The position numbers were made by a program, and so were the translations under genes. A stretch of 64,000 bases of DNA, taken from contig NZ_AP017560.1 in NCBI RefSeq assembly GCF_003967015.1, positions 3,034,048-3,098,047 of the forward strand, written 5' to 3'. Positions 1-64,000 of this stretch are shown in pieces; position 1 is the stretch's first letter, and every line of letters begins with the position of its first letter. The notes below the pieces were generated by a model. The model was not told the origin of the DNA and made no database searches. It saw only the letters and a list, made by a program, of their open reading frames with translations. Source of the stretch: Pseudanabaena sp. ABRG5-3 (GTDB lineage Bacteria; Cyanobacteriota; Cyanobacteriia; Pseudanabaenales; Pseudanabaenaceae).

Positions 1-378
1 GCGATCTGCCGATACCTCCCGCTTGGGTATGTCTCTGGATTAATTGCACTAATAAATCTGCTAACGCTGGTGAGAGCATCTCTCCGCGAGCCTTGTTTGG
101 TTGAATGTTCGGGAGATTCTAAGTTCTCGCGATCGCCAGAAATATCACCATAAATATCGCCACAAATCCCAATTGAATTTCTGCCCGAAATGGTCATTGC
201 AAAGCCAGATATTGCCAAGGAATTGGCTCGCTGCCAAACTTGGTGATATCCGATCTGATGCTGACCGATGGACAAATAGAATTTCATGGGAATGTACTTG
301 GAATTTCTTAGATAGTCATACTACACTTGTAGTATAAACATAGATATCGAACTTTGTAAACTAACTAGGAGAAAAATT

Positions 379-714
379 ATGCAGACACTACACCAAATGC
401 CTGCGACCACAGACATGGAAGTTACTAGCATTCGCCTAGAGCGGGAACTAAAGGAAAAGCTCAAAGAATTGGCGGGTGGGCAAGGCTATCAGGCGCTAAT
501 CCGTGGTGTTCTCTGGGATTACATTGAAAATAGGCAACCTTCACCGACACAAAAGCGGATTTCTCTCGAACAAATTCGAGCAAGTGTCACCGCAACGGCT
601 CAGCGAGATGAATCTTGCGCTCTTACTGGTAAATCAATCCGATCGCAAGAATCGATGTTTTTAGGCTTAACTACCAACGGCGATTGGGTTCCCCTAAGTG
701 TGGACAGTTTCTAA
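379..714 (+). CDS. Small ribbon-helix-helix (CopG-like) DNA-binding protein with a C-terminal extension.
   Basis: 111-aa ORF. The N-terminal segment SIRLERELKEKLKELAGGQGYQALIRGVLWDYIE fits the beta-strand/helix/helix pattern of CopG/RHH antitoxin-type repressors. An AGGAG ribosome-binding site sits 8 nt upstream. Confidence 0.4.
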   Translation: MQTLHQMPATTDMEVTSIRLERELKEKLKELAGGQGYQALIRGVLWDYIENRQPSPTQKRISLEQIRASVTATAQRDESCALTGKSIRSQESMFLGLTTNGDWVPLSVDSF

Positions 715-743
715 AACTATAGATAATTCAAATAAAAACTATA

Positions 744-857
744 GCTTCGACTTCGCTCAGCTACCTTACACCGAGGGCTGAGCGAAGTCGAAGCCCGTCT
801 ACAAGTTAATTTAAAACTAATAAGGGACGTAAAGCGTCCCTTATTAGTTTTAAATTA
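744..857. terminator. Two consecutive perfect palindromes between convergent genes, likely a bidirectional terminator.
   Basis: Stems gcttcgacttcgctcagc/gctgagcgaagtcgaagc (744-795) and ttaatttaaaactaataagggacg/cgtcccttattagttttaaattaa (806-857). Confidence 0.5.
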
Positions 858-1314
858 ACTGTCTGAGTACTTTTTGATATTTTTCTAAACGCTGAAAATC
901 TTTTTCCGTGGGGTTAGGAATTCGACTGATATCCATGTTGTGAGTTAAATCAGCAATCTTGACTTGACGGGCGATCGCATTGGACTTCACCCGCAAAATA
1001 TAATCTTCATACGGCTCACCCTTTAGCTTGGTGATAGCAGCGATCGCTTTCACAATAAAGTCGGGAAATCCTTGCTGCACTAGGTCTGTAATCGTCAGAG
1101 CAGAATCCTCGATCGCATCATGTAAAATCGCCACAATCTTACTTTCGAGCGTATTCATCTGCGCCATCACCGTTAAGGGATGCGAAATATAGGGCTTACC
1201 TGCTTTATCAAATTGCCCCTCATGGGCTTTGGTAGCGATCGCGATCGCTAAGGCAAGAAGTTTTTCATCTACAGGATAAATCGTAGTTTTTAAATTTGCT
1301 TCAAAGTTGGGCAT
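850..1314 (-). CDS. Small HD-domain protein, RelA/SpoT-type (p)ppGpp hydrolase-like (small alarmone hydrolase).
   Basis: Motifs KAHEGQFDKAGKPYISHPLTV and ILHDAIED match the His/HD metal-binding motifs of SpoT/Mesh1 hydrolase domains. The start was chosen at the internal Met (MPNFEAN), giving a 14-nt overlap ATGCCCAACTTTGA with the upstream gene. Confidence 0.7.
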   Translation of the reverse strand: MPNFEANLKTTIYPVDEKLLALAIAIATKAHEGQFDKAGKPYISHPLTVMAQMNTLESKIVAILHDAIEDSALTITDLVQQGFPDFIVKAIAAITKLKGEPYEDYILRVKSNAIARQVKIADLTHNMDISRIPNPTEKDFQRLEKYQKVLRQLI

Positions 1315-2209
1315 AGTAGCGGATACAGGTAAGAGCGATCGCCACTTCATCAGCGCATTGCTGAATTGCGGTAACATCACCAGAACTAATCGCGTTTGGA
1401 GATAACCATCTCATCGAGAATATACCTAAAACTTCTTCCCGAAAAGTAATTGCGATCGCGATGTTAGTTTTATATTGTTGATCAGGATCGTCTACATTCA
1501 AACAAACTTGTGACTGACCTGTGGCGATCGCTGTATGCACTAGCGGATCGGTCGCTAAATCCCAATAGGAATTACCACATATCGCTTGAGTATCAGTGAG
1601 AGTACCATGCTCAACTAACTGCAAAATCACGGCATCTGCGCCAAAATTTTGCCAAAAGGCACTTGCTAAGGGCAGTACACAATTCGATATTTGGTAAGAA
1701 CTTTGAGTAATTTCTACAATTGCTGACAACAAAGCATTCTGAGCTCGCGATCGGCTTAATTCCTCAGAACGCTGCTTTAGCAAATCATAATTTTGAGTTG
1801 CCTCAGACACCACCAGCTTTAGTTGGTCTGGCTCCCAAGGCTTAGTAATATATTTGTGAACTTGCCCCGAATTGATGGCATCAATGAGATCGGTAATGTC
1901 TGTATAACCAGTCAGCACAATCCGCATCGTATCAGGGAAATCGGAAACAGTGAGCCGCAGAAACTCTGTCCCCTTCATTTCAGGCATTCGTTGATCGGAA
2001 ATAATCGCCGCCATTTCCCCCTCTTGGGCGAGAATTTCTAGCGCCTTAAAGCCGCTATTCGCACGAAAAACCACAAATTCTTTACGAAAAGTCCGATATA
2101 GCAAATCAAGATTATCTTGCTCATCATCCACTACCAAAATCTTTGGCTTTTGGTTGGGATTAGCCTTATTTAGCTTAGCAGCAGAAAATAAAGGTGTACT
2201 CATGAGCAA
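1301..2209 (-). CDS. Response regulator with an N-terminal receiver domain and a C-terminal GAF domain.
   Basis: REC signature KILVVDDEQDNLDLL...ISDQRMPEMKGTEFL...KPW. The C-terminal 150 aa look GAF-like. The stop overlaps the start of the HD gene. Confidence 0.8.
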   Translation of the reverse strand: MLMSTPLFSAAKLNKANPNQKPKILVVDDEQDNLDLLYRTFRKEFVVFRANSGFKALEILAQEGEMAAIISDQRMPEMKGTEFLRLTVSDFPDTMRIVLTGYTDITDLIDAINSGQVHKYITKPWEPDQLKLVVSEATQNYDLLKQRSEELSRSRAQNALLSAIVEITQSSYQISNCVLPLASAFWQNFGADAVILQLVEHGTLTDTQAICGNSYWDLATDPLVHTAIATGQSQVCLNVDDPDQQYKTNIAIAITFREEVLGIFSMRWLSPNAISSGDVTAIQQCADEVAIALTCIRYYAQL

Positions 2210-2327
2210 AATTTAATGAAATCTGAACACAAATCATCGTAATGCCATTAAAACATAAGGGGCGCAATGCACCCCTTATGTCAATAAATTATCAAGCAAG
2301 AGTTTAGCTATTGCTGATATTTAGGAA

Positions 2328-3407
2328 TTAAGCGCCAACAACTTGACGACGAACTTGCTTCAATTCGCCCTTAGCATACTTAGGAACGAAGTCGTAAATG
2401 CTAACTTGCTTGATCTTGCTAGCTTGACCAGCAGCTTCAAACTGAACATAGCGATCGGCACATACCTTTTGCATGTACTTGATCGATGGTTTCAAGAAGT
2501 GCCGAGGATCGAATTCCTTAGGATTCTTTGTCAAAGCTTCACGAACCGCCGCAGTGATTGCAAGACGACAGTCAGTATCGATATTAACCTTACGAACACC
2601 AGACTTAATACCCTTTTGAATTTCTTCAACAGGTACACCATAGGTTTCAGGAATAGCACCACCGTACTCGTTGATCATCGCAAGTAGATCTTCAGGAACT
2701 GAAGAAGAACCATGCATGACGAGGTGAGTATTAGGCAAGAGGCGGTGAATTTCTTCGATACGGCTAATGGCAAGGATTTCGCCAGTAGGTTTGCGAGTAA
2801 ACTTATAAGCACCGTGGCTAGTACCGATCGCAACTGCCAAAGCGTCAACTTGAGTACGCTCTACGAAGTCAGCAGCTTCTTCAGGATCGGTTAAAAGTTG
2901 AGAATGATCCAAAGCACCTTCAAAACCATGTCCATCTTCAGCTTCACCCTTACCAGTTTCGAGGGAGCCTAGACATCCTAGTTCGCCTTCAACGCTTGCG
3001 CCAAACGCATGGGCAACTTCGACAACTTTAGAAGTAACTTCCACGTTGTACTCATAGCTAGCAGGAGTCTTAGCATCAGCTTCCAATGAGCCATCCATCA
3101 TCACGCTTGTAAAGCCATTTTGAATTGCCGAGAAGCAAGTCGAAGGGGCATTACCATGATCTTGGTGCATCACGATAGGGAGATGGGGATAAGTTTCGGC
3201 AGCAGCCAAAATTAAGTGACGTAAGAAATTTTCGCCTGCATAATTGCGCGCGCCACGAGATGCTTGTAGGATTACAGGGCTGTTGGTTTCATTAGCAGCC
3301 TGCATGATCGATTGGATCTGCTCCATGTTGTTGACGTTAAATGCAGGAATGCCATATCCATTTTCAGCCGCGTGATCGAGCAGCAGGCGCATTGGTACTA
3401 AAGCCAT
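2328..3407 (-). CDS. fba: Fructose-1,6-bisphosphate aldolase, class II.
   Basis: 359 aa. N-terminus [30 protein letters not shown] and motifs VMHQDHG and LDHGSS are typical of class II FBA/CbbA. Confidence 0.93.
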
Positions 3408-3540
3408 ATATAAAATCTCTCCTAGACAAAATCGAGCTTATGCGATTATTAACAATCTTAAATCATTTTGAAGATTAAATAAATCAAAAAAAAGGGCTGT
3501 GCTAAGCACGCCCCCTTTTTTAATCTAGCGATCGCTATAA

Positions 3541-3642
3541 GTAGTTGAGCATAATTAAAAACCAGAGTCAAAACCTACGGCGCACGCGCAGCGTGCGCCG
3601 TAGGTTTTTGGGTTTTATATTTAATTGCGCTGAGATACTTAG
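3541..3642. mobile_element. MITE-B copy: a GC hairpin (GGCGCACGCGCAGCGTGCGCC) flanked by AT-rich arms of imperfect inverted repeat.
   Basis: Shares the hairpin core and the right arm GGGTTTTATATTTAATTGC..ACTTAG with the copies at 41006-41112 and 41308-41394. It abuts the 3' end of apcF. Confidence 0.55.
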
Positions 3643-3648
3643 AGAAAT

Positions 3649-4149
3649 CTATAGATTATTTTCGCCCAATTCACTAGCCATATATTCAAAAGGTGCGCCA
3701 AGCCAGTCAGCACTTTCACCTACTAAATCAAAAACTAGCTCTTTTAGGATTTGGATACCACGTACAGTCGGTCCAATGGCTACGCCCAGAGAGCTGTAGG
3801 TATCACGTAAACCTTGTAATACTCTTTCGTCGAGAACATCATTGTTACCAGCAACTAGAGCATAGGAGGCATAGCGCAAGTAATAGTCCAAGTCACGTAA
3901 ACAAGCGGCAAAACGACGGGTGGTATAAGCGTTGCCACCGGGACGGATGAGGTCGGGGACTTCTTCAAATAACTGTGAGCCAGCCTTGCGGACAATCGAT
4001 GCAGCATTAGCGGTGATCGCAGCAGAAGCAGATAGACGAGCGTTGCCTGTAGCAAAATAAGACTTGAGGGTATCCAAGGCATCGCGATCAAAATATTTAC
4101 CAGTAGCATCGTATGTACTGATCAGGCTAGTGATTGCATCCTGTGGCAT
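3649..4149 (-). CDS. apcF: Allophycocyanin beta-18 subunit (ApcF-type phycobiliprotein).
   Basis: 166 aa. Segments PGGNAYTTRRFAACLRDLDYYLRYASYALVAG, LDERVLQGLRDTYSSLGV and the C-terminal ...YMASELGE resemble ApcF more than ApcB. Confidence 0.8.
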   Translation of the reverse strand: MPQDAITSLISTYDATGKYFDRDALDTLKSYFATGNARLSASAAITANAASIVRKAGSQLFEEVPDLIRPGGNAYTTRRFAACLRDLDYYLRYASYALVAGNNDVLDERVLQGLRDTYSSLGVAIGPTVRGIQILKELVFDLVGESADWLGAPFEYMASELGENNL

Positions 4150-4186
4150 ATAGTTTTCTCCGTTGATTTAGCTGTAATAAATGTAT

Positions 4187-4217
4187 CTGTAAATGTATTT
4201 GTAAAGTTTGTAAACTA
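4187..4217 (-). promoter_or_regulatory. HLR1-like direct repeats (putative RpaB-type response-regulator box) in the apcF promoter.
   Basis: The minus strand reads GTTTACAA-AC-TTTACAAA, matching (G/T)TTACA(T/A)(T/A)-N2-(G/T)TTACA(T/A)(T/A). A third TTTACAGA lies 5 nt further. The element sits 35-65 nt upstream of the apcF ATG. Confidence 0.4.
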
Positions 4218-4614
4218 TATATAACTTAAACTTAATAACCTATCCTTTGGGTAGTTATACCAATTCACAAAAGTGTAGTCACACCTTTTGTGAGTTAAAA
4301 ATCAAACCCAGTAAGGGTTTTAAAAACACAAAATAGCTACGCCATTTTGTGTTTTGGTATTACCGAAGCTATTTTACTGTGGTTTCAGCGTCTCACCAAA
4401 TCTTGGTTTACCAAACGCCACATTAGTCAACATTACCAGAAAGTCGATTCGGGGCGAAGTTCTAAGAATTGCAGCAATGCTGTAGGAAATGTAGGAATGT
4501 TCTCACTGCAAGGTAAGCTTAGATACTAAGCTAGATATAGACGGTTTTACGGAAACCTTTTCGAGCAATTTATAAGGAAATGTCTGGAAATGAACTTGAT
4601 TTGGGGCTAGGTGT

Positions 4615-5823
4615 ATGAAGTGGGTAACTAGTCTTTCGACAAAAATATCTTTGGAAGCTGCGGTGCAAGACCTATCTCAGCAAGTATTGATAGCGCTTGG
4701 AGATAAATCGCTTGATTTAGGTTTTTTATTTGTATCCACTGCCTTTGCCAGTGACTATCCACGTTTGTTACCGCTACTTGCTGATAAATTGCCAATCAAA
4801 AAATTAGTTGGTTGTTCAGGGGGTGGCATTGTCGGTAATGGGCGCGAGTTTGAAGATAAACCTGCGATCGCTTTGTTAGTTGGACATTTACCAAATACTG
4901 AAGCTAAAGTATTTCACTTAAATGATAATGATTTGCCTGACTTAGATAGCTCTCCTGATCGCTGGGAAAAATTAACCGAAGTCGCACCATCTCTTGCTCC
5001 TAGTTTTGTCTTAGTTGGCGATCCTTTTTCATTTCCCATTAACGATTTAATCCAAGGGCTAGATTTTGCCTATCCCAATGCGGTAAAAGTCGGCGGATTA
5101 GCTAGCAGTGGAGGCATGGGAGCTAATGCCTTGTTCTGCTTCCACGAACAGCATAAATATAAGCTTTACCGCACAGGCTTGCTCGGTGTAGCGCTATGGG
5201 GCGATGTGACAATTGATCCCGTAGTTGCTCAGGGCTGTCGTCCTATTGGCAAGATCATGCAGGTTTCTGAGTGTGAGCGCAATTTAATTTTAGGACTAGA
5301 GGGTAAACCACCTTTATCTTTACTACAAGATACCGTTGGTGATTTGAGCCAAAGCGATCGCGAATTGGCTCAGCATTCATTATTTATTGGTGTAGTAATG
5401 AATGAGTTTAAGGCAAATCCATCACAGGGAGATTTCTTAATTCGCAATATTATTGGTGTCGATCCGCGTTCTGGAGCAATCGCTGTTGGCGATCGGATGC
5501 GTCCGGGGCAGAGAATTCAGCTTCATTTACGCGATGGTAAAGCCTCAGCAGAGGATCTAGAAGAAGCACTAACCAATTATATGAATCAGTTAAGTTTAGA
5601 GGCTCCTAATGTATCTCCCACGGCTGCGCTGATGTTTTCCTGTATGGGGCGTGGCGAGCGGCTCTATGGCAAGCCCAATTTTGATTCAGAATTATTACAA
5701 AAGCATATTGGGTTAATTCCCTTTAGTGGCTTTTTCTGTTCAGGAGAAATTGGTCCCGTCAGTGGCACAACATTCCTACATGGTTATACCTCAGTCTTTG
5801 GTATTGTCAGACCAAAAAGCTAA
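4615..5823 (+). CDS. FIST-domain sensory protein (FIST_N + FIST_C).
   Basis: 402 aa. C-terminal motif FSGFFCSGEIGPV...HGYTSVFGIV is typical of FIST_C, and there is no other catalytic signature. Confidence 0.6.
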   Translation: MKWVTSLSTKISLEAAVQDLSQQVLIALGDKSLDLGFLFVSTAFASDYPRLLPLLADKLPIKKLVGCSGGGIVGNGREFEDKPAIALLVGHLPNTEAKVFHLNDNDLPDLDSSPDRWEKLTEVAPSLAPSFVLVGDPFSFPINDLIQGLDFAYPNAVKVGGLASSGGMGANALFCFHEQHKYKLYRTGLLGVALWGDVTIDPVVAQGCRPIGKIMQVSECERNLILGLEGKPPLSLLQDTVGDLSQSDRELAQHSLFIGVVMNEFKANPSQGDFLIRNIIGVDPRSGAIAVGDRMRPGQRIQLHLRDGKASAEDLEEALTNYMNQLSLEAPNVSPTAALMFSCMGRGERLYGKPNFDSELLQKHIGLIPFSGFFCSGEIGPVSGTTFLHGYTSVFGIVRPKS

Positions 5824-5872
5824 TCAAATAGGACTTACGCAAATCTAAGCATTGATTAAGTCCAAACAAAAA

Positions 5873-5900
5873 GAGCGCTTTGCGCTCTTTTTGTTTGCGA
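5873..5900 (+). terminator. Rho-independent terminator after the FIST gene.
   Basis: Hairpin aaagagcgctttgcgctcttt followed by TTTGTTT. Confidence 0.6.
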
Positions 5901-6017
5901 TTAGTTACAAATACTCATTAACTGATATCACCATGTTACGGTATATGCAGGTTTAACAATGGATTTACTCATCTATATTTTGAGAACTCCTTGAGGGAAT
6001 AGATAAGGATTAATTGA

Positions 6018-6428
6018 ATGCTCGATTTGCATTGCTTAGGTAGTGTTGTGGGAGATTTTTCGCGATCGCATTGTGTGGCTATTTGTGCATTTCTTGTACC
6101 TGCGAACTTGATCGCCACTTCACAAACAATTTTATTTACGATCTTGAAGCGATCGCCTGTTGAAATTTTCACAATTAGCGCTAGTGCGATTATTTACGCA
6201 TTACTCATGATTGCCCATGTAATTAGCTGGTACATCATCGGTGTAGTCATGGCTCCCACGTTTATTTTAATGTTTTTAGGAATTATCTGTTTAGCAGTTA
6301 ATCTCACTGCAATTTGGCTAAAAGTTAAGCAGATTGAAGTTGATTATTTAGGAGTTTTAGTCAAGTTCTTTCAGAGATTTATGCAGGTTGAAAAACTATC
6401 TAACATTGTCCCTAATTCATTACAGTAG
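6018..6428 (+). CDS. Hypothetical membrane protein with 3-4 predicted transmembrane helices.
   Basis: 136-aa ORF dominated by hydrophobic stretches. No motif was recognised. Confidence 0.35.
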   Translation: MLDLHCLGSVVGDFSRSHCVAICAFLVPANLIATSQTILFTILKRSPVEIFTISASAIIYALLMIAHVISWYIIGVVMAPTFILMFLGIICLAVNLTAIWLKVKQIEVDYLGVLVKFFQRFMQVEKLSNIVPNSLQ

Positions 6429-6494
6429 CTAGAAAAATTAGGAGCGTCAGTTCTATTTTTGATTTTTGAGTTGATATAATTCAGATTAAGCATT

Positions 6495-7169
6495 TTGGCG
6501 AAAATAATGACTGTCCTCAACGCTAGCACTTTAACTTTAGATCAGGTTTATCATTACCTGAAATTTCGTGAGTTGTCATATACCTCTTTCAAGTCTTTGC
6601 TCCATTTAGAGCCATTGTCCGAATTTGAGATTACTGAACTTGCTCAAATTCAGAATGACTTCAAAAATTATTTGACAGATGGAAAAGTCTTAGAAGGTAT
6701 GGTCAAGGCGCTGTCAATTTTACCATTGCTAAGATTGGCAGGCTTTTATCGTGCGCCGATCAAGATGCAAATGGAGCAGGAAATAGATCGGATTAATATT
6801 GAAGATGAGGATATTAGTATTACGGGGCGCTTAGATCTGATCTGTGTTAATAAAGATCGCCCAAAAATGAATGACATTGCCTTTTGGGTTTTAGCGATCG
6901 AATCGAAGAATACGAGTATCAGCGCATCGGAAGGATTGCCTCAGCTACTGACCTATGCCTATAAAAGTTTAGAAAATCAAAAAGCAGTATGGGGTTTAAC
7001 AACTAATGGCGTGTACTACGAGTTTGTGTATATTCAACAAAGTGTTGATCAAGACTCATACTCTACTTATCAGCCATTACCATCGTTGCATTTAATGGAA
7101 CCTGAGTCTTCTGAAAAATTACTGCAAGTCTTAAAAGCAATTTGCAAAGTTCAAAATGGTCTTTTTTAG
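6495..7169 (+). CDS. Stand-alone PD-(D/E)XK nuclease-fold protein (HsdR_N-like).
   Basis: GRLDLICV ... VLAIESK gives a D..E.K arrangement consistent with the restriction-endonuclease-like fold. Confidence 0.5.
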   Translation: MAKIMTVLNASTLTLDQVYHYLKFRELSYTSFKSLLHLEPLSEFEITELAQIQNDFKNYLTDGKVLEGMVKALSILPLLRLAGFYRAPIKMQMEQEIDRINIEDEDISITGRLDLICVNKDRPKMNDIAFWVLAIESKNTSISASEGLPQLLTYAYKSLENQKAVWGLTTNGVYYEFVYIQQSVDQDSYSTYQPLPSLHLMEPESSEKLLQVLKAICKVQNGLF

Positions 7170-7176
7170 AAAAGAT

Positions 7177-7773
7177 CTATGCAAATGGCAGCATTAAGAT
7201 ACCAAGAATCATATCAACATTACCGATAAAATATTCAGGTTGGTCAATATAAGCAATATTATCTTTTAGTATCAGAAAGCGCCATAAACTGCCTGTGGTA
7301 ACTGCACCATAAATGCGATCGAATGGTTGCCCATGACGTTGATTAAAGATTTGGGCAGCAAACATCTCTGCTATACATTGACCTAAACCACTGCGAATAC
7401 TTTCATTTTTGGCTTCAGCGATCGCAATTACAGGAGCCGTAATGTCTATCTGTTCCGATGATTTGCTCAAAATAAAATCACAAAATCCCTGCAATCCGAG
7501 TGAGACATCAACATTAAACTCAGTTCCAGAAAATAAGCTAACTGATGGCTGTAATTGCGCTCTCACTTCTCCTAAAACTGGCGCAATCAAAAATTCTGAG
7601 CGCACTTTTTCAGTATTGACTAAAGTTACAAAGGATTCTGCACGTTTTAAAGTTTCGCGAAGATAGTCAGATGGTGTTACTGGCTCAACTTCTGCAAATA
7701 AACTTTCACCTTCCTTGATCAATAAACCTAGTTCTTCTTTAACTCGCACTAATGTAAAGTCACTGTAAGCCAT
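7177..7773 (-). CDS. Second stand-alone PD-(D/E)XK (HsdR_N-like) protein, convergent with the previous gene.
   Basis: GFCDFIL ... VIAIAEAKN gives the D..E.K motif. The stops of the two genes are 7 bp apart. Confidence 0.5.
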   Translation of the reverse strand: MAYSDFTLVRVKEELGLLIKEGESLFAEVEPVTPSDYLRETLKRAESFVTLVNTEKVRSEFLIAPVLGEVRAQLQPSVSLFSGTEFNVDVSLGLQGFCDFILSKSSEQIDITAPVIAIAEAKNESIRSGLGQCIAEMFAAQIFNQRHGQPFDRIYGAVTTGSLWRFLILKDNIAYIDQPEYFIGNVDMILGILMLPFA

Positions 7774-7869
7774 GATGAATTGTCTTTTCCTTGATATAAA
7801 AAATTATAGACAAGGAGATTAATCTCCTTGTCTATACAATCGAAGTCTGGCTAGACAAATTTTGTAGAC

Positions 7870-9792
7870 TTAACTAGCACTTGCCGCAGTTTGTTTATTA
7901 AAAGCAAACTGGTTGAGGATGCGATCGCAGATTTGTCCACTGGATAAACCAAGAGAATTGAAGGACTGCTCTGGGGAAGCATGTTCAACGAGAATGTCAG
8001 GAACCCCAATGCGGTAAACGGGAGCCAATACATTCGCATCATTCATGGCTTCTAGAACTGCGCTACCAAATCCACCCATCAAGCAACCTTCTTCAAGGGT
8101 GACTACCTTACCGATTTTTTGAGCAAGGGGTAGGATTAGCTCGGTATCTAGGGGCTTCGCAAAGCGGGCGTTAACGACAGTGGCGCTAACTCCATGCTCA
8201 TTGAGGAGTTCCGCAACCTGTAGCGAAGGATAAACCATTGAGCCATAGGCGAGTAACAATACATCCTTACCTTCGCGCAACACTTCAGCTTTGCCGATTG
8301 GTAATGGCTCGATGTCCTCATCTTGCAATGGTGCGCCCACACCGTTACCGCGAGGATAACGCATAGCGATCGCGCCATTGTGAGTTAAGCCCGTAACGAT
8401 CATGCTTTGCATTTCGGCTTCGTCCTTGGGAGCCATCAGCACGATGTTAGGGATACAGCGTAGATAGGAAATGTCATACATCCCTTGGTGCGTAGGTCCA
8501 TCGGCTCCCACAATACCTGCGCGATCGAGACAGAAGAAGACGGGCAAATTCTGAATACAGACATCATGGATGATCTGGTCATAGGCGCGTTGGAGGAAGG
8601 TGGAATAAATCGCGGCAACGGGGCGCATTCCTTCGCAAGCCATACCTGCGGCTACGGTAACAGCATGTTGCTCAGCAATGCCAACATCAATAAATTGATT
8701 AGGTAAGGCGGCTTGGAATTTATCTAAACCTGTCCCCGTAGACATGGCTGCGGTAATGGCGACAATGCGCTTGTCATGCTCCGCAAGTTTAATCAGCGTA
8801 TCTGAGAAAACCTTGGAGTAGCTAGGAGGCTTTGGCTTGCTAGAAGTCGATGGTTTCGCTTTGCCTGTAGCGAGGTCAAAGGAGTTTTGAGCATGGTAGC
8901 CAACGCGATCGGCTTCAGCATAGCTGTAGCCCTTACCCTTAGTGGTGCTAACGTGAACCATGACGGGGCCTGTGAGCGTATGCGCCATCTTGAAGGTATC
9001 GATCAATTCCTTGAGATTGTGACCATCGACGGGACCAATATAAGTAAAGCCGAGTTCCTCAAATACGGCTCCCACTTTGTTTTGTACCATTGTCACAATC
9101 TTGAGATTGTCCTTAATTCTTTCAATCTCAGGGCTGATTTGTTCGCCCACAAAGGGGATATTACGGATCTGTCCCTCTAGATTGTTGGTGATGAATTTCA
9201 TCGGTGGGCTGAGACGCATTTTATTCAGGTACTTAGGAATTGCGCCCACGTTTGCCGAAATCGACATTTCATTGTCATTGAGGACAACTAATAAATTCGT
9301 TTTGGGAAGATGCCCTGCATGATTAATTGCTTCTAGCGCCATGCCACCTGTCAAGGAACCGTCACCGATGATCGCCACAGTTTTATAATTATCACCTTGC
9401 AAATCGCGGGCGATCGCCATACCCAGAGCCGCCGAAATACTCGTCGAAGCGTGACCAGCCCCGAAGTGATCAAATTCACTTTCGCGACGGTTGAGGTAGC
9501 CTGCAATCCCATCCTTTTGCCGCAAGGTATGGAAATTTTTGTAGCGCCCTGTAATCAATTTGTGGGGATAGGCTTGATGCCCCACATCCCACACAACCTT
9601 GTCGCGATCCAAATCAAGGGTTTGGTATAAAGCGAGGGTTAGCTCGACTACGCCTAGCCCAGGACCGAGGTGTCCGCCTGTAGCAGCGATCGTTTCTAAA
9701 TGTTTTTGCCTAATTTCCTTTGCGATAGACTCCAATTGCGAGATCGTCAAACCATGCAACTGGTTAGGGTGGGTAACTTCACTTAACCGCAT
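7870..9792 (-). CDS. dxs: 1-deoxy-D-xylulose-5-phosphate synthase.
   Basis: 640 aa with a ThDP-binding GDG...N motif ([19 protein letters not shown]) and an N-terminal [11 protein letters not shown] signature. Confidence 0.95.
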
Positions 9793-9884
9793 ATATACTT
9801 ATTTTTATAAAATAACTTCCTTTAGTTTAACTGAAGCGCACCCCACAAACGTTCATCGCGATCGCAGTTCTTAAAACCCAGTAA

Positions 9885-9922
9885 TAAAAAAAGAGGTGCT
9901 AAGCACCTCTTTTTTATTGCTT
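9885..9922 (-). terminator. Hairpin terminator downstream of the small secreted-protein gene.
   Basis: aaaaaaagaggtgcttagcacctctttttt, with T/A runs on both sides. Confidence 0.55.
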
Positions 9923-9926
9923 TTTA

Positions 9927-10232
9927 TTACTTTGAGAATAGTGACAAAACCACTTGGCGGCATCCCTTGCAATCACAGCCAAGTTTACTAATGGCAAGAT
10001 CGCCTACACGATCGCTAGTTAAAACATTAGCTCGATCATTGCGATCGCTAAGGAATTGATTGTTTGTCTCAACGGTTGTTTTGGTAATTACAACTGACTC
10101 TGTATAAGTATCAGGAGCTTTGTTTGTGCTGGAGCTAACGCTATTGGTGTTTGCGAAGGCAGGATTCCCTGATACCAAAAAAGTTGCCAATAGAGCAGGA
10201 CTGCTTACAAGAGCTAGGGACGATTTTTTCAT
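9927..10232 (-). CDS. Small secreted hypothetical protein.
   Basis: The start was taken at the internal Met, giving the signal peptide MKKSSLALVSSPALLATFLVSGNPAFA. The mature part is Thr/Ser/Asn-rich with two Cys. Confidence 0.45.
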   Translation of the reverse strand: MKKSSLALVSSPALLATFLVSGNPAFANTNSVSSSTNKAPDTYTESVVITKTTVETNNQFLSDRNDRANVLTSDRVGDLAISKLGCDCKGCRQVVLSLFSK

Positions 10233-10331
10233 AGGGCAAAGGAATGTCTGATCACATTCATTAATTGCTACAGATACTAGCATCAACTCATTGGAGCGTT
10301 ATACTGAGATTTAAATAGTATTTACTTTCCC

Positions 10332-11462
10332 ATGCTCTCCGCAAGTCCCGACCTCATAGCCTTAGCGCGATCGCAAATTATTTTACTGACCCAGAGCTTG
10401 GGGGCAGTAGCTAGTGCTATGTATATCACTGAAAATGTAGCGGATGGGATGCCGCCCAACTTGATCGAAGTTGCTGTTTTTCCAGAGGAAGGGGCAATCG
10501 CGCTGCCAGAGGCTTTTGCGGCTGAGAATTATCCTATTTTGTCGATGGGGACTAGTGGTTTGGTGAGACAACGTCGCTTTATCTTGCCATTAATATATGA
10601 AGAGGCAATTTTAGGTTTTTTGATGACGGGACGGGAAGATCGGGACTGGTTTGATTATGAACAATCGCAAATTCAACAAATTGCCAATACTTTAGCGATC
10701 GCCTGTGCGCTTGATCGCCGCAATCAATGGTTAACAGCAAATCAACAACGCAATTACGAAGAACAAAGTAATTTTCTCGCTTCTCTACTGCATCAACTCC
10801 GCAATCCACTTACCGCCATTCGTACCTTTGGTCAGTTACTATCGCGGCGGATTGTTGCTGATGATCCTAATCAAAAGTTTGTAACGGGAATTTTACGTGA
10901 AACTCAGCATATTCAAGACTTGCTAAGTGAAGCCGATCGCCCCGCGCCACTCTTACTATCAGAAGCCGAACATGAAAAGGCGCTCTTACCTGCCGCGATG
11001 GAACTTGAAGCAGTAGATCTTAGTGAAATTCTGGATGGAATTACTAACTTTGCTAGTGCAATCGCCCAAGAACGGAATATTCAGTTTTTATCAAATATCC
11101 CTTCCCATCTGCCCAAGGTTTTAGGAAATGAGTCTGCCCTCAGAGAAGCGATCGGTAATTTGGTGGAGAATGCTCTCAAATATACGCCTGAACGGGGCTA
11201 TGTCTTGTTAGGTGCAGATGTGAAGCCTGACACAGTTTATATCTATGTTCAAGATACGGGTGTGGGTATTCCTGATGCGGATTTACCGCGCTTATTTGAA
11301 CGTAATTTCCGTGGTAGACAGGCGGAGGGTGAGATTGCAGGTACGGGATTAGGACTAGCGATCGCTAATGAATTAGTCCAAAAAATGGAAGGTAGTATTC
11401 ATGTAATTAGTCAAGTGGGTAAGGGCAGCACTTTTGCCGTGACCCTCAAGCGATCGCTATAG
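10332..11462 (+). CDS. Sensor histidine kinase: N-terminal sensory region (possibly GAF-like), HisKA and HATPase_c.
   Basis: H-box LHQLRNPLTAIRTFGQLL. G-boxes GTGLGLAIANELVQKMEGSIHV and GKGSTFAVTL. Confidence 0.85.
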   Translation: MLSASPDLIALARSQIILLTQSLGAVASAMYITENVADGMPPNLIEVAVFPEEGAIALPEAFAAENYPILSMGTSGLVRQRRFILPLIYEEAILGFLMTGREDRDWFDYEQSQIQQIANTLAIACALDRRNQWLTANQQRNYEEQSNFLASLLHQLRNPLTAIRTFGQLLSRRIVADDPNQKFVTGILRETQHIQDLLSEADRPAPLLLSEAEHEKALLPAAMELEAVDLSEILDGITNFASAIAQERNIQFLSNIPSHLPKVLGNESALREAIGNLVENALKYTPERGYVLLGADVKPDTVYIYVQDTGVGIPDADLPRLFERNFRGRQAEGEIAGTGLGLAIANELVQKMEGSIHVISQVGKGSTFAVTLKRSL

Positions 11463-11477
11463 TAGGTTTGATTTCAG

Positions 11478-12146
11478 TTAATTTAACAAGCTTTCTAAAG
11501 CTGCTTCAATAGATTCTCGGACATTTTGATCTTCTTCTCTTTGAAGAAGTGTTTGTAATGGATGAATAGCATCGTCATAGCCTAAATCACCCAATTCATC
11601 AGCAGCGTTTTCTCGAACAATTGGATCACTATCATTTAAAGACCTTAATAGAATCGGTAAAGCTTGTTCTGGATAGAGTGTAGCAAAAAATCTTAAAACG
11701 CTACCACGTACAAAAGGAGATGGATGATTTAAAAGCGATAATACGCGCATATTATATTTTTTTGCTTTTTGGTAACATAAACCATCGATCACTTCTGCGA
11801 CAATATTTGGACGAAAATCTTCTAAATAACTTTCTAATAAACTGATGATTTCTGCTTTTTTACGTGGTGACTTAACTTGAGATAAGGCGAATAGAATAGC
11901 TCTAACTCTAGCCTGATTCAATAAGTCTAAAGGATTATCGCGAGATTGCTGATCGTAGAATGGAAGTACCTTTTCTAGGTATAACCAGCCTTCACTTCCC
12001 TGTTGAAACAGGCGATCAGCGATATCCTGATAATAAGCGTCCGCATAAGCTTCTCCATCGGTCGGTTCTGATGTAAATAGGGATGTAAGCTTGGTTAAAT
12101 TATTTGTTTCAAGTGTAATCATCTCTAAGTCCCTATGGTTCGGCAA
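11478..12146 (-). CDS. HEAT-repeat (PBS-lyase-type) protein.
   Basis: Repeated DpxVRxxAxxALgxlg-like units, for example DSDPIVRENAADELGDLGYDDAIHPL and HPSPFVRGSVLRFFATL. Confidence 0.65.
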   Translation of the reverse strand: MPNHRDLEMITLETNNLTKLTSLFTSEPTDGEAYADAYYQDIADRLFQQGSEGWLYLEKVLPFYDQQSRDNPLDLLNQARVRAILFALSQVKSPRKKAEIISLLESYLEDFRPNIVAEVIDGLCYQKAKKYNMRVLSLLNHPSPFVRGSVLRFFATLYPEQALPILLRSLNDSDPIVRENAADELGDLGYDDAIHPLQTLLQREEDQNVRESIEAALESLLN

Positions 12147-12154
12147 AGATGGTG

Positions 12155-12394
12155 TTATAAATGTCTAAATAGATTCTCTAATTCGCTGAGAGTAAGTTCT
12201 TTATATTCTGCGGGGAATTCTCTATATAGCTTGGCTGGTAAATTACTAGATTTAATAGACCCCGAATTTATCATATCATCCAACTCTTGTTGTCTTTGAA
12301 TACTTATATTTACTTGGTACTTTTGGGTGAGACGTTTGTATTGTTTGAGTATTTTGATTGCTTTACCTATTTTGTGCTTTTCATCATCTCTCAT
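12155..12394 (-). CDS. Small Lys-rich hypothetical protein, probably co-transcribed with the HEAT-repeat gene.
   Basis: 79-aa ORF ending 8 bp upstream of the HEAT gene start. No motif was recognised. Confidence 0.35.
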   Translation of the reverse strand: MRDDEKHKIGKAIKILKQYKRLTQKYQVNISIQRQQELDDMINSGSIKSSNLPAKLYREFPAEYKELTLSELENLFRHL

Positions 12395-12557
12395 AGTGAA
12401 TTGAATTTTAAGTGTTTATGTAAGTTCAAAGATCAATCAACAAATGATATATCCCAAATATTACAGCTTGATGGAATTATGATGGTAGGAAACCGATCGC
12501 ACACTATACTAGCTATAGCCTATAATCAAAAAGTAATTATTTATGGTTTGGATCTAG

Positions 12558-13664
12558 GTGGCACTTAAGTTTAAATTTGCGATCGCCTCGGATTTGCACA
12601 TTGCATTGCCCCACACGATTTGGCAACATCCTGCGCGATTTCATCTTGTCGAGTACAGCATTCCCGCCTTTGAAGAGGTGCTGTCCCATCTGGCTACCCT
12701 AGACTTAGATTTTTTGCTACTACCTGGAGATCTCACTCAGCATGGCGAGCCTGAAAACCATCAATGGCTAGCTGAGCGACTTACAAAGCTTCCCTATCCT
12801 GTCTATGTCATTGCAGGGAACCATGATGTACCAAGGGTCGAGACCTTTGATCAGTTTACGCCCCATTATACAAAATTTGGATTCAAAGAAGGAATTAGTG
12901 AACCCAATAAACTCTATTACGAATGCGAAGTATTGCCTAATGTGCGGTTAATTGGATTGAATTCTAATCGCTTTGATGAAGAAGGTCAGCAGATTGGCTG
13001 GATTGATGAGGAGCAGTTAGAGTGGTTGCAGACTGTTCTCGATCGCAAAGATTACGAATTGAACTTGGTGACGATTCATCATAATGTGCTGGAACATATG
13101 CATGACCAGTCCCGCAATGCTCTCGGAAAGCGCTATATGCTGGGTAACACGCAGCAACTATGTGAGATTTTACATCGGGCTAATGTGAAGATGGTTTTTA
13201 CAGGACATCTCCATGTGCAGGATATTGCCTATAGTGATCGCTATGATCTCTATGACATTACCACTGGTTCCCTCGTGAGCTATCCCCATCCTTACCGTGT
13301 TCTAAATTATATTTCCGACGATTTAGGCGATCGCTTAGAAGTAGAATCTTTTCGCGTGAAATCAATTCCTGAACAGGCGGATTTCTTACATTTCTCGCGG
13401 GAATGGATGGGCAGTCATTCCCATCCTTTTGTGTTGCGACTACTTACACATCCACCCCTCAATTTGCCTCTAGAGGTTGCTGAGAAGATGACTCCTGACC
13501 TGCGTTACTTTTGGGCTTATATTGCCGATGGCGATGCTGATTTCCATTTCCCTCATTTTCCAAAAGTGGCTCAGGAATATTTTGAAGCCTTTAGCGATGT
13601 GCCACCTAAAGATAATAATGTGACGCTAAATCTCAAGCGATCGCTTACCATGAGATCAACTTAA
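12558..13664 (+). CDS. Calcineurin-like metallophosphoesterase.
   Basis: The phosphoesterase motifs are in order: SDLH, LLPGDLTQHG, AGNHD, IHHN, GHLHV. Confidence 0.85.
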   Translation: MALKFKFAIASDLHIALPHTIWQHPARFHLVEYSIPAFEEVLSHLATLDLDFLLLPGDLTQHGEPENHQWLAERLTKLPYPVYVIAGNHDVPRVETFDQFTPHYTKFGFKEGISEPNKLYYECEVLPNVRLIGLNSNRFDEEGQQIGWIDEEQLEWLQTVLDRKDYELNLVTIHHNVLEHMHDQSRNALGKRYMLGNTQQLCEILHRANVKMVFTGHLHVQDIAYSDRYDLYDITTGSLVSYPHPYRVLNYISDDLGDRLEVESFRVKSIPEQADFLHFSREWMGSHSHPFVLRLLTHPPLNLPLEVAEKMTPDLRYFWAYIADGDADFHFPHFPKVAQEYFEAFSDVPPKDNNVTLNLKRSLTMRST

Positions 13665-13715
13665 TCACTAATTGAGAGGCGCAAAGCACTTCTCAATTAG
13701 TGATTAAGTTGATCT
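13646..13715. terminator. Long perfect inverted repeat (25-bp arms) overlapping the stop of the phosphoesterase gene.
   Basis: agatcaacttaatcactaattgaga ... tctcaattagtgattaagttgatct, with a 13-nt spacer. Confidence 0.5.
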
Positions 13716-13745
13716 CTGCTTATTTTGATATATCACCTAATTCCT

Positions 13746-15017
13746 ATGCAAAATCTCAATCGTCGTAAGTTTATTGGATTCTCTACTCTATTTTTACTCG
13801 GAGCCTGTGGAGCGCAAACTACACAATCTACAAGCACTTCAGGCAAAAGTAAAGTCGTCTTTTGGACAATGCAATTAAAGCCGCAATTTGATAAATATAT
13901 GACGGACTTAATTGCTGCCTTTGTCAAAGAGAACCCAACGGCGGAAGTGGAATGGGTGGATGTGCCTTGGGGAGAAATGGAAACTAAGATTTTAAGTTCT
14001 GTCGCAGCTAAAACAGCTCCTGATGTGGTAAATCTCAATCCTCAGTTTGCCTCCAAACTAGCAGAGAAGAAGGCGTTAGTCGATATGGCAGCAACCATTT
14101 CTGAAACTGATAAATCGAGCTATTTCCCAAATATCTGGAAAGCAAATCAATTGGATACTGCTACCTTTGGCTTGCCTTGGTATGTGGCAACGGATATCAC
14201 TATTTACAATCGTTCTATTTTTGAAAAGGCAGGGTTAGATCCCGCCAAGCCTCCTAAAACTTTTGAGGAACTTACTAAGGTTTCGGAACAGATTAAGGCG
14301 AAAACTGGTAAATATGCTTTCCTATTAACGATGGATGGTGGTCAGGTTCTCGAAGCAATGGTGCAGATGGGCATGAAGTTGCTTGATGCCAATGGCAAGG
14401 CTGCCTTTAATGATGCGGCGGGTAAAGCTGCCTTTGACTATTGGGGCAATCTATTTGAGAAGCAATTGATTCCCCGTGAAATTTTGACAGAAAGTCATCG
14501 TAAAGCGATCGAACTTTATCAATCGGGCGAGTTAGCAATTTTATTGACGGGCCCACAGTTTTTAAAAACAGTAGCTCTGAATGCGCCAGAGGTCGCCAAA
14601 GTCACCGATGTGGGTGCACAAATTACAGGCTCAACGGGCAAAAAGAGTGCGGCAGTGATGAACGTGGCTGTACCATCTACATCGACAAATCAAGCCCTTG
14701 CCGTCAAGTTTGCGCTCTATTTAACTAATGCGGAAAATCAACTTAGCTTTTCCAAAATTGAAAATTCTTTGCCATCAACGATTAAGAGTGTGAGCGATCG
14801 CTATTTTACAGAAGCCGCTAAAGATGCGCCATTACTCGATCGCGCCAGAGTTATTAGCGCCTCACAACTAGCGCAATCTGAGGTTTTAATTCCTCCTGCT
14901 AAGGATATTGAGAAATTGCGGAAGATTATTTATGAGGAATTGCAATTGGCAATGCTCAAGGAAAAGCCTAGCGACAAAGCGATCGCTTCGGCTGCGGAAC
15001 GTTGGAACTCTTTATAA
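13746..15017 (+). CDS. ABC transporter substrate-binding protein (family 1, sugar-type), lipoprotein.
   Basis: The start was taken at MQNLNRRKFIGFSTLFLLGACG, which is a lipobox. The fold-family motifs are WVDVPWGEMETKI and LPWYVATDITIYN. Confidence 0.8.
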   Translation: MQNLNRRKFIGFSTLFLLGACGAQTTQSTSTSGKSKVVFWTMQLKPQFDKYMTDLIAAFVKENPTAEVEWVDVPWGEMETKILSSVAAKTAPDVVNLNPQFASKLAEKKALVDMAATISETDKSSYFPNIWKANQLDTATFGLPWYVATDITIYNRSIFEKAGLDPAKPPKTFEELTKVSEQIKAKTGKYAFLLTMDGGQVLEAMVQMGMKLLDANGKAAFNDAAGKAAFDYWGNLFEKQLIPREILTESHRKAIELYQSGELAILLTGPQFLKTVALNAPEVAKVTDVGAQITGSTGKKSAAVMNVAVPSTSTNQALAVKFALYLTNAENQLSFSKIENSLPSTIKSVSDRYFTEAAKDAPLLDRARVISASQLAQSEVLIPPAKDIEKLRKIIYEELQLAMLKEKPSDKAIASAAERWNSL

Positions 15018-15161
15018 TATTTGCAAGTGTTGCTTCGCAACACTTGCAAAAAGTTTCTTGGTTTTGGCTTGACCGCAAAGCGTTATATGTTGTGGCGAGC
15101 TTTAGCATTACCATAGGAATAATTAGATTTTTAGTTTTTGATTTATTTTTGATTTAGTAAC

Positions 15162-15752
15162 ATGAACGCATTAGAATTTTTTCAAAAGAGCGCAGGGAAA
15201 TGGCGATCGCAACGTACTACCCATCACCTCGCCTTCCGTCGTGCTGAGCGAGGTGGTTCTGAAATTTTGGTTAATCCCTTAAATGCTGACGATCCTAAGG
15301 TTATCGAAATTTGCCAAATGCATGAAATTGAACCCGCTAATGCGATCGGTGGAGCCTATGTGAAATGGGACGGCACGATGGCATGGGATAAAGACGATGG
15401 GGAAACCCACTCAGGGGAAACTGTATTTGCCCTTGTGCCAGATGATGAGACAGGACGCAAAGGCAAGTTGTTACGGGAAGTTGGCTATGCGGAAGTAATG
15501 CCTGTAATTGGTCGTTACGAAATTGATGACGAAGAAGCACTAGTGCTAATCACTGATTACCCATCGATGAGTTCCTATGAGCGTTTCTGGTTCCCTGCAC
15601 CGAATGTGCGCGTGCGGGCTAGCACGGTGCAACGCTTTGGTGGCTTTAGTCAGGCGACTTTCTGTACTGAACAACTGATTAGTGAAGATCCTGTTGAGAC
15701 TGGAGCAAGTGCTAATTCTCAACCAGCGATCGCCTCAGTTTTTGGTTGGTAA
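15162..15752 (+). CDS. cpcS: Phycobiliprotein Cys-84 bilin lyase, CpcS/CpeS family.
   Basis: EFFQKSAGKWRSQRTTHHLAFRRAE ... KWDGTMAWD ... GKLLREVGYAE ... ERFWFPAPNVR ... RFGGFSQATFC aligns along its full length with CpcS-I proteins. Confidence 0.88.
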   Translation: MNALEFFQKSAGKWRSQRTTHHLAFRRAERGGSEILVNPLNADDPKVIEICQMHEIEPANAIGGAYVKWDGTMAWDKDDGETHSGETVFALVPDDETGRKGKLLREVGYAEVMPVIGRYEIDDEEALVLITDYPSMSSYERFWFPAPNVRVRASTVQRFGGFSQATFCTEQLISEDPVETGASANSQPAIASVFGW

Positions 15753-15790
15753 TAATTAGCTGCTCTCCCAATGGGAGAGCAGCTAATTGA

Positions 15791-16876
15791 TTAGCGAAAT
15801 GGTGGAGCGTACATTAAACCACCATTTCGCCAGAGTTCATTTTGTCCTCTCGGTAATTTAAAAGTACTATCTTTACCAAGATTGCGATCGTAAATTTCGG
15901 CGTAGTTGCCTACATGCTTGATCACTTTTACCGCAAAGTCATTACTAATCCCCATATCCTTACCGAGACTGCCATCCACACCTAAAAATCGGCGCACTTC
16001 CGCATTCTTGCTTTGTAATTGCACTGCTAAATTAGCTGAAGAAATATCTAAATCCTCTGCCTCGATCGCTGAAAAAATAATCCATTTAACAATATCTGAC
16101 CATTTCGAGTCACCATCACTCACGGCTGGTGCAAGTGGTTCCTTAGAAATGACAAAATCTAAAACTACATGATTCTCAGGATCGGCGAGACGGGTACGGC
16201 GCACTACTAAGGCAGAGCGATCGGCAGTAATTGCCTTGCAACGTCCTGACTGGTAAGCATTAAAGGTAGCATTGACCTCTTCATATACGACGGGCTTATA
16301 GGGAATGTTGCGCTTACGCATTTGGTCAGCGAGATTCTGCTCAGTAGTTGTCCCTGTTTGGGCGCAAATATCAGCCTCTTTGAGATCGCCGATCTCCTTA
16401 ATATTGCTATCTTTGCGAACCATTAGCCCCTGTCCATCATAAAAAACTACGGGCATAAACGAAAGGCGCGAACTCGTATCACGACTCAATGTCCATGTGG
16501 TATTGCGGCTCAGCACATCAACTTCCCCCGACTGCAAAGCGGTAAAGCGTTCCTTGGCATTAAGATTACGGAATTGCACTGCATCGGGATTATCAAATAG
16601 TGCGGCAGCGATCGCCCGACAAATATCAACATCTAACCCCGAATATTTGCCCTCTTTATTGACAAAGCTAAATCCGGGCAATTCGCCACTAACTCCGCAA
16701 TTTAACTTGCCTCGCTTCAATACGGTTTTGAGGTAGTCACGATTTCCCGCCGCATTACCACTCACTTGCTCAGGAGTTGGGATTGGCTCACAGGCGGCGA
16801 GAGCAAATAAACACAAAAATAGACTTAATCCTGTGATCAACCAAGCGATCGGGCGTTGCCAGAATTGCTTGGACAT
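15791..16876 (-). CDS. Amino-acid ABC transporter periplasmic substrate-binding protein (family 3), lipoprotein.
   Basis: KLNCGVSGELPGFSFVNKEGKYSGLDVDICRAIAAALF ... VDVLSRNTTWT. The start was placed at MSKQFWQRPIAWLITGLSLFLCLFALAAC. The ORF can extend to 16957. Confidence 0.75.
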   Translation of the reverse strand: MSKQFWQRPIAWLITGLSLFLCLFALAACEPIPTPEQVSGNAAGNRDYLKTVLKRGKLNCGVSGELPGFSFVNKEGKYSGLDVDICRAIAAALFDNPDAVQFRNLNAKERFTALQSGEVDVLSRNTTWTLSRDTSSRLSFMPVVFYDGQGLMVRKDSNIKEIGDLKEADICAQTGTTTEQNLADQMRKRNIPYKPVVYEEVNATFNAYQSGRCKAITADRSALVVRRTRLADPENHVVLDFVISKEPLAPAVSDGDSKWSDIVKWIIFSAIEAEDLDISSANLAVQLQSKNAEVRRFLGVDGSLGKDMGISNDFAVKVIKHVGNYAEIYDRNLGKDSTFKLPRGQNELWRNGGLMYAPPFR

Positions 16877-17066
16877 TTGGCTAGACAAAATTCTGTGCCA
16901 GAGATGTTTCCAGTAGTACCGAAAACCTTGACGACGCGATCGAAACTGGTGATCCATAGAATTTGTTAGTAATGCATTTTTGAGTGCATTATAGCGGCTT
17001 GTCCAAAATTCATAATAAAAAGGCTCGCAATGCGAGCCTTTTTATTATGAATTTTGGCAAATATTT

Positions 17067-17834
17067 TTAAATACCGCCGCCTTCGGAAAATCCTTCATAC
17101 TCTTGATGACGTTCAAAATGCTCGGAAGGTACGAGATGGCGCGGACGGACATTCTTGAGCAATTCTGAATCAATAATGTAGTTATTGACAGGATGTAAAC
17201 TATGCAACTCGGCATTTTTCTCTAGTTGTTCTACGCGACCAATGAGAGAACGAATGACATCACCTTCAGGATCGGGAACTTGACTATGATCGAGTGCCGA
17301 AACCTTGACACCATGACGATGTACAATCCGTCCAGGGATACCCACTACCGTGCAATCGGGAGGAACGGATTTGACAACGACAGAGCCAGCACCAATCCGT
17401 GAATTGCTGCCAATTTCAATATTGCCGAGTACCTTGGCTCCTGCGCCGATAACCACGTTATCGCCAAGGGTGGGGTGACGCTTACCTGATTCTTTCCCAG
17501 TACCACCAAGGGTAACACCTTGATAAATCAATACATATTCACCAACGATCGCTGTTTCGCCGATTACTACGCCCATACCGTGGTCGATAAATGCACCCTT
17601 ACCAATTCTTGCTCCAGGGTGAATCTCGATGCCTGTGAAGAATCTTGCCATCTGCGAGATCATCCGAGGGATCACAGGTAGCTTGAGCATATTTAGCCAA
17701 TGGGCAAAGCGATAGAGCCAAATGGCATGGAGTCCGGGGTAGCATAACAGGACTTCTAGCCAGTTACGGGCAGCAGGATCACGTTCAAAAATGATCTTGA
17801 AGTCGGCTTGCAGCGTTTTGATGATATTTTTCAA
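17067..17834 (-). CDS. cysE: Serine O-acetyltransferase.
   Basis: N-terminal SATase helical domain followed by hexapeptide repeats [44 protein letters not shown]. Confidence 0.9.
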
Positions 17835-17933
17835 CGGTTTTTAAACCTTTTTCTTAAATGCAACTGCTTATTTAGAATCCTAGCGGATATTTTGTATCAA
17901 AGGAAACTACCCTTTGGAATGAGTATTTAAACT

Positions 17934-18569
17934 CTAGCTGATTTCCAAGAATTGTTTGGTATCTTGCCAAATATTTATTAAATCACTACCAAGGGCATGA
18001 TCATCATTGAGTAATTTTAAGATTACCTGCGATCGCTTTTTGGCAAATTCTTCACTCAAAGCTGCTGGTACAACTTCATCGTGGATGCCATGAAAAATCA
18101 GAATTGGTAGGGATCGCGTGAGTTGCGCTTCTGAATATTTTTGAGCATCAACTAAAAACTGAAATTGTAAATTTACATTACGTTTTAATCCATAGTGGTA
18201 GAACTCGCGACTGCCCTCTTGCTCCCATTGCGCGACATTTTCTGCACCGATATTCTGCGTAATGCGATCGCCAAAGCCAAATGCTGGGGCAAATAGGACT
18301 AATTTCTGAACTAAGGGATTTTGAGCGGCGAGTTGTACAGCCAAAAATCCACCGAGGCTCGAACCAATTACAGCGATCGGTTCATGGTTTTGGAGATAGG
18401 TGCGATCGAGGTAGGCTAGCTGCTCAGAAAGGGTAACTTTGGAGAAATCAGTGAGATTCAGATCTGGCACATGCAAGGTTAGTCCTAATTCCGCAAACCT
18501 TTGCTGCATATAGGTGGCTTTATAGGAATTGGGACTAGAAGCAAAGCCATGTAAATAAAGATAGTTCAT
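17934..18569 (-). CDS. Alpha/beta-hydrolase esterase of the YqiA (UPF0227) type.
   Basis: The start was taken at MNYLYLHGFASSP. A GSSLGG nucleophile elbow and a downstream H are present. Confidence 0.65.
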   Translation of the reverse strand: MNYLYLHGFASSPNSYKATYMQQRFAELGLTLHVPDLNLTDFSKVTLSEQLAYLDRTYLQNHEPIAVIGSSLGGFLAVQLAAQNPLVQKLVLFAPAFGFGDRITQNIGAENVAQWEQEGSREFYHYGLKRNVNLQFQFLVDAQKYSEAQLTRSLPILIFHGIHDEVVPAALSEEFAKKRSQVILKLLNDDHALGSDLINIWQDTKQFLEIS

Positions 18570-18649
18570 TGAAAAATTAGAGAACAGCTTTGAATAAGCT
18601 AACACGATGGGTATCTACAGCGCTTTGCGCTTAAACCCGAAGCAAGAAA

Positions 18650-18710
18650 TTTTTTAAAAGTGTTGCAAAGCAACACTTTTAAAAAATTTCTTGCTTCGAT
18701 TGATCGCGAA
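18650..18710. terminator. Perfect 29-bp-arm palindrome with a 3-nt loop, downstream of merR and the cop genes.
   Basis: cgaagcaagaaattttttaaaagtgttgc-aaa-gcaacacttttaaaaaatttcttgcttcg. Confidence 0.5.
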
Positions 18711-18716
18711 TTGTGA

Positions 18717-19178
18717 CTAATATTTTTTTAGGGAAGCCATACCATTATGACCTGCTGATTCTTTTACTTCGGCAAGTTCAATTATGGGGCAGATTGTTTC
18801 AGCATTCTCAGAGACTAGCGGTTCACCAACAAGGAGTGCCTCTAAGTCAGAACGTAGAGTTAGTAACTGCTGAATTTGGCGATCGACTTCAGCGATTTTA
18901 TCTTGGAGTTTGACCTTGACATAAACACAAGGTAACTCGCCTTGATCATGGATGGATAGAAATTCTTTGATTTCCGATAAACTCAAGCCTAGACTTTGAG
19001 AACGTTTAATAAAACTGAGGCGATTAATTACATTATTTGCAAATAGTCGAAATCCACCTTCAGTTCTTCCTGATGATTCTAATAGACCTAGCTCCTCATA
19101 ATAGCGAATTGTTTTAATAGGAATACCGCTTTCTTTGGCGATCGCACCAATTTGTTTGAGTTCCTCTTGAGCTTGCAT
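18717..19178 (-). CDS. MerR-family transcriptional regulator, likely metal-responsive for the adjacent cop genes.
   Basis: The N-terminal HTH IGAIAKESGIPIKTIRYYEELGLL...GGFRLF is the MerR signature. A coiled-coil dimerisation helix follows, and the C-terminal tail contains Cys and His. Confidence 0.85.
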   Translation of the reverse strand: MQAQEELKQIGAIAKESGIPIKTIRYYEELGLLESSGRTEGGFRLFANNVINRLSFIKRSQSLGLSLSEIKEFLSIHDQGELPCVYVKVKLQDKIAEVDRQIQQLLTLRSDLEALLVGEPLVSENAETICPIIELAEVKESAGHNGMASLKKY

Positions 19179-19301
19179 ATCTCTTTTCTCTCTCTGTTTT
19201 TGTATTTTTAGGGATTACGCAAAAGCACCTTAAAAAGCTGATTTTCTCGTAGGGGCAATTCATAAATTGCCCCTAGATTGAGAATTACCACAACCATTCT
19301 A

Positions 19302-20180
19302 TCAATCACGCACATGAACCCCAAAATCAGCCGTGACAATTTTGCCATTGCGGTTAAATTGTCCCCAGAGCTTATATTCTCCAGATTTTGCGAACTTGGT
19401 CACGAAAGTAACTTTCCCTTCAGAGCTACTATCTAATGCATGGGCATGAATATAATCAGAGGCAGTCAATGGTGTTGATTTTTTGATGATCACAAGGTGT
19501 CCTTTTTCGCCTAAATAGGGTTGCAAATCAGTAATCGGCTGATTAGTATCAGGATCTTTGAGATCAAAGGTTAAGGTCACTTCCTCACTGGCTTTAATGT
19601 GATCTTGAGAACTGCTCAAATTAATATGGGTTTTGCCAAATGTCTTAGTGCGATCGAAGTTAATCGGTTTATCCGATGGAATTTCACCAATAACTTGTGT
19701 TTTGAGAACGGAAATTTGTTCTGGAGACTGGGCAGGCTTGTAGTCGCTAAACAAGGTGTATTTTCCCGCCTGTGGAAAGTTCGCCGACACTTTAAATCGT
19801 CCATTGTGTTGGTAGCTGGGATGAATATGGTCAAAGAACTGAAGATCATCACTGACAACAATCAAATGCATCAGCTTCTCTTGAAAGACCTCAAATTTTT
19901 CAACGGCTTTGCCATTGAGGTCTTGAACATCGATCAATAATGGCACAGTAGTATTAGGAAGTATATTGAGGGGAGTCGTCAACTTTGCCTCAGCAATCGT
20001 TGTTTCCGATGATGTCTTTTGGCGATCGCTAGGGTGTTCCCCATGCTTATTAGCATTAGGATGATTGTCTGTGGCAATCGGTTTAGGTTCTTCGGCATTA
20101 GATATGGTGGACAATGAGGAGCAAGCTTGAGTCAATGCCAAAATAGAAGTCAATGCGATCGCGGTAATTAGTTTATTCAT
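19302..20180 (-). CDS. Periplasmic lipoprotein with a His-rich N-terminus and two beta-sandwich-like repeats; putative metal-binding component of the cop island.
   Basis: Lipobox LALTQAC. Segment NHPNANKHGEHPSD. The internal repeats are FDHIHPSYQHNGRF...GKYTLF and DYIHAHA...GEYKLWGQF. Confidence 0.55.
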   Translation of the reverse strand: MNKLITAIALTSILALTQACSSLSTISNAEEPKPIATDNHPNANKHGEHPSDRQKTSSETTIAEAKLTTPLNILPNTTVPLLIDVQDLNGKAVEKFEVFQEKLMHLIVVSDDLQFFDHIHPSYQHNGRFKVSANFPQAGKYTLFSDYKPAQSPEQISVLKTQVIGEIPSDKPINFDRTKTFGKTHINLSSSQDHIKASEEVTLTFDLKDPDTNQPITDLQPYLGEKGHLVIIKKSTPLTASDYIHAHALDSSSEGKVTFVTKFAKSGEYKLWGQFNRNGKIVTADFGVHVRD

Positions 20181-20270
20181 CGTAGTTATTTCTTGATTTA
20201 TAGTACTTTGCTGGATTTAAAGAACGATAGAAATTTGCGTTCAAATATGAACGCAAATTTCTCTAAATGC

Positions 20271-20465
20271 TTAGGATGCTGGATAACCAGCATTGATGAG
20301 AGCTTCCCGAATTGCTAACTCAGATGCTTGAGTTTCGACAACAATCAGTTTCGTTTTGGTGTTAGCTTGAACTTCTGCATTAGCATCAACGTTTTTAATT
20401 GCGGCTGTAACTGTATTGACACAGCTAGCACAAGCAAGAGTAGGGGTGTTGAGTTGAATAGTCAT
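20271..20465 (-). CDS. Heavy-metal-associated (HMA) domain copper chaperone, CopZ-like.
   Basis: 64 aa with a ferredoxin-like HMA fold pattern. The metal-binding motif is LACASC (CxxC) rather than the canonical GMTCxxC. Confidence 0.75.
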   Translation of the reverse strand: MTIQLNTPTLACASCVNTVTAAIKNVDANAEVQANTKTKLIVVETQASELAIREALINAGYPAS

Positions 20466-20580
20466 AGTTTGTGATAACCTCTATTGATTGACTAAAAAGA
20501 GAAACTGAAGAATGACTTCTCTATCTGAAAACAACTCTACATTCTCTATCCGACTGGAGAGTCAAGGGGGTAAACAAAAA

Positions 20581-20660
20581 AAGAAGTGATGCTTTACATC
20601 ACTTCTTTTTTAAGGAGAGGCAAAAAGGAAAGAGGCGATGCAAAAGCATCGCCTCTTTCC
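20581..20660 (-). terminator. Two tandem hairpin terminators after the cupredoxin gene.
   Basis: agaagtgatgctttacatcacttct and aaagaggcgatgcaaaagcatcgcctcttt, both T/A-flanked. Confidence 0.55.
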
Positions 20661-20674
20661 TTTTAGGAAATCTG

Positions 20675-21202
20675 TTATTTTGCCTCGATCGCACCGCGAA
20701 ACATATTCATGCCACAGGCAAACTCATAGTTTCCTGCCTTGGGCGGCGTGAATTCGATTGTTGTGGTTTTATTCAATTCTAGATACTGGGCGATGTGGAA
20801 ATCAGCGATTCGCACCTCTTCTAAGCAACTGCTAGGATCTCGACGGAGAAAGTTGAGGCGCACAAGTTGACCAGCATTGACGACAATTCTTGAAGGTTCA
20901 TAACCACCATCAACAACGACAGTTACTTCTTGAATACCAGATTCAGCTTCGGCTTTTTTAGACTTAGGCTTACTGAGGAGAAACCACCAAATCTCTGCAC
21001 CGATTAATCCAGCACCAACCACAGTAACAATAATTTTGTTTGCTAGTGGTTGATCGATCGCTTTAAACTGCGTAGGTTTACCAGTCTCAGTTTGCATATT
21101 GTGATCATCAGACATCTTTTCTGAAGCGATCGCCCCAGAGATAGCGCCAAATAGAAAGCCAATACCCACTAGAGTTGCAAAGAATGTTGTTTTTTTTAAC
21201 AT
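20675..21202 (-). CDS. Membrane-anchored cupredoxin-like domain protein (Cupredoxin_1 type).
   Basis: Two N-terminal TM segments. The C-terminal ...SSCLEE...FHIAQ...GNYEFACGMNMFRG carries C, H, C and M in the cupredoxin arrangement. Confidence 0.7.
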   Translation of the reverse strand: MLKKTTFFATLVGIGFLFGAISGAIASEKMSDDHNMQTETGKPTQFKAIDQPLANKIIVTVVGAGLIGAEIWWFLLSKPKSKKAEAESGIQEVTVVVDGGYEPSRIVVNAGQLVRLNFLRRDPSSCLEEVRIADFHIAQYLELNKTTTIEFTPPKAGNYEFACGMNMFRGAIEAK

Positions 21203-21220
21203 GATGTTTTTTTCTTGAGT

Positions 21221-21255
21221 AATAAGTTATTGGTTATTGGCTATTAGCTGTTAGC
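21221..21255. repeat. Heptamer tandem repeat (TRTTAGC orientation) at the left flank of the MITE-A copy.
   Basis: gttattg-gttattg-gctatta-gctgtta-gc. The right flank 21355-21372 continues agctattagctgttagct. Confidence 0.6.
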
Positions 21256-21354
21256 TACAGCCTATTGAGGGATTAAGGGATACACATATTGAAACGCAAA
21301 CATGGCGAGAGCAAGCCCCAGCCTGTATTACTTATAACCTCAACAGGCTGTATT
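21256..21354. mobile_element. MITE-A copy 1: 99-bp element with terminal inverted repeats TACAGCCT...AGGCTGTA.
   Basis: 100% identical to 28577-28675. It is inserted inside a heptamer-repeat array. Confidence 0.7.
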
Positions 21355-21420
21355 AGCTATTAGCTGTTAGCTTTGGGAACAGTTTTACAGGTCGCAAAAT
21401 TCAAAATTAGTAAGGTGATA

Positions 21421-21476
21421 GCTAAAAGCCAAGAGCTAATGGCTAAAAGCTAATAGCTAACAGCTAATCACTAAAA
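21421..21476. repeat. Heptamer tandem repeat GCTAAYA, 8 units, in inverted orientation relative to 21221-21255.
   Basis: gctaaaa gccaaga gctaatg gctaaaa gctaata gctaaca gctaatc actaaaa. The array overlaps the copA stop. Confidence 0.65.
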
Positions 21477-23723
21477 TCTAGGTTTAAACTTCTTCAATCG
21501 CAAAGCATTCGTTACCACTGAAACAGAACTAAATGCCATTGCGCCGCCTGCAATCACAGGACTAAGCAACCAACCGAAGAAGGGGAAGAGAATCCCTGCG
21601 GCGATGGGAATACCTATGATGTTGTAGATAAAGGCAAAGAAGAGGTTTTGGCGGATATTTTGGATCGTAGCGCGGGATAGTTGGATGGCGGTGACAATGC
21701 CTTGCAAATCGCCCGAAATGAGGGTGATGTCACTAGCCGCGATCGCTACATCCGTACCCGTACCGATCGCAATGCCGACATCTGCCTGAGCAAGCGCAGG
21801 CGCATCATTGATACCATCGCCCACCATTGCCACGATACTACCTTCATTTTGTAAACGCTGAATTTGAGCAGACTTTTGATCAGGACGTACTTCCGCAAAC
21901 ACGCGATCGATGCCAACTTCGTGGGCAATTACTTCCGCAGTGCGGCGATTGTCGCCTGTGAGCATGACTACTTCTAAGCCCATGCGTTGTAAGGTGCGAA
22001 TCACTTTCACTGAGGAAGGTTTGACCGCATCGGCAATGCCCATCACACCTTGGACTTTACCATTAATGGCAATCCAGATCGCAGTATTTCCTTTTCTCTC
22101 TAGGGTATCCCAAGCCTGTTCTAAGGATGCCGTTGCAATTCCCAAGTCCTGCATCCAGCGATAGGTTCCAATCTGTACCAAATGTCCGTCAACATAGCCA
22201 CGTACACCACTACCTGCGATCGCTTCAAAATCTTGAGCATCAGTTAATTCCACTTTGAGCGCCTTAGCATAACGCACGATCGCTTCCGCTAAGGGATGTT
22301 CAGAATAGCGTTCTACGGTGGCAGCCATACTTAATAACTCTAAAACTTTATGATCGGGCATTCCTGCGGTGGTTACAAAATGGGTGACGCTGGGCTTGCC
22401 TTCGGTAATTGTGCCTGTTTTATCAAGAACAATCGTTTGCAAATTATGCGCCTGTTCCAAACTATCCGCACCCTTAATCAGAATTCCATTCTCGGCACCT
22501 TTGCCAGTTCCCACCATGATCGATGTGGGTGTGGCTAAGCCCAAGGCACAGGGACAGGCAATAATCAGCACACCGACGGTGGTAATCAACGCAAGGGTGA
22601 CATTGCTCATGAAGTTATACCAGACGATAAAAGTGGCGATCGCGATCGCAATGACGATTGGCACAAAGAAACCTGTGACGCGATCGGCAAGGCGTTGAAT
22701 CGGGGCTTTGGAACCTTGGGCTTGCTGCACCAATTTCACAATTTGCGCTAAGAAAGTATCCTTACCAATGCGAGTAGCGCGAAACTTGAAACTACCAGTT
22801 TTATTGATGGTTGCGCCGATCACCTCATCACCGACCTGCTTCTTGACCGCAACACTCTCGCCCGTGACCATCGCCTCGTCAATGGTGGAACTTCCTTCGA
22901 TAATCTCTCCATCGACGGGAATCTTTCCCCCCGGACGCACCAAGATCACATCATCGAGTTGTACTTCGGCGATCGCAATATCCATTTCTCGACCATGCCG
23001 AATCACTCGCGCTGTTTTCGCCTGCAAGCCCATTAATTTGCGGATTGCCTCTGAGGTGCTTCCCTTGGCGCGATTCTCAAAGAGTTTGCCGAGCAAAATC
23101 AAAGTAATAATTACCGAAGATGCCTCAAAATAGACATCGGCAGTTAAACCCTGCGAAGTAAAAAAGTCTGGATTAACTGTGGCAAAGATGGAATAGCCGT
23201 AGGCGGCTCCCGTACCAGTAGCAACGAGCGTATCCATCGTGGCAGCGTGACGTTTGAAAGCTTTGCCAGCATTGATATAGAAACTCGCACCACACCAAAA
23301 TTGCACAGGAATCGTCAAGACCATTTGCAACCAAGAATTGTGCATCCATGCAGGAATGAAGGGCAAGCTCAAACCTGTCATCATCGGTAATCCACCAATT
23401 ACCAGAAATAGACTAATCGCACCACCAATGATCACCTTACGATGGAGAGCCTGCTCTTCTTTGCGTCTGGTTGCCTGTTCTTCGTCATCAGTAACTAAGG
23501 GATTTTCTTCTTTCAGTAATTGCGAGGAATAACCTGCATCGGCGATCGCCTGTTGAATTTTGTTAACGTCAACGGCTTTAGGGTTATAGGTGACAGTGGC
23601 TTGCTCTGCGCCAAAGTTGACATTACATTGCTCAACACCTGAGACATTGCTAACGACTCTTTCAATGCTACTGGCACAGGAGGCACAACTCATCCCTCGT
23701 AATTTCAGTGTAGTCGTTTCCAT
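21471..23723 (-). CDS. copA: Copper-translocating P1B-type ATPase (CopA/PacS/CtaA-like).
   Basis: N-terminal HMA with [11 protein letters not shown], the CPC ion motif [13 protein letters not shown], the phosphorylation site [11 protein letters not shown], and the HP and GDGINDAP motifs. Confidence 0.95.
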
Positions 23724-23842
23724 GTTTACCTCTCGAAATTCTTATGAAATCAATGAAGTGTCGCGTTTTACGCGGCACTTCTTGATTAGACTGGATATAT
23801 CATGCATTCTCCAGTGAGATGGAGAGTCAAGGGGTAAACCCA

Positions 23843-23872
23843 AATATTTTAAAAGGTGGCGCTAAGCGTCAC
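23843..23872 (-). terminator. Hairpin terminator after the first DUF305 gene.
   Basis: aaaaggtggcgctaagcgtcacctttt. Confidence 0.5.
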
Positions 23873-23884
23873 CTTTTAAAATAT

Positions 23885-24646
23885 TTAGCGAATATTACTG
23901 TACCAACCTTGCATCTGATCAATTTCTTGGCTTTGCGATCGCAAAATATTTTGAGCAAGCTTACGCATTTCAGGGCGATCGCTATCGACGATCATATTGC
24001 TCATCATCAATGCCATCTTGTGATGGGGAATCATCTCGGCTAAAAACTCCTTATCAAAATCACCATCAGTAGCGGTTTCGAGCGTTTTGAGATCGGTCGC
24101 CATCATACTCATACCCATCATGTTGCCCATGCCCATTTTGCCGTGATTCATACCCATCATGTGATTGGAGGATTTCATAGGACGGCTAGGCATATCGGGG
24201 ACATCAGCTTTGTACCAGTCCTTATACCAAGCTCGCATTTGGGCAATTTCAAGGGTTTGATCGCGTTTAATTGCTGCCGCTAATTTTAGAACATCAGCAT
24301 TTTTCGATCGCTTCAGCGCCAGATCCGCCATCTTCACGGCTCCATCATGGTGCGGGATCATCATTTCAATAAAATGGCGATCGGCAAATTCGCCACTCAT
24401 CATCATGGGATTGGGCATCCCTTGATTTGTCCTTATGGCAGCATTTGTGGCATTAGGACAAGCACCAGCATCAAGAGGCTTCTTTAGAGGATTCTGTGTT
24501 TGTGCTTGAACGAGGCTTGTCATTGCACTTGTAATGGCGATCGCAGCAACCATACCAGCGCACCCTAAGATCCATAATCTATGGGATTTGCGATCGCTTA
24601 CTGGTAGATTTTCTAGGTTAGAGTCTCTAGGTTCTGTTGATTTCAT
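23885..24646 (-). CDS. DUF305-family periplasmic metal-binding protein (CopM-like) with a Met/His-rich segment.
   Basis: Two MIPHH(D/K) boxes (FIEMMIPHHDGAVKMA and AEMIPHHKMALMM) and a MGMNHGKMGMGNMMGMSMM tract. An N-terminal TM/signal segment is present. Confidence 0.8.
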   Translation of the reverse strand: MKSTEPRDSNLENLPVSDRKSHRLWILGCAGMVAAIAITSAMTSLVQAQTQNPLKKPLDAGACPNATNAAIRTNQGMPNPMMMSGEFADRHFIEMMIPHHDGAVKMADLALKRSKNADVLKLAAAIKRDQTLEIAQMRAWYKDWYKADVPDMPSRPMKSSNHMMGMNHGKMGMGNMMGMSMMATDLKTLETATDGDFDKEFLAEMIPHHKMALMMSNMIVDSDRPEMRKLAQNILRSQSQEIDQMQGWYSNIR

Positions 24647-24792
24647 AACTGTTCTCCTGAACTCATACCTCTAGCCTAGTTCAAAAAAATGAACTCGGAA
24701 TGAAACTCCAGATCTAGCAATCTTAATTCAATAAAACTTAATGCAATTCATAAATGACAAGCTTTTCGCACAATGGCTTAAGTAGCTAACTC

Positions 24793-24826
24793 AAAGCCAA
24801 TGGCACACGATGTGCGTGTGCCATTG
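24793..24826. promoter_or_regulatory. Perfect 15-bp-arm palindrome in the divergent promoter region between the two DUF305 genes.
   Basis: agccaatggcacacg-atgt-gcgtgtgccattggct, followed by a T run. Confidence 0.4.
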
Positions 24827-24950
24827 GCTCTATTTTTTAATGATAAAGCTGTTCCTGTGGAGAACCTACAGAGCTTTTGAAGAAAAGTATAATATTCCGT
24901 AAGTTTAAATTTAAAATTTAGCTTTTTTACTGTAAGTTGGCATTTTAATA

Positions 24951-25682
24951 ATGAAGATTCTCAATTCCTTAGGGTTTGATCAGTTTCACAAGTCGTTAAG
25001 GCGATCGCTGCTGGTTGCGATCGCAATTGGTGGACTTAGTACTTCCTGTAGTAACCCCAGTGATACTGCGACAAATTCCGCAAATACTGAAGCTCCAAAA
25101 GCTCAAACCCAGCCCGTCAGTTCAACTACTCCCTCTCCTGCTAAACCCGCAAATCATAGTGGGATGAATCATGGGGAAATGAGTTTAGGTGCAGCCGACT
25201 CTGACTATGATTTGCGCTTTATCGATGCGATGATTCCTCACCATGAGGGAGCCGTGGTGATGGCAAAGGCAGTCTTAAAAAATTCTCAACGTCCAGAACT
25301 CAAAAAACTTGCCAATGAGATTATTCAGGCGCAAGAGAAAGAGATTGCAGAAATGAAGCAATGGCGTAAAGCATGGTATCCCAATGTTAGTGATACACCA
25401 ATGGCTTGGCATAAGGAAATGAATCACATGATGCCCATGACTGCCGAACAAAGAGCAACCATGCGGATGGATTTGGATTTAGGTAAAGCTGGTCAAGATT
25501 TTGACTTGAGGTTTATCAATGCGATGATTCCTCACCATGAGGGTGCGGTGGTGATGGCAGAGGATGCGATCGCTAAGTCGAAGCGAGCGGACATCACGAA
25601 ACTAGCAAAGGGAATTATCGCTTCTCAACAAACTGAAATTGCTCAAATGAAGAAATGGCGGAAGGAATGGTACAAGCAATAA
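24951..25682 (+). CDS. Second DUF305-family (CopM-like) secreted protein, tandem two-repeat form.
   Basis: FIDAMIPHHEGAVVMAKAV...EIAEMKQWRKAWY and FINAMIPHHEGAVVMAEDA...EIAQMKKWRKEWY. Signal peptide with Cys. Confidence 0.8.
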   Translation: MKILNSLGFDQFHKSLRRSLLVAIAIGGLSTSCSNPSDTATNSANTEAPKAQTQPVSSTTPSPAKPANHSGMNHGEMSLGAADSDYDLRFIDAMIPHHEGAVVMAKAVLKNSQRPELKKLANEIIQAQEKEIAEMKQWRKAWYPNVSDTPMAWHKEMNHMMPMTAEQRATMRMDLDLGKAGQDFDLRFINAMIPHHEGAVVMAEDAIAKSKRADITKLAKGIIASQQTEIAQMKKWRKEWYKQ

Positions 25683-26459
25683 TCGCTGTGGGATTTTCAT
25701 TTTACCTATGGCAAAATGAAAATCCCTATAGCAATCAACGCGGAACTTGAATTGATGGGGGAATTGCACAAATTGGTGGCTTGGGATAAGCGGGCGGCAA
25801 GTAGGGAATAAGGACGTAAACTCCCATAGGAATGATGATATGGGTTCCAATGTAGGTGATAGTTTTCACCAATCGACGAGAAATCACAATGTTAATTTTG
25901 TCATTGCCATTACTTGGTTGGGCTGATTCGCCACCATTGTGAGATCGGGAGTTGTTTGCCATAATTGACTCATCATTAATATTTTTAGGCGTTGGAGCTT
26001 CGGCACAGCGCTTTTTTGTTTAAAAAGCATATCTGATCAACAATAGTATATTCAATAATTGAATATACTGTCAAGTATACATAATGAGTTTGCAAAAGCC
26101 CTGTAATAAATTACGGGCTGAAAGCTTAAACCTTTTGAAACGTGTTGATTCAAGAGATTTTCTAGTCTGCTTTAGCCGACTTTAGCTTTGAGCCAAGAAC
26201 TTGAGTTCTTGGTTTGTTTGCGTAAGTTCTAACAAGATATATCCACTTTTTAGTTTTTTCCCTTAGATCGTTTTTTTAAATTGATTTTTAATTTGAAAAT
26301 TTTCTAGCTGCTTGATATAGATATTCCTAAGCCTAAATTAGTCTGAGCATAGCTATACTGCTTTATCAAATAGAGGTTAGGATATTAATTACAGAGATAT
26401 AAAATTCTAGTTCTTGAGTTTTGACCGCTAAATATTGCATTCTTGAGGGAGGTGTGGTT

Positions 26460-27377
26460 ATGCCGATCGCTACAGTTAAACAAATCAATAACCAGATCGA
26501 TCTCCAGACTCTGTATGTAAGGTTGAGTCAATTGGGGCTAAATGAGGAATTTGTGCGATCGCATGGATTGCCTGATTGGTGGTGTGCAGAATTTGAGGCG
26601 ACGGATAGTGCTGTGGTGACGGCGGCGGCTTATATATCGGGTCGGTTTAATTTGGATTTGCGATCGCTACTTAATCCTGATCTATCACCAACTTTTCGAG
26701 AATTGCCGAGGACAAAGTTTAAGGCTTATGGAATAGCTGCGACTTGTGATGATATTTCTGCGTGTGAAATTTCACCTGAGCGACTGACTGCCCATCATCT
26801 AGCTTTTCGGATTGCGGAGTTAGTCGCTTTTGCCTATCAGCGAGATTATTGCTCGATCGCAGGGATGACGGCGAGTTCTATTCGCGCCATGATTTTAGAG
26901 AAATATGGCTGTGTGAGTTTAGAGGGGTTACTAGATTTTTGTACGGTGTATGGCATCCCTGTGGCGCATTTTGAGGATTTTCCGAGTTCCCAAATCACCA
27001 AAACTTTTCATGGCATCGTCACGAACTGCGATCGCCGTCCTGTAATTGTGGTGAGTCTAGGTGATCGCGATGTTAGTCATTTAGCCTCTGATTTGGCTTT
27101 TGTGATTGCCCATGAGTTAGGACATATTGCGCTCAATCATTTAGATGACAATGAGACGATTAGCGAGGCGGATATGATTACGGGTAATTTGATTGATGCT
27201 GAGGAGAGTTTAGCGAATCAGTTTGCGAGGGAGTTGATTGGCGATGATGTGGGGGAAAATATATCAATTAATCAGTATTTGAGTCAGTGGTTAGATTGGG
27301 AAAGTTTGAGTAATGACAATCAGGAATATTTGGCTCTGGCTTTAGGTTTGGATATTATGGAAGTTATTAAGGATTAG
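26460..27377 (+). CDS. ImmA/IrrE-like (DUF955-type) zinc metallopeptidase, no HTH domain.
   Basis: HEXXH zinc motif VIAHELGHIALNH. Length about 305 aa. A GGAGG ribosome-binding site lies 7 nt upstream of the ATG at 26460. Confidence 0.55.
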   Translation: MPIATVKQINNQIDLQTLYVRLSQLGLNEEFVRSHGLPDWWCAEFEATDSAVVTAAAYISGRFNLDLRSLLNPDLSPTFRELPRTKFKAYGIAATCDDISACEISPERLTAHHLAFRIAELVAFAYQRDYCSIAGMTASSIRAMILEKYGCVSLEGLLDFCTVYGIPVAHFEDFPSSQITKTFHGIVTNCDRRPVIVVSLGDRDVSHLASDLAFVIAHELGHIALNHLDDNETISEADMITGNLIDAEESLANQFARELIGDDVGENISINQYLSQWLDWESLSNDNQEYLALALGLDIMEVIKD

Positions 27378-27383
27378 TCTCGG

Positions 27384-28001
27384 TTGTTTACTTGTTTTTT
27401 GGATAATGACATTATTCTCAAGTTGTCGGCTTTTGATGTTTTTGAAGAGGCGATCGCCAGTTTAGATATTGATTGGCAGCAGTTGCGGGTGATGGATACT
27501 GCTTATTATGTGTTTCAGGGAAATAGGCAGATTGTCGCTAAATATTCTGAGGAGATTCGCCAGAGAGCGATCGCTGTAACGCAAAGGTGTGAGGCGAGCG
27601 CTATTGATGCTAGTGATGAGTTTTTGCTGCTTCGTGATTTTATCGATATTGGTGAGGCATCTCTGATCGCGGCAACAGGAAAGGAAGAGACTTTTTTCTT
27701 TACGACAGGTGATAAGCGTTGTTTGGAAGCTTTGGCAAATAATCCAAGTTTGTCATCAGTTCACGCTCGCCTATGCGGTCGGACGATTTGTTTAGAGCAG
27801 TTGATTTATCGGTTGATTATGTCTCAAGGGTTTGAGGTAATCCAGAAAAAGATTGTGTCCGCCTATGACTGCGATCGCGCTATCAAAAATATTTTTGGAG
27901 TTTCCACTTTCGCTGATGAGTCAACCGTAATCACCAATTTGCAAAGTTACATTAACGATTTACAACTGCGATCGCGTGGTTTACTCTACACCTTCGACTA
28001 A
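27384..28001 (+). CDS. PIN-like nuclease-fold protein (possibly DUF4411-type), translationally coupled to the ImmA-like gene.
   Basis: N-terminal CFLDNDIILKL matches the first PIN strand (hhDtnvli). Candidate acidic residues are E22/E23, D95 (FIDIGEASLIAAT) and D110 (TTGDKR). The gap to the upstream gene is 6 bp. Confidence 0.4.
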   Translation: MFTCFLDNDIILKLSAFDVFEEAIASLDIDWQQLRVMDTAYYVFQGNRQIVAKYSEEIRQRAIAVTQRCEASAIDASDEFLLLRDFIDIGEASLIAATGKEETFFFTTGDKRCLEALANNPSLSSVHARLCGRTICLEQLIYRLIMSQGFEVIQKKIVSAYDCDRAIKNIFGVSTFADESTVITNLQSYINDLQLRSRGLLYTFD

Positions 28002-28034
28002 AAAGACTTTTCCTTTTTACTTTCTACTTTTTCC

Positions 28035-28493
28035 TTACATCGTTGCTCTGCGGGTAGCGAGAATAAAAACCTTATCGATGCCAATATGAAAGACAAAGCG
28101 AGTGAGCCGATAGAAGGTAATCAGTGAAACGAGACGGTGATTCATTCCCTTTGATTGCATTCTCGTCCGTGATTCCATCATGTCACTAATCCAATGCTGC
28201 CATTCATCCCACTCATCAGGAAAAACTTCAGCTAAACCTTGAGTAAGAGTCGCAATTAAACTTACGTCCCAAGCTCGCCGCTTAAAGTGAATTTGAGTAT
28301 CACTGGGTGGAATTAAGCGATCGGCAATTTTCTCTAAAGATTTAGTGATGCGATTGTTTTTACTAGACTTAAGCAAATGATTTACTTTAATCTGGGCATA
28401 ACTTAGCCTAGCATTAGCATAAGTATTAGCTATAGAAATAGCAAAAGCATTGACAATAGCATTAGTAATGCTGTTAGTTCTAGAACTAGTCAT
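28035..28493 (-). CDS. Hypothetical protein.
   Basis: 152-aa ORF with no recognised motif. The reading frame stays open upstream of its ATG as far as the MITE-A copy. Confidence 0.4.
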   Translation of the reverse strand: MTSSRTNSITNAIVNAFAISIANTYANARLSYAQIKVNHLLKSSKNNRITKSLEKIADRLIPPSDTQIHFKRRAWDVSLIATLTQGLAEVFPDEWDEWQHWISDMMESRTRMQSKGMNHRLVSLITFYRLTRFVFHIGIDKVFILATRRATM

Positions 28494-28576
28494 AGAAAGG
28501 CAAGCTCTAGCAAAAATGCAATCAGCATCGGATTTAGACTTGGCGGCTATATAAATTGCCCTAGCTGCAATAGAGG

Positions 28577-28675
28577 TACAGCCTATTGAGGGATTAAGGG
28601 ATACACATATTGAAACGCAAACATGGCGAGAGCAAGCCCCAGCCTGTATTACTTATAACCTCAACAGGCTGTATT
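28577..28675. mobile_element. MITE-A copy 2.
   Basis: Identical 99 bp to 21256-21354. Its inverted end supplies the last four codons and the TGA stop of the 28661..29089 ORF. Confidence 0.7.
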
Positions 28676-29089
28676 CCTAGCATGAATTTTAGTCTTATTA
28701 GCATTAGTCTTAGCCTTTATCAATACATTCTCTGCTTTATTAACTAAAGAGATTGCTTCATCAATACAACTACTATTCAAACTAGTAATATTCTTTTTTG
28801 CATAGATAGCTTTTATTTTGCCTGAAATATTTCTAGAGCAACGAACAGCAGATTTTGCTTCATGAAGAGCAGATTTTGCTTCAATTACTAAAGAATGAGT
28901 CTCAGACATAGAAGTATAAATGTCGGAAATAACATTACTAAGTACTGAATCGTCGACATTTTTAACTAGAGACTCACTAGCTTTAGCCATAGCATTAATT
29001 CGATTGAAGGTCTCAGATTTAACCTTACCCTTAAGAGATTTCAATTCTAGTAAAGCCCAAAACAAAACTATTGGATTGGTCTGATTCAT
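28661..29089 (-). CDS. Hypothetical alpha-helical protein, second gene of the PadR operon, with its 3' end in the MITE.
   Basis: 142-aa Lys/Ser/Ala-rich ORF that starts 3 bp after the padR stop. Its C-terminal ...NTAC-stop is encoded by the MITE TIR. Confidence 0.45.
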   Translation of the reverse strand: MNQTNPIVLFWALLELKSLKGKVKSETFNRINAMAKASESLVKNVDDSVLSNVISDIYTSMSETHSLVIEAKSALHEAKSAVRCSRNISGKIKAIYAKKNITSLNSSCIDEAISLVNKAENVLIKAKTNANKTKIHARNTAC

Positions 29090-29091
29090 CG

Positions 29092-29436
29092 TTATATCCC
29101 TCCGATCGCCATTACAGAAGTCAACCCGCTTAAAAACACTTCTCTTTCATTAAGAGCGCGACTACCCTCACCCGCAATGACATAATAACGCCGCCTTGCG
29201 CCAGTTAGCTCCTCTGGAGTCTCATCACCCCAACGAGAAGTCACAAAACCCTTTTCCTCAAGTTTCTTCAGCGTCGGATATAGCGAACTAAAACCGATCT
29301 TGCGCTTACCATGACTCGCCTTCGCGATCGCATCGATAATTTCTAAACCATAACGTTCGCGATCGCGCACAGCATATAGCACCATCTCCTCAGTGGGCGT
29401 AAGGTCTAAGGGATCATCAGACTTTTTGCGTGCCAT
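29092..29436 (-). CDS. PadR-family transcriptional regulator.
   Basis: Winged-helix signature EEMVLYAV...YGLEIIDAI...SSLYPTLKKLEEKGFV. Confidence 0.85.
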   Translation of the reverse strand: MARKKSDDPLDLTPTEEMVLYAVRDRERYGLEIIDAIAKASHGKRKIGFSSLYPTLKKLEEKGFVTSRWGDETPEELTGARRRYYVIAGEGSRALNEREVFLSGLTSVMAIGGI

Positions 29437-29635
29437 AACCTAATATACATACAATCTATAACAGATTATACATTAATTAGATATATAGTCTATAGCAATC
29501 CTAAATAGTTTGTGGAAGCACACCCCAAAGGGGTGCGCTTCCACAAACCTATACATCTTGAAAACATTTACATAGGGCGATCGGCTAAAAAGTTTATAAT
29601 ACCTTCAGCACAATTACCTAGAATCATCTAAGCGC

Positions 29636-30844
29636 ATGGACAATACGCTCGATACACAAGCTATGCGGAGATCTTTGCAAAAGTCTCCCAACTATTTCCG
29701 TCAAGGCTTTGGACATGGCGAAGCAGCCGAATCCACCATGCGATCGCAATATCATAGCAACCTGATCCAAACTATTCGCGATCACAATTATGTGTATACC
29801 CAAGGCGATGTTACGATTTATTTAGCGAAATCCTTTGGCTTTTGCTGGGGTGTGGAAAGAGCAGTAGCCATGGCGTATGAAACCCGTACCCAGTTCCCTA
29901 CAGAAAAAGTCTGGATTACCAATGAGATTATTCACAATCCTTCCGTTAATGCCAGATTAAAGGAAATGGAAGTTCAATTTGTCCCTGTAAATAGTGATGG
30001 CACTAAGGACTTTTCAGGCATTGAGCAGGGTGATGTGGTGATTTTGCCTGCCTTTGGCGCTAGTGTACAGGAAACCCAATTATTCGATCGCCTTGGCACA
30101 AAAATTGTTGATACCACCTGTCCTTGGGTATCGAAGGTTTGGAATCGTGTGGAAAAGCACAAGAAATCAGATTTCACCTCGATTGTGCATGGTAAATATA
30201 ATCACGAAGAGACGATCGCTACGAGTTCCTACGCCAATCGCTATCTAGTTGTATTGAATATGAAGGAAGCCGAGTATGTGGCTAACTACATGCTCAATGG
30301 TGGCGATAGAGAAGAATTTATCGCGAAGTTCAGCAAAGCCATGTCCGTCGGGTTTGACCCAGATCGTGATTTAGAAAGAGTTGGTGTTGCTAATCAAACA
30401 ACGATGCTCAAGGGAGAAACGGAAGCGATCGGCAAGTTGTTTGAACGGACGATGATGCAAAAGTATGGTGTTGAACATCTCAATGAGCATTTTCTCGCTT
30501 TCAATACCATTTGTGATGCCACTCAAGAGCGTCAGGATGCCATGTTCGAGATTGTCGAAGAACCGATTGATTTGATGATCGTGATTGGTGGCTACAACTC
30601 CTCTAATACCACCCATTTACAAGAAATTGCGATCGAGCGCAATCTTCCTTCTTATCACATTGATGATGTACATCGGATTATTTCGGCTGAGGTAATTGAA
30701 CATAAGCCATTAGGTAAAGCGATCGAGCAAGCTACCAATTGGCTCCCCGCAGGCAAAATCAAGATTGGCGTAACTTCAGGCGCATCCACTCCCGATCGCG
30801 TCGTCGAAGATGTGATCAATCGGATTTTTGACCTCAAGGGTTAA
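29636..30844 (+). CDS. ispH: 4-hydroxy-3-methylbut-2-enyl diphosphate reductase.
   Basis: [17 protein letters not shown], and the three Cys-containing repeats typical of LytB/IspH. Length 402 aa, consistent with the cyanobacterial long form. Confidence 0.92.
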
Positions 30845-30859
30845 TCACTATATATCCCA

Positions 30860-30898
30860 AGAAAAAGGTTTTCGCTTCGCGAAAACCTTTTTCTTGGG
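30860..30898 (+). terminator. Terminator hairpin after ispH.
   Basis: cccaagaaaaaggttttcgc-ttcg-cgaaaacctttttcttggg. Confidence 0.6.
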
Positions 30899-30980
30899 AT
30901 ATTAATTTTTTTAGTTATTTTTGAGGATTTCCTGACAACTGCGCTAGATTAGCAGCAGTTCTGAAAGTGGGGTTCCTCCC

Positions 30981-33008
30981 GTGAAAAAACTAATGCAGAT
31001 TCAGGATATTCACCAAGACTTGATCAAAAAGATCAGCAAAAAGTTTTGGGTGCGATCGCTTGTTTCAGGTGCAGCGATCGCGATGCTTGGGACAATGACA
31101 TTGCCTGTAGTAAGTGGCAATGATCAGGCGATCGCTCAGCAAAATAATCAACTCATTGCTCAACAAAATCAATCGCAGCAGCGATCGAACTCTGCTCAAG
31201 CACCGCAAATACAGTTAATGCAAGCAGGCGATTTTAACTTTCCCATTTGGGTATGGGTAATCGGTGGCGTGGTGTTGGTATTTGTATTTTTGCCACAGGT
31301 GGGATGGATTTTAGGCTTAATTGTGATTGGTGAGCGCGAAGTCGGCATCGTCGTTAAGAAATTCTCCTTCCGTGGTGACTTACCCCCCGGACAACTAGTC
31401 GCCCTCAATGGCGAAGCAGGCTATCAAGCCGACACCCTCGCCCCTGGTTGGTATTTTGGCTATTACCCTTGGCAATATGGAATTCGCAAAGAATCGGTAG
31501 TGGTAATTCCCCAAGGTGAAATCGGCTTAATTATTGCTAACGATGGTAAATCGATTCCGCCTGATCGCATTCTTGGCAAAACCGTTCCCTGTGACAACTT
31601 CCAAAATGCGCGACAGTTTCTCTTAGCTGGAGGAGAGAAGGGTAGACAGATTGGCATCCTCACCGCAGGAACCTATCGGATTAATACGGCGTTATTTACA
31701 ATTATTACTTCGGCGAATGCTGGTCAAAATGGAATGTCTCCCAATGACCTAAGACTCTATTCTGTGGAAACGGAAAAAGTAGGCATTGTCACCACCTTAG
31801 ATGGTATTCCCATCGAGGCAGGGGCGATCGCAGGGGCGATTATTCCTGAACATGACAACTTCCAAAATGCTCAATTGTTCATCGATGGCGGTGGTCGGCG
31901 CGGCTTACAAGAGCAGGTAATTCTATCGGGTTCATGGAATCTCAATCCTTGGTTTGCCAAAGTAGAACAAGTAAAAATGACCGAGATTCCCATCGGTTAT
32001 GTGGGCGTAGTCATTTCCTTTGTCGGGGGCGCTCAAGAAGATGTTAGTGGCGCTCTCTTTACCCATGGGCATTTAGTCAATGTCGGCGATAAAGGCGTAT
32101 GGATTGAGCCGCTTTACCCTGGGAAACATCCTCTCAATACGCACATTATGAAAGTGGAACTCGTACCCACGACCAATATTGTGCTGAACTTTAGCGATCG
32201 CAACGAAGAACATGGTTATGATTCTAAGCTCAAAGCCTTGAATGTGCGATCAATTGATGGCTTTGCGTTTAATTTGGAAGTAGCCCAGATCATTCATGTG
32301 GGAGCCTTAGATGCACCTAGAGTAATTTCACGGGTTGGCTCGATGCAAAATCTTGTCGATCATGTACTGCGCCCGACCGTTGGTAATTATTTCCGCAATT
32401 CTGCACAGGCTTATACCGTGTTGGATTTTCTAATTGCCCGTAGCGATCGCCAAGCCGAAGCTGCCGATTTTATTCATACTGCCTTGCAATCCTATGATGT
32501 CCAAGCCGTTGACACCCTATTAGGTCAGATTGCACCACCTGAAACCCTCATGCAAACGCTGACCGATCGCAAAATTGCCGAAGAACAGCGTAAAACCTAC
32601 GAAGTCCAGCGCATATCCCAAACTCAGCGTCAAGAACTAGTGCGGGAAACCTCCCTCGCCGATATTCAACGGGAAATCGTTACAGCAGAGCAGGGTGTCC
32701 GCATTGCTGAACTACAAGCTAATGCCAAGGTTAAAGAGGCAAGTGGTGAGGCGGAAGCAATCCGTGTAACAGGTGAAGCTAAAGCCGATGCCTATCGTGC
32801 TGGGGTCAATGCCCTTGGCGGTAATTCCTATGTAGCATTACAAATGATGCAAGCGATCGGTGAAGGTAAAGTCCGCGTCGTGCCAGATGTCGCGGTTAAT
32901 GGTGGCGATCGCGGTGGTGGTTTGCTGGATGGTGTCTTAGGAATGATGCTGTGGAATCAAACGAAAGAAGCAAAAGAAACAAAAGTCGATAATTTCCCTA
33001 ACCTATAG
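30981..33008 (+). CDS. SPFH/band-7 flotillin-like membrane protein with an internal duplication and a C-terminal Ala/Glu-rich coiled coil.
   Basis: N-terminal TM helices, then IGEREVGIVVKKF. The DNFQNA(R/Q)(Q/L)F(L/I)..GG.RG.Q..IL..G block occurs twice. The C-terminus EQRKTYEVQRISQTQRQELVRETSLADIQREIVTAEQGVRIAELQANAK is flotillin-like. Confidence 0.65.
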   Translation: MKKLMQIQDIHQDLIKKISKKFWVRSLVSGAAIAMLGTMTLPVVSGNDQAIAQQNNQLIAQQNQSQQRSNSAQAPQIQLMQAGDFNFPIWVWVIGGVVLVFVFLPQVGWILGLIVIGEREVGIVVKKFSFRGDLPPGQLVALNGEAGYQADTLAPGWYFGYYPWQYGIRKESVVVIPQGEIGLIIANDGKSIPPDRILGKTVPCDNFQNARQFLLAGGEKGRQIGILTAGTYRINTALFTIITSANAGQNGMSPNDLRLYSVETEKVGIVTTLDGIPIEAGAIAGAIIPEHDNFQNAQLFIDGGGRRGLQEQVILSGSWNLNPWFAKVEQVKMTEIPIGYVGVVISFVGGAQEDVSGALFTHGHLVNVGDKGVWIEPLYPGKHPLNTHIMKVELVPTTNIVLNFSDRNEEHGYDSKLKALNVRSIDGFAFNLEVAQIIHVGALDAPRVISRVGSMQNLVDHVLRPTVGNYFRNSAQAYTVLDFLIARSDRQAEAADFIHTALQSYDVQAVDTLLGQIAPPETLMQTLTDRKIAEEQRKTYEVQRISQTQRQELVRETSLADIQREIVTAEQGVRIAELQANAKVKEASGEAEAIRVTGEAKADAYRAGVNALGGNSYVALQMMQAIGEGKVRVVPDVAVNGGDRGGGLLDGVLGMMLWNQTKEAKETKVDNFPNL

Positions 33009-33192
33009 CAATGTAAGAGATAGCTAGAACAAATCAAAACCCAAATAAGTGAAGGCGGCACTCCGTGCCGCCTTCACTTATTTGGGTTTTATGTCTTAAG
33101 CAAAACTTACATTGCTATATCTCTCTAGTCAAACTTTGCAAAACTCGACTCAAAGTAAAGAGTGCAGCGCAATGCGCTGCACTCTTTACTAT

Positions 33193-33390
33193 CTATAACA
33201 AAACTAGATGAGGGGTAATATTAATGCTTACAGGAATAGGTGAAGACTTGGCAGGAAAGCTCGCCAAATATAAGCGACAAGACTCCCATTTACCTTGAAC
33301 TGGAACTGACAACAAACTGCAATATCCACCGTTTCGACCTTGTGGAGCATAATTTTTACAGAATCGGCAGTTCATAAAAACCTCATACAT
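33193..33390 (-). CDS. Small Cys-rich hypothetical protein (4 Cys: C-x2-C-x11-C-x14-C).
   Basis: 65-aa ORF (possibly starting at M6, MNCRFCKNY). A strong hairpin aaagagtgcagcgcattgcgctgcactcttt sits immediately downstream (33150-33190). Confidence 0.35.
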   Translation of the reverse strand: MYEVFMNCRFCKNYAPQGRNGGYCSLLSVPVQGKWESCRLYLASFPAKSSPIPVSINITPHLVLL

Positions 33391-33484
33391 CCAGATTCAA
33401 TCGATATTATTGTTGCTCCTGTTGTCCTCCTATCCTGTGATTGATTGCTACATTAATAGTGATCTTGATCACCATCAATATTCC

Positions 33485-33605
33485 TAAAAGCTAATTGCTA
33501 AAAGCTAATTGCTAAAAGCTAATTGCTAAAAGCTAATTGCTAAAAGCTAATTGCTAAAAGCTAATTGCTAAAAGCTAATTGCTAAAAGCTAATTGCTAAA
33601 AGCTA
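33485..33605. repeat. Tandem 14-mer (CTAATTGCTAAAAG) x 8.5 in the nadK upstream region; it belongs to the GCTAAnn heptamer family.
   Basis: Pure head-to-tail copies with no spacers. The array ends in ...aaagctataatt, a TATAAT-like box about 45 nt upstream of the nadK start. Confidence 0.85.
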
Positions 33606-33648
33606 TAATTACCAAACGGACAAAATTTTTGAATAGTCTAGGTAGTCA

Positions 33649-34572
33649 TTGAGCGTGCCAAAAGTCGGTATTGTCTATAACGACGCAAAACCAGTCGCTG
33701 AGCAGGTCGCATTGGATATGAAGTTGTGGCTTGAAAAGCGCAATATTCAGACTGTGCTGGCGACAGGAAATGGCGGTATTTTGGGCTATGGTAAGCCAGA
33801 TGCTCCCGTATGCCATACACCAATCGAAAGCCTAGTTCCCATAGGCTTCAATCGCGACATTATGTTTGTCGTGGCTTTAGGCGGAGATGGTACTGTCTTA
33901 TCGGCTTGTCGCCAAATTGCCCCATTAGGTTTATCCCTGCTCAATGTGAATACAGGGCATATGGGTTTTTTAACAGAAACTTACTTGACAGACTGGGAAG
34001 AAGCAATTTCCCAAATTGTCGAGGGACAATATGTCGTTGAACAGCGATCGATGATGACAGTGCGGGTCTACGATAGCCAAGGTCTACTGTGGGAGGCTCT
34101 GTCTCTCAATGAAATGGTATTGCATCGTGAGCCCCTGACTAGTATGTGTCATTTTGAGGTGCAGATTGGTCGCCATATGCCTGTAGATATTGCGGCAGAT
34201 GGGGTCATTATTTCTACTCCCACTGGCTCAACTGCCTATGCCCTATCCGCAGGTGGTCCCGTCATTGAACCTGGCATTCCTGTATTTCAGCTAATTCCCA
34301 TTTGCGCCCATTCCATGGCATCACGGGCTTTAGTCTTTGCTAATACTGAAAAAACGATCGTTACTCCCGCAAATCGTCATCGTTTGGTGTTAGTGGTTGA
34401 TGGTAATGCAGGGTGCTATGTTTATCCCGACTATCGAGTTGAGGTTGAGCGATCGCAATATCCTGCAAGGTTTATTCGCCTCCAAAAAGGTGAATTCTTT
34501 AAGGTTTTACGGGAAAAGTTAGGGTGGGGATTACCACATATTTCTAAGCCAACTTCAGTGGATTGGTCTTAA
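33649..34572 (+). CDS. nadK: NAD+ kinase.
   Basis: GGDGT motif ([13 protein letters not shown]), NE/D short motif and the conserved C-terminal [15 protein letters not shown]. Confidence 0.9.
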
Positions 34573-34662
34573 AATCACCTACTATTTGAGAGCTATGCAA
34601 GACATGGCTCTCAAATAAAATACACTCAAATAAAATACACTCAAAGCATATCCAAGGACGCT

Positions 34663-35421
34663 ATGAGTCAAGGTCTTAACTTTGCAAACCAAGATTTGCG
34701 CGATCGCTCCTTTCAAGGTAAAAACCTGATCGGGGCTGACTTTAGTGGCGCGGATCTGCGTGGATGTAACTTTTATCGCTCTCAACTAAAGTTTGCCAAT
34801 TTTGCTAATGTGCGGACTGGCAGAAGTCCAAGGCAAATTGCGATCGCCAACTTTATCTCGTTTGTGATGGCAGTGATGTTTGCAGGAACAGCTTTGATTG
34901 CGACGATCCTACTGATCACCTTTATCCTCACTTTCATCTTTGGTACAAATATTGTTAATCGCGAGACAATCTATTGGGTGGCGATTATCGCGATTGTGGT
35001 ATTTGCCGTAGGCTTTGCGATCGCCTTTACAATCAACTTCACGTTCTCTCATAGCAAAGGAATTTTTACCGCAATTCCTATTACTCTGATTATTGCCTTT
35101 GTGTCAGGATACTTTGGCTCAACATTTACAAAAATCTTAGTTTCTGGTGCTTTTAATGCGATCGCAGGTTCGATTAAATTTAATAGCTTCACGGCTTTAC
35201 TCACTTTTTTAGCGATCGAGCCATTACAAGTTTTTGGCAGTCTCTACTTATTTCGCATTGCCATCAATGCCTCACGCACAGCTATAGGCACACAATTTCA
35301 GTATGCTGATCTCACTAAAGCTTCATTTCACAAGGCAACTTTAATTAGTTGTGACTTTACTAACGCAATTACAGATGACGTTAATTGGGAACAAGCCCAA
35401 ATATCCCGATGCAAATTATAG
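34663..35421 (+). CDS. Pentapeptide-repeat protein with a central multi-TM segment.
   Basis: The N- and C-terminal regions are made of A(D/N)LxG-type pentapeptide repeats (DLRDRSFQGKNLIGADFSGADLRGCNF...), and the middle 120 aa are hydrophobic. Confidence 0.7.
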   Translation: MSQGLNFANQDLRDRSFQGKNLIGADFSGADLRGCNFYRSQLKFANFANVRTGRSPRQIAIANFISFVMAVMFAGTALIATILLITFILTFIFGTNIVNRETIYWVAIIAIVVFAVGFAIAFTINFTFSHSKGIFTAIPITLIIAFVSGYFGSTFTKILVSGAFNAIAGSIKFNSFTALLTFLAIEPLQVFGSLYLFRIAINASRTAIGTQFQYADLTKASFHKATLISCDFTNAITDDVNWEQAQISRCKL

Positions 35422-35569
35422 CAATCGTCCAATTACATAAACCCCAAGAAGAGAATGGTGGCGCGAAGCGCCACCATTCTCTTCTTGGGGTTTTATTTTG
35501 TCCTAACACAAGCGACAGCAGCTATATAAACAAAATAAAAAAGAAGGGACGCAAAGCGTCCCTTCTTTT

Positions 35570-36598
35570 TTATTCGTCTTCAGCGAACTGATAACGGAAT
35601 AGATCCTTAGGATCGGGTTCAGGAGAAGTTTCGGCAAAGCGAACACATTCCTCAACTACATCACGAATCTTCTTATCAATATCTTTCAACTGACCTTCAT
35701 TGACTAAACCATGCTCAAGAGCGCGGCTAGCAAAGATTTTAATCGGATCGCGTCCAAACCATTTGTCCTTGTCTTCCTTGCTGCGTAGCTCATCGGGGTC
35801 AGCGAGGGAGTGACCTCTAAAGCGATAGGTCATACATTCTAAAACCGTAGGACCTTCACCCGCACGGGCGCGGCGGATTGCCTCTTGAGCATATTTCCGC
35901 ACCTCGACTACATCCATGCCATCAACTTCAAATCCAGGCATCCCAAAAGCTTCTGCTTTCTTATGGATGCGGACATCAGAAGTTGCACGAACATGCTTCA
36001 TCCCGATCGCCCAGTCATTATTTTCAATTACAAAAATAATGGGCAACTTCCACAAAGCCGCCATGTTCAGCGTCTCGAAGAATTGACCATTATTACTTGC
36101 GCCATCACCAAAGAAACAAGCGGTAACTTGGTCAGCATTAGGATCGCCCATTACTTCGCGGCGATATTTGGACTGAAATGCTGCACCAGCCGCTACAGGA
36201 ATACCTTCAGAAACGAAGGCATAACCACCTAAGAAATTATGCTTAGCAGAGAAGATGTGCATGGAGCCTCCACGCCCCTTACTACATCCTGTTTCTTTAC
36301 CAAACAGTTCCGCCATGACTTCATTGGCTGTGACACCTGCACTGAGGGCATGAACGTGATCGCGGTAGGTGCTACATACATAGTCATCGGGGCGCATTGC
36401 CTTGATCACGCCAGTAGCAACGGCTTCTTGACCATTGTACAAATGCACAAACCCAAACATTCTTCCGCGATAATACATTTCAGCGCACTTATCCTCAAAA
36501 GTACGCCCCAGTACCATGTCTTCGTAAACAATTAGGGCTTCTTCTGTGGTCATGTTAGGTGCAGAAGTCGAAACAGTTGCAACGGTATCTTGAGGCAT
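35570..36598 (-). CDS. pdhA: Pyruvate dehydrogenase E1 component, alpha subunit.
   Basis: ThDP motif GDGASNNG...N and the [19 protein letters not shown] segment. Confidence 0.9.
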
Positions 36599-36690
36599 CG
36601 ATTCAGTACTGGTGCTAATCTTAAAAATTTTTCTTTTGCTAGTCTAGCAGCGAATGACTATTGCAGTACAGCGATCGCAGGGGCATATCG

Positions 36691-38127
36691 CTAGATCTTT
36701 CTCAACCTACGCAAATCGATTTTGGCGCGGAGTTCATCTTTGATTCTTGCCAAGATCGAATCTTCATCAATGGTTTCCAAAATTCTTTTAACCACAGCTT
36801 TCGGTCCATCGGCTCCCCATGATGCACCATTGGCGAGATATTCCTTCGTGACTAGTCCCAGCGCATAGGTGGAGAAACCCGCCACACCTGCTTGGGCGAT
36901 CGCTACCGACACATACCCACCCATCGTAAGACCACCTGTTACAGGAGCCGCGATACCGAGCAAACTTTTGAGAGAACTTAAGCCAAAGGTAGCTAGAAAT
37001 TCACTTGCGCCGATGCCGCCCATACCCAGTGCAATTTTTTGCATCAGCGAAATTGCGCCACGATTACTCATGTTAATGCCGTAGAGCTTTGATAGCGCCA
37101 CAATCATCGACACGTCGATAATCGCACTGGTAATTACATCAACTACGGTAATAGGATTAACCGCGATCGCCACGGCTTGCGTAATCACACAATTCCAAAT
37201 GATGCGATTGGCTTGGCGATCGCGGACAAACATTTTGCGTTGGACTACGCGCTCCTGCACCATATCCGCAAACATCATGGTATTTAGCGCAATCAGAGAT
37301 TTCCCTTCGCGATCAAGTACCTCAAGGATTTTCAGCTTTAAATCTTCAATTTGCGGTTTACCATTAACTAGCTCTGCCTCAAAGGAGCCATCGGGCTGAC
37401 GGATCGCCTTAGCCACAAGGGGAGAAGCTGCCGTCATCACGATTTCGTCTTTAGTTAATAGTTCCCGCACCCTCTCATCGCGAATTTTGGCATAGATTGC
37501 CATCCGATCTTCAGGAGGATATTGGTCAATTTTGTTAAATACTAGCAAAATCGGTTTACTAGCCCCGCGCAGTTCCGAAAGCGCATCGTATTCAACTTTA
37601 GTAATATCTCCCGCAACGACAAATAAGATTAAATCTGCCTGTTGCGCGATCCGCTTGGCAAGTTCCGCACGACCTTCACCATCAACCTCATCAATTCCGG
37701 GGGTATCGATTAATTCAATCCGGGCCTCGCCACGTCCTTGAAATGAAGCCTTCAGAATTGTGCGATCGCCATTAGACTGCATCGCCTCGCGGGAAATCTG
37801 CCATTCCGCCGCTTGCCGACTCGTTGTCACCCCATGCAGGGGGCCAGTCTCAAAAACCTGTCCTCCCATCAGGGCATTTAGCACTGACGATTTACCACGA
37901 CCGACCATCCCAAATACAGCTATTTGCAGGACTTGACGCTCTAGTTTGTCGAGCATTTGCTGAAGTTCTTCGAGTGGTTCCTCTAGCCCACGCCGTTCCC
38001 GTTCGGACAAGTCCAGATTAGCCACAATGTCGCGCAATGTCCGTTGAGCTTGGCGATAATTTAGCTCCTCAAAGATCTCGTCAAAGCTGAGAAAATTTTC
38101 ATCTTGTGGCATAACGTCGCTAGGCAT
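36691..38127 (-). CDS. GTP-binding protein with an MMR_HSR1-type GTPase domain and a C-terminal membrane-associated DUF697 region.
   Basis: G1 GMVGRGKSS, G3 DTPG, G4 NKID. The C-terminal 150 aa are hydrophobic and glycine-rich. Confidence 0.7.
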   Translation of the reverse strand: MPSDVMPQDENFLSFDEIFEELNYRQAQRTLRDIVANLDLSERERRGLEEPLEELQQMLDKLERQVLQIAVFGMVGRGKSSVLNALMGGQVFETGPLHGVTTSRQAAEWQISREAMQSNGDRTILKASFQGRGEARIELIDTPGIDEVDGEGRAELAKRIAQQADLILFVVAGDITKVEYDALSELRGASKPILLVFNKIDQYPPEDRMAIYAKIRDERVRELLTKDEIVMTAASPLVAKAIRQPDGSFEAELVNGKPQIEDLKLKILEVLDREGKSLIALNTMMFADMVQERVVQRKMFVRDRQANRIIWNCVITQAVAIAVNPITVVDVITSAIIDVSMIVALSKLYGINMSNRGAISLMQKIALGMGGIGASEFLATFGLSSLKSLLGIAAPVTGGLTMGGYVSVAIAQAGVAGFSTYALGLVTKEYLANGASWGADGPKAVVKRILETIDEDSILARIKDELRAKIDLRRLRKI

Positions 38128-38433
38128 AACTATAGTTTTAGGATTTATTTTTAGGAGTTGTATGAAGATTTTTAGGATTTTGGGAATCTTATGTGGTAAC
38201 TATTTTGCAGGAACTATAATTATGATATTCGAGTCGTAAAGGGTAACAACTCAATGTCGAGTTGTACTAAAGCTGATCTAAAAAGGTTGCCTTTTAAAGC
38301 AGGATCTTGTTAGAGTTGCGCCCAAGTAACTCTAAAGTAACTAAACTCTTTCGCTTTTTACCTTTTACCTTTACTTGTGTCTCACTCAACTTTCCCAAAC
38401 AAACCCCATAAGCATATTGTAGCTAGGAGAAAT

Positions 38434-39255
38434 ATGTCCGTATTCAAGTCGTTGGTTAAACTAGCAGCCACCGCAAGTGTTGCAGGTGCGATCGCTGTTA
38501 GTCCCATATTTACTCTCAAGGCTGAAGCTCTAACTGAGGCGCAAGTTTTAGAACGGTTGGGAAGTATTCCTGTTTTTACGATCACCGATGATAAGGGTTC
38601 GCCTCTATTGGGTGCAGTACCTCAGCAACCCAATACTAAGGCTGATGATAGTCAGCTATTATTCTTCTTCCTTGGTCCCGACGAAGCGCAGCAAATGCTA
38701 AGTCAGGTACAGAAATCTAATCCTGAAGTGGGCAAAAAAGCACAGATCATTGTGCGCTCAATGAATGATGCCTATCAAGTGATCCGCCAAAACAAGGACA
38801 AAAAGGTGCTTTTCCAGTTTATTCCTGCTAAAGCTAGCATTGAATCAGCGAGAACCATCTTGACAGCTCAAGGCGTTGCGGCTGATAAAATTCCCAATGT
38901 TCCTGTTTTCTTTGCGATCGGTGGGCAAGATAAAAACCAAGGCTTGTTAACCATGAGCATTGATCAAAATGGCAAGAAGGAGCAAGTAGTTCCTTTCTTC
39001 CTTGATAAGTCTGATCTGCAAAATTTGCTTGATCGCGCTAGCAAGGATCAACCTGATATCACCAAGGCAACAAAGATCCAAGTGGCATCTTTGTTCCAAG
39101 TCCTAGACTCCATGGTTTCTAAGGATAACAAACCCAATCCTGAAGTTGATCGCTTCCAGTTTGTGCCGTCACGAACTTCCTTTGAGTACATTCTCAAAAA
39201 TAGCAAGCAATCCGCTAATCCCCAACTAGCACCTCAGGCAACTCCCAAGAAATAG
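38434..39255 (+). CDS. Tic22-like family protein (periplasmic/secreted).
   Basis: Signal peptide, and repeated (I/V)PVF/VPFF motifs followed by acidic/Gly loops (IPVFTITDDKGSPLL, VPVFFAIGGQDKNQGLLT, VVPFFLDKSDL). Confidence 0.55.
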   Translation: MSVFKSLVKLAATASVAGAIAVSPIFTLKAEALTEAQVLERLGSIPVFTITDDKGSPLLGAVPQQPNTKADDSQLLFFFLGPDEAQQMLSQVQKSNPEVGKKAQIIVRSMNDAYQVIRQNKDKKVLFQFIPAKASIESARTILTAQGVAADKIPNVPVFFAIGGQDKNQGLLTMSIDQNGKKEQVVPFFLDKSDLQNLLDRASKDQPDITKATKIQVASLFQVLDSMVSKDNKPNPEVDRFQFVPSRTSFEYILKNSKQSANPQLAPQATPKK

Positions 39256-39392
39256 TAACAAGAGGGCGCTTTGCGCCCTCTTTCTTGTTTTACCAGTCAC
39301 AAATAGTAAAAAGAGGTACTTTACATCCTCTTTTTTTTACCAGTCACAAATAGTAAAAAGAGGGTGCTTTGCGCCCTCTTTTTTTACCAGTC
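39251..39392. terminator. Triplicated tandem terminator unit (about 47 bp x 3) between convergent genes.
   Basis: Units 39251-39300, 39301-39347 and 39348-39392. Each reads AATAGTAA(C/A)AAGAGG..hairpin..CCTCTTTTTTTACCAGTC. Units 1 and 3 share the hairpin agagggcgctttgcgccctct, and the first unit starts with the Tic22-like gene's stop codon. Confidence 0.7.
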
Positions 39393-40943
39393 CCAATCAG
39401 AATCTTGATTGTTGCGACCGCGACCATAGCCAGTATCACGATTATCACCATAATTACGACTGGGATAGTCTCTTGAGCCATAGTCACGACTATCTCGTTC
39501 TCTCACCCCATAATCACGATTTGGTTCGCGATTTGCATCTCTATTGACATTGCGTGAATAGTCTTGCTGTGGTTCACGGGTGTAGTCACGATTATTTTGA
39601 TTGTCCCGATAGGAATCACGATTAGTATCGCGATTTATGTAAGTTGAAGGAGCCGCAGGTTTAACATCAGGTGCGCCACCAAAGGCAATTAAGAGGGGAA
39701 AACGCAACAAATCTACAGCTATTAATTCTTCTGATTCATCAATGACAACTAAGGGGCTAAGTCCTTCTTTGACAAGGCGATCGCCTTTAGTAGCTAGAGG
39801 CTCAGGATCTTCAAACAAAGCAATTCCTTTATCGGAGCCAAAATGTTCTCTGGTCAAACCTAAACAATCTTGAAAACCCCGTCGCCATTCACCAAGACGT
39901 TCAGGCGAAGTTGCTAAAACAAGTACCCGCAATTTTTCCCCATAAATAGCCTTGAGGACAGAGATCGCCGCCGATGTAACCAGAATATTTTGCAGACGAG
40001 TTCCCATTGTGCGGATAGCTCCACGCCCTGACTGGTCAAAAAACCATTTGAATACGCGATCGGCATGAACTTGCTCAAAGGTACGCCGCAGTTTCCACGC
40101 AGGCCCATAATAGTCAGGTAGGGTTCGATAACGATCTAAAAGCTGCTCCACTCGTTGCTTATATTCAGCAAAGGTCTGTTCAGACAGGAGGGGAGGCTCT
40201 GGCTCCTTGGCAGGTTTCTTTTCAGTAACTACTACTTCGGCTTCAGGTTTAGTTGGCGGCGCAACCAGATTAAGTTTCTCAGCACTAGCAACTAAATCTT
40301 GCAAACTACCGACAAGATAATCCTTGAAGCCCTGCACCCGCACCGCAATGTCCTGTGAGGCTCCTGCATAGGTACTGGTCATTTCTTTATCAAGACGATC
40401 TTTGCGCTTCTCAAGAACAGCGATCGCTGCTTGCAACTCTTGCTTTTGATATTCGAGCCTTGCCACATCCGCCTGAGCCAAACGGATAATCCCTGACTGG
40501 AGATCATCTATCTGATCTTGTAGAATCTTAGATTTTGTGGTTTTAAGTTGCTCTAGTTCCAATTTTAGAGCAGCTTCTTCTTGTTTTAATTTGTCAATAT
40601 ATGCCAATTTTTCTGATATCTCTGACATCTCAGATATTTTAGATATTTCAGGTGTTTCTAAGGTATCGGGTTCTGCTTCTATTGTAGTTTCAGCAATGAC
40701 TACAGCATCAGAGTGATCATTTTTATTGCTTTCGTCACCAGTTTCATGGCGAATTTCTTTATTGGCATCACTAGAAATCTCTGCAATTTCAGGTATGACT
40801 TCATCGCTATGCGGAAGGGATGTATCAGCAATATTTTCAGCGCTAAGCTCCTCTAAACTTACTGATGAGGTGATTTCTGCGTGGGATTCTCCTTGGTCAG
40901 ATGGATTTAAATTTTCTTCTACGGGAAATTGATCGGACTCCAT
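39384..40943 (-). CDS. Large coiled-coil hypothetical protein with an acidic N-terminus and an RD/RDY-repeat low-complexity C-terminal tail.
   Basis: 519-aa ORF. The central heptad-rich region is KLKQEEAALKLELEQLK.... The C-terminus is RDTNRDSYRDNQNNRDYTREP... . No catalytic motif was recognised. Confidence 0.6.
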   Translation of the reverse strand: MESDQFPVEENLNPSDQGESHAEITSSVSLEELSAENIADTSLPHSDEVIPEIAEISSDANKEIRHETGDESNKNDHSDAVVIAETTIEAEPDTLETPEISKISEMSEISEKLAYIDKLKQEEAALKLELEQLKTTKSKILQDQIDDLQSGIIRLAQADVARLEYQKQELQAAIAVLEKRKDRLDKEMTSTYAGASQDIAVRVQGFKDYLVGSLQDLVASAEKLNLVAPPTKPEAEVVVTEKKPAKEPEPPLLSEQTFAEYKQRVEQLLDRYRTLPDYYGPAWKLRRTFEQVHADRVFKWFFDQSGRGAIRTMGTRLQNILVTSAAISVLKAIYGEKLRVLVLATSPERLGEWRRGFQDCLGLTREHFGSDKGIALFEDPEPLATKGDRLVKEGLSPLVVIDESEELIAVDLLRFPLLIAFGGAPDVKPAAPSTYINRDTNRDSYRDNQNNRDYTREPQQDYSRNVNRDANREPNRDYGVRERDSRDYGSRDYPSRNYGDNRDTGYGRGRNNQDSDWDW

Positions 40944-41005
40944 AAAGTTCTCATCGCATCGGGCTTACTCATTTTATACTAATTTCTTAACATGAAGGTT
41001 CTCAG

Positions 41006-41112
41006 CTAAGTAACTGGGTGCAATTAAATATAAAAAACCAAAACCTGTAGCGCACGCGCAGCGTGCGCTACAGGTTTTGGTTCTGTTTTTTAATTATGCC
41101 CAGCTACTTATT
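41006..41112. mobile_element. MITE-B full copy: 33-bp imperfect inverted arms around the hairpin GTAGCGCACGCGCAGCGTGCGCTAC.
   Basis: The left arm is ctaagtaactgggtgcaattaaatataaaaaacc and the right arm is ggttctgttttttaattatgcccagctactta. It is related to the copies at 3541-3642 and 41308-41394. Confidence 0.6.
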
Positions 41113-41307
41113 GACAACCTATACCTCAAACTAAGCCGTTGCATTAGCTATAATCAACATCCCAACATCATCGATACTACGAAGATTTTTACTTTACCGT
41201 AGATAAAATAGAAATCAATAAAAAATAATAGTAAATCTTTCAGTTTTGTAAATAAGCATATAATCATTAGCAAATAGCAAATACTCAAAATTTACCCCTT
41301 GAATACT

Positions 41308-41394
41308 AGATAAGTAGCTGTGCAGAATTACACGCACGCTGCGCGAGCGCCACAGTTTTTTGGATTTTATATTTAATTGCACCCAGCTACTTAG
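41308..41394. mobile_element. MITE-B degenerate copy with a truncated left arm.
   Basis: taagtagctg + hairpin cacgcacgctgcgcgagcgccacag + right arm ggattttatatttaattgcacccagctacttag. Confidence 0.5.
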
Positions 41395-41564
41395 ATGCAC
41401 ATTATTGGTTTTATGGGAAAGCTAATGAAGTCACTGTTATCCAACTCTTGAAAATGGGTATGATCAAAGCATGTAAATCTTAATTTCACGTAACATCAGT
41501 TAATATTAGTAATTTTATAAACGCTATATAATTCTTGATTACTACTTTGGCATCTTAATCTCTG

Positions 41565-42824
41565 ATGATCAAAAACAAAGCAACCATTCTTGTTGTCGAT
41601 GATACACAATACAATATACAAACGCTCTCAAATATTCTTATTAACCAAGGCTATGATGTTTTAGAAGCAACAGATGGTATCAGTGCGATTAATCTTGCTA
41701 AGACGAATATACCAAGTTTAATTTTACTGGATATTAAAATGCCAGATATGGATGGTTATGAAGTTTGTATTAACTTAAAAAGCGATCCATTAACTCAGCA
41801 AATACCAGTTATTTTTATTAGTGCTATTGATAGAATCGAAGAAAAAGTCGAGGCTTTTGCTGTCGGTGGTATTGACTTTATTAATAAACCATTTCATTTA
41901 GTTGAAGTATTAGCAAGAATCGAAACTCACCTGCGGATCAGTTCTCTGCAAGCTCAACTTCTAGAGCAAACTCAACTTTTAGAAAATCAAAACCTGATTT
42001 TAAAAACAGAAATCTCCAATTTAACGGGATTTAATTGGGATTTATATGCGGATTTAAAAGGTGCTATTGATCGCGAAGAATTACGATTATTTTACCAACC
42101 AATTGTCAATATAAGAACAGAGCTAATTACTGGATTTGAAGCACTAATTCGCTGGCAGCATCCCGTACATGGTATTCTCTCACCTGTAAGCTTTGTGGAA
42201 CTCATGGAAACAACCAATTTAGTATATCCGATTGGTCTATGGGTCTTAGAGACCGCTTGCAAGCAACTCCAATCTTGGCAGCAAAAGTTTCCTAATTATG
42301 TAGATTTGACCATGAGTGTCAATGTATCCACAAAACAACTAACAGAGTTTAATTTAGTGGAAAACACAAGAAAAATCTTAGATAAATATCAAATTAATCC
42401 TAATTGCTTAAAGTTAGAAATTACGGAAATTACGGTGATGGGTGATCGCGATCGCACTTTGCAAATTATTCATCAACTTAAAGATTTAGATATTCAGTTT
42501 TGCATTGATGACTTCGGTACAGGCTATTCATCTTTGCGAAGGTTAACAGATTTTCCCATTGATATCCTCAAGATTGATCGTTCTTTTATTAACAATGAAG
42601 AGTGGATAATTGTCAAAGCTATTGGTTCTCTAGCTTTTACCTTAGGAAAAAGTGTTGTAGTTGAGGGAATAGAAACACTTTCACAATTAAAAATGCTCAA
42701 AACCCTATTTTCTTCTTCTCTCACTAAATGTTATGGGCAAGGATACTTATTTTCTAAGCCTCTCGATACTGAAGATGCTTACAAAGTATTGGAAAATAAT
42801 AAGGTGTTTATGACTGATAGTTAG
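41565..42824 (+). CDS. Response regulator with receiver and EAL (c-di-GMP phosphodiesterase) domains.
   Basis: REC signature ILVVDDTQYN...LLDIKMPDMDGYEV...NKPF. The EAL domain carries YQPIV, EALIRW, and downstream DDFGTGYSSL and KIDRSFI. Confidence 0.85.
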   Translation: MIKNKATILVVDDTQYNIQTLSNILINQGYDVLEATDGISAINLAKTNIPSLILLDIKMPDMDGYEVCINLKSDPLTQQIPVIFISAIDRIEEKVEAFAVGGIDFINKPFHLVEVLARIETHLRISSLQAQLLEQTQLLENQNLILKTEISNLTGFNWDLYADLKGAIDREELRLFYQPIVNIRTELITGFEALIRWQHPVHGILSPVSFVELMETTNLVYPIGLWVLETACKQLQSWQQKFPNYVDLTMSVNVSTKQLTEFNLVENTRKILDKYQINPNCLKLEITEITVMGDRDRTLQIIHQLKDLDIQFCIDDFGTGYSSLRRLTDFPIDILKIDRSFINNEEWIIVKAIGSLAFTLGKSVVVEGIETLSQLKMLKTLFSSSLTKCYGQGYLFSKPLDTEDAYKVLENNKVFMTDS

Positions 42825-42825
42825 G

Positions 42826-42900
42826 TCAACAAATGTGGCGCACACGCAGCGTGCCGCCACATTTGTTTGAGGCTTACCGAACAACAGTGCTTCGCGCTGT
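42826..42900 (+). terminator. Two hairpins after the EAL regulator gene; the first resembles the MITE-B hairpin core.
   Basis: aaatgtggcgcacacgcagcgtgccgccacattt and cgaacaacagtgcttcgcgctgttgttc, followed by cttcttgggttttat. Confidence 0.5.
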
Positions 42901-42958
42901 TGTTCTCTTCTTGGGTTTTATGTGCTAATACACTTGGCGACAGCTATAAAACTAAAAA

Positions 42959-44227
42959 CTACTGTAAATCATCAATTTGGAAGTTCTCAAGGGCGATCGC
43001 TACATGTGTCCAATGGGTTCCACCTTGGAGAAATACGGTATAAGGTTCGCGCAGTGGCCCATCGGCTGAAAGCTCTAAGGTACTACCATCAATAAAGGTT
43101 CCCCCTGCCATTACTAGCTGACTGACATAGCCTGGCATTTCCCCTGGTACAGGATCGACGTAGGAATCAATGGGGGAAAAGCGCTGAAGATTACGACAGA
43201 ATTCAATTAATTTTTTCGGATCACCCAATTGAATCGCCTGAATAATATCGCGTCGAGGCTCGTAGGGTAGGGGTTTGACTTGATAGCCTAATTTGTCGAA
43301 GACATAGGCTGCAAGGTGACTACTTTTCATCGCTTCGCCGACCATTTGCGGTGCAAGGAATAAACCTTGAAATAGAAGTCGATTGAGGTCAAAGGTTGCG
43401 CCACCTTCCCGTCCAATTCCGGGGGCAGTGAGACGTTGGGCTGCGAGTTCAACATATTCTGCTTTGCCTGCCACATAGCCACCTGCGGTAGCGATTGTTC
43501 CCCCTGGATTTTTGATCAGGGAACCTGCCATGAGGTCAGCGCCTACTGCCGTCGGTTCGCGATCGCTAATAAATTCGCCATAGCAGTTATCGACAAAACA
43601 GACAGTGTTGGGATTTTGTTGCTTGACCAATTGAATAATTCTTTCAATATCTTCAATCGATAAACTCTGCCGCCACGCATAGCCGCAGGAACGCTGGATT
43701 AAAACCATCCGCGTTTGGGGTTTGACGGCTTTTGCTAAAGCTTCCCAATTTACGCCGCCTTCAGGGGTAAGTTCTACTTGACGATAGGTGATCCCAAAAT
43801 CTTTGAGCGAACCTGCATAGTTAGCACCTGTAATATCCGATTTACTGTCGGATGTGAGAGGATAGCCAATGACCTCTTCAAGGGTGTCGTAGGGTGCGCC
43901 GACTACCGATAACAACTCATCAAGGGGACGCAAAATCCCGAAGAGACAACAAGCGATCGCATGGGTTCCTGAGACAAACTGCACGCGCACGGCGGCGGAC
44001 TCTGCGCCCATTACCTGTGCAAAAACTTCATCCAAGACATCACGCCCCATATCGCCATGTCCATAGCCTGACACACTGGCAAAATGATGTGCGCCCACAC
44101 GGCGATCGCGAAAAGCTTGTAAAACTCTTTCGAGATTTGTTTTGACATGAAGATCGATTTTGGTGAAAGTAGGTGCGAGGGCTGTAACTGCTTCGTCAAC
44201 TAGCAGCTTCATCTTGTCAGAGGTCAT
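42959..44227 (-). CDS. PLP-dependent protein of the methionine gamma-lyase / 'aluminium resistance' (YnbB-like) family.
   Basis: GYGHGDMGRDVLDEVFAQVMGAESAAVRVQFVSGTHAI...LRPLDELLSVVGAPYDTLEEVIG matches the conserved N-terminal block of this family. Length 422 aa. Confidence 0.7.
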   Translation of the reverse strand: MTSDKMKLLVDEAVTALAPTFTKIDLHVKTNLERVLQAFRDRRVGAHHFASVSGYGHGDMGRDVLDEVFAQVMGAESAAVRVQFVSGTHAIACCLFGILRPLDELLSVVGAPYDTLEEVIGYPLTSDSKSDITGANYAGSLKDFGITYRQVELTPEGGVNWEALAKAVKPQTRMVLIQRSCGYAWRQSLSIEDIERIIQLVKQQNPNTVCFVDNCYGEFISDREPTAVGADLMAGSLIKNPGGTIATAGGYVAGKAEYVELAAQRLTAPGIGREGGATFDLNRLLFQGLFLAPQMVGEAMKSSHLAAYVFDKLGYQVKPLPYEPRRDIIQAIQLGDPKKLIEFCRNLQRFSPIDSYVDPVPGEMPGYVSQLVMAGGTFIDGSTLELSADGPLREPYTVFLQGGTHWTHVAIALENFQIDDLQ

Positions 44228-44407
44228 TAGTCTATGGGATTTTTTTGGCGGCTTATGATCCTACGTGAATTTGATTGATTTTGTCTAGTCAATATACTTT
44301 TGACTTTTTTGTTAGCAAAGCCATGTAATTTGTTCTAAGCATTATGACGATTGCTGTCGTAAAGTATAGAGATATGACAAATTTTTCAAATTTTTGAGGG
44401 AAAAGCT

Positions 44408-45124
44408 TTGCCTACGTTGGGAGTAAACATCGATCATATTGCGACGATTCGTCAAGCTCGCCGAGGTGTCGAACCCGATCCCGTCGCGGCAGCAGTAATC
44501 GCCGAATTAGCAGGGGCTGATGGCATTACCGTCCATTTACGTGAAGATCGTCGTCATATTCAAGAGCGCGATGTCCGATTACTCAGACAAACTATCCGCA
44601 CTCGGCTTAATCTTGAAATGGCAGCAACCCCTGAAATGGTAGCGATCGCCCTTGATGTCAAGCCTGACTATATTACCCTCGTACCTGAACGGCGCGAAGA
44701 AATCACGACGGAGGGTGGCTTAAATGTAAAAGCACAATGCGATCGTTTGGGTAAATTTGTGCATCAATTACAAGGTGCAGGTATACCTGTGAGTCTATTT
44801 GTTGATGCTGAGCCAGAACAATTACAAGCTTCTGCTAGAACTGGTGCAAAATTTGTGGAATTACATACAGGTACTTATGCCAATGCCAAAAATGAGGAAG
44901 AGCATACCCGTGAGCTAGAACTATTGACCAAAGGTGGAGAATTAGCAATTAGCTTAGGACTAAGACTGAATTCAGGGCATGGCTTAACCTATTGGAATAC
45001 TCGTCCTGTGGCACAAATAAAGGGAATGGAGGAGTTAAACATTGGACATAGCATTATTAGCCGGGCCGTGTTAGTTGGTTTAGATAAAGCGATTCGAGAA
45101 ATGAAAGAGATTATAAATTCATAA
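44408..45124 (+). CDS. pdxJ: Pyridoxine 5'-phosphate synthase.
   Basis: [17 protein letters not shown]...[12 protein letters not shown]...ELHTG are the PdxJ TIM-barrel signature motifs. Confidence 0.92.
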
Positions 45125-45126
45125 AA

Positions 45127-45160
45127 GAAGAGGGTACTTTTGCACCCTCTTCTTTATTTA
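45127..45160. terminator. Bidirectional hairpin between pdxJ and the RND transporter gene.
   Basis: aagaagagggtacttttgcaccctcttctt. Confidence 0.55.
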
Positions 45161-48100
45161 TACAGGTTTGTTGTCTTCCTGTGGCTTTTCTGAAGAATCG
45201 CTATGATTGCTATTGGAGTTGCTATGTGAGTTGTCATGATTGCCATTTGAGTGATCATGATTCAGGCGATCGCCATTGCTCGACTCTCCATGAACACCAT
45301 GAAAGTGATTGCTGTAACTATCGCCATACTCAGCAACTAGTGCAGATTCAACAATACTGGCAGTTTTAGGATCATGCACATCTAATCGCATCCGTTTCTC
45401 AATGGTCTTCACGACAATATACAGAATCGGAACAATGAAAAGGCTGAGGAATGTCGCCACACACATACCACCCATCACCGCCGTCCCAATCGACTGACGA
45501 GCGGCAGCTCCCGCCCCTGTAGCGATTACCAGAGGAAAGATCCCGATAATCGTCGAGAAAGCCGTCATTAAAATAGGGCGTAATCTCTGTTGAGAAGCCT
45601 CAATTGCAGATTTAGTAATACTCAATCCGCTTTCATGTAACTGATTGGCAAATTCTACAATCAGAATCGCATTTTTACTTGCCATACCAATGAGCATGAC
45701 TAAACCGATTTGGGTATAGACATCATTGGCAAAATTGGGACTCGATAATCCACGAAACATCACTGCTAAAAGTGCACCCAGTACAGCAAGGGGTACAGTG
45801 AGCATAATGATCGTGGGATCGATGTAGTTTTCGTATTGAGCCGCTAGTACTAAAAATACAAAGACAATCCCTAAACCAAAGATAAAGAAGGAACTATTGC
45901 CAGAACCAATTTCTTCTAAAGATAAGCCTGACCATTCATAGCTAAAGCTCTTGGGCAAAACTTCCTTAGAAATCTTGTTCATAATATCGATCGCTTGTCC
46001 TGAACTTACTCCTGGAGCCGTATTACCAGTAATTTGCACAGATCGGAAGAGATTATAGTGGTTAATAATCGAAGGTCCAACGGTTTGGGTAACTTTGACT
46101 AAATTGCTGAGGGGGATCAATTGTCCTGCCCGCGATCGCACATAGAGCTTATTAATATCGTCAGGATTGGCGCGGAACTGAGCATCGGCTTGGACATAGA
46201 CGCGATAGGTACGCCCAAAGGTATTAAAGTCATTGACATATTGGGAGCCGAGCAAAGTTTGCAAGGTATTGTAAATATCTTGCAAAGATACTTGCAGCGC
46301 ATTTGCCTTAACGCGATCGACATCGACGGTCAACTGTGGCGTGTTGCCATTGAAACTTGGGCGTAGCCCCGCCAGCATCGGACGGCTAGGATCAGGATAG
46401 GTACTTGCCTTGCCTAATAATGCTCCCATTGTTTGCTCGATCACAGGGAAACCTTGGTTCGCCTTATCTTGCAACTGATATTCAAAACCACCGTAATTAC
46501 TCAAGCCTTGAATTGCTGGTGGGGGAAAGGGAACCACAAAGGCATCCTTAATGGAAATAAGGGAAGGCAATAAACCAAAGGGTTTGGGCGTAAATCCACC
46601 AATAATCTCCGCAGCCGATCGCGATCTTTCTTTCCAAGGCTTCAGCGTAGTAAACACAATGCCATTGTTAGGAGTATTGCCACTAAAGCTAAATCCTGCG
46701 ATCGCGAAAATATTGGAGATTTCAGGATAAACAGGTTCTCCCTTTTCATCCTTACGCCGCATGATGCCTTCGATATTTTCTAGAACCTTTTCCGTGTAAT
46801 TCAGCGATACACCTTCAGGAGCTTGGACAATCGTAATGAAATAGCCCTGATCCTCCTGTGGCAAGAATCCTTTCGGCACAACCGTATAGACCCAATAGGT
46901 TAAGAATAGGGATGCTACAAACAGAATCATCATGATTCCTTTGAGTTTGGTTGTCCTGACTAGAACCCAGTTATAGTTATGACGAACACCATCAATCACC
47001 CAGTTAACCCGATCAAAGAACCAATTGCTACGAGGTGTTTCCTGTTTTAGGAGGAAAGCTGCTAAGGTTGGCGAAAGGGTCAATGCATTAAAAGTGGAAA
47101 CAGTGATCGAAAAGGCGATCGTTAAGGCAAACTGTTTATACAATTGCCCCGTTGTTCCAGGGAAAAAGGCAACAGGCACAAACACCGCAATCAATACCAT
47201 TGAGCTAGCAATGACCGCACCCTGCAATTCATTCATTGCTGCGATCGCCGCTTTCACAGGTGCTTCTCCTTTTTCTTGAATGCGGCGCGTCACATCCTCC
47301 ACAACCACGATCGCATCATCCACGACCAGCCCTGTGGCAAGGGTTAAGCCAAATAGGGTCAGGGTATTGATATTAAAATTGAGTAGCTTGATGAAAATGA
47401 ATGTGCCGATCAGGGAAACGGGAATAGCGATCGCAGGAATTAAAGTAGAGCGCCAATTTTGCAGGAACAGATAAATAATCACGATGACGAGTGCGATCGC
47501 AATTATGAGTGAAATAATGACTTCCTCAGTTCCCGCTTCAATGAAACTGGTGGTATCGAAGGCAACCTCATAATTTAGGCCAGGGGGAAAAGTTGGTTTC
47601 AACTCCTCTAGAGCATGTTTTACAGCATGAGCCACATCTAAGGCATTGGCATCAGGCAACTGAGATACACCTAAACCAATCCCACGAGTGCCATTAAACC
47701 GCAATGCGGAACCATAATTTTCTGCACCAAGCTCTACTCGCCCCACATCACGGAGCTTGATCAGTGAGCCATCACTCGCAGTTTTAATCACAATATCCGC
47801 GAATTCTTCAGTACTTTTTAAACGACCTGTCGCGGAAATTGATAATTGATATTGCTGATCGGGAAGATTGGGTTGCTGTCCGATTTGTCCGACACCCACC
47901 TGCAAGTTTTGTTGCTGAATTGCCGCAACGACATCCTGAGCCGTTAAACCCCTTGCTGAGAGCCGATTAGGATCAAGCCATACCCGCATTGCATATTTGC
48001 GTTCACCAAAGATGATGACATTACCAACACCCTTAACTTTCTTAATCGCATCAACAATGTAGAGATCGGCGTAATTACTCAAATACAGATCGTCATATTC

Positions 48101-48553
48101 TCCCTTCTCGGAATACACACCGATCGCAAACAGAAACCCTGAAGATTCTTTACTAACCCTAACTCCCGTTTGTTGGACTGGAGCAGGTAACTGTGATTGC
48201 ACGCTGGAGACACGATTTTGCACATCCACCGCCGCAATATCTTTATTTTTGCCCAAATCAAAAACGAGATTGACAGAACTAGTTCCATTATTGGCACTAG
48301 TAGAAGTAATGTAGCGAACTCCTTCAATCCCATTTAATTCTCTTTCAAGAATATTGGTAACTGTAGATTCTACAACTTCGGCATTTGCACCGACATAGTT
48401 TGCCGTAACCGTTACCTTAGGGGGCGTAATTTCAGGATATTGAGCAACAGGTAAGATAAAAATACAGGCTGTTCCCAATAATGTGATGATGACAGAACAG
48501 ACTGTCGCAAACACAGGTCGTCTGATAAAAAAGTCAGATATGGATAGCAGCAT
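45158..48553 (-). CDS. RND efflux permease (AcrB/HAE1-like) with a His/Asn/Ser-rich cytoplasmic tail.
   Basis: 1131 aa with the typical 12-TM and two large periplasmic loops architecture. The N-terminus is LSISDFFIRRPVFATVCSVIITLLG. The C-terminal tail is HDHSNGNHDNSHSNSNSNHSD. Confidence 0.9.
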   Translation of the reverse strand: MLLSISDFFIRRPVFATVCSVIITLLGTACIFILPVAQYPEITPPKVTVTANYVGANAEVVESTVTNILERELNGIEGVRYITSTSANNGTSSVNLVFDLGKNKDIAAVDVQNRVSSVQSQLPAPVQQTGVRVSKESSGFLFAIGVYSEKGEYDDLYLSNYADLYIVDAIKKVKGVGNVIIFGERKYAMRVWLDPNRLSARGLTAQDVVAAIQQQNLQVGVGQIGQQPNLPDQQYQLSISATGRLKSTEEFADIVIKTASDGSLIKLRDVGRVELGAENYGSALRFNGTRGIGLGVSQLPDANALDVAHAVKHALEELKPTFPPGLNYEVAFDTTSFIEAGTEEVIISLIIAIALVIVIIYLFLQNWRSTLIPAIAIPVSLIGTFIFIKLLNFNINTLTLFGLTLATGLVVDDAIVVVEDVTRRIQEKGEAPVKAAIAAMNELQGAVIASSMVLIAVFVPVAFFPGTTGQLYKQFALTIAFSITVSTFNALTLSPTLAAFLLKQETPRSNWFFDRVNWVIDGVRHNYNWVLVRTTKLKGIMMILFVASLFLTYWVYTVVPKGFLPQEDQGYFITIVQAPEGVSLNYTEKVLENIEGIMRRKDEKGEPVYPEISNIFAIAGFSFSGNTPNNGIVFTTLKPWKERSRSAAEIIGGFTPKPFGLLPSLISIKDAFVVPFPPPAIQGLSNYGGFEYQLQDKANQGFPVIEQTMGALLGKASTYPDPSRPMLAGLRPSFNGNTPQLTVDVDRVKANALQVSLQDIYNTLQTLLGSQYVNDFNTFGRTYRVYVQADAQFRANPDDINKLYVRSRAGQLIPLSNLVKVTQTVGPSIINHYNLFRSVQITGNTAPGVSSGQAIDIMNKISKEVLPKSFSYEWSGLSLEEIGSGNSSFFIFGLGIVFVFLVLAAQYENYIDPTIIMLTVPLAVLGALLAVMFRGLSSPNFANDVYTQIGLVMLIGMASKNAILIVEFANQLHESGLSITKSAIEASQQRLRPILMTAFSTIIGIFPLVIATGAGAAARQSIGTAVMGGMCVATFLSLFIVPILYIVVKTIEKRMRLDVHDPKTASIVESALVAEYGDSYSNHFHGVHGESSNGDRLNHDHSNGNHDNSHSNSNSNHSDSSEKPQEDNKPV

Positions 48554-48777
48554 GGCTAAGATGTAAGAATGAAGAGTTAAGCAATAGATCTAGCCACTGA
48601 CTGCTGAAATATTTTAATTAATACGATTGAGGATGGGCATCGCCAAGCATCACCCATCCTAGTCAAGTATATTCTATGACAAACTTTGCCGCATCTGTTT
48701 GGAGATAAGGCTAATTCTCAGTTTTTAATAATCGCATGGAGAGTGGCAGAAATACTCACTACCCAACTTTTGGGAGT

Positions 48778-49311
48778 TTAGGCAAAGGCAAGCAAAATAT
48801 GCGGCAATAACAATGCTCCAGCAATGAGTAGGGCAGCGATCGCGGCAATAAGTACTGCCCCAGCCGCACAATCCTTAGCAATTTTGGCTAACTGATGAAA
48901 CTCGCGACCCACCGTCAAATCTACTACCGCTTCCAAGGCTGTATTTAGTAATTCCAGTACCAAAACTAGGGCGATCGTCAAGCTAATAATCGAGCAGGCG
49001 ACAGCAGACAACTTAAAATAAAGGCTGAGGGATAAAGCGATCGTACCGATGATCAAATGAATCCGAAAATTTCTCTGGGTACGAAAGGCATAGCTGACAC
49101 CCTGTCCAGCATATTTAAAACTCAGGAATAAATTTGTGGCAATTTGAAAAGAATCACTACGCTGAATCGCTTTTTCTTCAGATTCTTCAAACTCGTCGAT
49201 CTGTGTCATTTGCTCGGATAAAGAAGTCGATTTGATTAAAAGTAGTCTTGAGAGCGGTAAATCAATATTCATGGATGTAGTTCCAACTAGATTTTGCCAA
49301 GCAATTGTCAA
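48778..49311 (-). CDS. dgkA: Diacylglycerol kinase (prokaryotic DgkA family); start codon uncertain.
   Basis: SFKYAGQGVSYAFRTQRNFRIH... and ELLNTALEAVVD, with three TM helices. It lies immediately downstream of ybeY, a conserved gene pair. Confidence 0.75.
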   Translation of the reverse strand: MTIAWQNLVGTTSMNIDLPLSRLLLIKSTSLSEQMTQIDEFEESEEKAIQRSDSFQIATNLFLSFKYAGQGVSYAFRTQRNFRIHLIIGTIALSLSLYFKLSAVACSIISLTIALVLVLELLNTALEAVVDLTVGREFHQLAKIAKDCAAGAVLIAAIAALLIAGALLLPHILLAFA

Positions 49312-49380
49312 GATTCTGGAGATTAGTTTACCGAAATTATGCGCTCAATCCTAGCTATTTTCAACTGCTCCCGTCTTGAT

Positions 49381-49872
49381 TTATAGTGAAATTAGACTTA
49401 GCATGAGATCCTGCTGTTGAAGCATAGCTTCTAGGCTTTCATCGTCAGGATGATCCCAGCCAAGCAAATGTAACAATCCATGAGCCGCCAGCCAAGCTAA
49501 CTCATAGGTCAGTGAATGACCACGTTCTTGAGCCTGGCGAATCGCTGTTGTTTGCGAAATGATGATATCGCCTAAATAAGTTGGTTCAACATAGTCATCT
49601 TCATCTACAGGAATTTCTGGAACCTCTGACTCCAAAGACGCAAAGGATAAAACATCCGTCGGGCGATCCTGCTGACGATATTGCAGATTCAGTTGTTGAA
49701 TTGTGACATCATCAGTAATCGCAAGGGATAACTCATATTCTCCATCAGCGATCGCTTGCTCAGATATAAGGTGTTTTTCCCAAATAGCAAACCAATCTTG
49801 CCATTGTTCCTCTCGAATAGGATGGCGATCGGCAACTTCAGGATAGATTTCGCAATATAGATCAAAGCTCAA
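49381..49872 (-). CDS. ybeY: Endoribonuclease YbeY (16S rRNA maturation).
   Basis: Zinc motif HGLLHLLGWDH (H3xH5xH) near the C-terminus. Confidence 0.9.
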   Translation of the reverse strand: MSFDLYCEIYPEVADRHPIREEQWQDWFAIWEKHLISEQAIADGEYELSLAITDDVTIQQLNLQYRQQDRPTDVLSFASLESEVPEIPVDEDDYVEPTYLGDIIISQTTAIRQAQERGHSLTYELAWLAAHGLLHLLGWDHPDDESLEAMLQQQDLMLSLISL

Positions 49873-50162
49873 TGATTGAGAACCTCAATAAGTACAAAGA
49901 AAAAGGACAACTGGTATCAATGAAAGTAAAAGGGGAAAATAGATCTAATCAATCACAATCTTGTTGTAAATTATCTTTGTGAATTCACAAACAAGCCAAT
50001 TTAACAAAACTTAATTGGTTGACAGCTATCAACTTTATTCTCAAGTAGAGATTTATAACTAGATTAGGGTTAGAAGATTAAGATTAGACTAGAATTTAGA
50101 CTATGTATTGTTTGACAATAATATAATCTTCTTGAGCCTATTTGAATTGTCTTTTTGAACTG

Positions 50163-50375
50163 TTAATGAAAAATAATCGCAAGTCCTAGCAAAGTAGCGA
50201 TCACCCCAAAAATAGTTAAAGAAAAATGGAATAAAGAAGTACTACCTTTCTTGACCATATTCCGCATAGCGAGTTTGACAAAACTGTCTTGTGGTTTACC
50301 AGCAGATTGCTTGTTAATGTTATTACTGTTATCGTTGCTAGGGATATTCGACTCGGTGTTTAAATCGCTATTCAT
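50163..50375 (-). CDS. Small hypothetical single-TM protein.
   Basis: 70-aa ORF with a polar Asn/Ser-rich N-terminus and a C-terminal TM helix. Weak support. Confidence 0.25.
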   Translation of the reverse strand: MNSDLNTESNIPSNDNSNNINKQSAGKPQDSFVKLAMRNMVKKGSTSLFHFSLTIFGVIATLLGLAIIFH

Positions 50376-50711
50376 TATTTTAGTTGTAATAATTTATCCA
50401 GATTGAAAAATGAATGTTAAATATTTTAGACAATAGGTAACCTAAGCTACATAGCTGGATTGCTATTTTTAGAATCTAAACTTCATAACTAGGGAATGTT
50501 AGTTAAAAGTTAGTCTTGTCTTGTTTATATTTCCTTAAAGAAAGTTTATCATCAACGTTAGCTACAACCTATAGAATTAATAGAATATCTTGATCTTCTA
50601 GTCAGGATAATTTAGTACAAAATCAGTATAAGTAATTTTGCTGTTGTGTAGTACAGTAAGCACAGGCAGAATTTAAATGCCGAACATAGTTAATTCAAGG
50701 AGAACATTACT

Positions 50712-50930
50712 ATGGCAGTCGAAAAAGTCAACTCTTCCTCTAGTCTAGCGGAAGTTATTGATCGTATTTTGGATAAGGGCATTGTCATTGATGCATGGGT
50801 ACGAGTCTCATTGGTGGGAATCGAACTACTATCAATTGAAGCTCGCGTTGTCATTGCCTCTGTGGAAACATATCTCAAATATGCTGAAGCAGTTGGTCTC
50901 ACAGCCTCGGCGGCAGTACCTGCTGCTTAG
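50712..50930 (+). CDS. gvpA: Gas vesicle structural protein GvpA.
   Basis: 72 aa. [63 protein letters not shown] is near-canonical GvpA. Confidence 0.95.
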
Positions 50931-51424
50931 TAAGTATATCTAGCAATGCTAGTCATAAGTTACTAAACAATAGATCTATTAGCCTACCGAATTCTTCTTT
51001 GCTCCCTTCTCACTAATGAATATCTTGTTGATTTTGTAGTTTATTGTTGTTAATTTTTTATTGACAAAACAGTAAATCTTTGGCGTTGCAAAACATAGTA
51101 GTGATTTACTGGATTTATCCCGTGGAGTAGCGTCCCCGTACCTACCCTATGAGCTTTTGGACAACCACGGGGGGTTGTCCCTAACAGTTTCATTATGAAA
51201 ATAATGCAACGCCAATTTGTTAGCAGGGTATTAATATAGTGAGGAGGGATATAAGTTCTGATATTTTAATTTTTGTTTTGGTTTTTGGGTTTGACTCAGT
51301 TTATTGATGGATGAAACAGTTTAGGCGAGCAAAGTTGAGTGATCATTTTGCACGGGTAGTTTTTTATAGAGTCGAATCTATGTTGATTTGATAAATTTGA
51401 AAGAGTGAATTTGAGGATAACGTT

Positions 51425-52567
51425 ATGGCTTCTTTGATGCAAGGATTTGCAGAAGCAAGGCAGCGACGACTACAGGAACGTGCAAATTTTTTAGCTGAGC
51501 AACAGTTGGCACGACAAGAGCGAGAAAAAGCTTTACAAGCACAGTCAGAGGCTACGGCTGTATATTTGGCTCATGCTGAGCAGACTCGTCTAGCATGGGA
51601 ACAGGGTAGACAGGCGATCGCGGAAAATGCTTTGGCATCTCGACAGGAAGAACTGCAAAATCGTGCTAGTCAGGTATCGCAATATTTGCAAGATCTCAAT
51701 TCAAATCGTGTGCAGCAAGCTACCGAAGATAGCGAAGAACGCGCCCAAGAAGTTAGAACTCGCACCTTTAAAACGCGATCGCAGTTAAAACATATCCACA
51801 AAGCAAGGATTCGGACGGGGAAAGCGGATCGTGATCAACGACAACAACTAACTCAAGAGAGAGCCGCTTTTACACAAATGCAGATCGAAGATATCAACAA
51901 GGCTCGCTTGGCTAGTGCTAAGGCGGCGGCAGAGCAGAGATCTCAAGAGGTGCAAGCCAGAACGGCTGAAGTCTCGGCACAAATCCAAGCTACGACTGAG
52001 CAAAGACTTGCCCAAGCAAAACAAGATGCTGTCTCAAGAGCTAAAGAATTTAGCGATCGCGTGGCAAATGTCAAAACATCTTTAGAACAACTTGAAGCCA
52101 CTCGTCTTGCCGAAGCTCAGGCTCAGGCGACCAAACTAAATGATTTTCGGGCTAATTTAAGTGCTTCAGTTTGGTCAGGCTCCCGTTCTGTTGCTGCACC
52201 TCAGCCTATTGCCAAGGTATCAGCCAATAATACCTATGACAACTCCGCTAGCCTTAGCCCTAAACCGAAAAAGAAAGGTTCTAAATCGGAAAGTGTTGTT
52301 GTAGCCCCAGAGCCAGAGGTTGCCAAGCCTGTCAACCTAGAGCCTCCTAAGGAAGCTCCTAAAGAGACTCCCAAAGCCTCCAGCAAAATCGAGCAATTTG
52401 TGGTTGACTATGTGGCTCAATTATCGACAAACTCTAGCCTATTAGAAGTTGTCAACGATCGCGACACCGTCAGAGATTTACTGGCTCAAGGTGCAAACAC
52501 GCTCAAAGTCGATCCTTCTGATATCCTGAACACATTACTACAAATGGCAGAAGGCTCATCAACATGA
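51425..52567 (+). CDS. gvpC: GvpC-like gas vesicle outer-layer protein, unusually long (380 aa), with a Ser/Pro/Lys-rich distal segment.
   Basis: Sits in the canonical gvpC position between gvpA and gvpN. The N-terminus MASLMQGFAEARQ resembles GvpC starts. Gln/Ala/Arg/Glu-rich helical repeats follow. Confidence 0.55.
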   Translation: MASLMQGFAEARQRRLQERANFLAEQQLARQEREKALQAQSEATAVYLAHAEQTRLAWEQGRQAIAENALASRQEELQNRASQVSQYLQDLNSNRVQQATEDSEERAQEVRTRTFKTRSQLKHIHKARIRTGKADRDQRQQLTQERAAFTQMQIEDINKARLASAKAAAEQRSQEVQARTAEVSAQIQATTEQRLAQAKQDAVSRAKEFSDRVANVKTSLEQLEATRLAEAQAQATKLNDFRANLSASVWSGSRSVAAPQPIAKVSANNTYDNSASLSPKPKKKGSKSESVVVAPEPEVAKPVNLEPPKEAPKETPKASSKIEQFVVDYVAQLSTNSSLLEVVNDRDTVRDLLAQGANTLKVDPSDILNTLLQMAEGSST

Positions 52568-53445
52568 CCACAGTTCTCCATGCCAATGCGCGTCAATTTG
52601 TCAGCACGGACTTTACCAAGCAAATTGTCCGTCGGGCGTTACGCTATTTACAATCAGGCTTTGCAATTCATTTGCGAGGACCTGCTGGTACGGGCAAAAC
52701 TACTTTAGCGATGCACCTTGCGGGCTTAGTTGGTAGACCAATGGTTTTGATCTATGGTGATGAAGACTTGCGATCGTCGCAATTGGTTGGTTCTAACTCA
52801 GGCTATTCCCGTAAAAAAGTTGTCGATAACTACATCCATTCAGTTTTGAAAGTTGAAGATGATCTGCGTCAAAATTGGACAGACTCACGTTTAACATTAG
52901 CGGCGAAGGAAGGATTTACGCTCATCTATGATGAGTTCAACCGATCGCGCCCTGAAGTAAATAATGTATTGCTCAGCGCTCTCGAAGAGAAGCTCATCGT
53001 CTTGCCTCCCGACAGTTCGCAATCGGAGTATGTACGAGTGCATCCCTTGTTCCGAGCGATCTTTACTTCTAATCCTGAAGAATATGCAGGGGTACATCCC
53101 ACACAGGATGCACTGCTCGATCGCATGATCACCATTAACATTGGTGAAGCGGACGTTGAAACCGAAAAGCAAATCTTGGTGAATCGGGTAGGCTTAGATC
53201 GCACCCAAGCCCTAAAATTAATCAACTTGATTCGTGGCTATCGTCGTCAAGTGCAATGCAGCAAAGCATCGAGTTTGAGAGCCTGTTTGCTGATTGGGAA
53301 GATTTGCGTTGAGCATGAAATTCCTGTCTCTGGCAAAGATGATGACTTCCGCGCACTGTGCTTTGATGTGTTGATTTCTCGCTATGGTAGTGGTGAGCCT
53401 GAGTCAGAACTTGGACTCGCTAAATTATTGGATCAAATACCTTAA
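52564..53445 (+). CDS. gvpN: Gas vesicle AAA+ ATPase GvpN.
   Basis: Walker A LRGPAGTGKTT and Walker B LIYDEFNRS. CbbQ/NorQ/GvpN-type. Overlaps the gvpC stop by 4 nt. Confidence 0.9.
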   Translation: MTTVLHANARQFVSTDFTKQIVRRALRYLQSGFAIHLRGPAGTGKTTLAMHLAGLVGRPMVLIYGDEDLRSSQLVGSNSGYSRKKVVDNYIHSVLKVEDDLRQNWTDSRLTLAAKEGFTLIYDEFNRSRPEVNNVLLSALEEKLIVLPPDSSQSEYVRVHPLFRAIFTSNPEEYAGVHPTQDALLDRMITINIGEADVETEKQILVNRVGLDRTQALKLINLIRGYRRQVQCSKASSLRACLLIGKICVEHEIPVSGKDDDFRALCFDVLISRYGSGEPESELGLAKLLDQIP

Positions 53446-53783
53446 TGTCTCAAGCGATTAAATCTCAAGCAATAAACACTAGTACAACTGGCTCTTCCCT
53501 TGCCGATATTCTGGAAAGAGTATTAGACAAGGGCATTGTCATTGCAGGTGATATCACAGTGTCCGTGGGCAGTGTGGAGTTGTTGAGTATCAGAATTCGG
53601 TTGCTAGTAGCCTCGGTAGATAAAGCGAAGGAAATCGGGATTAACTGGTGGGAGTCTGATCCCTATTTGTCTTCAAGAACACAGGAACTTCTTGCCTCTA
53701 ATCAACAGTTATTAGAGCGTGTCAATCTATTGGAAAGAGAATTAGCCGCAGTTAGACAATTAGAGGGAAATCAAGAAAAGTAG
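53445..53783 (+). CDS. gvpJ: Gas vesicle protein GvpJ (GvpA/J/M family).
   Basis: SLADILERVLDKGIVIAGDITVSVGSVELLSIRIRLLVASVDKAKEIGINWWE has a GvpA-like core with a C-terminal extension. Confidence 0.8.
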   Translation: MSQAIKSQAINTSTTGSSLADILERVLDKGIVIAGDITVSVGSVELLSIRIRLLVASVDKAKEIGINWWESDPYLSSRTQELLASNQQLLERVNLLERELAAVRQLEGNQEK

Positions 53784-53862
53784 CTTAATAAAGTTTTGAA
53801 GATTTCAATTTGCCATAGGCAAATTGAAATCTTCAAAACTTTATTGGGCTTAATTTTGGTGT

Positions 53863-55071
53863 TTACACTGTGGAGTTTATGAACTTCTTTAAACAGATTA
53901 AAGAAATAGCTAAGGCAAATACGCTCAAAAATGCTCCATAAATAACAGGAATTTCTCCTAGTGCAATGGCAACACTTGCAAAAATTGCGGTTGCTAAACC
54001 ACTGCCGCCAAAATATAACCCTGTACCAAAGCCCGCTTGATTTGGCGGAACCATCGCTAAGGCTAAGGGAATTGTATTAGTTAAAACTAAACCTAGCGCG
54101 ATAGAAGCGATCGCACTTATCAATATTAAATAAATTCCATTTTCGCTCAGTAAGCAAAGCGTAAGACAGCCAGCAATTATGGTTAATCCCCAGCCCATGC
54201 CAAAGGCTGCCTTCTGTCTACCAAATAGCGATCGCAAAGGTAATGTCGCCAAACCAGCAATTAACAGAATTCCTGATTGAGAATATTCCACTGCAAGATG
54301 ATCAATTGCTGCAAAAAGATGATGGGGGAGGATATGGAGTAGTAAATTAATTTCTAAGCCAGAGCCTAGACCAACGGCAAAGGGCAAGCTGTAGGCGATC
54401 ACCGAATTTGGCGTTAAATTTGCGATGGTAGGTTCGGGACTTGTTGTCGTAGCTAAATGTCTGGGCATGGATGACCATAGCAGCACTGAACCAATTAAAA
54501 GCGCGATCGCTCCCAAAATAAAAGTGAGGGAAGCACCAAGCTGTTTGAGGATGAGTCCTAATATGGGACTGGTGGCGCTCGTAACTGCCAAAACGAGAGC
54601 TAAAACGGAATTAGCTTGAGGTAGTTGACTCGTTGGCGCAAATCCTTGAAGTAAAGCGATCGCGGGTCCACGAAAGATAATCATGGCGATTACCCAAATT
54701 GTCATCATTACTGGCACAATCCAACGCAGGTGCTCCGCAAGCTGCACTTCGACTAACCAAGAAACAATCACAAAGATTAGCCCTGCAAGGGTCACACCCA
54801 CAACAACCTGTGGCAAACGACTCCCAAATCGACCAAGAAGGTGATCGGAAAACCAGCCGACAATTGGTTCCACAATTGCGCCTAGTAATCCCTGAAGAAT
54901 GCCTAGCCATGATGCTAAATCCACAAATCCAATCTTTGCCAAAATTCTCGGCTGATAAAATCCGTAAGCAATCCAGCTAAAGGTAATTGCAGCTAATAGG
55001 GCTGCGAGTCCCCAGACTTGTCGCCAAAGAATTTTAGTCGGAGGACTTGGGAAAGCAGTAGTTTGCAGCAT
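53863..55071 (-). CDS. Major facilitator superfamily transporter.
   Basis: 402 aa with about 12 TM helices, and a D/R-containing loop motif between TM2 and TM3 (GWFSDHLLGRFGSR). Confidence 0.8.
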   Translation of the reverse strand: MLQTTAFPSPPTKILWRQVWGLAALLAAITFSWIAYGFYQPRILAKIGFVDLASWLGILQGLLGAIVEPIVGWFSDHLLGRFGSRLPQVVVGVTLAGLIFVIVSWLVEVQLAEHLRWIVPVMMTIWVIAMIIFRGPAIALLQGFAPTSQLPQANSVLALVLAVTSATSPILGLILKQLGASLTFILGAIALLIGSVLLWSSMPRHLATTTSPEPTIANLTPNSVIAYSLPFAVGLGSGLEINLLLHILPHHLFAAIDHLAVEYSQSGILLIAGLATLPLRSLFGRQKAAFGMGWGLTIIAGCLTLCLLSENGIYLILISAIASIALGLVLTNTIPLALAMVPPNQAGFGTGLYFGGSGLATAIFASVAIALGEIPVIYGAFLSVFALAISLICLKKFINSTV

Positions 55072-55139
55072 TAGTCGCGATATTTATAATTAGTAAAATC
55101 TTTGGGAAGTATTGCTTTGCAATACTTCCCAAGTTTTAT

Positions 55140-55796
55140 TTAAACTTTAAGAATCCAATCATTGCGAGTATCTTTGCTCACAAAAGCGGCAGGAACAACA
55201 TTCAGTGAAACACCTAGAGATTGGAATGCGGCACGAATTACTGTGGCATGGGAAGCTTCAGTAGAACCAATACTTGCGCCTGCGATGATGAGATCGGGAT
55301 TCTTGAGAGTAGCCACTTCTCGACCATAGGCGATCGCAGCATCGACCTCTAGCGCAAGGGCAAGCTTCGCAATATTCACATCGGAATCTAAATTCCCCTC
55401 ACCTCTCTCAATGTAGGGAGTAACGGTTTTCAGATATTCCATCTTCGCAGTTACAGGTGTACCACCTAGCTGCTTCACAACACTCGCGAGTAAGTCACGA
55501 TGGGCTTTGTGATCGGATTGGTTCGCTAAAGCGATCGCCAAAACTGCCTTACCCACGTTGCTATCAGTGAGTTTGCCTGCGGCAAATCCATAAGCCCAAA
55601 TTGCTTGATGTTCATAAAATAAAGCCTTATTAAGTACCTTGATGTCATTAGCCACATCACCCTTAGGTTGCGCCATCACCGCAGGAACAACTGCGGTACT
55701 AGCCGCAATTCCCATTGCTCCAAATAACCCAGCTTTAATTAATTCGCGGCGCGAAGCGGAACGAGAAGATCTTTCTGTTCTAGACATGGTTTTCAC
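55140..55796 (-). CDS. Tat-secreted ferritin-like domain protein.
   Basis: Twin-arginine signal SRRELIKAGLFGAMGIAASTAVVPAVMA, followed by a helical domain with ferritin-like residue spacing (E..H). Divergent from the ECF sigma gene. Confidence 0.5.
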   Translation of the reverse strand: MKTMSRTERSSRSASRRELIKAGLFGAMGIAASTAVVPAVMAQPKGDVANDIKVLNKALFYEHQAIWAYGFAAGKLTDSNVGKAVLAIALANQSDHKAHRDLLASVVKQLGGTPVTAKMEYLKTVTPYIERGEGNLDSDVNIAKLALALEVDAAIAYGREVATLKNPDLIIAGASIGSTEASHATVIRAAFQSLGVSLNVVPAAFVSKDTRNDWILKV

Positions 55797-55932
55797 CAGA
55801 TAATATATAGTTAAAAAATCAGTTGTAGCTAGTCAGCGAGGGTTTTGAGTTTTCTTTTGCCTATGGCAAAAAAAGCTCTTAGAGATGATTGAAAATCGCT
55901 GATTCAAATAGGAATACGAAGAGGATCTGATC

Positions 55933-56535
55933 TTGGATTCATGCGATCGCAAATTTCTTAAAATAGACAGTGAAAGCAAGCGAGATGAACTTACCCTCAT
56001 TAGTCGCATTGCTGAACAGGATCAAGCCGCCCTATCGTTACTCTACGATCGCTATGCCAAAGTGATTTATACGATTGCCTATAAAATTCTTAATTCTTCA
56101 GAGGAATCCGAAGAGATCGTTTTAGACGTATTTACTCAAGTATGGAGAATTGCCAAAAACTACAATTTCCAAAAAGGTAGAGTAGACACATGGCTCTTCA
56201 TGCTTACGCGCAGCCGCGCTTTGGATCGTTTACGCAGTCATACAAGGTTTGACAAAGCAGTGGCAGCTTCTGAAGATGCCCTCAAGATACATTCACACAC
56301 CGATAGTCCTGAAGAAGATGTTTTGCTGCAAGAGCGAAGATCCTATGTTAAAAATTGTTTAGCGGAACTCCCCCAAGAACAACGTTTAGTTTTAGAACTT
56401 GCCTACTTTAGCGGACTTAGCCATAGTGAAATTGCTGCGAAAACAGGTATTTCTCTGGGCACAGTGAAAACTCGCATTCGTCTGGGACTAAAAAAATTAC
56501 GCGAAGCGATCGGTGATGAGTGGTTTAGCTTTTAG
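55933..56535 (+). CDS. ECF-type RNA polymerase sigma-70 factor.
   Basis: Region 2 (LYDRYAKVIYTIAYKIL...) and region 4 HTH (SGLSHSEIAAKTGISLGTVKTRIRLGLKKLR). Confidence 0.85.
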   Translation: MDSCDRKFLKIDSESKRDELTLISRIAEQDQAALSLLYDRYAKVIYTIAYKILNSSEESEEIVLDVFTQVWRIAKNYNFQKGRVDTWLFMLTRSRALDRLRSHTRFDKAVAASEDALKIHSHTDSPEEDVLLQERRSYVKNCLAELPQEQRLVLELAYFSGLSHSEIAAKTGISLGTVKTRIRLGLKKLREAIGDEWFSF

Positions 56536-56576
56536 GGAAATCTAACCATAACCACCAACGAAAATATCAACAAAGC

Positions 56577-56624
56577 CAAAAACTAACAGCCAATAGCTAA
56601 CAGCCAATAGCTAACAGCCAAAAA
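56577..56624. repeat. Heptamer tandem repeat AGCYAAY (same family as 21421-21476) between the sigma and anti-sigma genes.
   Basis: aactaac agccaat agctaac agccaat agctaac agccaaa. Confidence 0.6.
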
Positions 56625-56640
56625 TCAGGATCTAAACTGC

Positions 56641-57195
56641 ATGAACCAAGAAGAAATTAATCATCTATTAGCATTAACAGCCATGGCAGCGATCGCTCCT
56701 GACGAAATCCAATCCGTGGAAGAACTTGCATCCGCATCACCAGAAATAGAGCAAGAACTGCGATCGCTCCAGAATACTGCGGCAACCCTCGCCTATGCGG
56801 AAACACCCTTAGATGTTCCTGCTGGTCTCAAACAAAGACTATTTAATCGCATTCAACAGGAAACAGAAGTTTTAGATTTTGTGGCTTTGCGATCGGGGGA
56901 ACTGAAGTGGAAATCTCATCCTGTCAAAGGTTTAATGATGGCTGTGTTAAAGATCGATCACCAAAAACGCGAAGTGTCAGCCTTAATTCGTGCAGACGAG
57001 GATGTTGAGTATCCATCTCATCACCATGCAACGGGGGAAGAAATTTTTATGCTCCAAGGTGAGCTAATAGATCGCGGTGTTACTTACAGATCAGGGGACT
57101 ATCTCTACTCTAAGGCTGGATCTGTTCATTCACCAACGGCGATCGCAGGCTGTATGTTTTTTGTAAAAACATCTTTAGATGATACTTTTCTATAA
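56641..57195 (+). CDS. Anti-sigma factor, ChrR-like, with a C-terminal cupin domain.
   Basis: N-terminal anti-sigma helix region. The C-terminal cupin motif is HHHATGEEIFMLQGEL...GDYLYSKAGSVHSP. It lies directly downstream of the ECF sigma gene. Confidence 0.65.
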   Translation: MNQEEINHLLALTAMAAIAPDEIQSVEELASASPEIEQELRSLQNTAATLAYAETPLDVPAGLKQRLFNRIQQETEVLDFVALRSGELKWKSHPVKGLMMAVLKIDHQKREVSALIRADEDVEYPSHHHATGEEIFMLQGELIDRGVTYRSGDYLYSKAGSVHSPTAIAGCMFFVKTSLDDTFL

Positions 57196-57198
57196 AAG

Positions 57199-57240
57199 TA
57201 TTTTTAGGATGGGCGGTGCGAAGCGCCGCCCATCCTTACC
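57199..57240 (+). terminator. Terminator after the anti-sigma gene.
   Basis: aggatgggcggtgcgaagcgccgcccatcct. Confidence 0.55.
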
Positions 57241-57314
57241 TATTGAAATATGGGCTTGCTCCCCTTCATCCTGCGGGAGAAGGGTTGGTGGATGAGGGTT
57301 CCATGTAATATCAG

Positions 57315-57956
57315 TTATTTGGCTTTACGGGATTCTTTAAGTTGATCGTCAATGCGACGCAAAACACCATTGATAAATCGATAGCCATCTTCACTGCTAT
57401 AACGCTTGGCTAGCTCGACCGCTTCATCGATCGCGATTTTACTCGCCACATTCAAAAACATCATTTCCGCAGTGGCAATCCGCAAAATATCTTTATCAAC
57501 TTGGGCGAGGCGATCAATTTGCCAATTAACTAAGGCACTACTGATAGTTTCATCAATCTGCGATCGCTTAGTATTTACAGTTTTTAGAATATCGATCGTG
57601 TAGTTACGCACTTCAGCACGTTGAGATAGTACTAGCGTTATCGGAAATTCTAGAGCTGAACCAATATTATTGATCGCATTTTTAGTGAGATTAATCGCCT
57701 CACGTACCATTCCTTCGACTGCTTGAATATCTTGGCGGATGTCACCCGTGCGAGTTTCGCTAGAAGATATGCGCTCTTGACTGCGTTGCAGTTCAGCACT
57801 AGCGGTTTGTAATAATTCTTTAGTCTCATCGTGTAGCGATCGCACAACGGCGGTAACGATGTCGTCGAGGGTTTTAGTCTCTAGCTTTTGGGATTGGCTA
57901 GGTAATTGGTTGATACTAAACAGTGCGAGTTCGCGGGCGATGTGGCGGGGTTGCAT
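57315..57956 (-). CDS. nusB: Transcription antitermination factor NusB.
   Basis: The start was taken at MQPRHIARELALFS, the typical cyanobacterial NusB start. The C-terminal DGYRFINGVLRRI is present. Confidence 0.85.
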   Translation of the reverse strand: MQPRHIARELALFSINQLPSQSQKLETKTLDDIVTAVVRSLHDETKELLQTASAELQRSQERISSSETRTGDIRQDIQAVEGMVREAINLTKNAINNIGSALEFPITLVLSQRAEVRNYTIDILKTVNTKRSQIDETISSALVNWQIDRLAQVDKDILRIATAEMMFLNVASKIAIDEAVELAKRYSSEDGYRFINGVLRRIDDQLKESRKAK

Positions 57957-58023
57957 ATGAGGAGATAAAATTAAGCCAATTGCATATCTTATCATTCACT
58001 TTACGCACTGCAACTTATAAAAA

Positions 58024-58359
58024 ATGACTCAGACCTTTACAGCTACCCTTCACCACCAAGGACAAACCTTTACTGTACCTGTCCCCGAAGATCAAGCAAT
58101 TCTTGATGCAGCGATCGCCGCAGGTGTAGATTTACCCTGTTCATGTTATGCAGGGGTATGTACAACTTGTGCTGCTCAAATTGTGAAGGGTCAAGTTGAC
58201 CAAAGCCAAGGCATGGGTATTGGCGGCATGGGTGAAGAACTAGATGCTAAGGGCTATATTCTCCTCTGCGTGTCATATCCCAAGTCTGATGTCGAAATCT
58301 ACACCGACAAAGAGCAAGAAGTATACTCAATTCGTTTTGGCTCTGGTTCTAGCAGCTAA
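58024..58359 (+). CDS. petF: Plant-type [2Fe-2S] ferredoxin.
   Basis: Cluster motif CSCYAGVCTTCAAQIVKGQVDQSQ...LLCVSYPKSD. 111 aa. Confidence 0.88.
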   Translation: MTQTFTATLHHQGQTFTVPVPEDQAILDAAIAAGVDLPCSCYAGVCTTCAAQIVKGQVDQSQGMGIGGMGEELDAKGYILLCVSYPKSDVEIYTDKEQEVYSIRFGSGSSS

Positions 58360-58765
58360 ACCCCAAATTCAGATGACTCTTTAAGCCCAAGGCACTCATA
58401 ATACTTAGCACATCGTACAAATTTTCACCCCCCTCAGTCCCCCCTTGAAAGGTGGGGAAGTTAAATCCTCCCCCTTGAAAGGGGGAGTTAGAGGGGGTTT
58501 TAAAGATGGTACATCAAGTATAAATGCCCTTAAAAATTAGGATTTTAGGAGGACTTTGGTAAATCATGATATTGCGGACTTATCTGTACAAGGTAACCTC
58601 GGAGTGAGGGATATCATTGCTATAGACGCAAAAATCTTGAGGATCAATACGCCATTTTCGCCAAGTTGTGATAACGTATTGGCACTTTCGTGCTGTCAAA
58701 ATTGACCTCGCGCATAGTCCTATCCCCAATGCTCGCCATACCTCGGTCAGCCCGCGATCGCCATT

Positions 58766-61700
58766 ATGTACATTAAAAATGTAGAACTCACCAGATTTAA
58801 GTCCTTTGGCTCGACCACATCGATCCCACTTTTGCAAGGGTTTACGGTAGTTTCGGGACCTAACGGGTCGGGCAAGTCAAATATTCTTGATGCGCTGTTA
58901 TTTGCGCTAGGACTGGCAGGCTCAAAGGGGATGCGAGCCGATCGCTTGCCAGATTTGGTCAACCAAGCCCATAGCAAAAAGGGGCGAATGGTCGAGGCAA
59001 TTGTGACTGTGACCTTTGCCCTCGAAGAAGAAGAGATGGCGGCGTTGCAGAGCGAAGGGGTAGATATTCCTAAAGCTGAGGGACAGACTATTGGCGAATG
59101 GACGGTAATGCGGAAGCTACGCGTGACCAGTCAGGGTACTTATACTTCCACCTATTACATTAACGGCACACCTTGCAATTTAAGCGAATTGCATGAACAA
59201 TTAGCTAAATTCCGCATTTATCCCGAAGGCTATAACGTTGTATTACAGGGGGATGTTACAGGAATTATTTCCATGAATTCGCGAGAACGTCGCGAGATAA
59301 TTGATGAGTTGGCAGGTGTCGGCGAGTTCGATCGCAAGATTTCTACAGCTAAAGACAAATTAGATGATGTCAAAACTCAAGAGGAAAGATTTCGGATTGT
59401 TGAACAGGAACTAGTTGCCAATAAAGAAAAACTAAAAGGCGATCGCGTTAAGGCTGAGAAGTATAAGGCGCTACGATCTGAATATGAACAGATGGAAGCA
59501 TCGGAAGCGGTACTCAAACAAAGGGAAATCACCTATCAGCAGTCAATTCGCAATGTAGAACTGGTCAATAATAAGGAGCAATGTAGCAATTTAGCTAAGT
59601 CCTTAGCAGAAATCGCACAGGTAATTGAAACGGGAACAGTTCAGCTTAATGAACTTAGCGATCGCGTCCATACCCTTGGCGAAGAGGAATATCTCTCGGT
59701 TTCCAGCAATCTATCGGCACAACAGGCCGAATTGCGCGGTTTACAACGCCAACAACAGTCGCTAACTAGTTCCTATCAAAACAATCAAAATCACATTGTT
59801 AATACCCAAGAGGAAATTGATCGACTCCTAAGGGAAGCGGAAGAATTAGAGTCGCAAAAACAATTTAAAGAAGAAGCAGTAGCTACTGCGGAAAAGGCTC
59901 GCGATCAACAGGCTGCGATTGTTTCCCAATATCGGAAGGAAGTCCAAGCGATCGCCTCTGCTTCGTCAGAATGGGTGCGCCAACAAACACAACTCAGGCA
60001 GGATGTAGATAGCGCTCAAGCCGAACTTGATCCCCAAAAGCAAGAGCAAACTAGAATTCGTGAAGTACTCAATCAGCGATCGCTCCAATTAGAATCGCAG
60101 GAAAAGGAACTGCAAGAAATCATGGCTGGCGAAGGACGCTATGCTGTGGATATGCTCTCTAATCAGTCTTTGGAAGATGCTTTGCGTTTACAAGAAGCAG
60201 AAGTTAGTGGGGCTGAATCCCTTGTCCAAACCCTCGCTAAAAATCTTGCTGAAGCCCAACTAGAGGTACAACTTCAGAATGAAACCATTGATCGCCTTAA
60301 TCAAGAACAGCGCATCAAAACACGCCAACTGGATAAACTAGAGGCACAGGTACAGGCAAGCCGAGAGGTTCAAGGAACTAAAGCTTCACAGGTGATTATC
60401 GAAGCAGACATGTCAGGGGTTTATGGGCTGGTCGCGCAATTAGGACTAGTGGAACCTCGCTATCAATTGGCGCTAGAGATCTGTGCAGGTGGGCGTTTAG
60501 GAAACCTTGTCGTTGAGAGCGATGAGGTGGCTGCCGAGGCGATCGCCTTACTCAAAAAAGAAAGGGCAGGAAGGGCAACTTTTCTCCCATTAAATAAATT
60601 ACAGCCTGCCAAATTTCCATCACGGGTAGAAGCGAAGAAATTAGGGGCAATTGATTACGCCTTTAATCTTGTCACCTATGAAGATCGCTATCAAGATGTC
60701 TTCTCCTTCGTATTTGGCAATACCCTCGTCTTTGAGAATCTTGATCAAGCGAGATTCCACATTGGCAAATATCGCATGGTCACCCTCGAAGGCGAAATCC
60801 TCGAAACTTCAGGGGCGATGACAGGCGGTAGCGCTCCTTTACATACCAGCCTTCATTTCGGTAATGCCAAGCCTGCAGAATCTTCAGAAACTAAGCAATT
60901 ACGAGATCGCCTTTTAGAAATCGATCAAATGTTAGCGCGACTAAATCAACGATTACGTGGCGCATTGACAGGCATTGCTAAATATGAAGAGCAATTGCAA
61001 GCTGCCAGAACTACCCACCGTGAAGCACAACTCAAACGCGATCGCATTTACGAACAAATCGAACGCAATAGCCGCGATCGCTCTCGACTGCAAGATCAAA
61101 TTCAACAAACCCGTGCTGCCATTGAAATTGGGCAAGCACAACTAAATACCTTTGATGGCAACATTGCCGAACTAGAAGCAAAATTACTGGTTAAACGTGC
61201 CGAGCTTGCGGAACTAGAGAAGTCGGGAACGCATTCCCGTTGGTTGCAGGGTCAAGAAGCTTTGCAAGGTCAAGAAGCTCTGCTTAACAGTGCCGAAATT
61301 GAACTACGGACTGCTAAACAACAGTTGGGTGAATTAGAAAATCAACATAAACTTGCCTTAGAAAAAATGGCACAGCGCCAAACCCGTCTCCAAGAACTGC
61401 GTAGCACCCAAACAGAACTGATCAATAGTACGGCCCAAATCCAAAATCAGATTAAACAAACTGAAAATGCGATCGCTTCTTACCAATCGCGCCTAGAAGT
61501 CCTCGAACAAACCATCGGCGCAGCAAAACAAGAACGTGATGCTGTCGAGCGATCGCTCCGCGCCCAACAGCAACAGCAACAACAACAGGAATGGCAACTC
61601 CAGAAAAATCATGAGCGTCAAGCTGAATTAGAACAACAAATCGCTCAATATAAGGAACAACTCGATCAAATTGAACTACCTGATCCATTGCCTGAAGTCC

Positions 61701-62362
61701 CTGAGACGATGACTCTAGAACAGTTACAACTAGAGCAACGTCGCTTGCTGAAGCGCATTCAGTCAATGGAACCTGTCAATATGATGGCGATCGCGGAATA
61801 CGAAGCCACCTCCGAACGGCTCGATGAACTCAGTAGCCGTCTAGAAACCCTCAATCAAGAACGAACTGAACTGCTAATTAGAATTGAGAACTTTACAACT
61901 TTGCGTCAACGCGCCTTCATGCAAGCCTTTGATGCTGTCAATGGACATTTTAAAGAAATCTTTGCGGAACTCTCTGATGGTGATGGCTATCTGCAATTAG
62001 AAAACCCCAATGCACCTCTTAGTGGTGGTTTAACCCTAGTCGCTCACCCCAAAGGCAAACAGGTACAACACCTTTCATCCATGTCTGGTGGTGAAAAATC
62101 CCTCACGGCTCTTAGTTTCATCTTTGCTCTCCAGCGCTATCGTCCTTCTCCCTTCTATGCCTTTGATGAGGTGGATATGTTCCTCGATGGGGCAAATGTG
62201 GAGCGTCTCTCGAAAATGGTACGCAAGCAAGCCAATCTCGCCCAGTTCATCGTGGTGAGTCTCCGTCGTCCCATGATCGAAGCCTCCGAGCGCACCATCG
62301 GCGTAACTCAAGCACGCGGCGCTCATACTCAAGTATTAGGCTTAGAACTGCGATCAAGTTGA
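58766..62362 (+). CDS. smc: Chromosome segregation protein SMC.
   Basis: N-terminal Walker A FTVVSGPNGSGKSNILDAL, long coiled coils, a hinge, the C-terminal signature LSGGEKSLTALSFIFAL and the D-loop FYAFDEVD. Confidence 0.95.
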   Translation: MYIKNVELTRFKSFGSTTSIPLLQGFTVVSGPNGSGKSNILDALLFALGLAGSKGMRADRLPDLVNQAHSKKGRMVEAIVTVTFALEEEEMAALQSEGVDIPKAEGQTIGEWTVMRKLRVTSQGTYTSTYYINGTPCNLSELHEQLAKFRIYPEGYNVVLQGDVTGIISMNSRERREIIDELAGVGEFDRKISTAKDKLDDVKTQEERFRIVEQELVANKEKLKGDRVKAEKYKALRSEYEQMEASEAVLKQREITYQQSIRNVELVNNKEQCSNLAKSLAEIAQVIETGTVQLNELSDRVHTLGEEEYLSVSSNLSAQQAELRGLQRQQQSLTSSYQNNQNHIVNTQEEIDRLLREAEELESQKQFKEEAVATAEKARDQQAAIVSQYRKEVQAIASASSEWVRQQTQLRQDVDSAQAELDPQKQEQTRIREVLNQRSLQLESQEKELQEIMAGEGRYAVDMLSNQSLEDALRLQEAEVSGAESLVQTLAKNLAEAQLEVQLQNETIDRLNQEQRIKTRQLDKLEAQVQASREVQGTKASQVIIEADMSGVYGLVAQLGLVEPRYQLALEICAGGRLGNLVVESDEVAAEAIALLKKERAGRATFLPLNKLQPAKFPSRVEAKKLGAIDYAFNLVTYEDRYQDVFSFVFGNTLVFENLDQARFHIGKYRMVTLEGEILETSGAMTGGSAPLHTSLHFGNAKPAESSETKQLRDRLLEIDQMLARLNQRLRGALTGIAKYEEQLQAARTTHREAQLKRDRIYEQIERNSRDRSRLQDQIQQTRAAIEIGQAQLNTFDGNIAELEAKLLVKRAELAELEKSGTHSRWLQGQEALQGQEALLNSAEIELRTAKQQLGELENQHKLALEKMAQRQTRLQELRSTQTELINSTAQIQNQIKQTENAIASYQSRLEVLEQTIGAAKQERDAVERSLRAQQQQQQQQEWQLQKNHERQAELEQQIAQYKEQLDQIELPDPLPEVPETMTLEQLQLEQRRLLKRIQSMEPVNMMAIAEYEATSERLDELSSRLETLNQERTELLIRIENFTTLRQRAFMQAFDAVNGHFKEIFAELSDGDGYLQLENPNAPLSGGLTLVAHPKGKQVQHLSSMSGGEKSLTALSFIFALQRYRPSPFYAFDEVDMFLDGANVERLSKMVRKQANLAQFIVVSLRRPMIEASERTIGVTQARGAHTQVLGLELRSS

Positions 62363-62365
62363 TAA

Positions 62366-62416
62366 AAAGCCCAAATGTTTTGCCGCCTGCTAAGCAGGCG
62401 GCAAAACATTTGGGCT
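62366..62416. terminator. Bidirectional terminator between convergent smc and radA.
   Basis: aaaagcccaaatgttttgccgcctgcttagcaggcggcaaaacatttgggcttttt (20-bp arms). Confidence 0.65.
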
Positions 62417-62418
62417 TT

Positions 62419-63864
62419 TTATTCATCCAGTGAGTCATCACTTGGCTTAGAAACTTCAAACTTGGTGCGCGGCAAAGCTGCCACGATCGCATCTAAAACT
62501 TTAGTCACAGGCACTATTTCCATTCCATAATTTTGCATCACCTGCATACTAGGAATAATTGCCCGTTTAAAGCCCAATTTTGCTGCTTCCTTTAATCGCA
62601 TATCTAATTGCGATACGGGGCGCACCTGCCCGCCCAAACCCACTTCACCGATCATCACTGTGCGCGGATCGACAGTACGATCGCGAAAACTTGCCGCCAC
62701 TGCGATCGCTACTCCCAAATCCACCGCAGGTTCCGCCACATTCAATCCACCCGCCGCCGCCACATAGGCATCAAGTTTTGATAGAGGGATGCCGATCCGC
62801 TTTTCCAGAACCGCGAGAATTTGCAAGAAGCGATTAGTCTCGATACCCGTAGTCGTGCGGCGCGGAGACGAATAACTAGTAGGACTGACAAGAGCTTGCA
62901 ACTCTACCACAATCGGGCGCGTTCCTTCACAGGCAACAATCGTGGCAGTTCCAGGGACAGATTCATCGCGATTGCCGAGAAATAACTCCGAAGGATTGGA
63001 AACTTCACGCAAACCGCGATCAATCATCTCAAATACGCCAATTTCCTGTGTTGCGCCAAAGCGATTTTTGACCGATCGCAATAATCTGTGCGTGGCAAAG
63101 CGATCGCCTTCAAAATAAAGAACAGTATCCACCATATGTTCTAATACTTTAGGCCCTGCGATCGAGCCTTCCTTAGTCACATGACCGACGATAAATAGCG
63201 AAATATTCTCTCGCTTCGCCACTCGCATCAGCGCCGCCGTACATTCCCTCACTTGGGAAACGGAACCGGGGGCAGCATTTAAGTTGGAGAAGTAGAGCGC
63301 TTGAATACTATCGATGACAGCAACCTTGGGGCGAAGAGATTGCAATTCTCTTAAGACCGTTTCTAAATCTGTTTCCGCTAATAAATAGAGATCTTCAGAG
63401 TTCTCTTCTAAAATTCCTAATCTCTGCGATCGCAATTTGACCTGTTGCGCTGACTCCTCGGCACAGACATAGAGTGTGGGATAGCGACTCATCAATTTTT
63501 GCGCCATGCCCAATAACAGCGTACTTTTGCCAATCCCCGGTTCACCGCCAATTAGCACAAGGGAACCTGCGACAATACCACCACCTAAGACGCGATCGAG
63601 TTCTTCATAACCAGAAGGCGATCGGGCTTGGTCATTGTCGGTAATTTGTGAGAGGGTTAAGGATTCTCTAGGTTTTGCTTTGCCTGTAGATTTGGCTGTA
63701 CCAAGATGAGAGAAAGTGGCGATCGCATTGGTATTTGTGGAGATGATAGGAATTGGTTCCTCTTGCAAGGTTCCCCAACTGGAGCAAGCGGGACATTTCC
63801 CATACATCTGCGGGAAGTCTTCTCCGCAGTTATTACATACATATCGAGATTTTGCTTTTGCCAT
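62419..63864 (-). CDS. radA: DNA repair protein RadA (Sms).
   Basis: N-terminal zinc finger CNNCGEDFPQMYGKCPAC, Walker A GGEPGIGKST, the KNRFG motif and a C-terminal Lon-like domain. Confidence 0.95.
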   Translation of the reverse strand: MAKAKSRYVCNNCGEDFPQMYGKCPACSSWGTLQEEPIPIISTNTNAIATFSHLGTAKSTGKAKPRESLTLSQITDNDQARSPSGYEELDRVLGGGIVAGSLVLIGGEPGIGKSTLLLGMAQKLMSRYPTLYVCAEESAQQVKLRSQRLGILEENSEDLYLLAETDLETVLRELQSLRPKVAVIDSIQALYFSNLNAAPGSVSQVRECTAALMRVAKRENISLFIVGHVTKEGSIAGPKVLEHMVDTVLYFEGDRFATHRLLRSVKNRFGATQEIGVFEMIDRGLREVSNPSELFLGNRDESVPGTATIVACEGTRPIVVELQALVSPTSYSSPRRTTTGIETNRFLQILAVLEKRIGIPLSKLDAYVAAAGGLNVAEPAVDLGVAIAVAASFRDRTVDPRTVMIGEVGLGGQVRPVSQLDMRLKEAAKLGFKRAIIPSMQVMQNYGMEIVPVTKVLDAIVAALPRTKFEVSKPSDDSLDE

Positions 63865-64000
63865 TGTTTAAAATCTTCATTGAATACAAATCAGCCTTGG
63901 AAGACTCATGAAAAGAATTGGTCAATAACTCGCATAAATACTGCAAAGTCTGGGAACTTAGCTTTGTGTTCCAGGTACATTTCAGCATAGTCTAGAGCCT

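Follow-up and report, generated by a model that had tools for sequence, protein, structure and literature searches.

The region at positions 50712-53783 of the window, by which we mean the whole 64-kb stretch of Pseudanabaena sp. ABRG5-3 DNA that was analyzed, is very probably the core gas-vesicle operon of Pseudanabaena, encoding the GvpA shell protein, a divergent long GvpC, GvpN, and GvpJ, with the other gas-vesicle genes acting in trans and with an ancestral layout. All four genes lie on the forward strand. The first, gvpA (50712-50930), encodes the 72-aa major gas-vesicle shell protein (PF00741, E 2e-17), which scored 136.9 bits with NF006874 (cut-off 100) and was 95% identical to Nostoc GvpA over 64 aa in a tblastn search with the annotated Nostoc cluster; the window holds one copy of gvpA. 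The 380-aa open reading frame between gvpA and gvpN (51425-52567) is gvpC. The third gene, gvpN (52564-53445, 293 aa), encodes an AAA+ ATPase (PF07728, E 8e-20) that covered the full TIGR02640 model at 362.9 bits, against an equivalog cut-off of 266.8, and was 58% identical to Nostoc GvpN. The last gene, gvpJ (53445-53783, 112 aa), encodes a minor GvpA-like protein (PF00741, E 1e-16) whose best match was Nostoc GvpJ (64% over 98 aa, E 1e-39), compared with 44% to GvpA. Its score with the haloarchaeal NCBIfam GvpJ model was below the cut-off (58.7 vs 125), as expected because the protein is bacterial. The gvpC stop and gvpN start codons overlap as ATGA, and the gvpN stop and gvpJ start codons as TAATG; gvpC, gvpN, and gvpJ are translationally coupled.

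Upstream of the operon, a DUF3285 gene (50163-50375, reverse strand; PF11688, E 1e-22) is divergent from gvpA, and the 336-bp intergenic region contains two overlapping matches to sigma-70-like promoters (50503-50552, forward strand) that come from a consensus scan only. Downstream, a convergent MFS transporter gene (53863-55071, reverse strand; PF07690, E 1e-11) forms the boundary and lies outside the gas-vesicle system. The gvpJ-MFS spacer is 79 bp long, and 10 nt after the gvpJ stop codon a bidirectional intrinsic-terminator-like hairpin (53793-53839, both strands) with a 22-bp perfect stem, an ATA loop, and T-rich tails on both strands was found by a terminator scan and by reading of the sequence. 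This hairpin closes both the gvp operon and the MFS gene. In an Rfam scan of the gvp locus, the only matches were to miRNAs, fell below threshold, and were spurious pairings with the terminator stem; across the whole window, neither an Rfam family at gathering score nor a tRNA was detected. The initial annotation had described a locus limited to gvpA-gvpC-gvpN-gvpJ and followed by a convergent MFS gene, and the open reading frames agree with that description.

It had also stated that gvpK, gvpF, gvpG, gvpV, and gvpW are not contiguous with these genes. Neither tblastn with the annotated Nostoc cluster nor family HMMs, built from 28-80 cyanobacterial homologues and run on all open reading frames of at least 35 aa, detected any of the five genes in the 64 kb, including the part beyond the MFS gene; the sole HMM matches were those of the Gas_vesicle-like part of the GvpK model to gvpA and gvpJ. 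The further claim that the minor genes lie elsewhere or are missing was borne out for gvpK and a gvpW-like gene, whereas gvpF, gvpG, and gvpV were not located. The dispersal was observed in P. biceps O153, a congener whose GvpC is 66% identical to that of the window, and not in the window's own genome. On one scaffold (JAATWA010000001.1), gvpK lies within 780749-801057 (~0.79 Mb; PF05121, E 4e-31), a gvpW-like GvpL/F gene within 2133380-2154066 (~2.14 Mb; PF06386, E 5.5e-34), and gvpA-C-N-J within 2743478-2763696 (~2.75 Mb), so that gvpK and the gvpW-like gene are unlinked to the operon at distances of 0.6-2 Mb. Among complete genomes, CP101416.1 is nearest, with ~93% identity across the region. 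The gvpK gene stood alone in 11 Pseudanabaenaceae loci. Pseudanabaena gvpK was reached by a genome scan with a divergent GvpK representative (50%-cluster library) as the first sequence; the Nostoc GvpK query returned only Nostocales among its best 120 matches. A solo, frameshifted gvpK at locus L019 was rejected as Pseudanabaena because its tetranucleotide correlation to the window was 0.86, compared with 0.95-0.98 for Pseudanabaena loci. In other non-heterocystous cyanobacteria, too, gvp clusters are commonly split. With gvpK and the gvpW-like gene spread over megabases, the locus shows that gas-vesicle assembly does not require co-localization.

The family HMMs found no gvpF, gvpG, or gvpV in the window or within 10 kb on either side of the gvpA, gvpK, and gvpW-like loci. 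A metagenome scan with a GvpF alignment yielded no Pseudanabaena-like contig among the best 80 of 162 relatives; the top correlation was 0.89, and those loci were Nostocales-type clusters. In addition, a tblastn search of plasmids with GvpF produced none from Pseudanabaena. The HMM and metagenome results would fit a reduced gene set of gvpA, gvpC, gvpN, gvpJ, gvpK, and one GvpL/F-family protein, without canonical gvpF, gvpG, and gvpV, but we consider such a set unlikely. To our knowledge, GvpF and GvpG are needed in every genetically tested system (Halobacterium, Bacillus megaterium). Moreover, of a 4-5 Mb genome the searches for gvpF, gvpG, and gvpV covered ~60-100 kb, just those 80 relatives were included in the metagenome scan, and GvpF accessions are on record for Pseudanabaena sp. 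SR411 (WP_094529688) and Synechococcus PCC 7502 (AFY73702) (PMC7204071). The gvpW-like protein of Synechococcus PCC 7502 is a different one, AFY72716. We favor a gene set whose other members would act in trans, encoded at loci unlinked to the operon, as was seen in the congener for gvpK and the gvpW-like gene; gvpF, gvpG, and gvpV presumably behave in a similar manner.

The 380-aa protein was examined for the 33-residue repeat periodicity that the initial annotation had set beforehand as the refuting test of its GvpC candidate. When residues 1-256 were compared with 500 shuffles by BLOSUM autocorrelation, z was 8.0 at lag 33, the top lag, 6.1 at lag 66, and 5.3 at lag 99; lag 33 also ranked first in 8 of the 10 other tested members of the Pseudanabaena GvpC family. 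Profile comparison by hhalign gave probabilities of 94.9% (E 4e-8) with Nostocales GvpC and 97.1% (E 6e-11, over the repeat region) with long Oscillatoriales GvpC, scores that may be inflated between helical, compositionally biased repeat proteins. Against both independent GvpC alignments, the register was kept between the N-terminus and the end motif FRxNLxxS[VI][WF]G. Stacking of the repeats revealed a pattern, xQ[LI]......R[LI]AxAK, common to the 380-aa protein and the Nostoc GvpC repeats, and tblastn with Nostoc GvpC matched the open reading frame at E 0.009. AlphaFold2, run on a 55-sequence alignment, predicted a single helix over residues 2-250 with pLDDT mostly >90. Both in the window and in 17 of 17 orthologous loci fetched, the gene directly follows gvpA and precedes gvpN. 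From its periodicity, profile homology, predicted helix, and gene position, the 380-aa protein is very probably a divergent GvpC, as had been proposed.

The curated GvpC models (Pfam PF01304, NCBIfam) gave no match to the 380-aa protein at E <= 1, and PF01304 (Gas_vesicle_C) matched 1 of 55 members of the Pseudanabaena GvpC family (E 0.042). Most orthologues are named "hypothetical protein" in RefSeq, an annotation gap that arises because the curated models miss them. The P. biceps PCC 7429 orthologue (UniProt L8N2E2, 332 aa) is named "Gas vesicle protein GvpC." The missing model matches and the "hypothetical" names could also be expected if the protein were an unrelated coiled-coil or scaffold, such as a tether or regulator, occupying the gvpA-gvpN interval of a genus without GvpC, and the most conserved part of the protein is indeed a C-terminal domain that canonical GvpC is without. 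This is very unlikely in view of an autocorrelation peak at exactly lag 33 with harmonics at 66 and 99, the 33-residue steps between family length variants, a repeat motif (R[LF]AxAK) and an end motif in common with known GvpC, the hhalign probabilities of 95-97%, and the occurrence of the same helix-linker-small domain architecture in long GvpCs of other cyanobacteria.

The divergent GvpC comprises three parts. Residues 1-250 (51425-52174, forward strand, as are the following parts) contain ~7 degenerate 33-residue repeats in one predicted continuous alpha-helix, which terminates in the C-terminal motif FRANLSASVW. Residues 251-316 (52175-52372) form a Pro/Lys/Ser/Ala-rich linker that is predicted to be disordered, with AlphaFold2 pLDDT <50 for residues 247-316. 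Residues 317-377 (52373-52555) form a small predicted four-helix C-terminal domain. The composition of residues 1-256 (A 18%, Q 14.5%, R 11%, E 10%) and 257-320 (P 17%, K 16%, S 14%, A 14%) agrees with the Gln/Ala/Arg-rich repeats and Ser/Pro/Lys-rich distal region described initially. Across the Pseudanabaena GvpC family, the linker varies from 47 to 156 residues with a mean pairwise identity of 35%. The C-terminal domain is the most conserved part, and its mean identity of 86% indicates purifying selection; no homologue of it was detectable outside Pseudanabaena-type GvpC. The lengths of the repeat region are quantized at 250, 217, ~198, ~180, and 162 residues. One additional 33-residue repeat at residues 174-206 (51944-52042), an insert relative to the family consensus in hhalign, separates the 250-residue class, which has it, from the majority 217-residue class, which lacks it; these two main classes thereby differ by a step of 33 residues.

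The gvpA-gvpC spacer is 494 bp long, and a hairpin noted in it at the outset is real. It reads GGACAACC-ACGGGG-GGTTGTCC at 51159-51180 and has no other copy in the window, the number of chance matches expected being 0. The hairpin lies within a clade-specific insertion of ~250-370 nt (51030-51400, forward strand), where it is enclosed by an 11-bp inverted repeat (TTGGCGTTGCA at 51080-51090 and TGCAACGCCAA at 51205-51215); the RNA fold of 51070-51230 had an energy of -48.7 kcal/mol (z = -2.4). The insertion was found only in the window and loci L001-L006 and L015, the spacers of other species being 68-280 bp long. A role of the hairpin as a terminator or attenuator was rejected, since it has no T tract on its 3' side, was not in the output of the terminator scan, and is absent from most species. 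A repeated mobile element was likewise rejected because no second copy of the insertion or hairpin was present in any sequence compared. Alignment of 12 Pseudanabaena loci revealed a conserved stem-loop and invariant block (50927-50990, forward strand) overlapping the gvpA stop codon. The stem-loop (50927-50966; core CTAGC at 50940-44 and GCTAG at 50948-52) has 13 predicted pairs, an invariant core stem, a variable loop, and one middle-tier pair with CG to UA changes in three sequences, and it is followed by an invariant 28-nt block (50963-50990). The stem-loop and block may serve the gvpA mRNA as a processing or 3'-end element. The gvpC ATG is preceded by a conserved GAGG ribosome-binding site.

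More than 15 genomes or contigs of Pseudanabaena have a reverse-strand DUF3285 gene followed by gvpA-C-N-J. The divergent DUF3285 neighbor was kept in all Pseudanabaena loci examined, and the gene on the 3' side of gvpJ varied by species (MFS, NusB, RNase II, transposase, or condensation-domain protein). GvpN was identical across 8 contigs. The four-gene layout and the long GvpC with its conserved tail domain are normal for the whole genus and no peculiarity of the window. Although gvpK, gvpF, gvpG, gvpV, and gvpW are absent from the 64 kb, gvpF, gvpG, and gvpV were found at none of the sites searched, and transposase genes adjoin gvpJ in the relatives L009, L015, and L016, it is scarcely credible that the locus is a decaying remnant of a once-complete cluster in strains that no longer form gas vesicles, given four intact open reading frames with preserved start/stop overlaps in more than 15 genomes, the identity of GvpN and the 86% identity of the GvpC C-terminal domain, intact gvpK and gvpW-like genes elsewhere, and gas vesicles as a diagnostic trait of Pseudanabaena (PMC12961181).

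In the core operon that we propose, the gvpA product would form the gas-vesicle shell, GvpC would reinforce it from the outside, GvpN would serve as the AAA+ ATPase of assembly, and GvpJ would be a minor GvpA-like protein. The binding geometry of GvpC is available from cryo-ET of Anabaena gas vesicles (PMC10185304). By analogy, the ~250-residue helix with its seven repeats may run along the GvpA ribs, and at ~4 GvpA per repeat one GvpC molecule would span ~28 GvpA. The flexible linker of ~65 residues would project the conserved four-helix domain away from the shell. The operon does end after gvpJ, at the strong bidirectional terminator, and the four-gene layout would be the ancestral state of the genus, with no local rearrangement.

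It is conceivable, but doubtful, that the four-helix domain acts in docking, as a module peculiar to gas vesicles of the Pseudanabaena type, serving to cluster or tether vesicles at poles or cross-walls or to recruit an assembly factor encoded at an unlinked locus. If so, GvpC would position the organelle besides reinforcing its shell, clustering or tethering would explain the characteristic polar aerotopes of the genus, and the natural series of 4.5-7 repeats would set the width and strength of the vesicles without affecting docking. Acoustic and MRI reporters are being built from gas vesicles, with GvpC as the chief means of tuning collapse pressure and of surface display. For such engineering, the Pseudanabaena GvpC family offers a natural series differing by whole 33-residue repeats and, carried by a flexible linker, a C-terminal domain that is small and highly conserved. 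In draft genomes and MAGs, a contig with only gvpA-C-N-J does not imply an incomplete pathway. Current understanding is not overturned by the locus, which is the normal gas-vesicle operon of the genus, and the novelty is modest because a paper on the Pseudanabaena sp. PCC 6901 cluster (by its title) and ~40-kDa Planktothrix GvpCs were already known.

The cluster of gas-vesicle genes in Pseudanabaena sp. PCC 6901 was reportedly described, going by the title, by Albouy, Castets & Tandeau de Marsac in 2001 (DNA Seq 12:337-344). Judged by that title only, it is the same gene cluster in the same genus; the window represents a different species, with a GvpC of 380 aa. The GvpC of Halobacterium salinarum resembles that of the window in its ~380 aa, 7-8 repeats, and non-repeat C-terminal tail (PMC4586473), but differs in its 32-40-residue repeats, acidic tail, and gvpACNO neighborhood, and no sequence relationship to the Pseudanabaena C-terminal domain was detectable. 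The cluster of Nostocales, including Anabaena flos-aquae, has the same gvpA-gvpC-gvpN-gvpJ order, and its GvpC shares the 33-residue repeat and the end motif. In Nostocales, however, gvpK-F-G-V-W directly follow gvpJ (L056, L069, L082, L083) where the window has a terminator, and the GvpC of the window is not recognized by PF01304. Anabaena flos-aquae GvpC has five 33-residue repeats in 193 aa, compared with the ~7 repeats, linker, and C-terminal domain found here.

The initial description of GvpC as unusually long holds against Nostocales (127-226 aa), but not against Kamptonema and other lineages, whose GvpCs of 274-451 aa have a C-terminal domain, or against benthic Planktothrix, for which a ~40-kDa GvpC ("GvpC40") has been published (PMC5259702). 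The C-terminal domain of the GvpC40 type is winged-HTH-like, with weak MarR/TrmB matches, and is common to the GvpN C-terminus (PMC5259702), whereas the 293-aa Pseudanabaena GvpN has no C-terminal extension and the Pseudanabaena domain gave an hhalign probability of 1% with the winged-HTH-like tails of five long GvpCs and Nostoc GvpN. For Planktothrix, Beard et al. (2000, as cited in PMC5259702) reportedly tied gvpC length variants (16-28 kDa) to the width and critical pressure of the vesicles. The repeat region varies stepwise within both genera; in Pseudanabaena this variation is between species and is seen in sequences, whereas in Planktothrix it involves tandem gene copies in one filament and is tied to vesicle phenotype. 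The long GvpCs of Planktothrix, Geitlerinema, and Kamptonema consist, as in Pseudanabaena, of degenerate 33-residue repeats, a linker, and a C-terminal domain of ~60 residues, and in these and other genera the gene lies between gvpA and gvpN, as in the window.

The gas-vesicle genes of the window comprise gvpA (50712-50930), an open reading frame for a 380-aa protein (51425-52567), gvpN (52564-53445) and gvpJ (53445-53783), all on the plus strand, followed by a convergent MFS gene on the minus strand (53863-55071; PF07690). This open reading frame map agrees exactly with the initial annotation. The 72-aa GvpA carries a Gas_vesicle domain and scored 136.9 bits against the NCBIfam GvpA model (cut-off 100), while GvpN matched the TIGR02640 equivalog at 362.9 bits (cut-off 266.8). 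GvpJ (112 aa) also carries a Gas_vesicle domain, and its top match was Nostoc GvpJ (64% identity, E 1e-39). The 380-aa protein matched no Pfam or NCBIfam model. Read from the sequence, start and stop codons overlap at gvpC/gvpN (ATGA) and gvpN/gvpJ (TAATG), indicating that gvpC, gvpN, and gvpJ are translationally coupled. A hairpin resembling a bidirectional terminator (53793-53839, both strands), with a 22-bp perfect stem and T-rich tails on both strands, begins 10 nt past the gvpJ stop, between gvpJ and the MFS gene; together with the convergent gene, it gives the operon a structural end at this point. The same hairpin also produced spurious, sub-threshold Rfam miRNA matches.

Eight public contigs, including the 4.73-Mb chromosome CP101416.1, encode exactly the GvpN sequence of the window, and all named homologues of the 380-aa protein were from Pseudanabaena. 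Over 19 kb, the window shared approximately 93% identity with CP101416.1; its identity with a JGI metagenome contig was approximately 95%. It therefore represents a Pseudanabaena related to, yet distinct from, those two. We compared 17 orthologous loci, several of them from complete genomes. A divergent DUF3285 gene, gvpA, an open reading frame of 323-380 aa, gvpN, and gvpJ were found in the same order in all 17, and the gene 3' of gvpJ differed among loci (MFS, NusB, RNase II, transposases or a condensation-domain protein). This recurrence indicates that the four-gene layout is a genus trait and no local accident. In Pseudanabaena, this feature is the ordinary gas-vesicle operon; it is an orthologue of the cluster that a 2001 paper, by its title, describes for Pseudanabaena PCC 6901, and it occurs in dozens of public genomes. 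Two other genes of the window were recorded. A 1198-aa open reading frame (58766-62362, plus strand) is kept in the orthologous loci, with no Pfam family recorded for any of its copies. An RND (ACR_tran) transporter (1131 aa; 45158-48553, minus strand) has a C-terminal tail that is unusually rich in His, Asn, Ser, and Asp (…HDHSNGNHDNSHSNSNSNHSDSS…) and could bind metal.

The 380-aa protein is very probably GvpC. Autocorrelation of residues 1-256, scored by BLOSUM62 against 500 shuffles, peaked at a lag of 33 (z = 8.0), with harmonics at 66 (6.1) and 99 (5.3), so that the 33-residue periodicity expected of GvpC is present; Nostoc GvpC gave 15.4 and 10.6 in the identical test. Lag 33 also ranked first in eight of ten further members of the family, as it did in most long GvpCs of other cyanobacteria. 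When the 33-residue register was stacked from a C-terminal anchor, six full repeats and one partial repeat were observed, with a recurring xQ[LI]......R[LI]AxAK motif that aligns with FLxETxKxRFAQAK of the Nostoc repeats. Profile comparison by hhalign matched the alignment of the 55-sequence family with Nostocales GvpCs (94.9%, E 4e-8) and with long Oscillatoriales GvpCs (97.1%, E 6e-11), although such scores are to be read with some caution for biased helical repeats. These alignments were in register from the N-terminal MASLMQ/MALLDEW through the common end motif FRxNLxxS[VI][WF]G. AlphaFold2 modelled residues 2-250 as a single helix with pLDDT mostly >90. Against this identification, PF01304 had no match in the window protein and matched one of its 55 relatives at E 0.04. 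One orthologue is named 'Gas vesicle protein GvpC' in UniProt, and RefSeq lists the family as 'hypothetical protein'.

Beyond the repeats, the plus-strand gene encodes a Pro/Lys/Ser/Ala-rich linker (residues 251-316), predicted to be disordered (pLDDT <50), and a four-helix C-terminal domain (residues 317-377), which modelled alone had a mean pLDDT of 81, with structured blocks at 89-93. Across the family, the repeats had a mean pairwise identity of 63%, the linker one of 35%, and the C-terminal domain one of 86%. The C-terminal domain had no Pfam match, and its HMM matched gvpC orthologues only, across the cyanobacterial gvp loci fetched. This strong conservation implies a putative specific partner. 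The lengths of the repeat region are quantised in the family (250, 217, approximately 198, approximately 180, and 162 residues). The window protein belongs to the longest class, its residues 174-206 being exactly one additional 33-residue repeat relative to the majority length class.

The hairpin previously noted in the gvpA-gvpC spacer is present at 51159-51180 and is unique in the window. It sits within a segment of approximately 250-370 nt that is restricted to the window's clade; the spacers of other species were 68-280 bp. An 11-bp inverted repeat (51080-51090 and 51205-51215) brackets the segment, whose predicted fold is moderately more stable than that of shuffled controls (z = -2.4), and no second copy of the segment was present in any sequence examined. 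We rejected the hairpin as a terminator and treated the segment as a lineage-specific insertion. A separate stem-loop (50927-50966) overlaps with the stop codon of gvpA; its CTAGC/GCTAG core does not vary among loci, its loop does, and three compensatory changes are seen at one of its pairs. It is directly followed by a block of 28 invariant nt (CTAAACAATAGATCTATTAGCCTACCGA), and the two together occupy 50927-50990. Stem-loop and block, covering the first approximately 65 nt past gvpA, were kept across the genus, in 11 of the 12 Pseudanabaena loci compared; both were absent from L010, a locus with a 68-bp spacer. They may form a 3'-end or processing element of the abundant gvpA transcript.

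With the annotated gvp cluster of a Nostoc sphaeroides plasmid as the reference, tblastn and family HMMs detected no gvpK, gvpF, gvpG, gvpV, or gvpW past the MFS gene or elsewhere in the whole 64 kb, in agreement with the claim that these genes are not contiguous with the operon. When a genome collection was scanned with a divergent GvpK as the seed, gvpK was recovered from Pseudanabaenaceae. Eleven of these loci carry it as a solo gene, any further gvp gene being absent within 10 kb, and in P. biceps O153 its neighbours are guaA on one side and hisG/citrate synthase on the other. A GvpL/F-family gene adjoins gvpK in a relative of Synechococcus PCC 7502, and this gene as query retrieved the P. 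biceps orthologue P0377 (PF06386, E 5.5e-34). P0377 is the counterpart of the Nostoc gene in the gvpW position (32% identity over the full length, versus a partial 29% to GvpF). On the single 3.97-Mb scaffold of P. biceps O153, gvpK lies within 780749-801057, the gvpW-like gene within 2133380-2154066, and gvpA-C-N-J within 2743478-2763696. The minor genes had been expected to lie elsewhere or to be missing; gvpK and the gvpW-like gene do lie far from the operon in P. biceps, and canonical gvpF, gvpG, and gvpV were not found in the 64-kb window or within 10 kb on either side of the gvpA, gvpK, and gvpW-like loci.

A metagenome scan with a GvpF alignment yielded no Pseudanabaena-like contig among the best 80 of 162 relatives. 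GvpF accessions are listed for Pseudanabaena sp. SR411 and Synechococcus PCC 7502 (PMC7204071). The PCC 7502 accession, AFY73702, differs from the gvpW-like protein of that strain, AFY72716, and a second GvpL/F gene therefore probably exists. In Pseudanabaena-type contigs and the PCC 7502 relative, a DUF1997 gene lies directly 5' of the gvpW-like gene with a gap of 0-3 nt (L102:3687-5173, L103:4870-6356, L104:1111-2606, L105:106-1592, and L023:8395-9872); in the P. biceps locus L100 the two are not adjacent. The DUF1997 gene could be an unrecognised gas-vesicle accessory gene.

Split gvp clusters were widespread among cyanobacteria of the Leptolyngbya, Nodosilinea, and Phormidium types. In the first two types, many genomes had gvpA-N-J-K without gvpF-G, or gvpF-G pairs alone. 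Among the loci fetched for comparison, gvpA-N-J-K only was found in L031, L033, L034, L036, L050, L053, and L059, an inverted gvpG-F approximately 5 kb upstream in L057, L080, L089, L090, and L098, and solo gvpF-G in L113, L117, L128, L140, L148, L152, L156, L164, L171, and L182. With Nostoc GvpC as query, several split-cluster loci had no recognisable gvpC between gvpA and gvpN. Two further observations concerned gvpK. A solo gvpK beside apcA/apcB/apcC on a cyanobacterial metagenome contig (L019:10001-10494) is probably a pseudogene, because its reading frame shifts near residue 110. The P0195 protein cluster (197 members; Thermostichus / Synechococcus JA-2-3B'a) consists of 424-436-aa fusions of an N-terminal HAD phosphoglycolate-phosphatase-like domain with a complete C-terminal GvpK, kept across hot-spring Thermostichus genomes.

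Cryo-ET of Anabaena gas vesicles placed GvpC along the ribs, with one 33-residue repeat per approximately 4 GvpA (PMC10185304). Since the GvpA of the window shares 95% identity with that of Nostoc, we infer the same binding mode. By homology, GvpA would form the ribbed shell, and GvpC would lie along the ribs as in Anabaena, its seven repeats spanning approximately 28 GvpA subunits. Held by the linker, the C-terminal domain would be able to extend tens of nanometres outward from the shell. The roles of GvpN and GvpJ would be in assembly, and unlinked loci would supply GvpK and the GvpW-like protein, and probably also GvpF, GvpG, and GvpV. Overall, the initial observation was confirmed and its interpretation supported. 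The literature searched contained no account of gvpK and the gvpW-like gene being dispersed over megabases, of the genus-wide 33-residue quantisation of GvpC length, or of the near-invariant, lineage-specific C-terminal domain. The interest is modest and lies mainly in this domain and in the location of gvpF, gvpG, and gvpV.

The description of the GvpC as unusually long holds against Nostocales GvpCs, which were 127-226 aa in the loci fetched, but not more widely, since proteins of 274-451 aa lie between gvpA and gvpN in Kamptonema, an Oscillatoriaceae MAG, Kaiparowitsia, and a Prochlorotrichaceae MAG. Benthic Planktothrix has a GvpC of approximately 40 kDa with degenerate 33-residue repeats, whose C-terminal segment resembles Geitlerinema GvpC and GvpN (Pancrace et al. 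2017, PMC5259702). The long GvpCs of Kamptonema and other filamentous cyanobacteria (L044:7087-8142, L062:966-1997, L077:7336-8268, L084:7321-8145, and L088:510-1865; 274-451 aa) end in a winged-HTH-like domain of approximately 60 residues (RLxEIE...R.Q.VDxLRSL..KG....RDR.Y). This domain, with weak Pfam matches to MarR and TrmB winged helices and thus a DNA-binding type of fold on a gas-vesicle protein, is also found at the end of the GvpN (429 aa) encoded on plasmid p4 of Nostoc sphaeroides (L008:4766-6055), whereas Pseudanabaena GvpN has no C-terminal extension. The long GvpCs share the Pseudanabaena plan of repeat helix, linker, and C-terminal domain of approximately 60 residues, but their end domain had no detectable relation to that of Pseudanabaena (hhalign probability 1%). 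The architecture is therefore common to these GvpCs, and the terminal module is lineage-specific.
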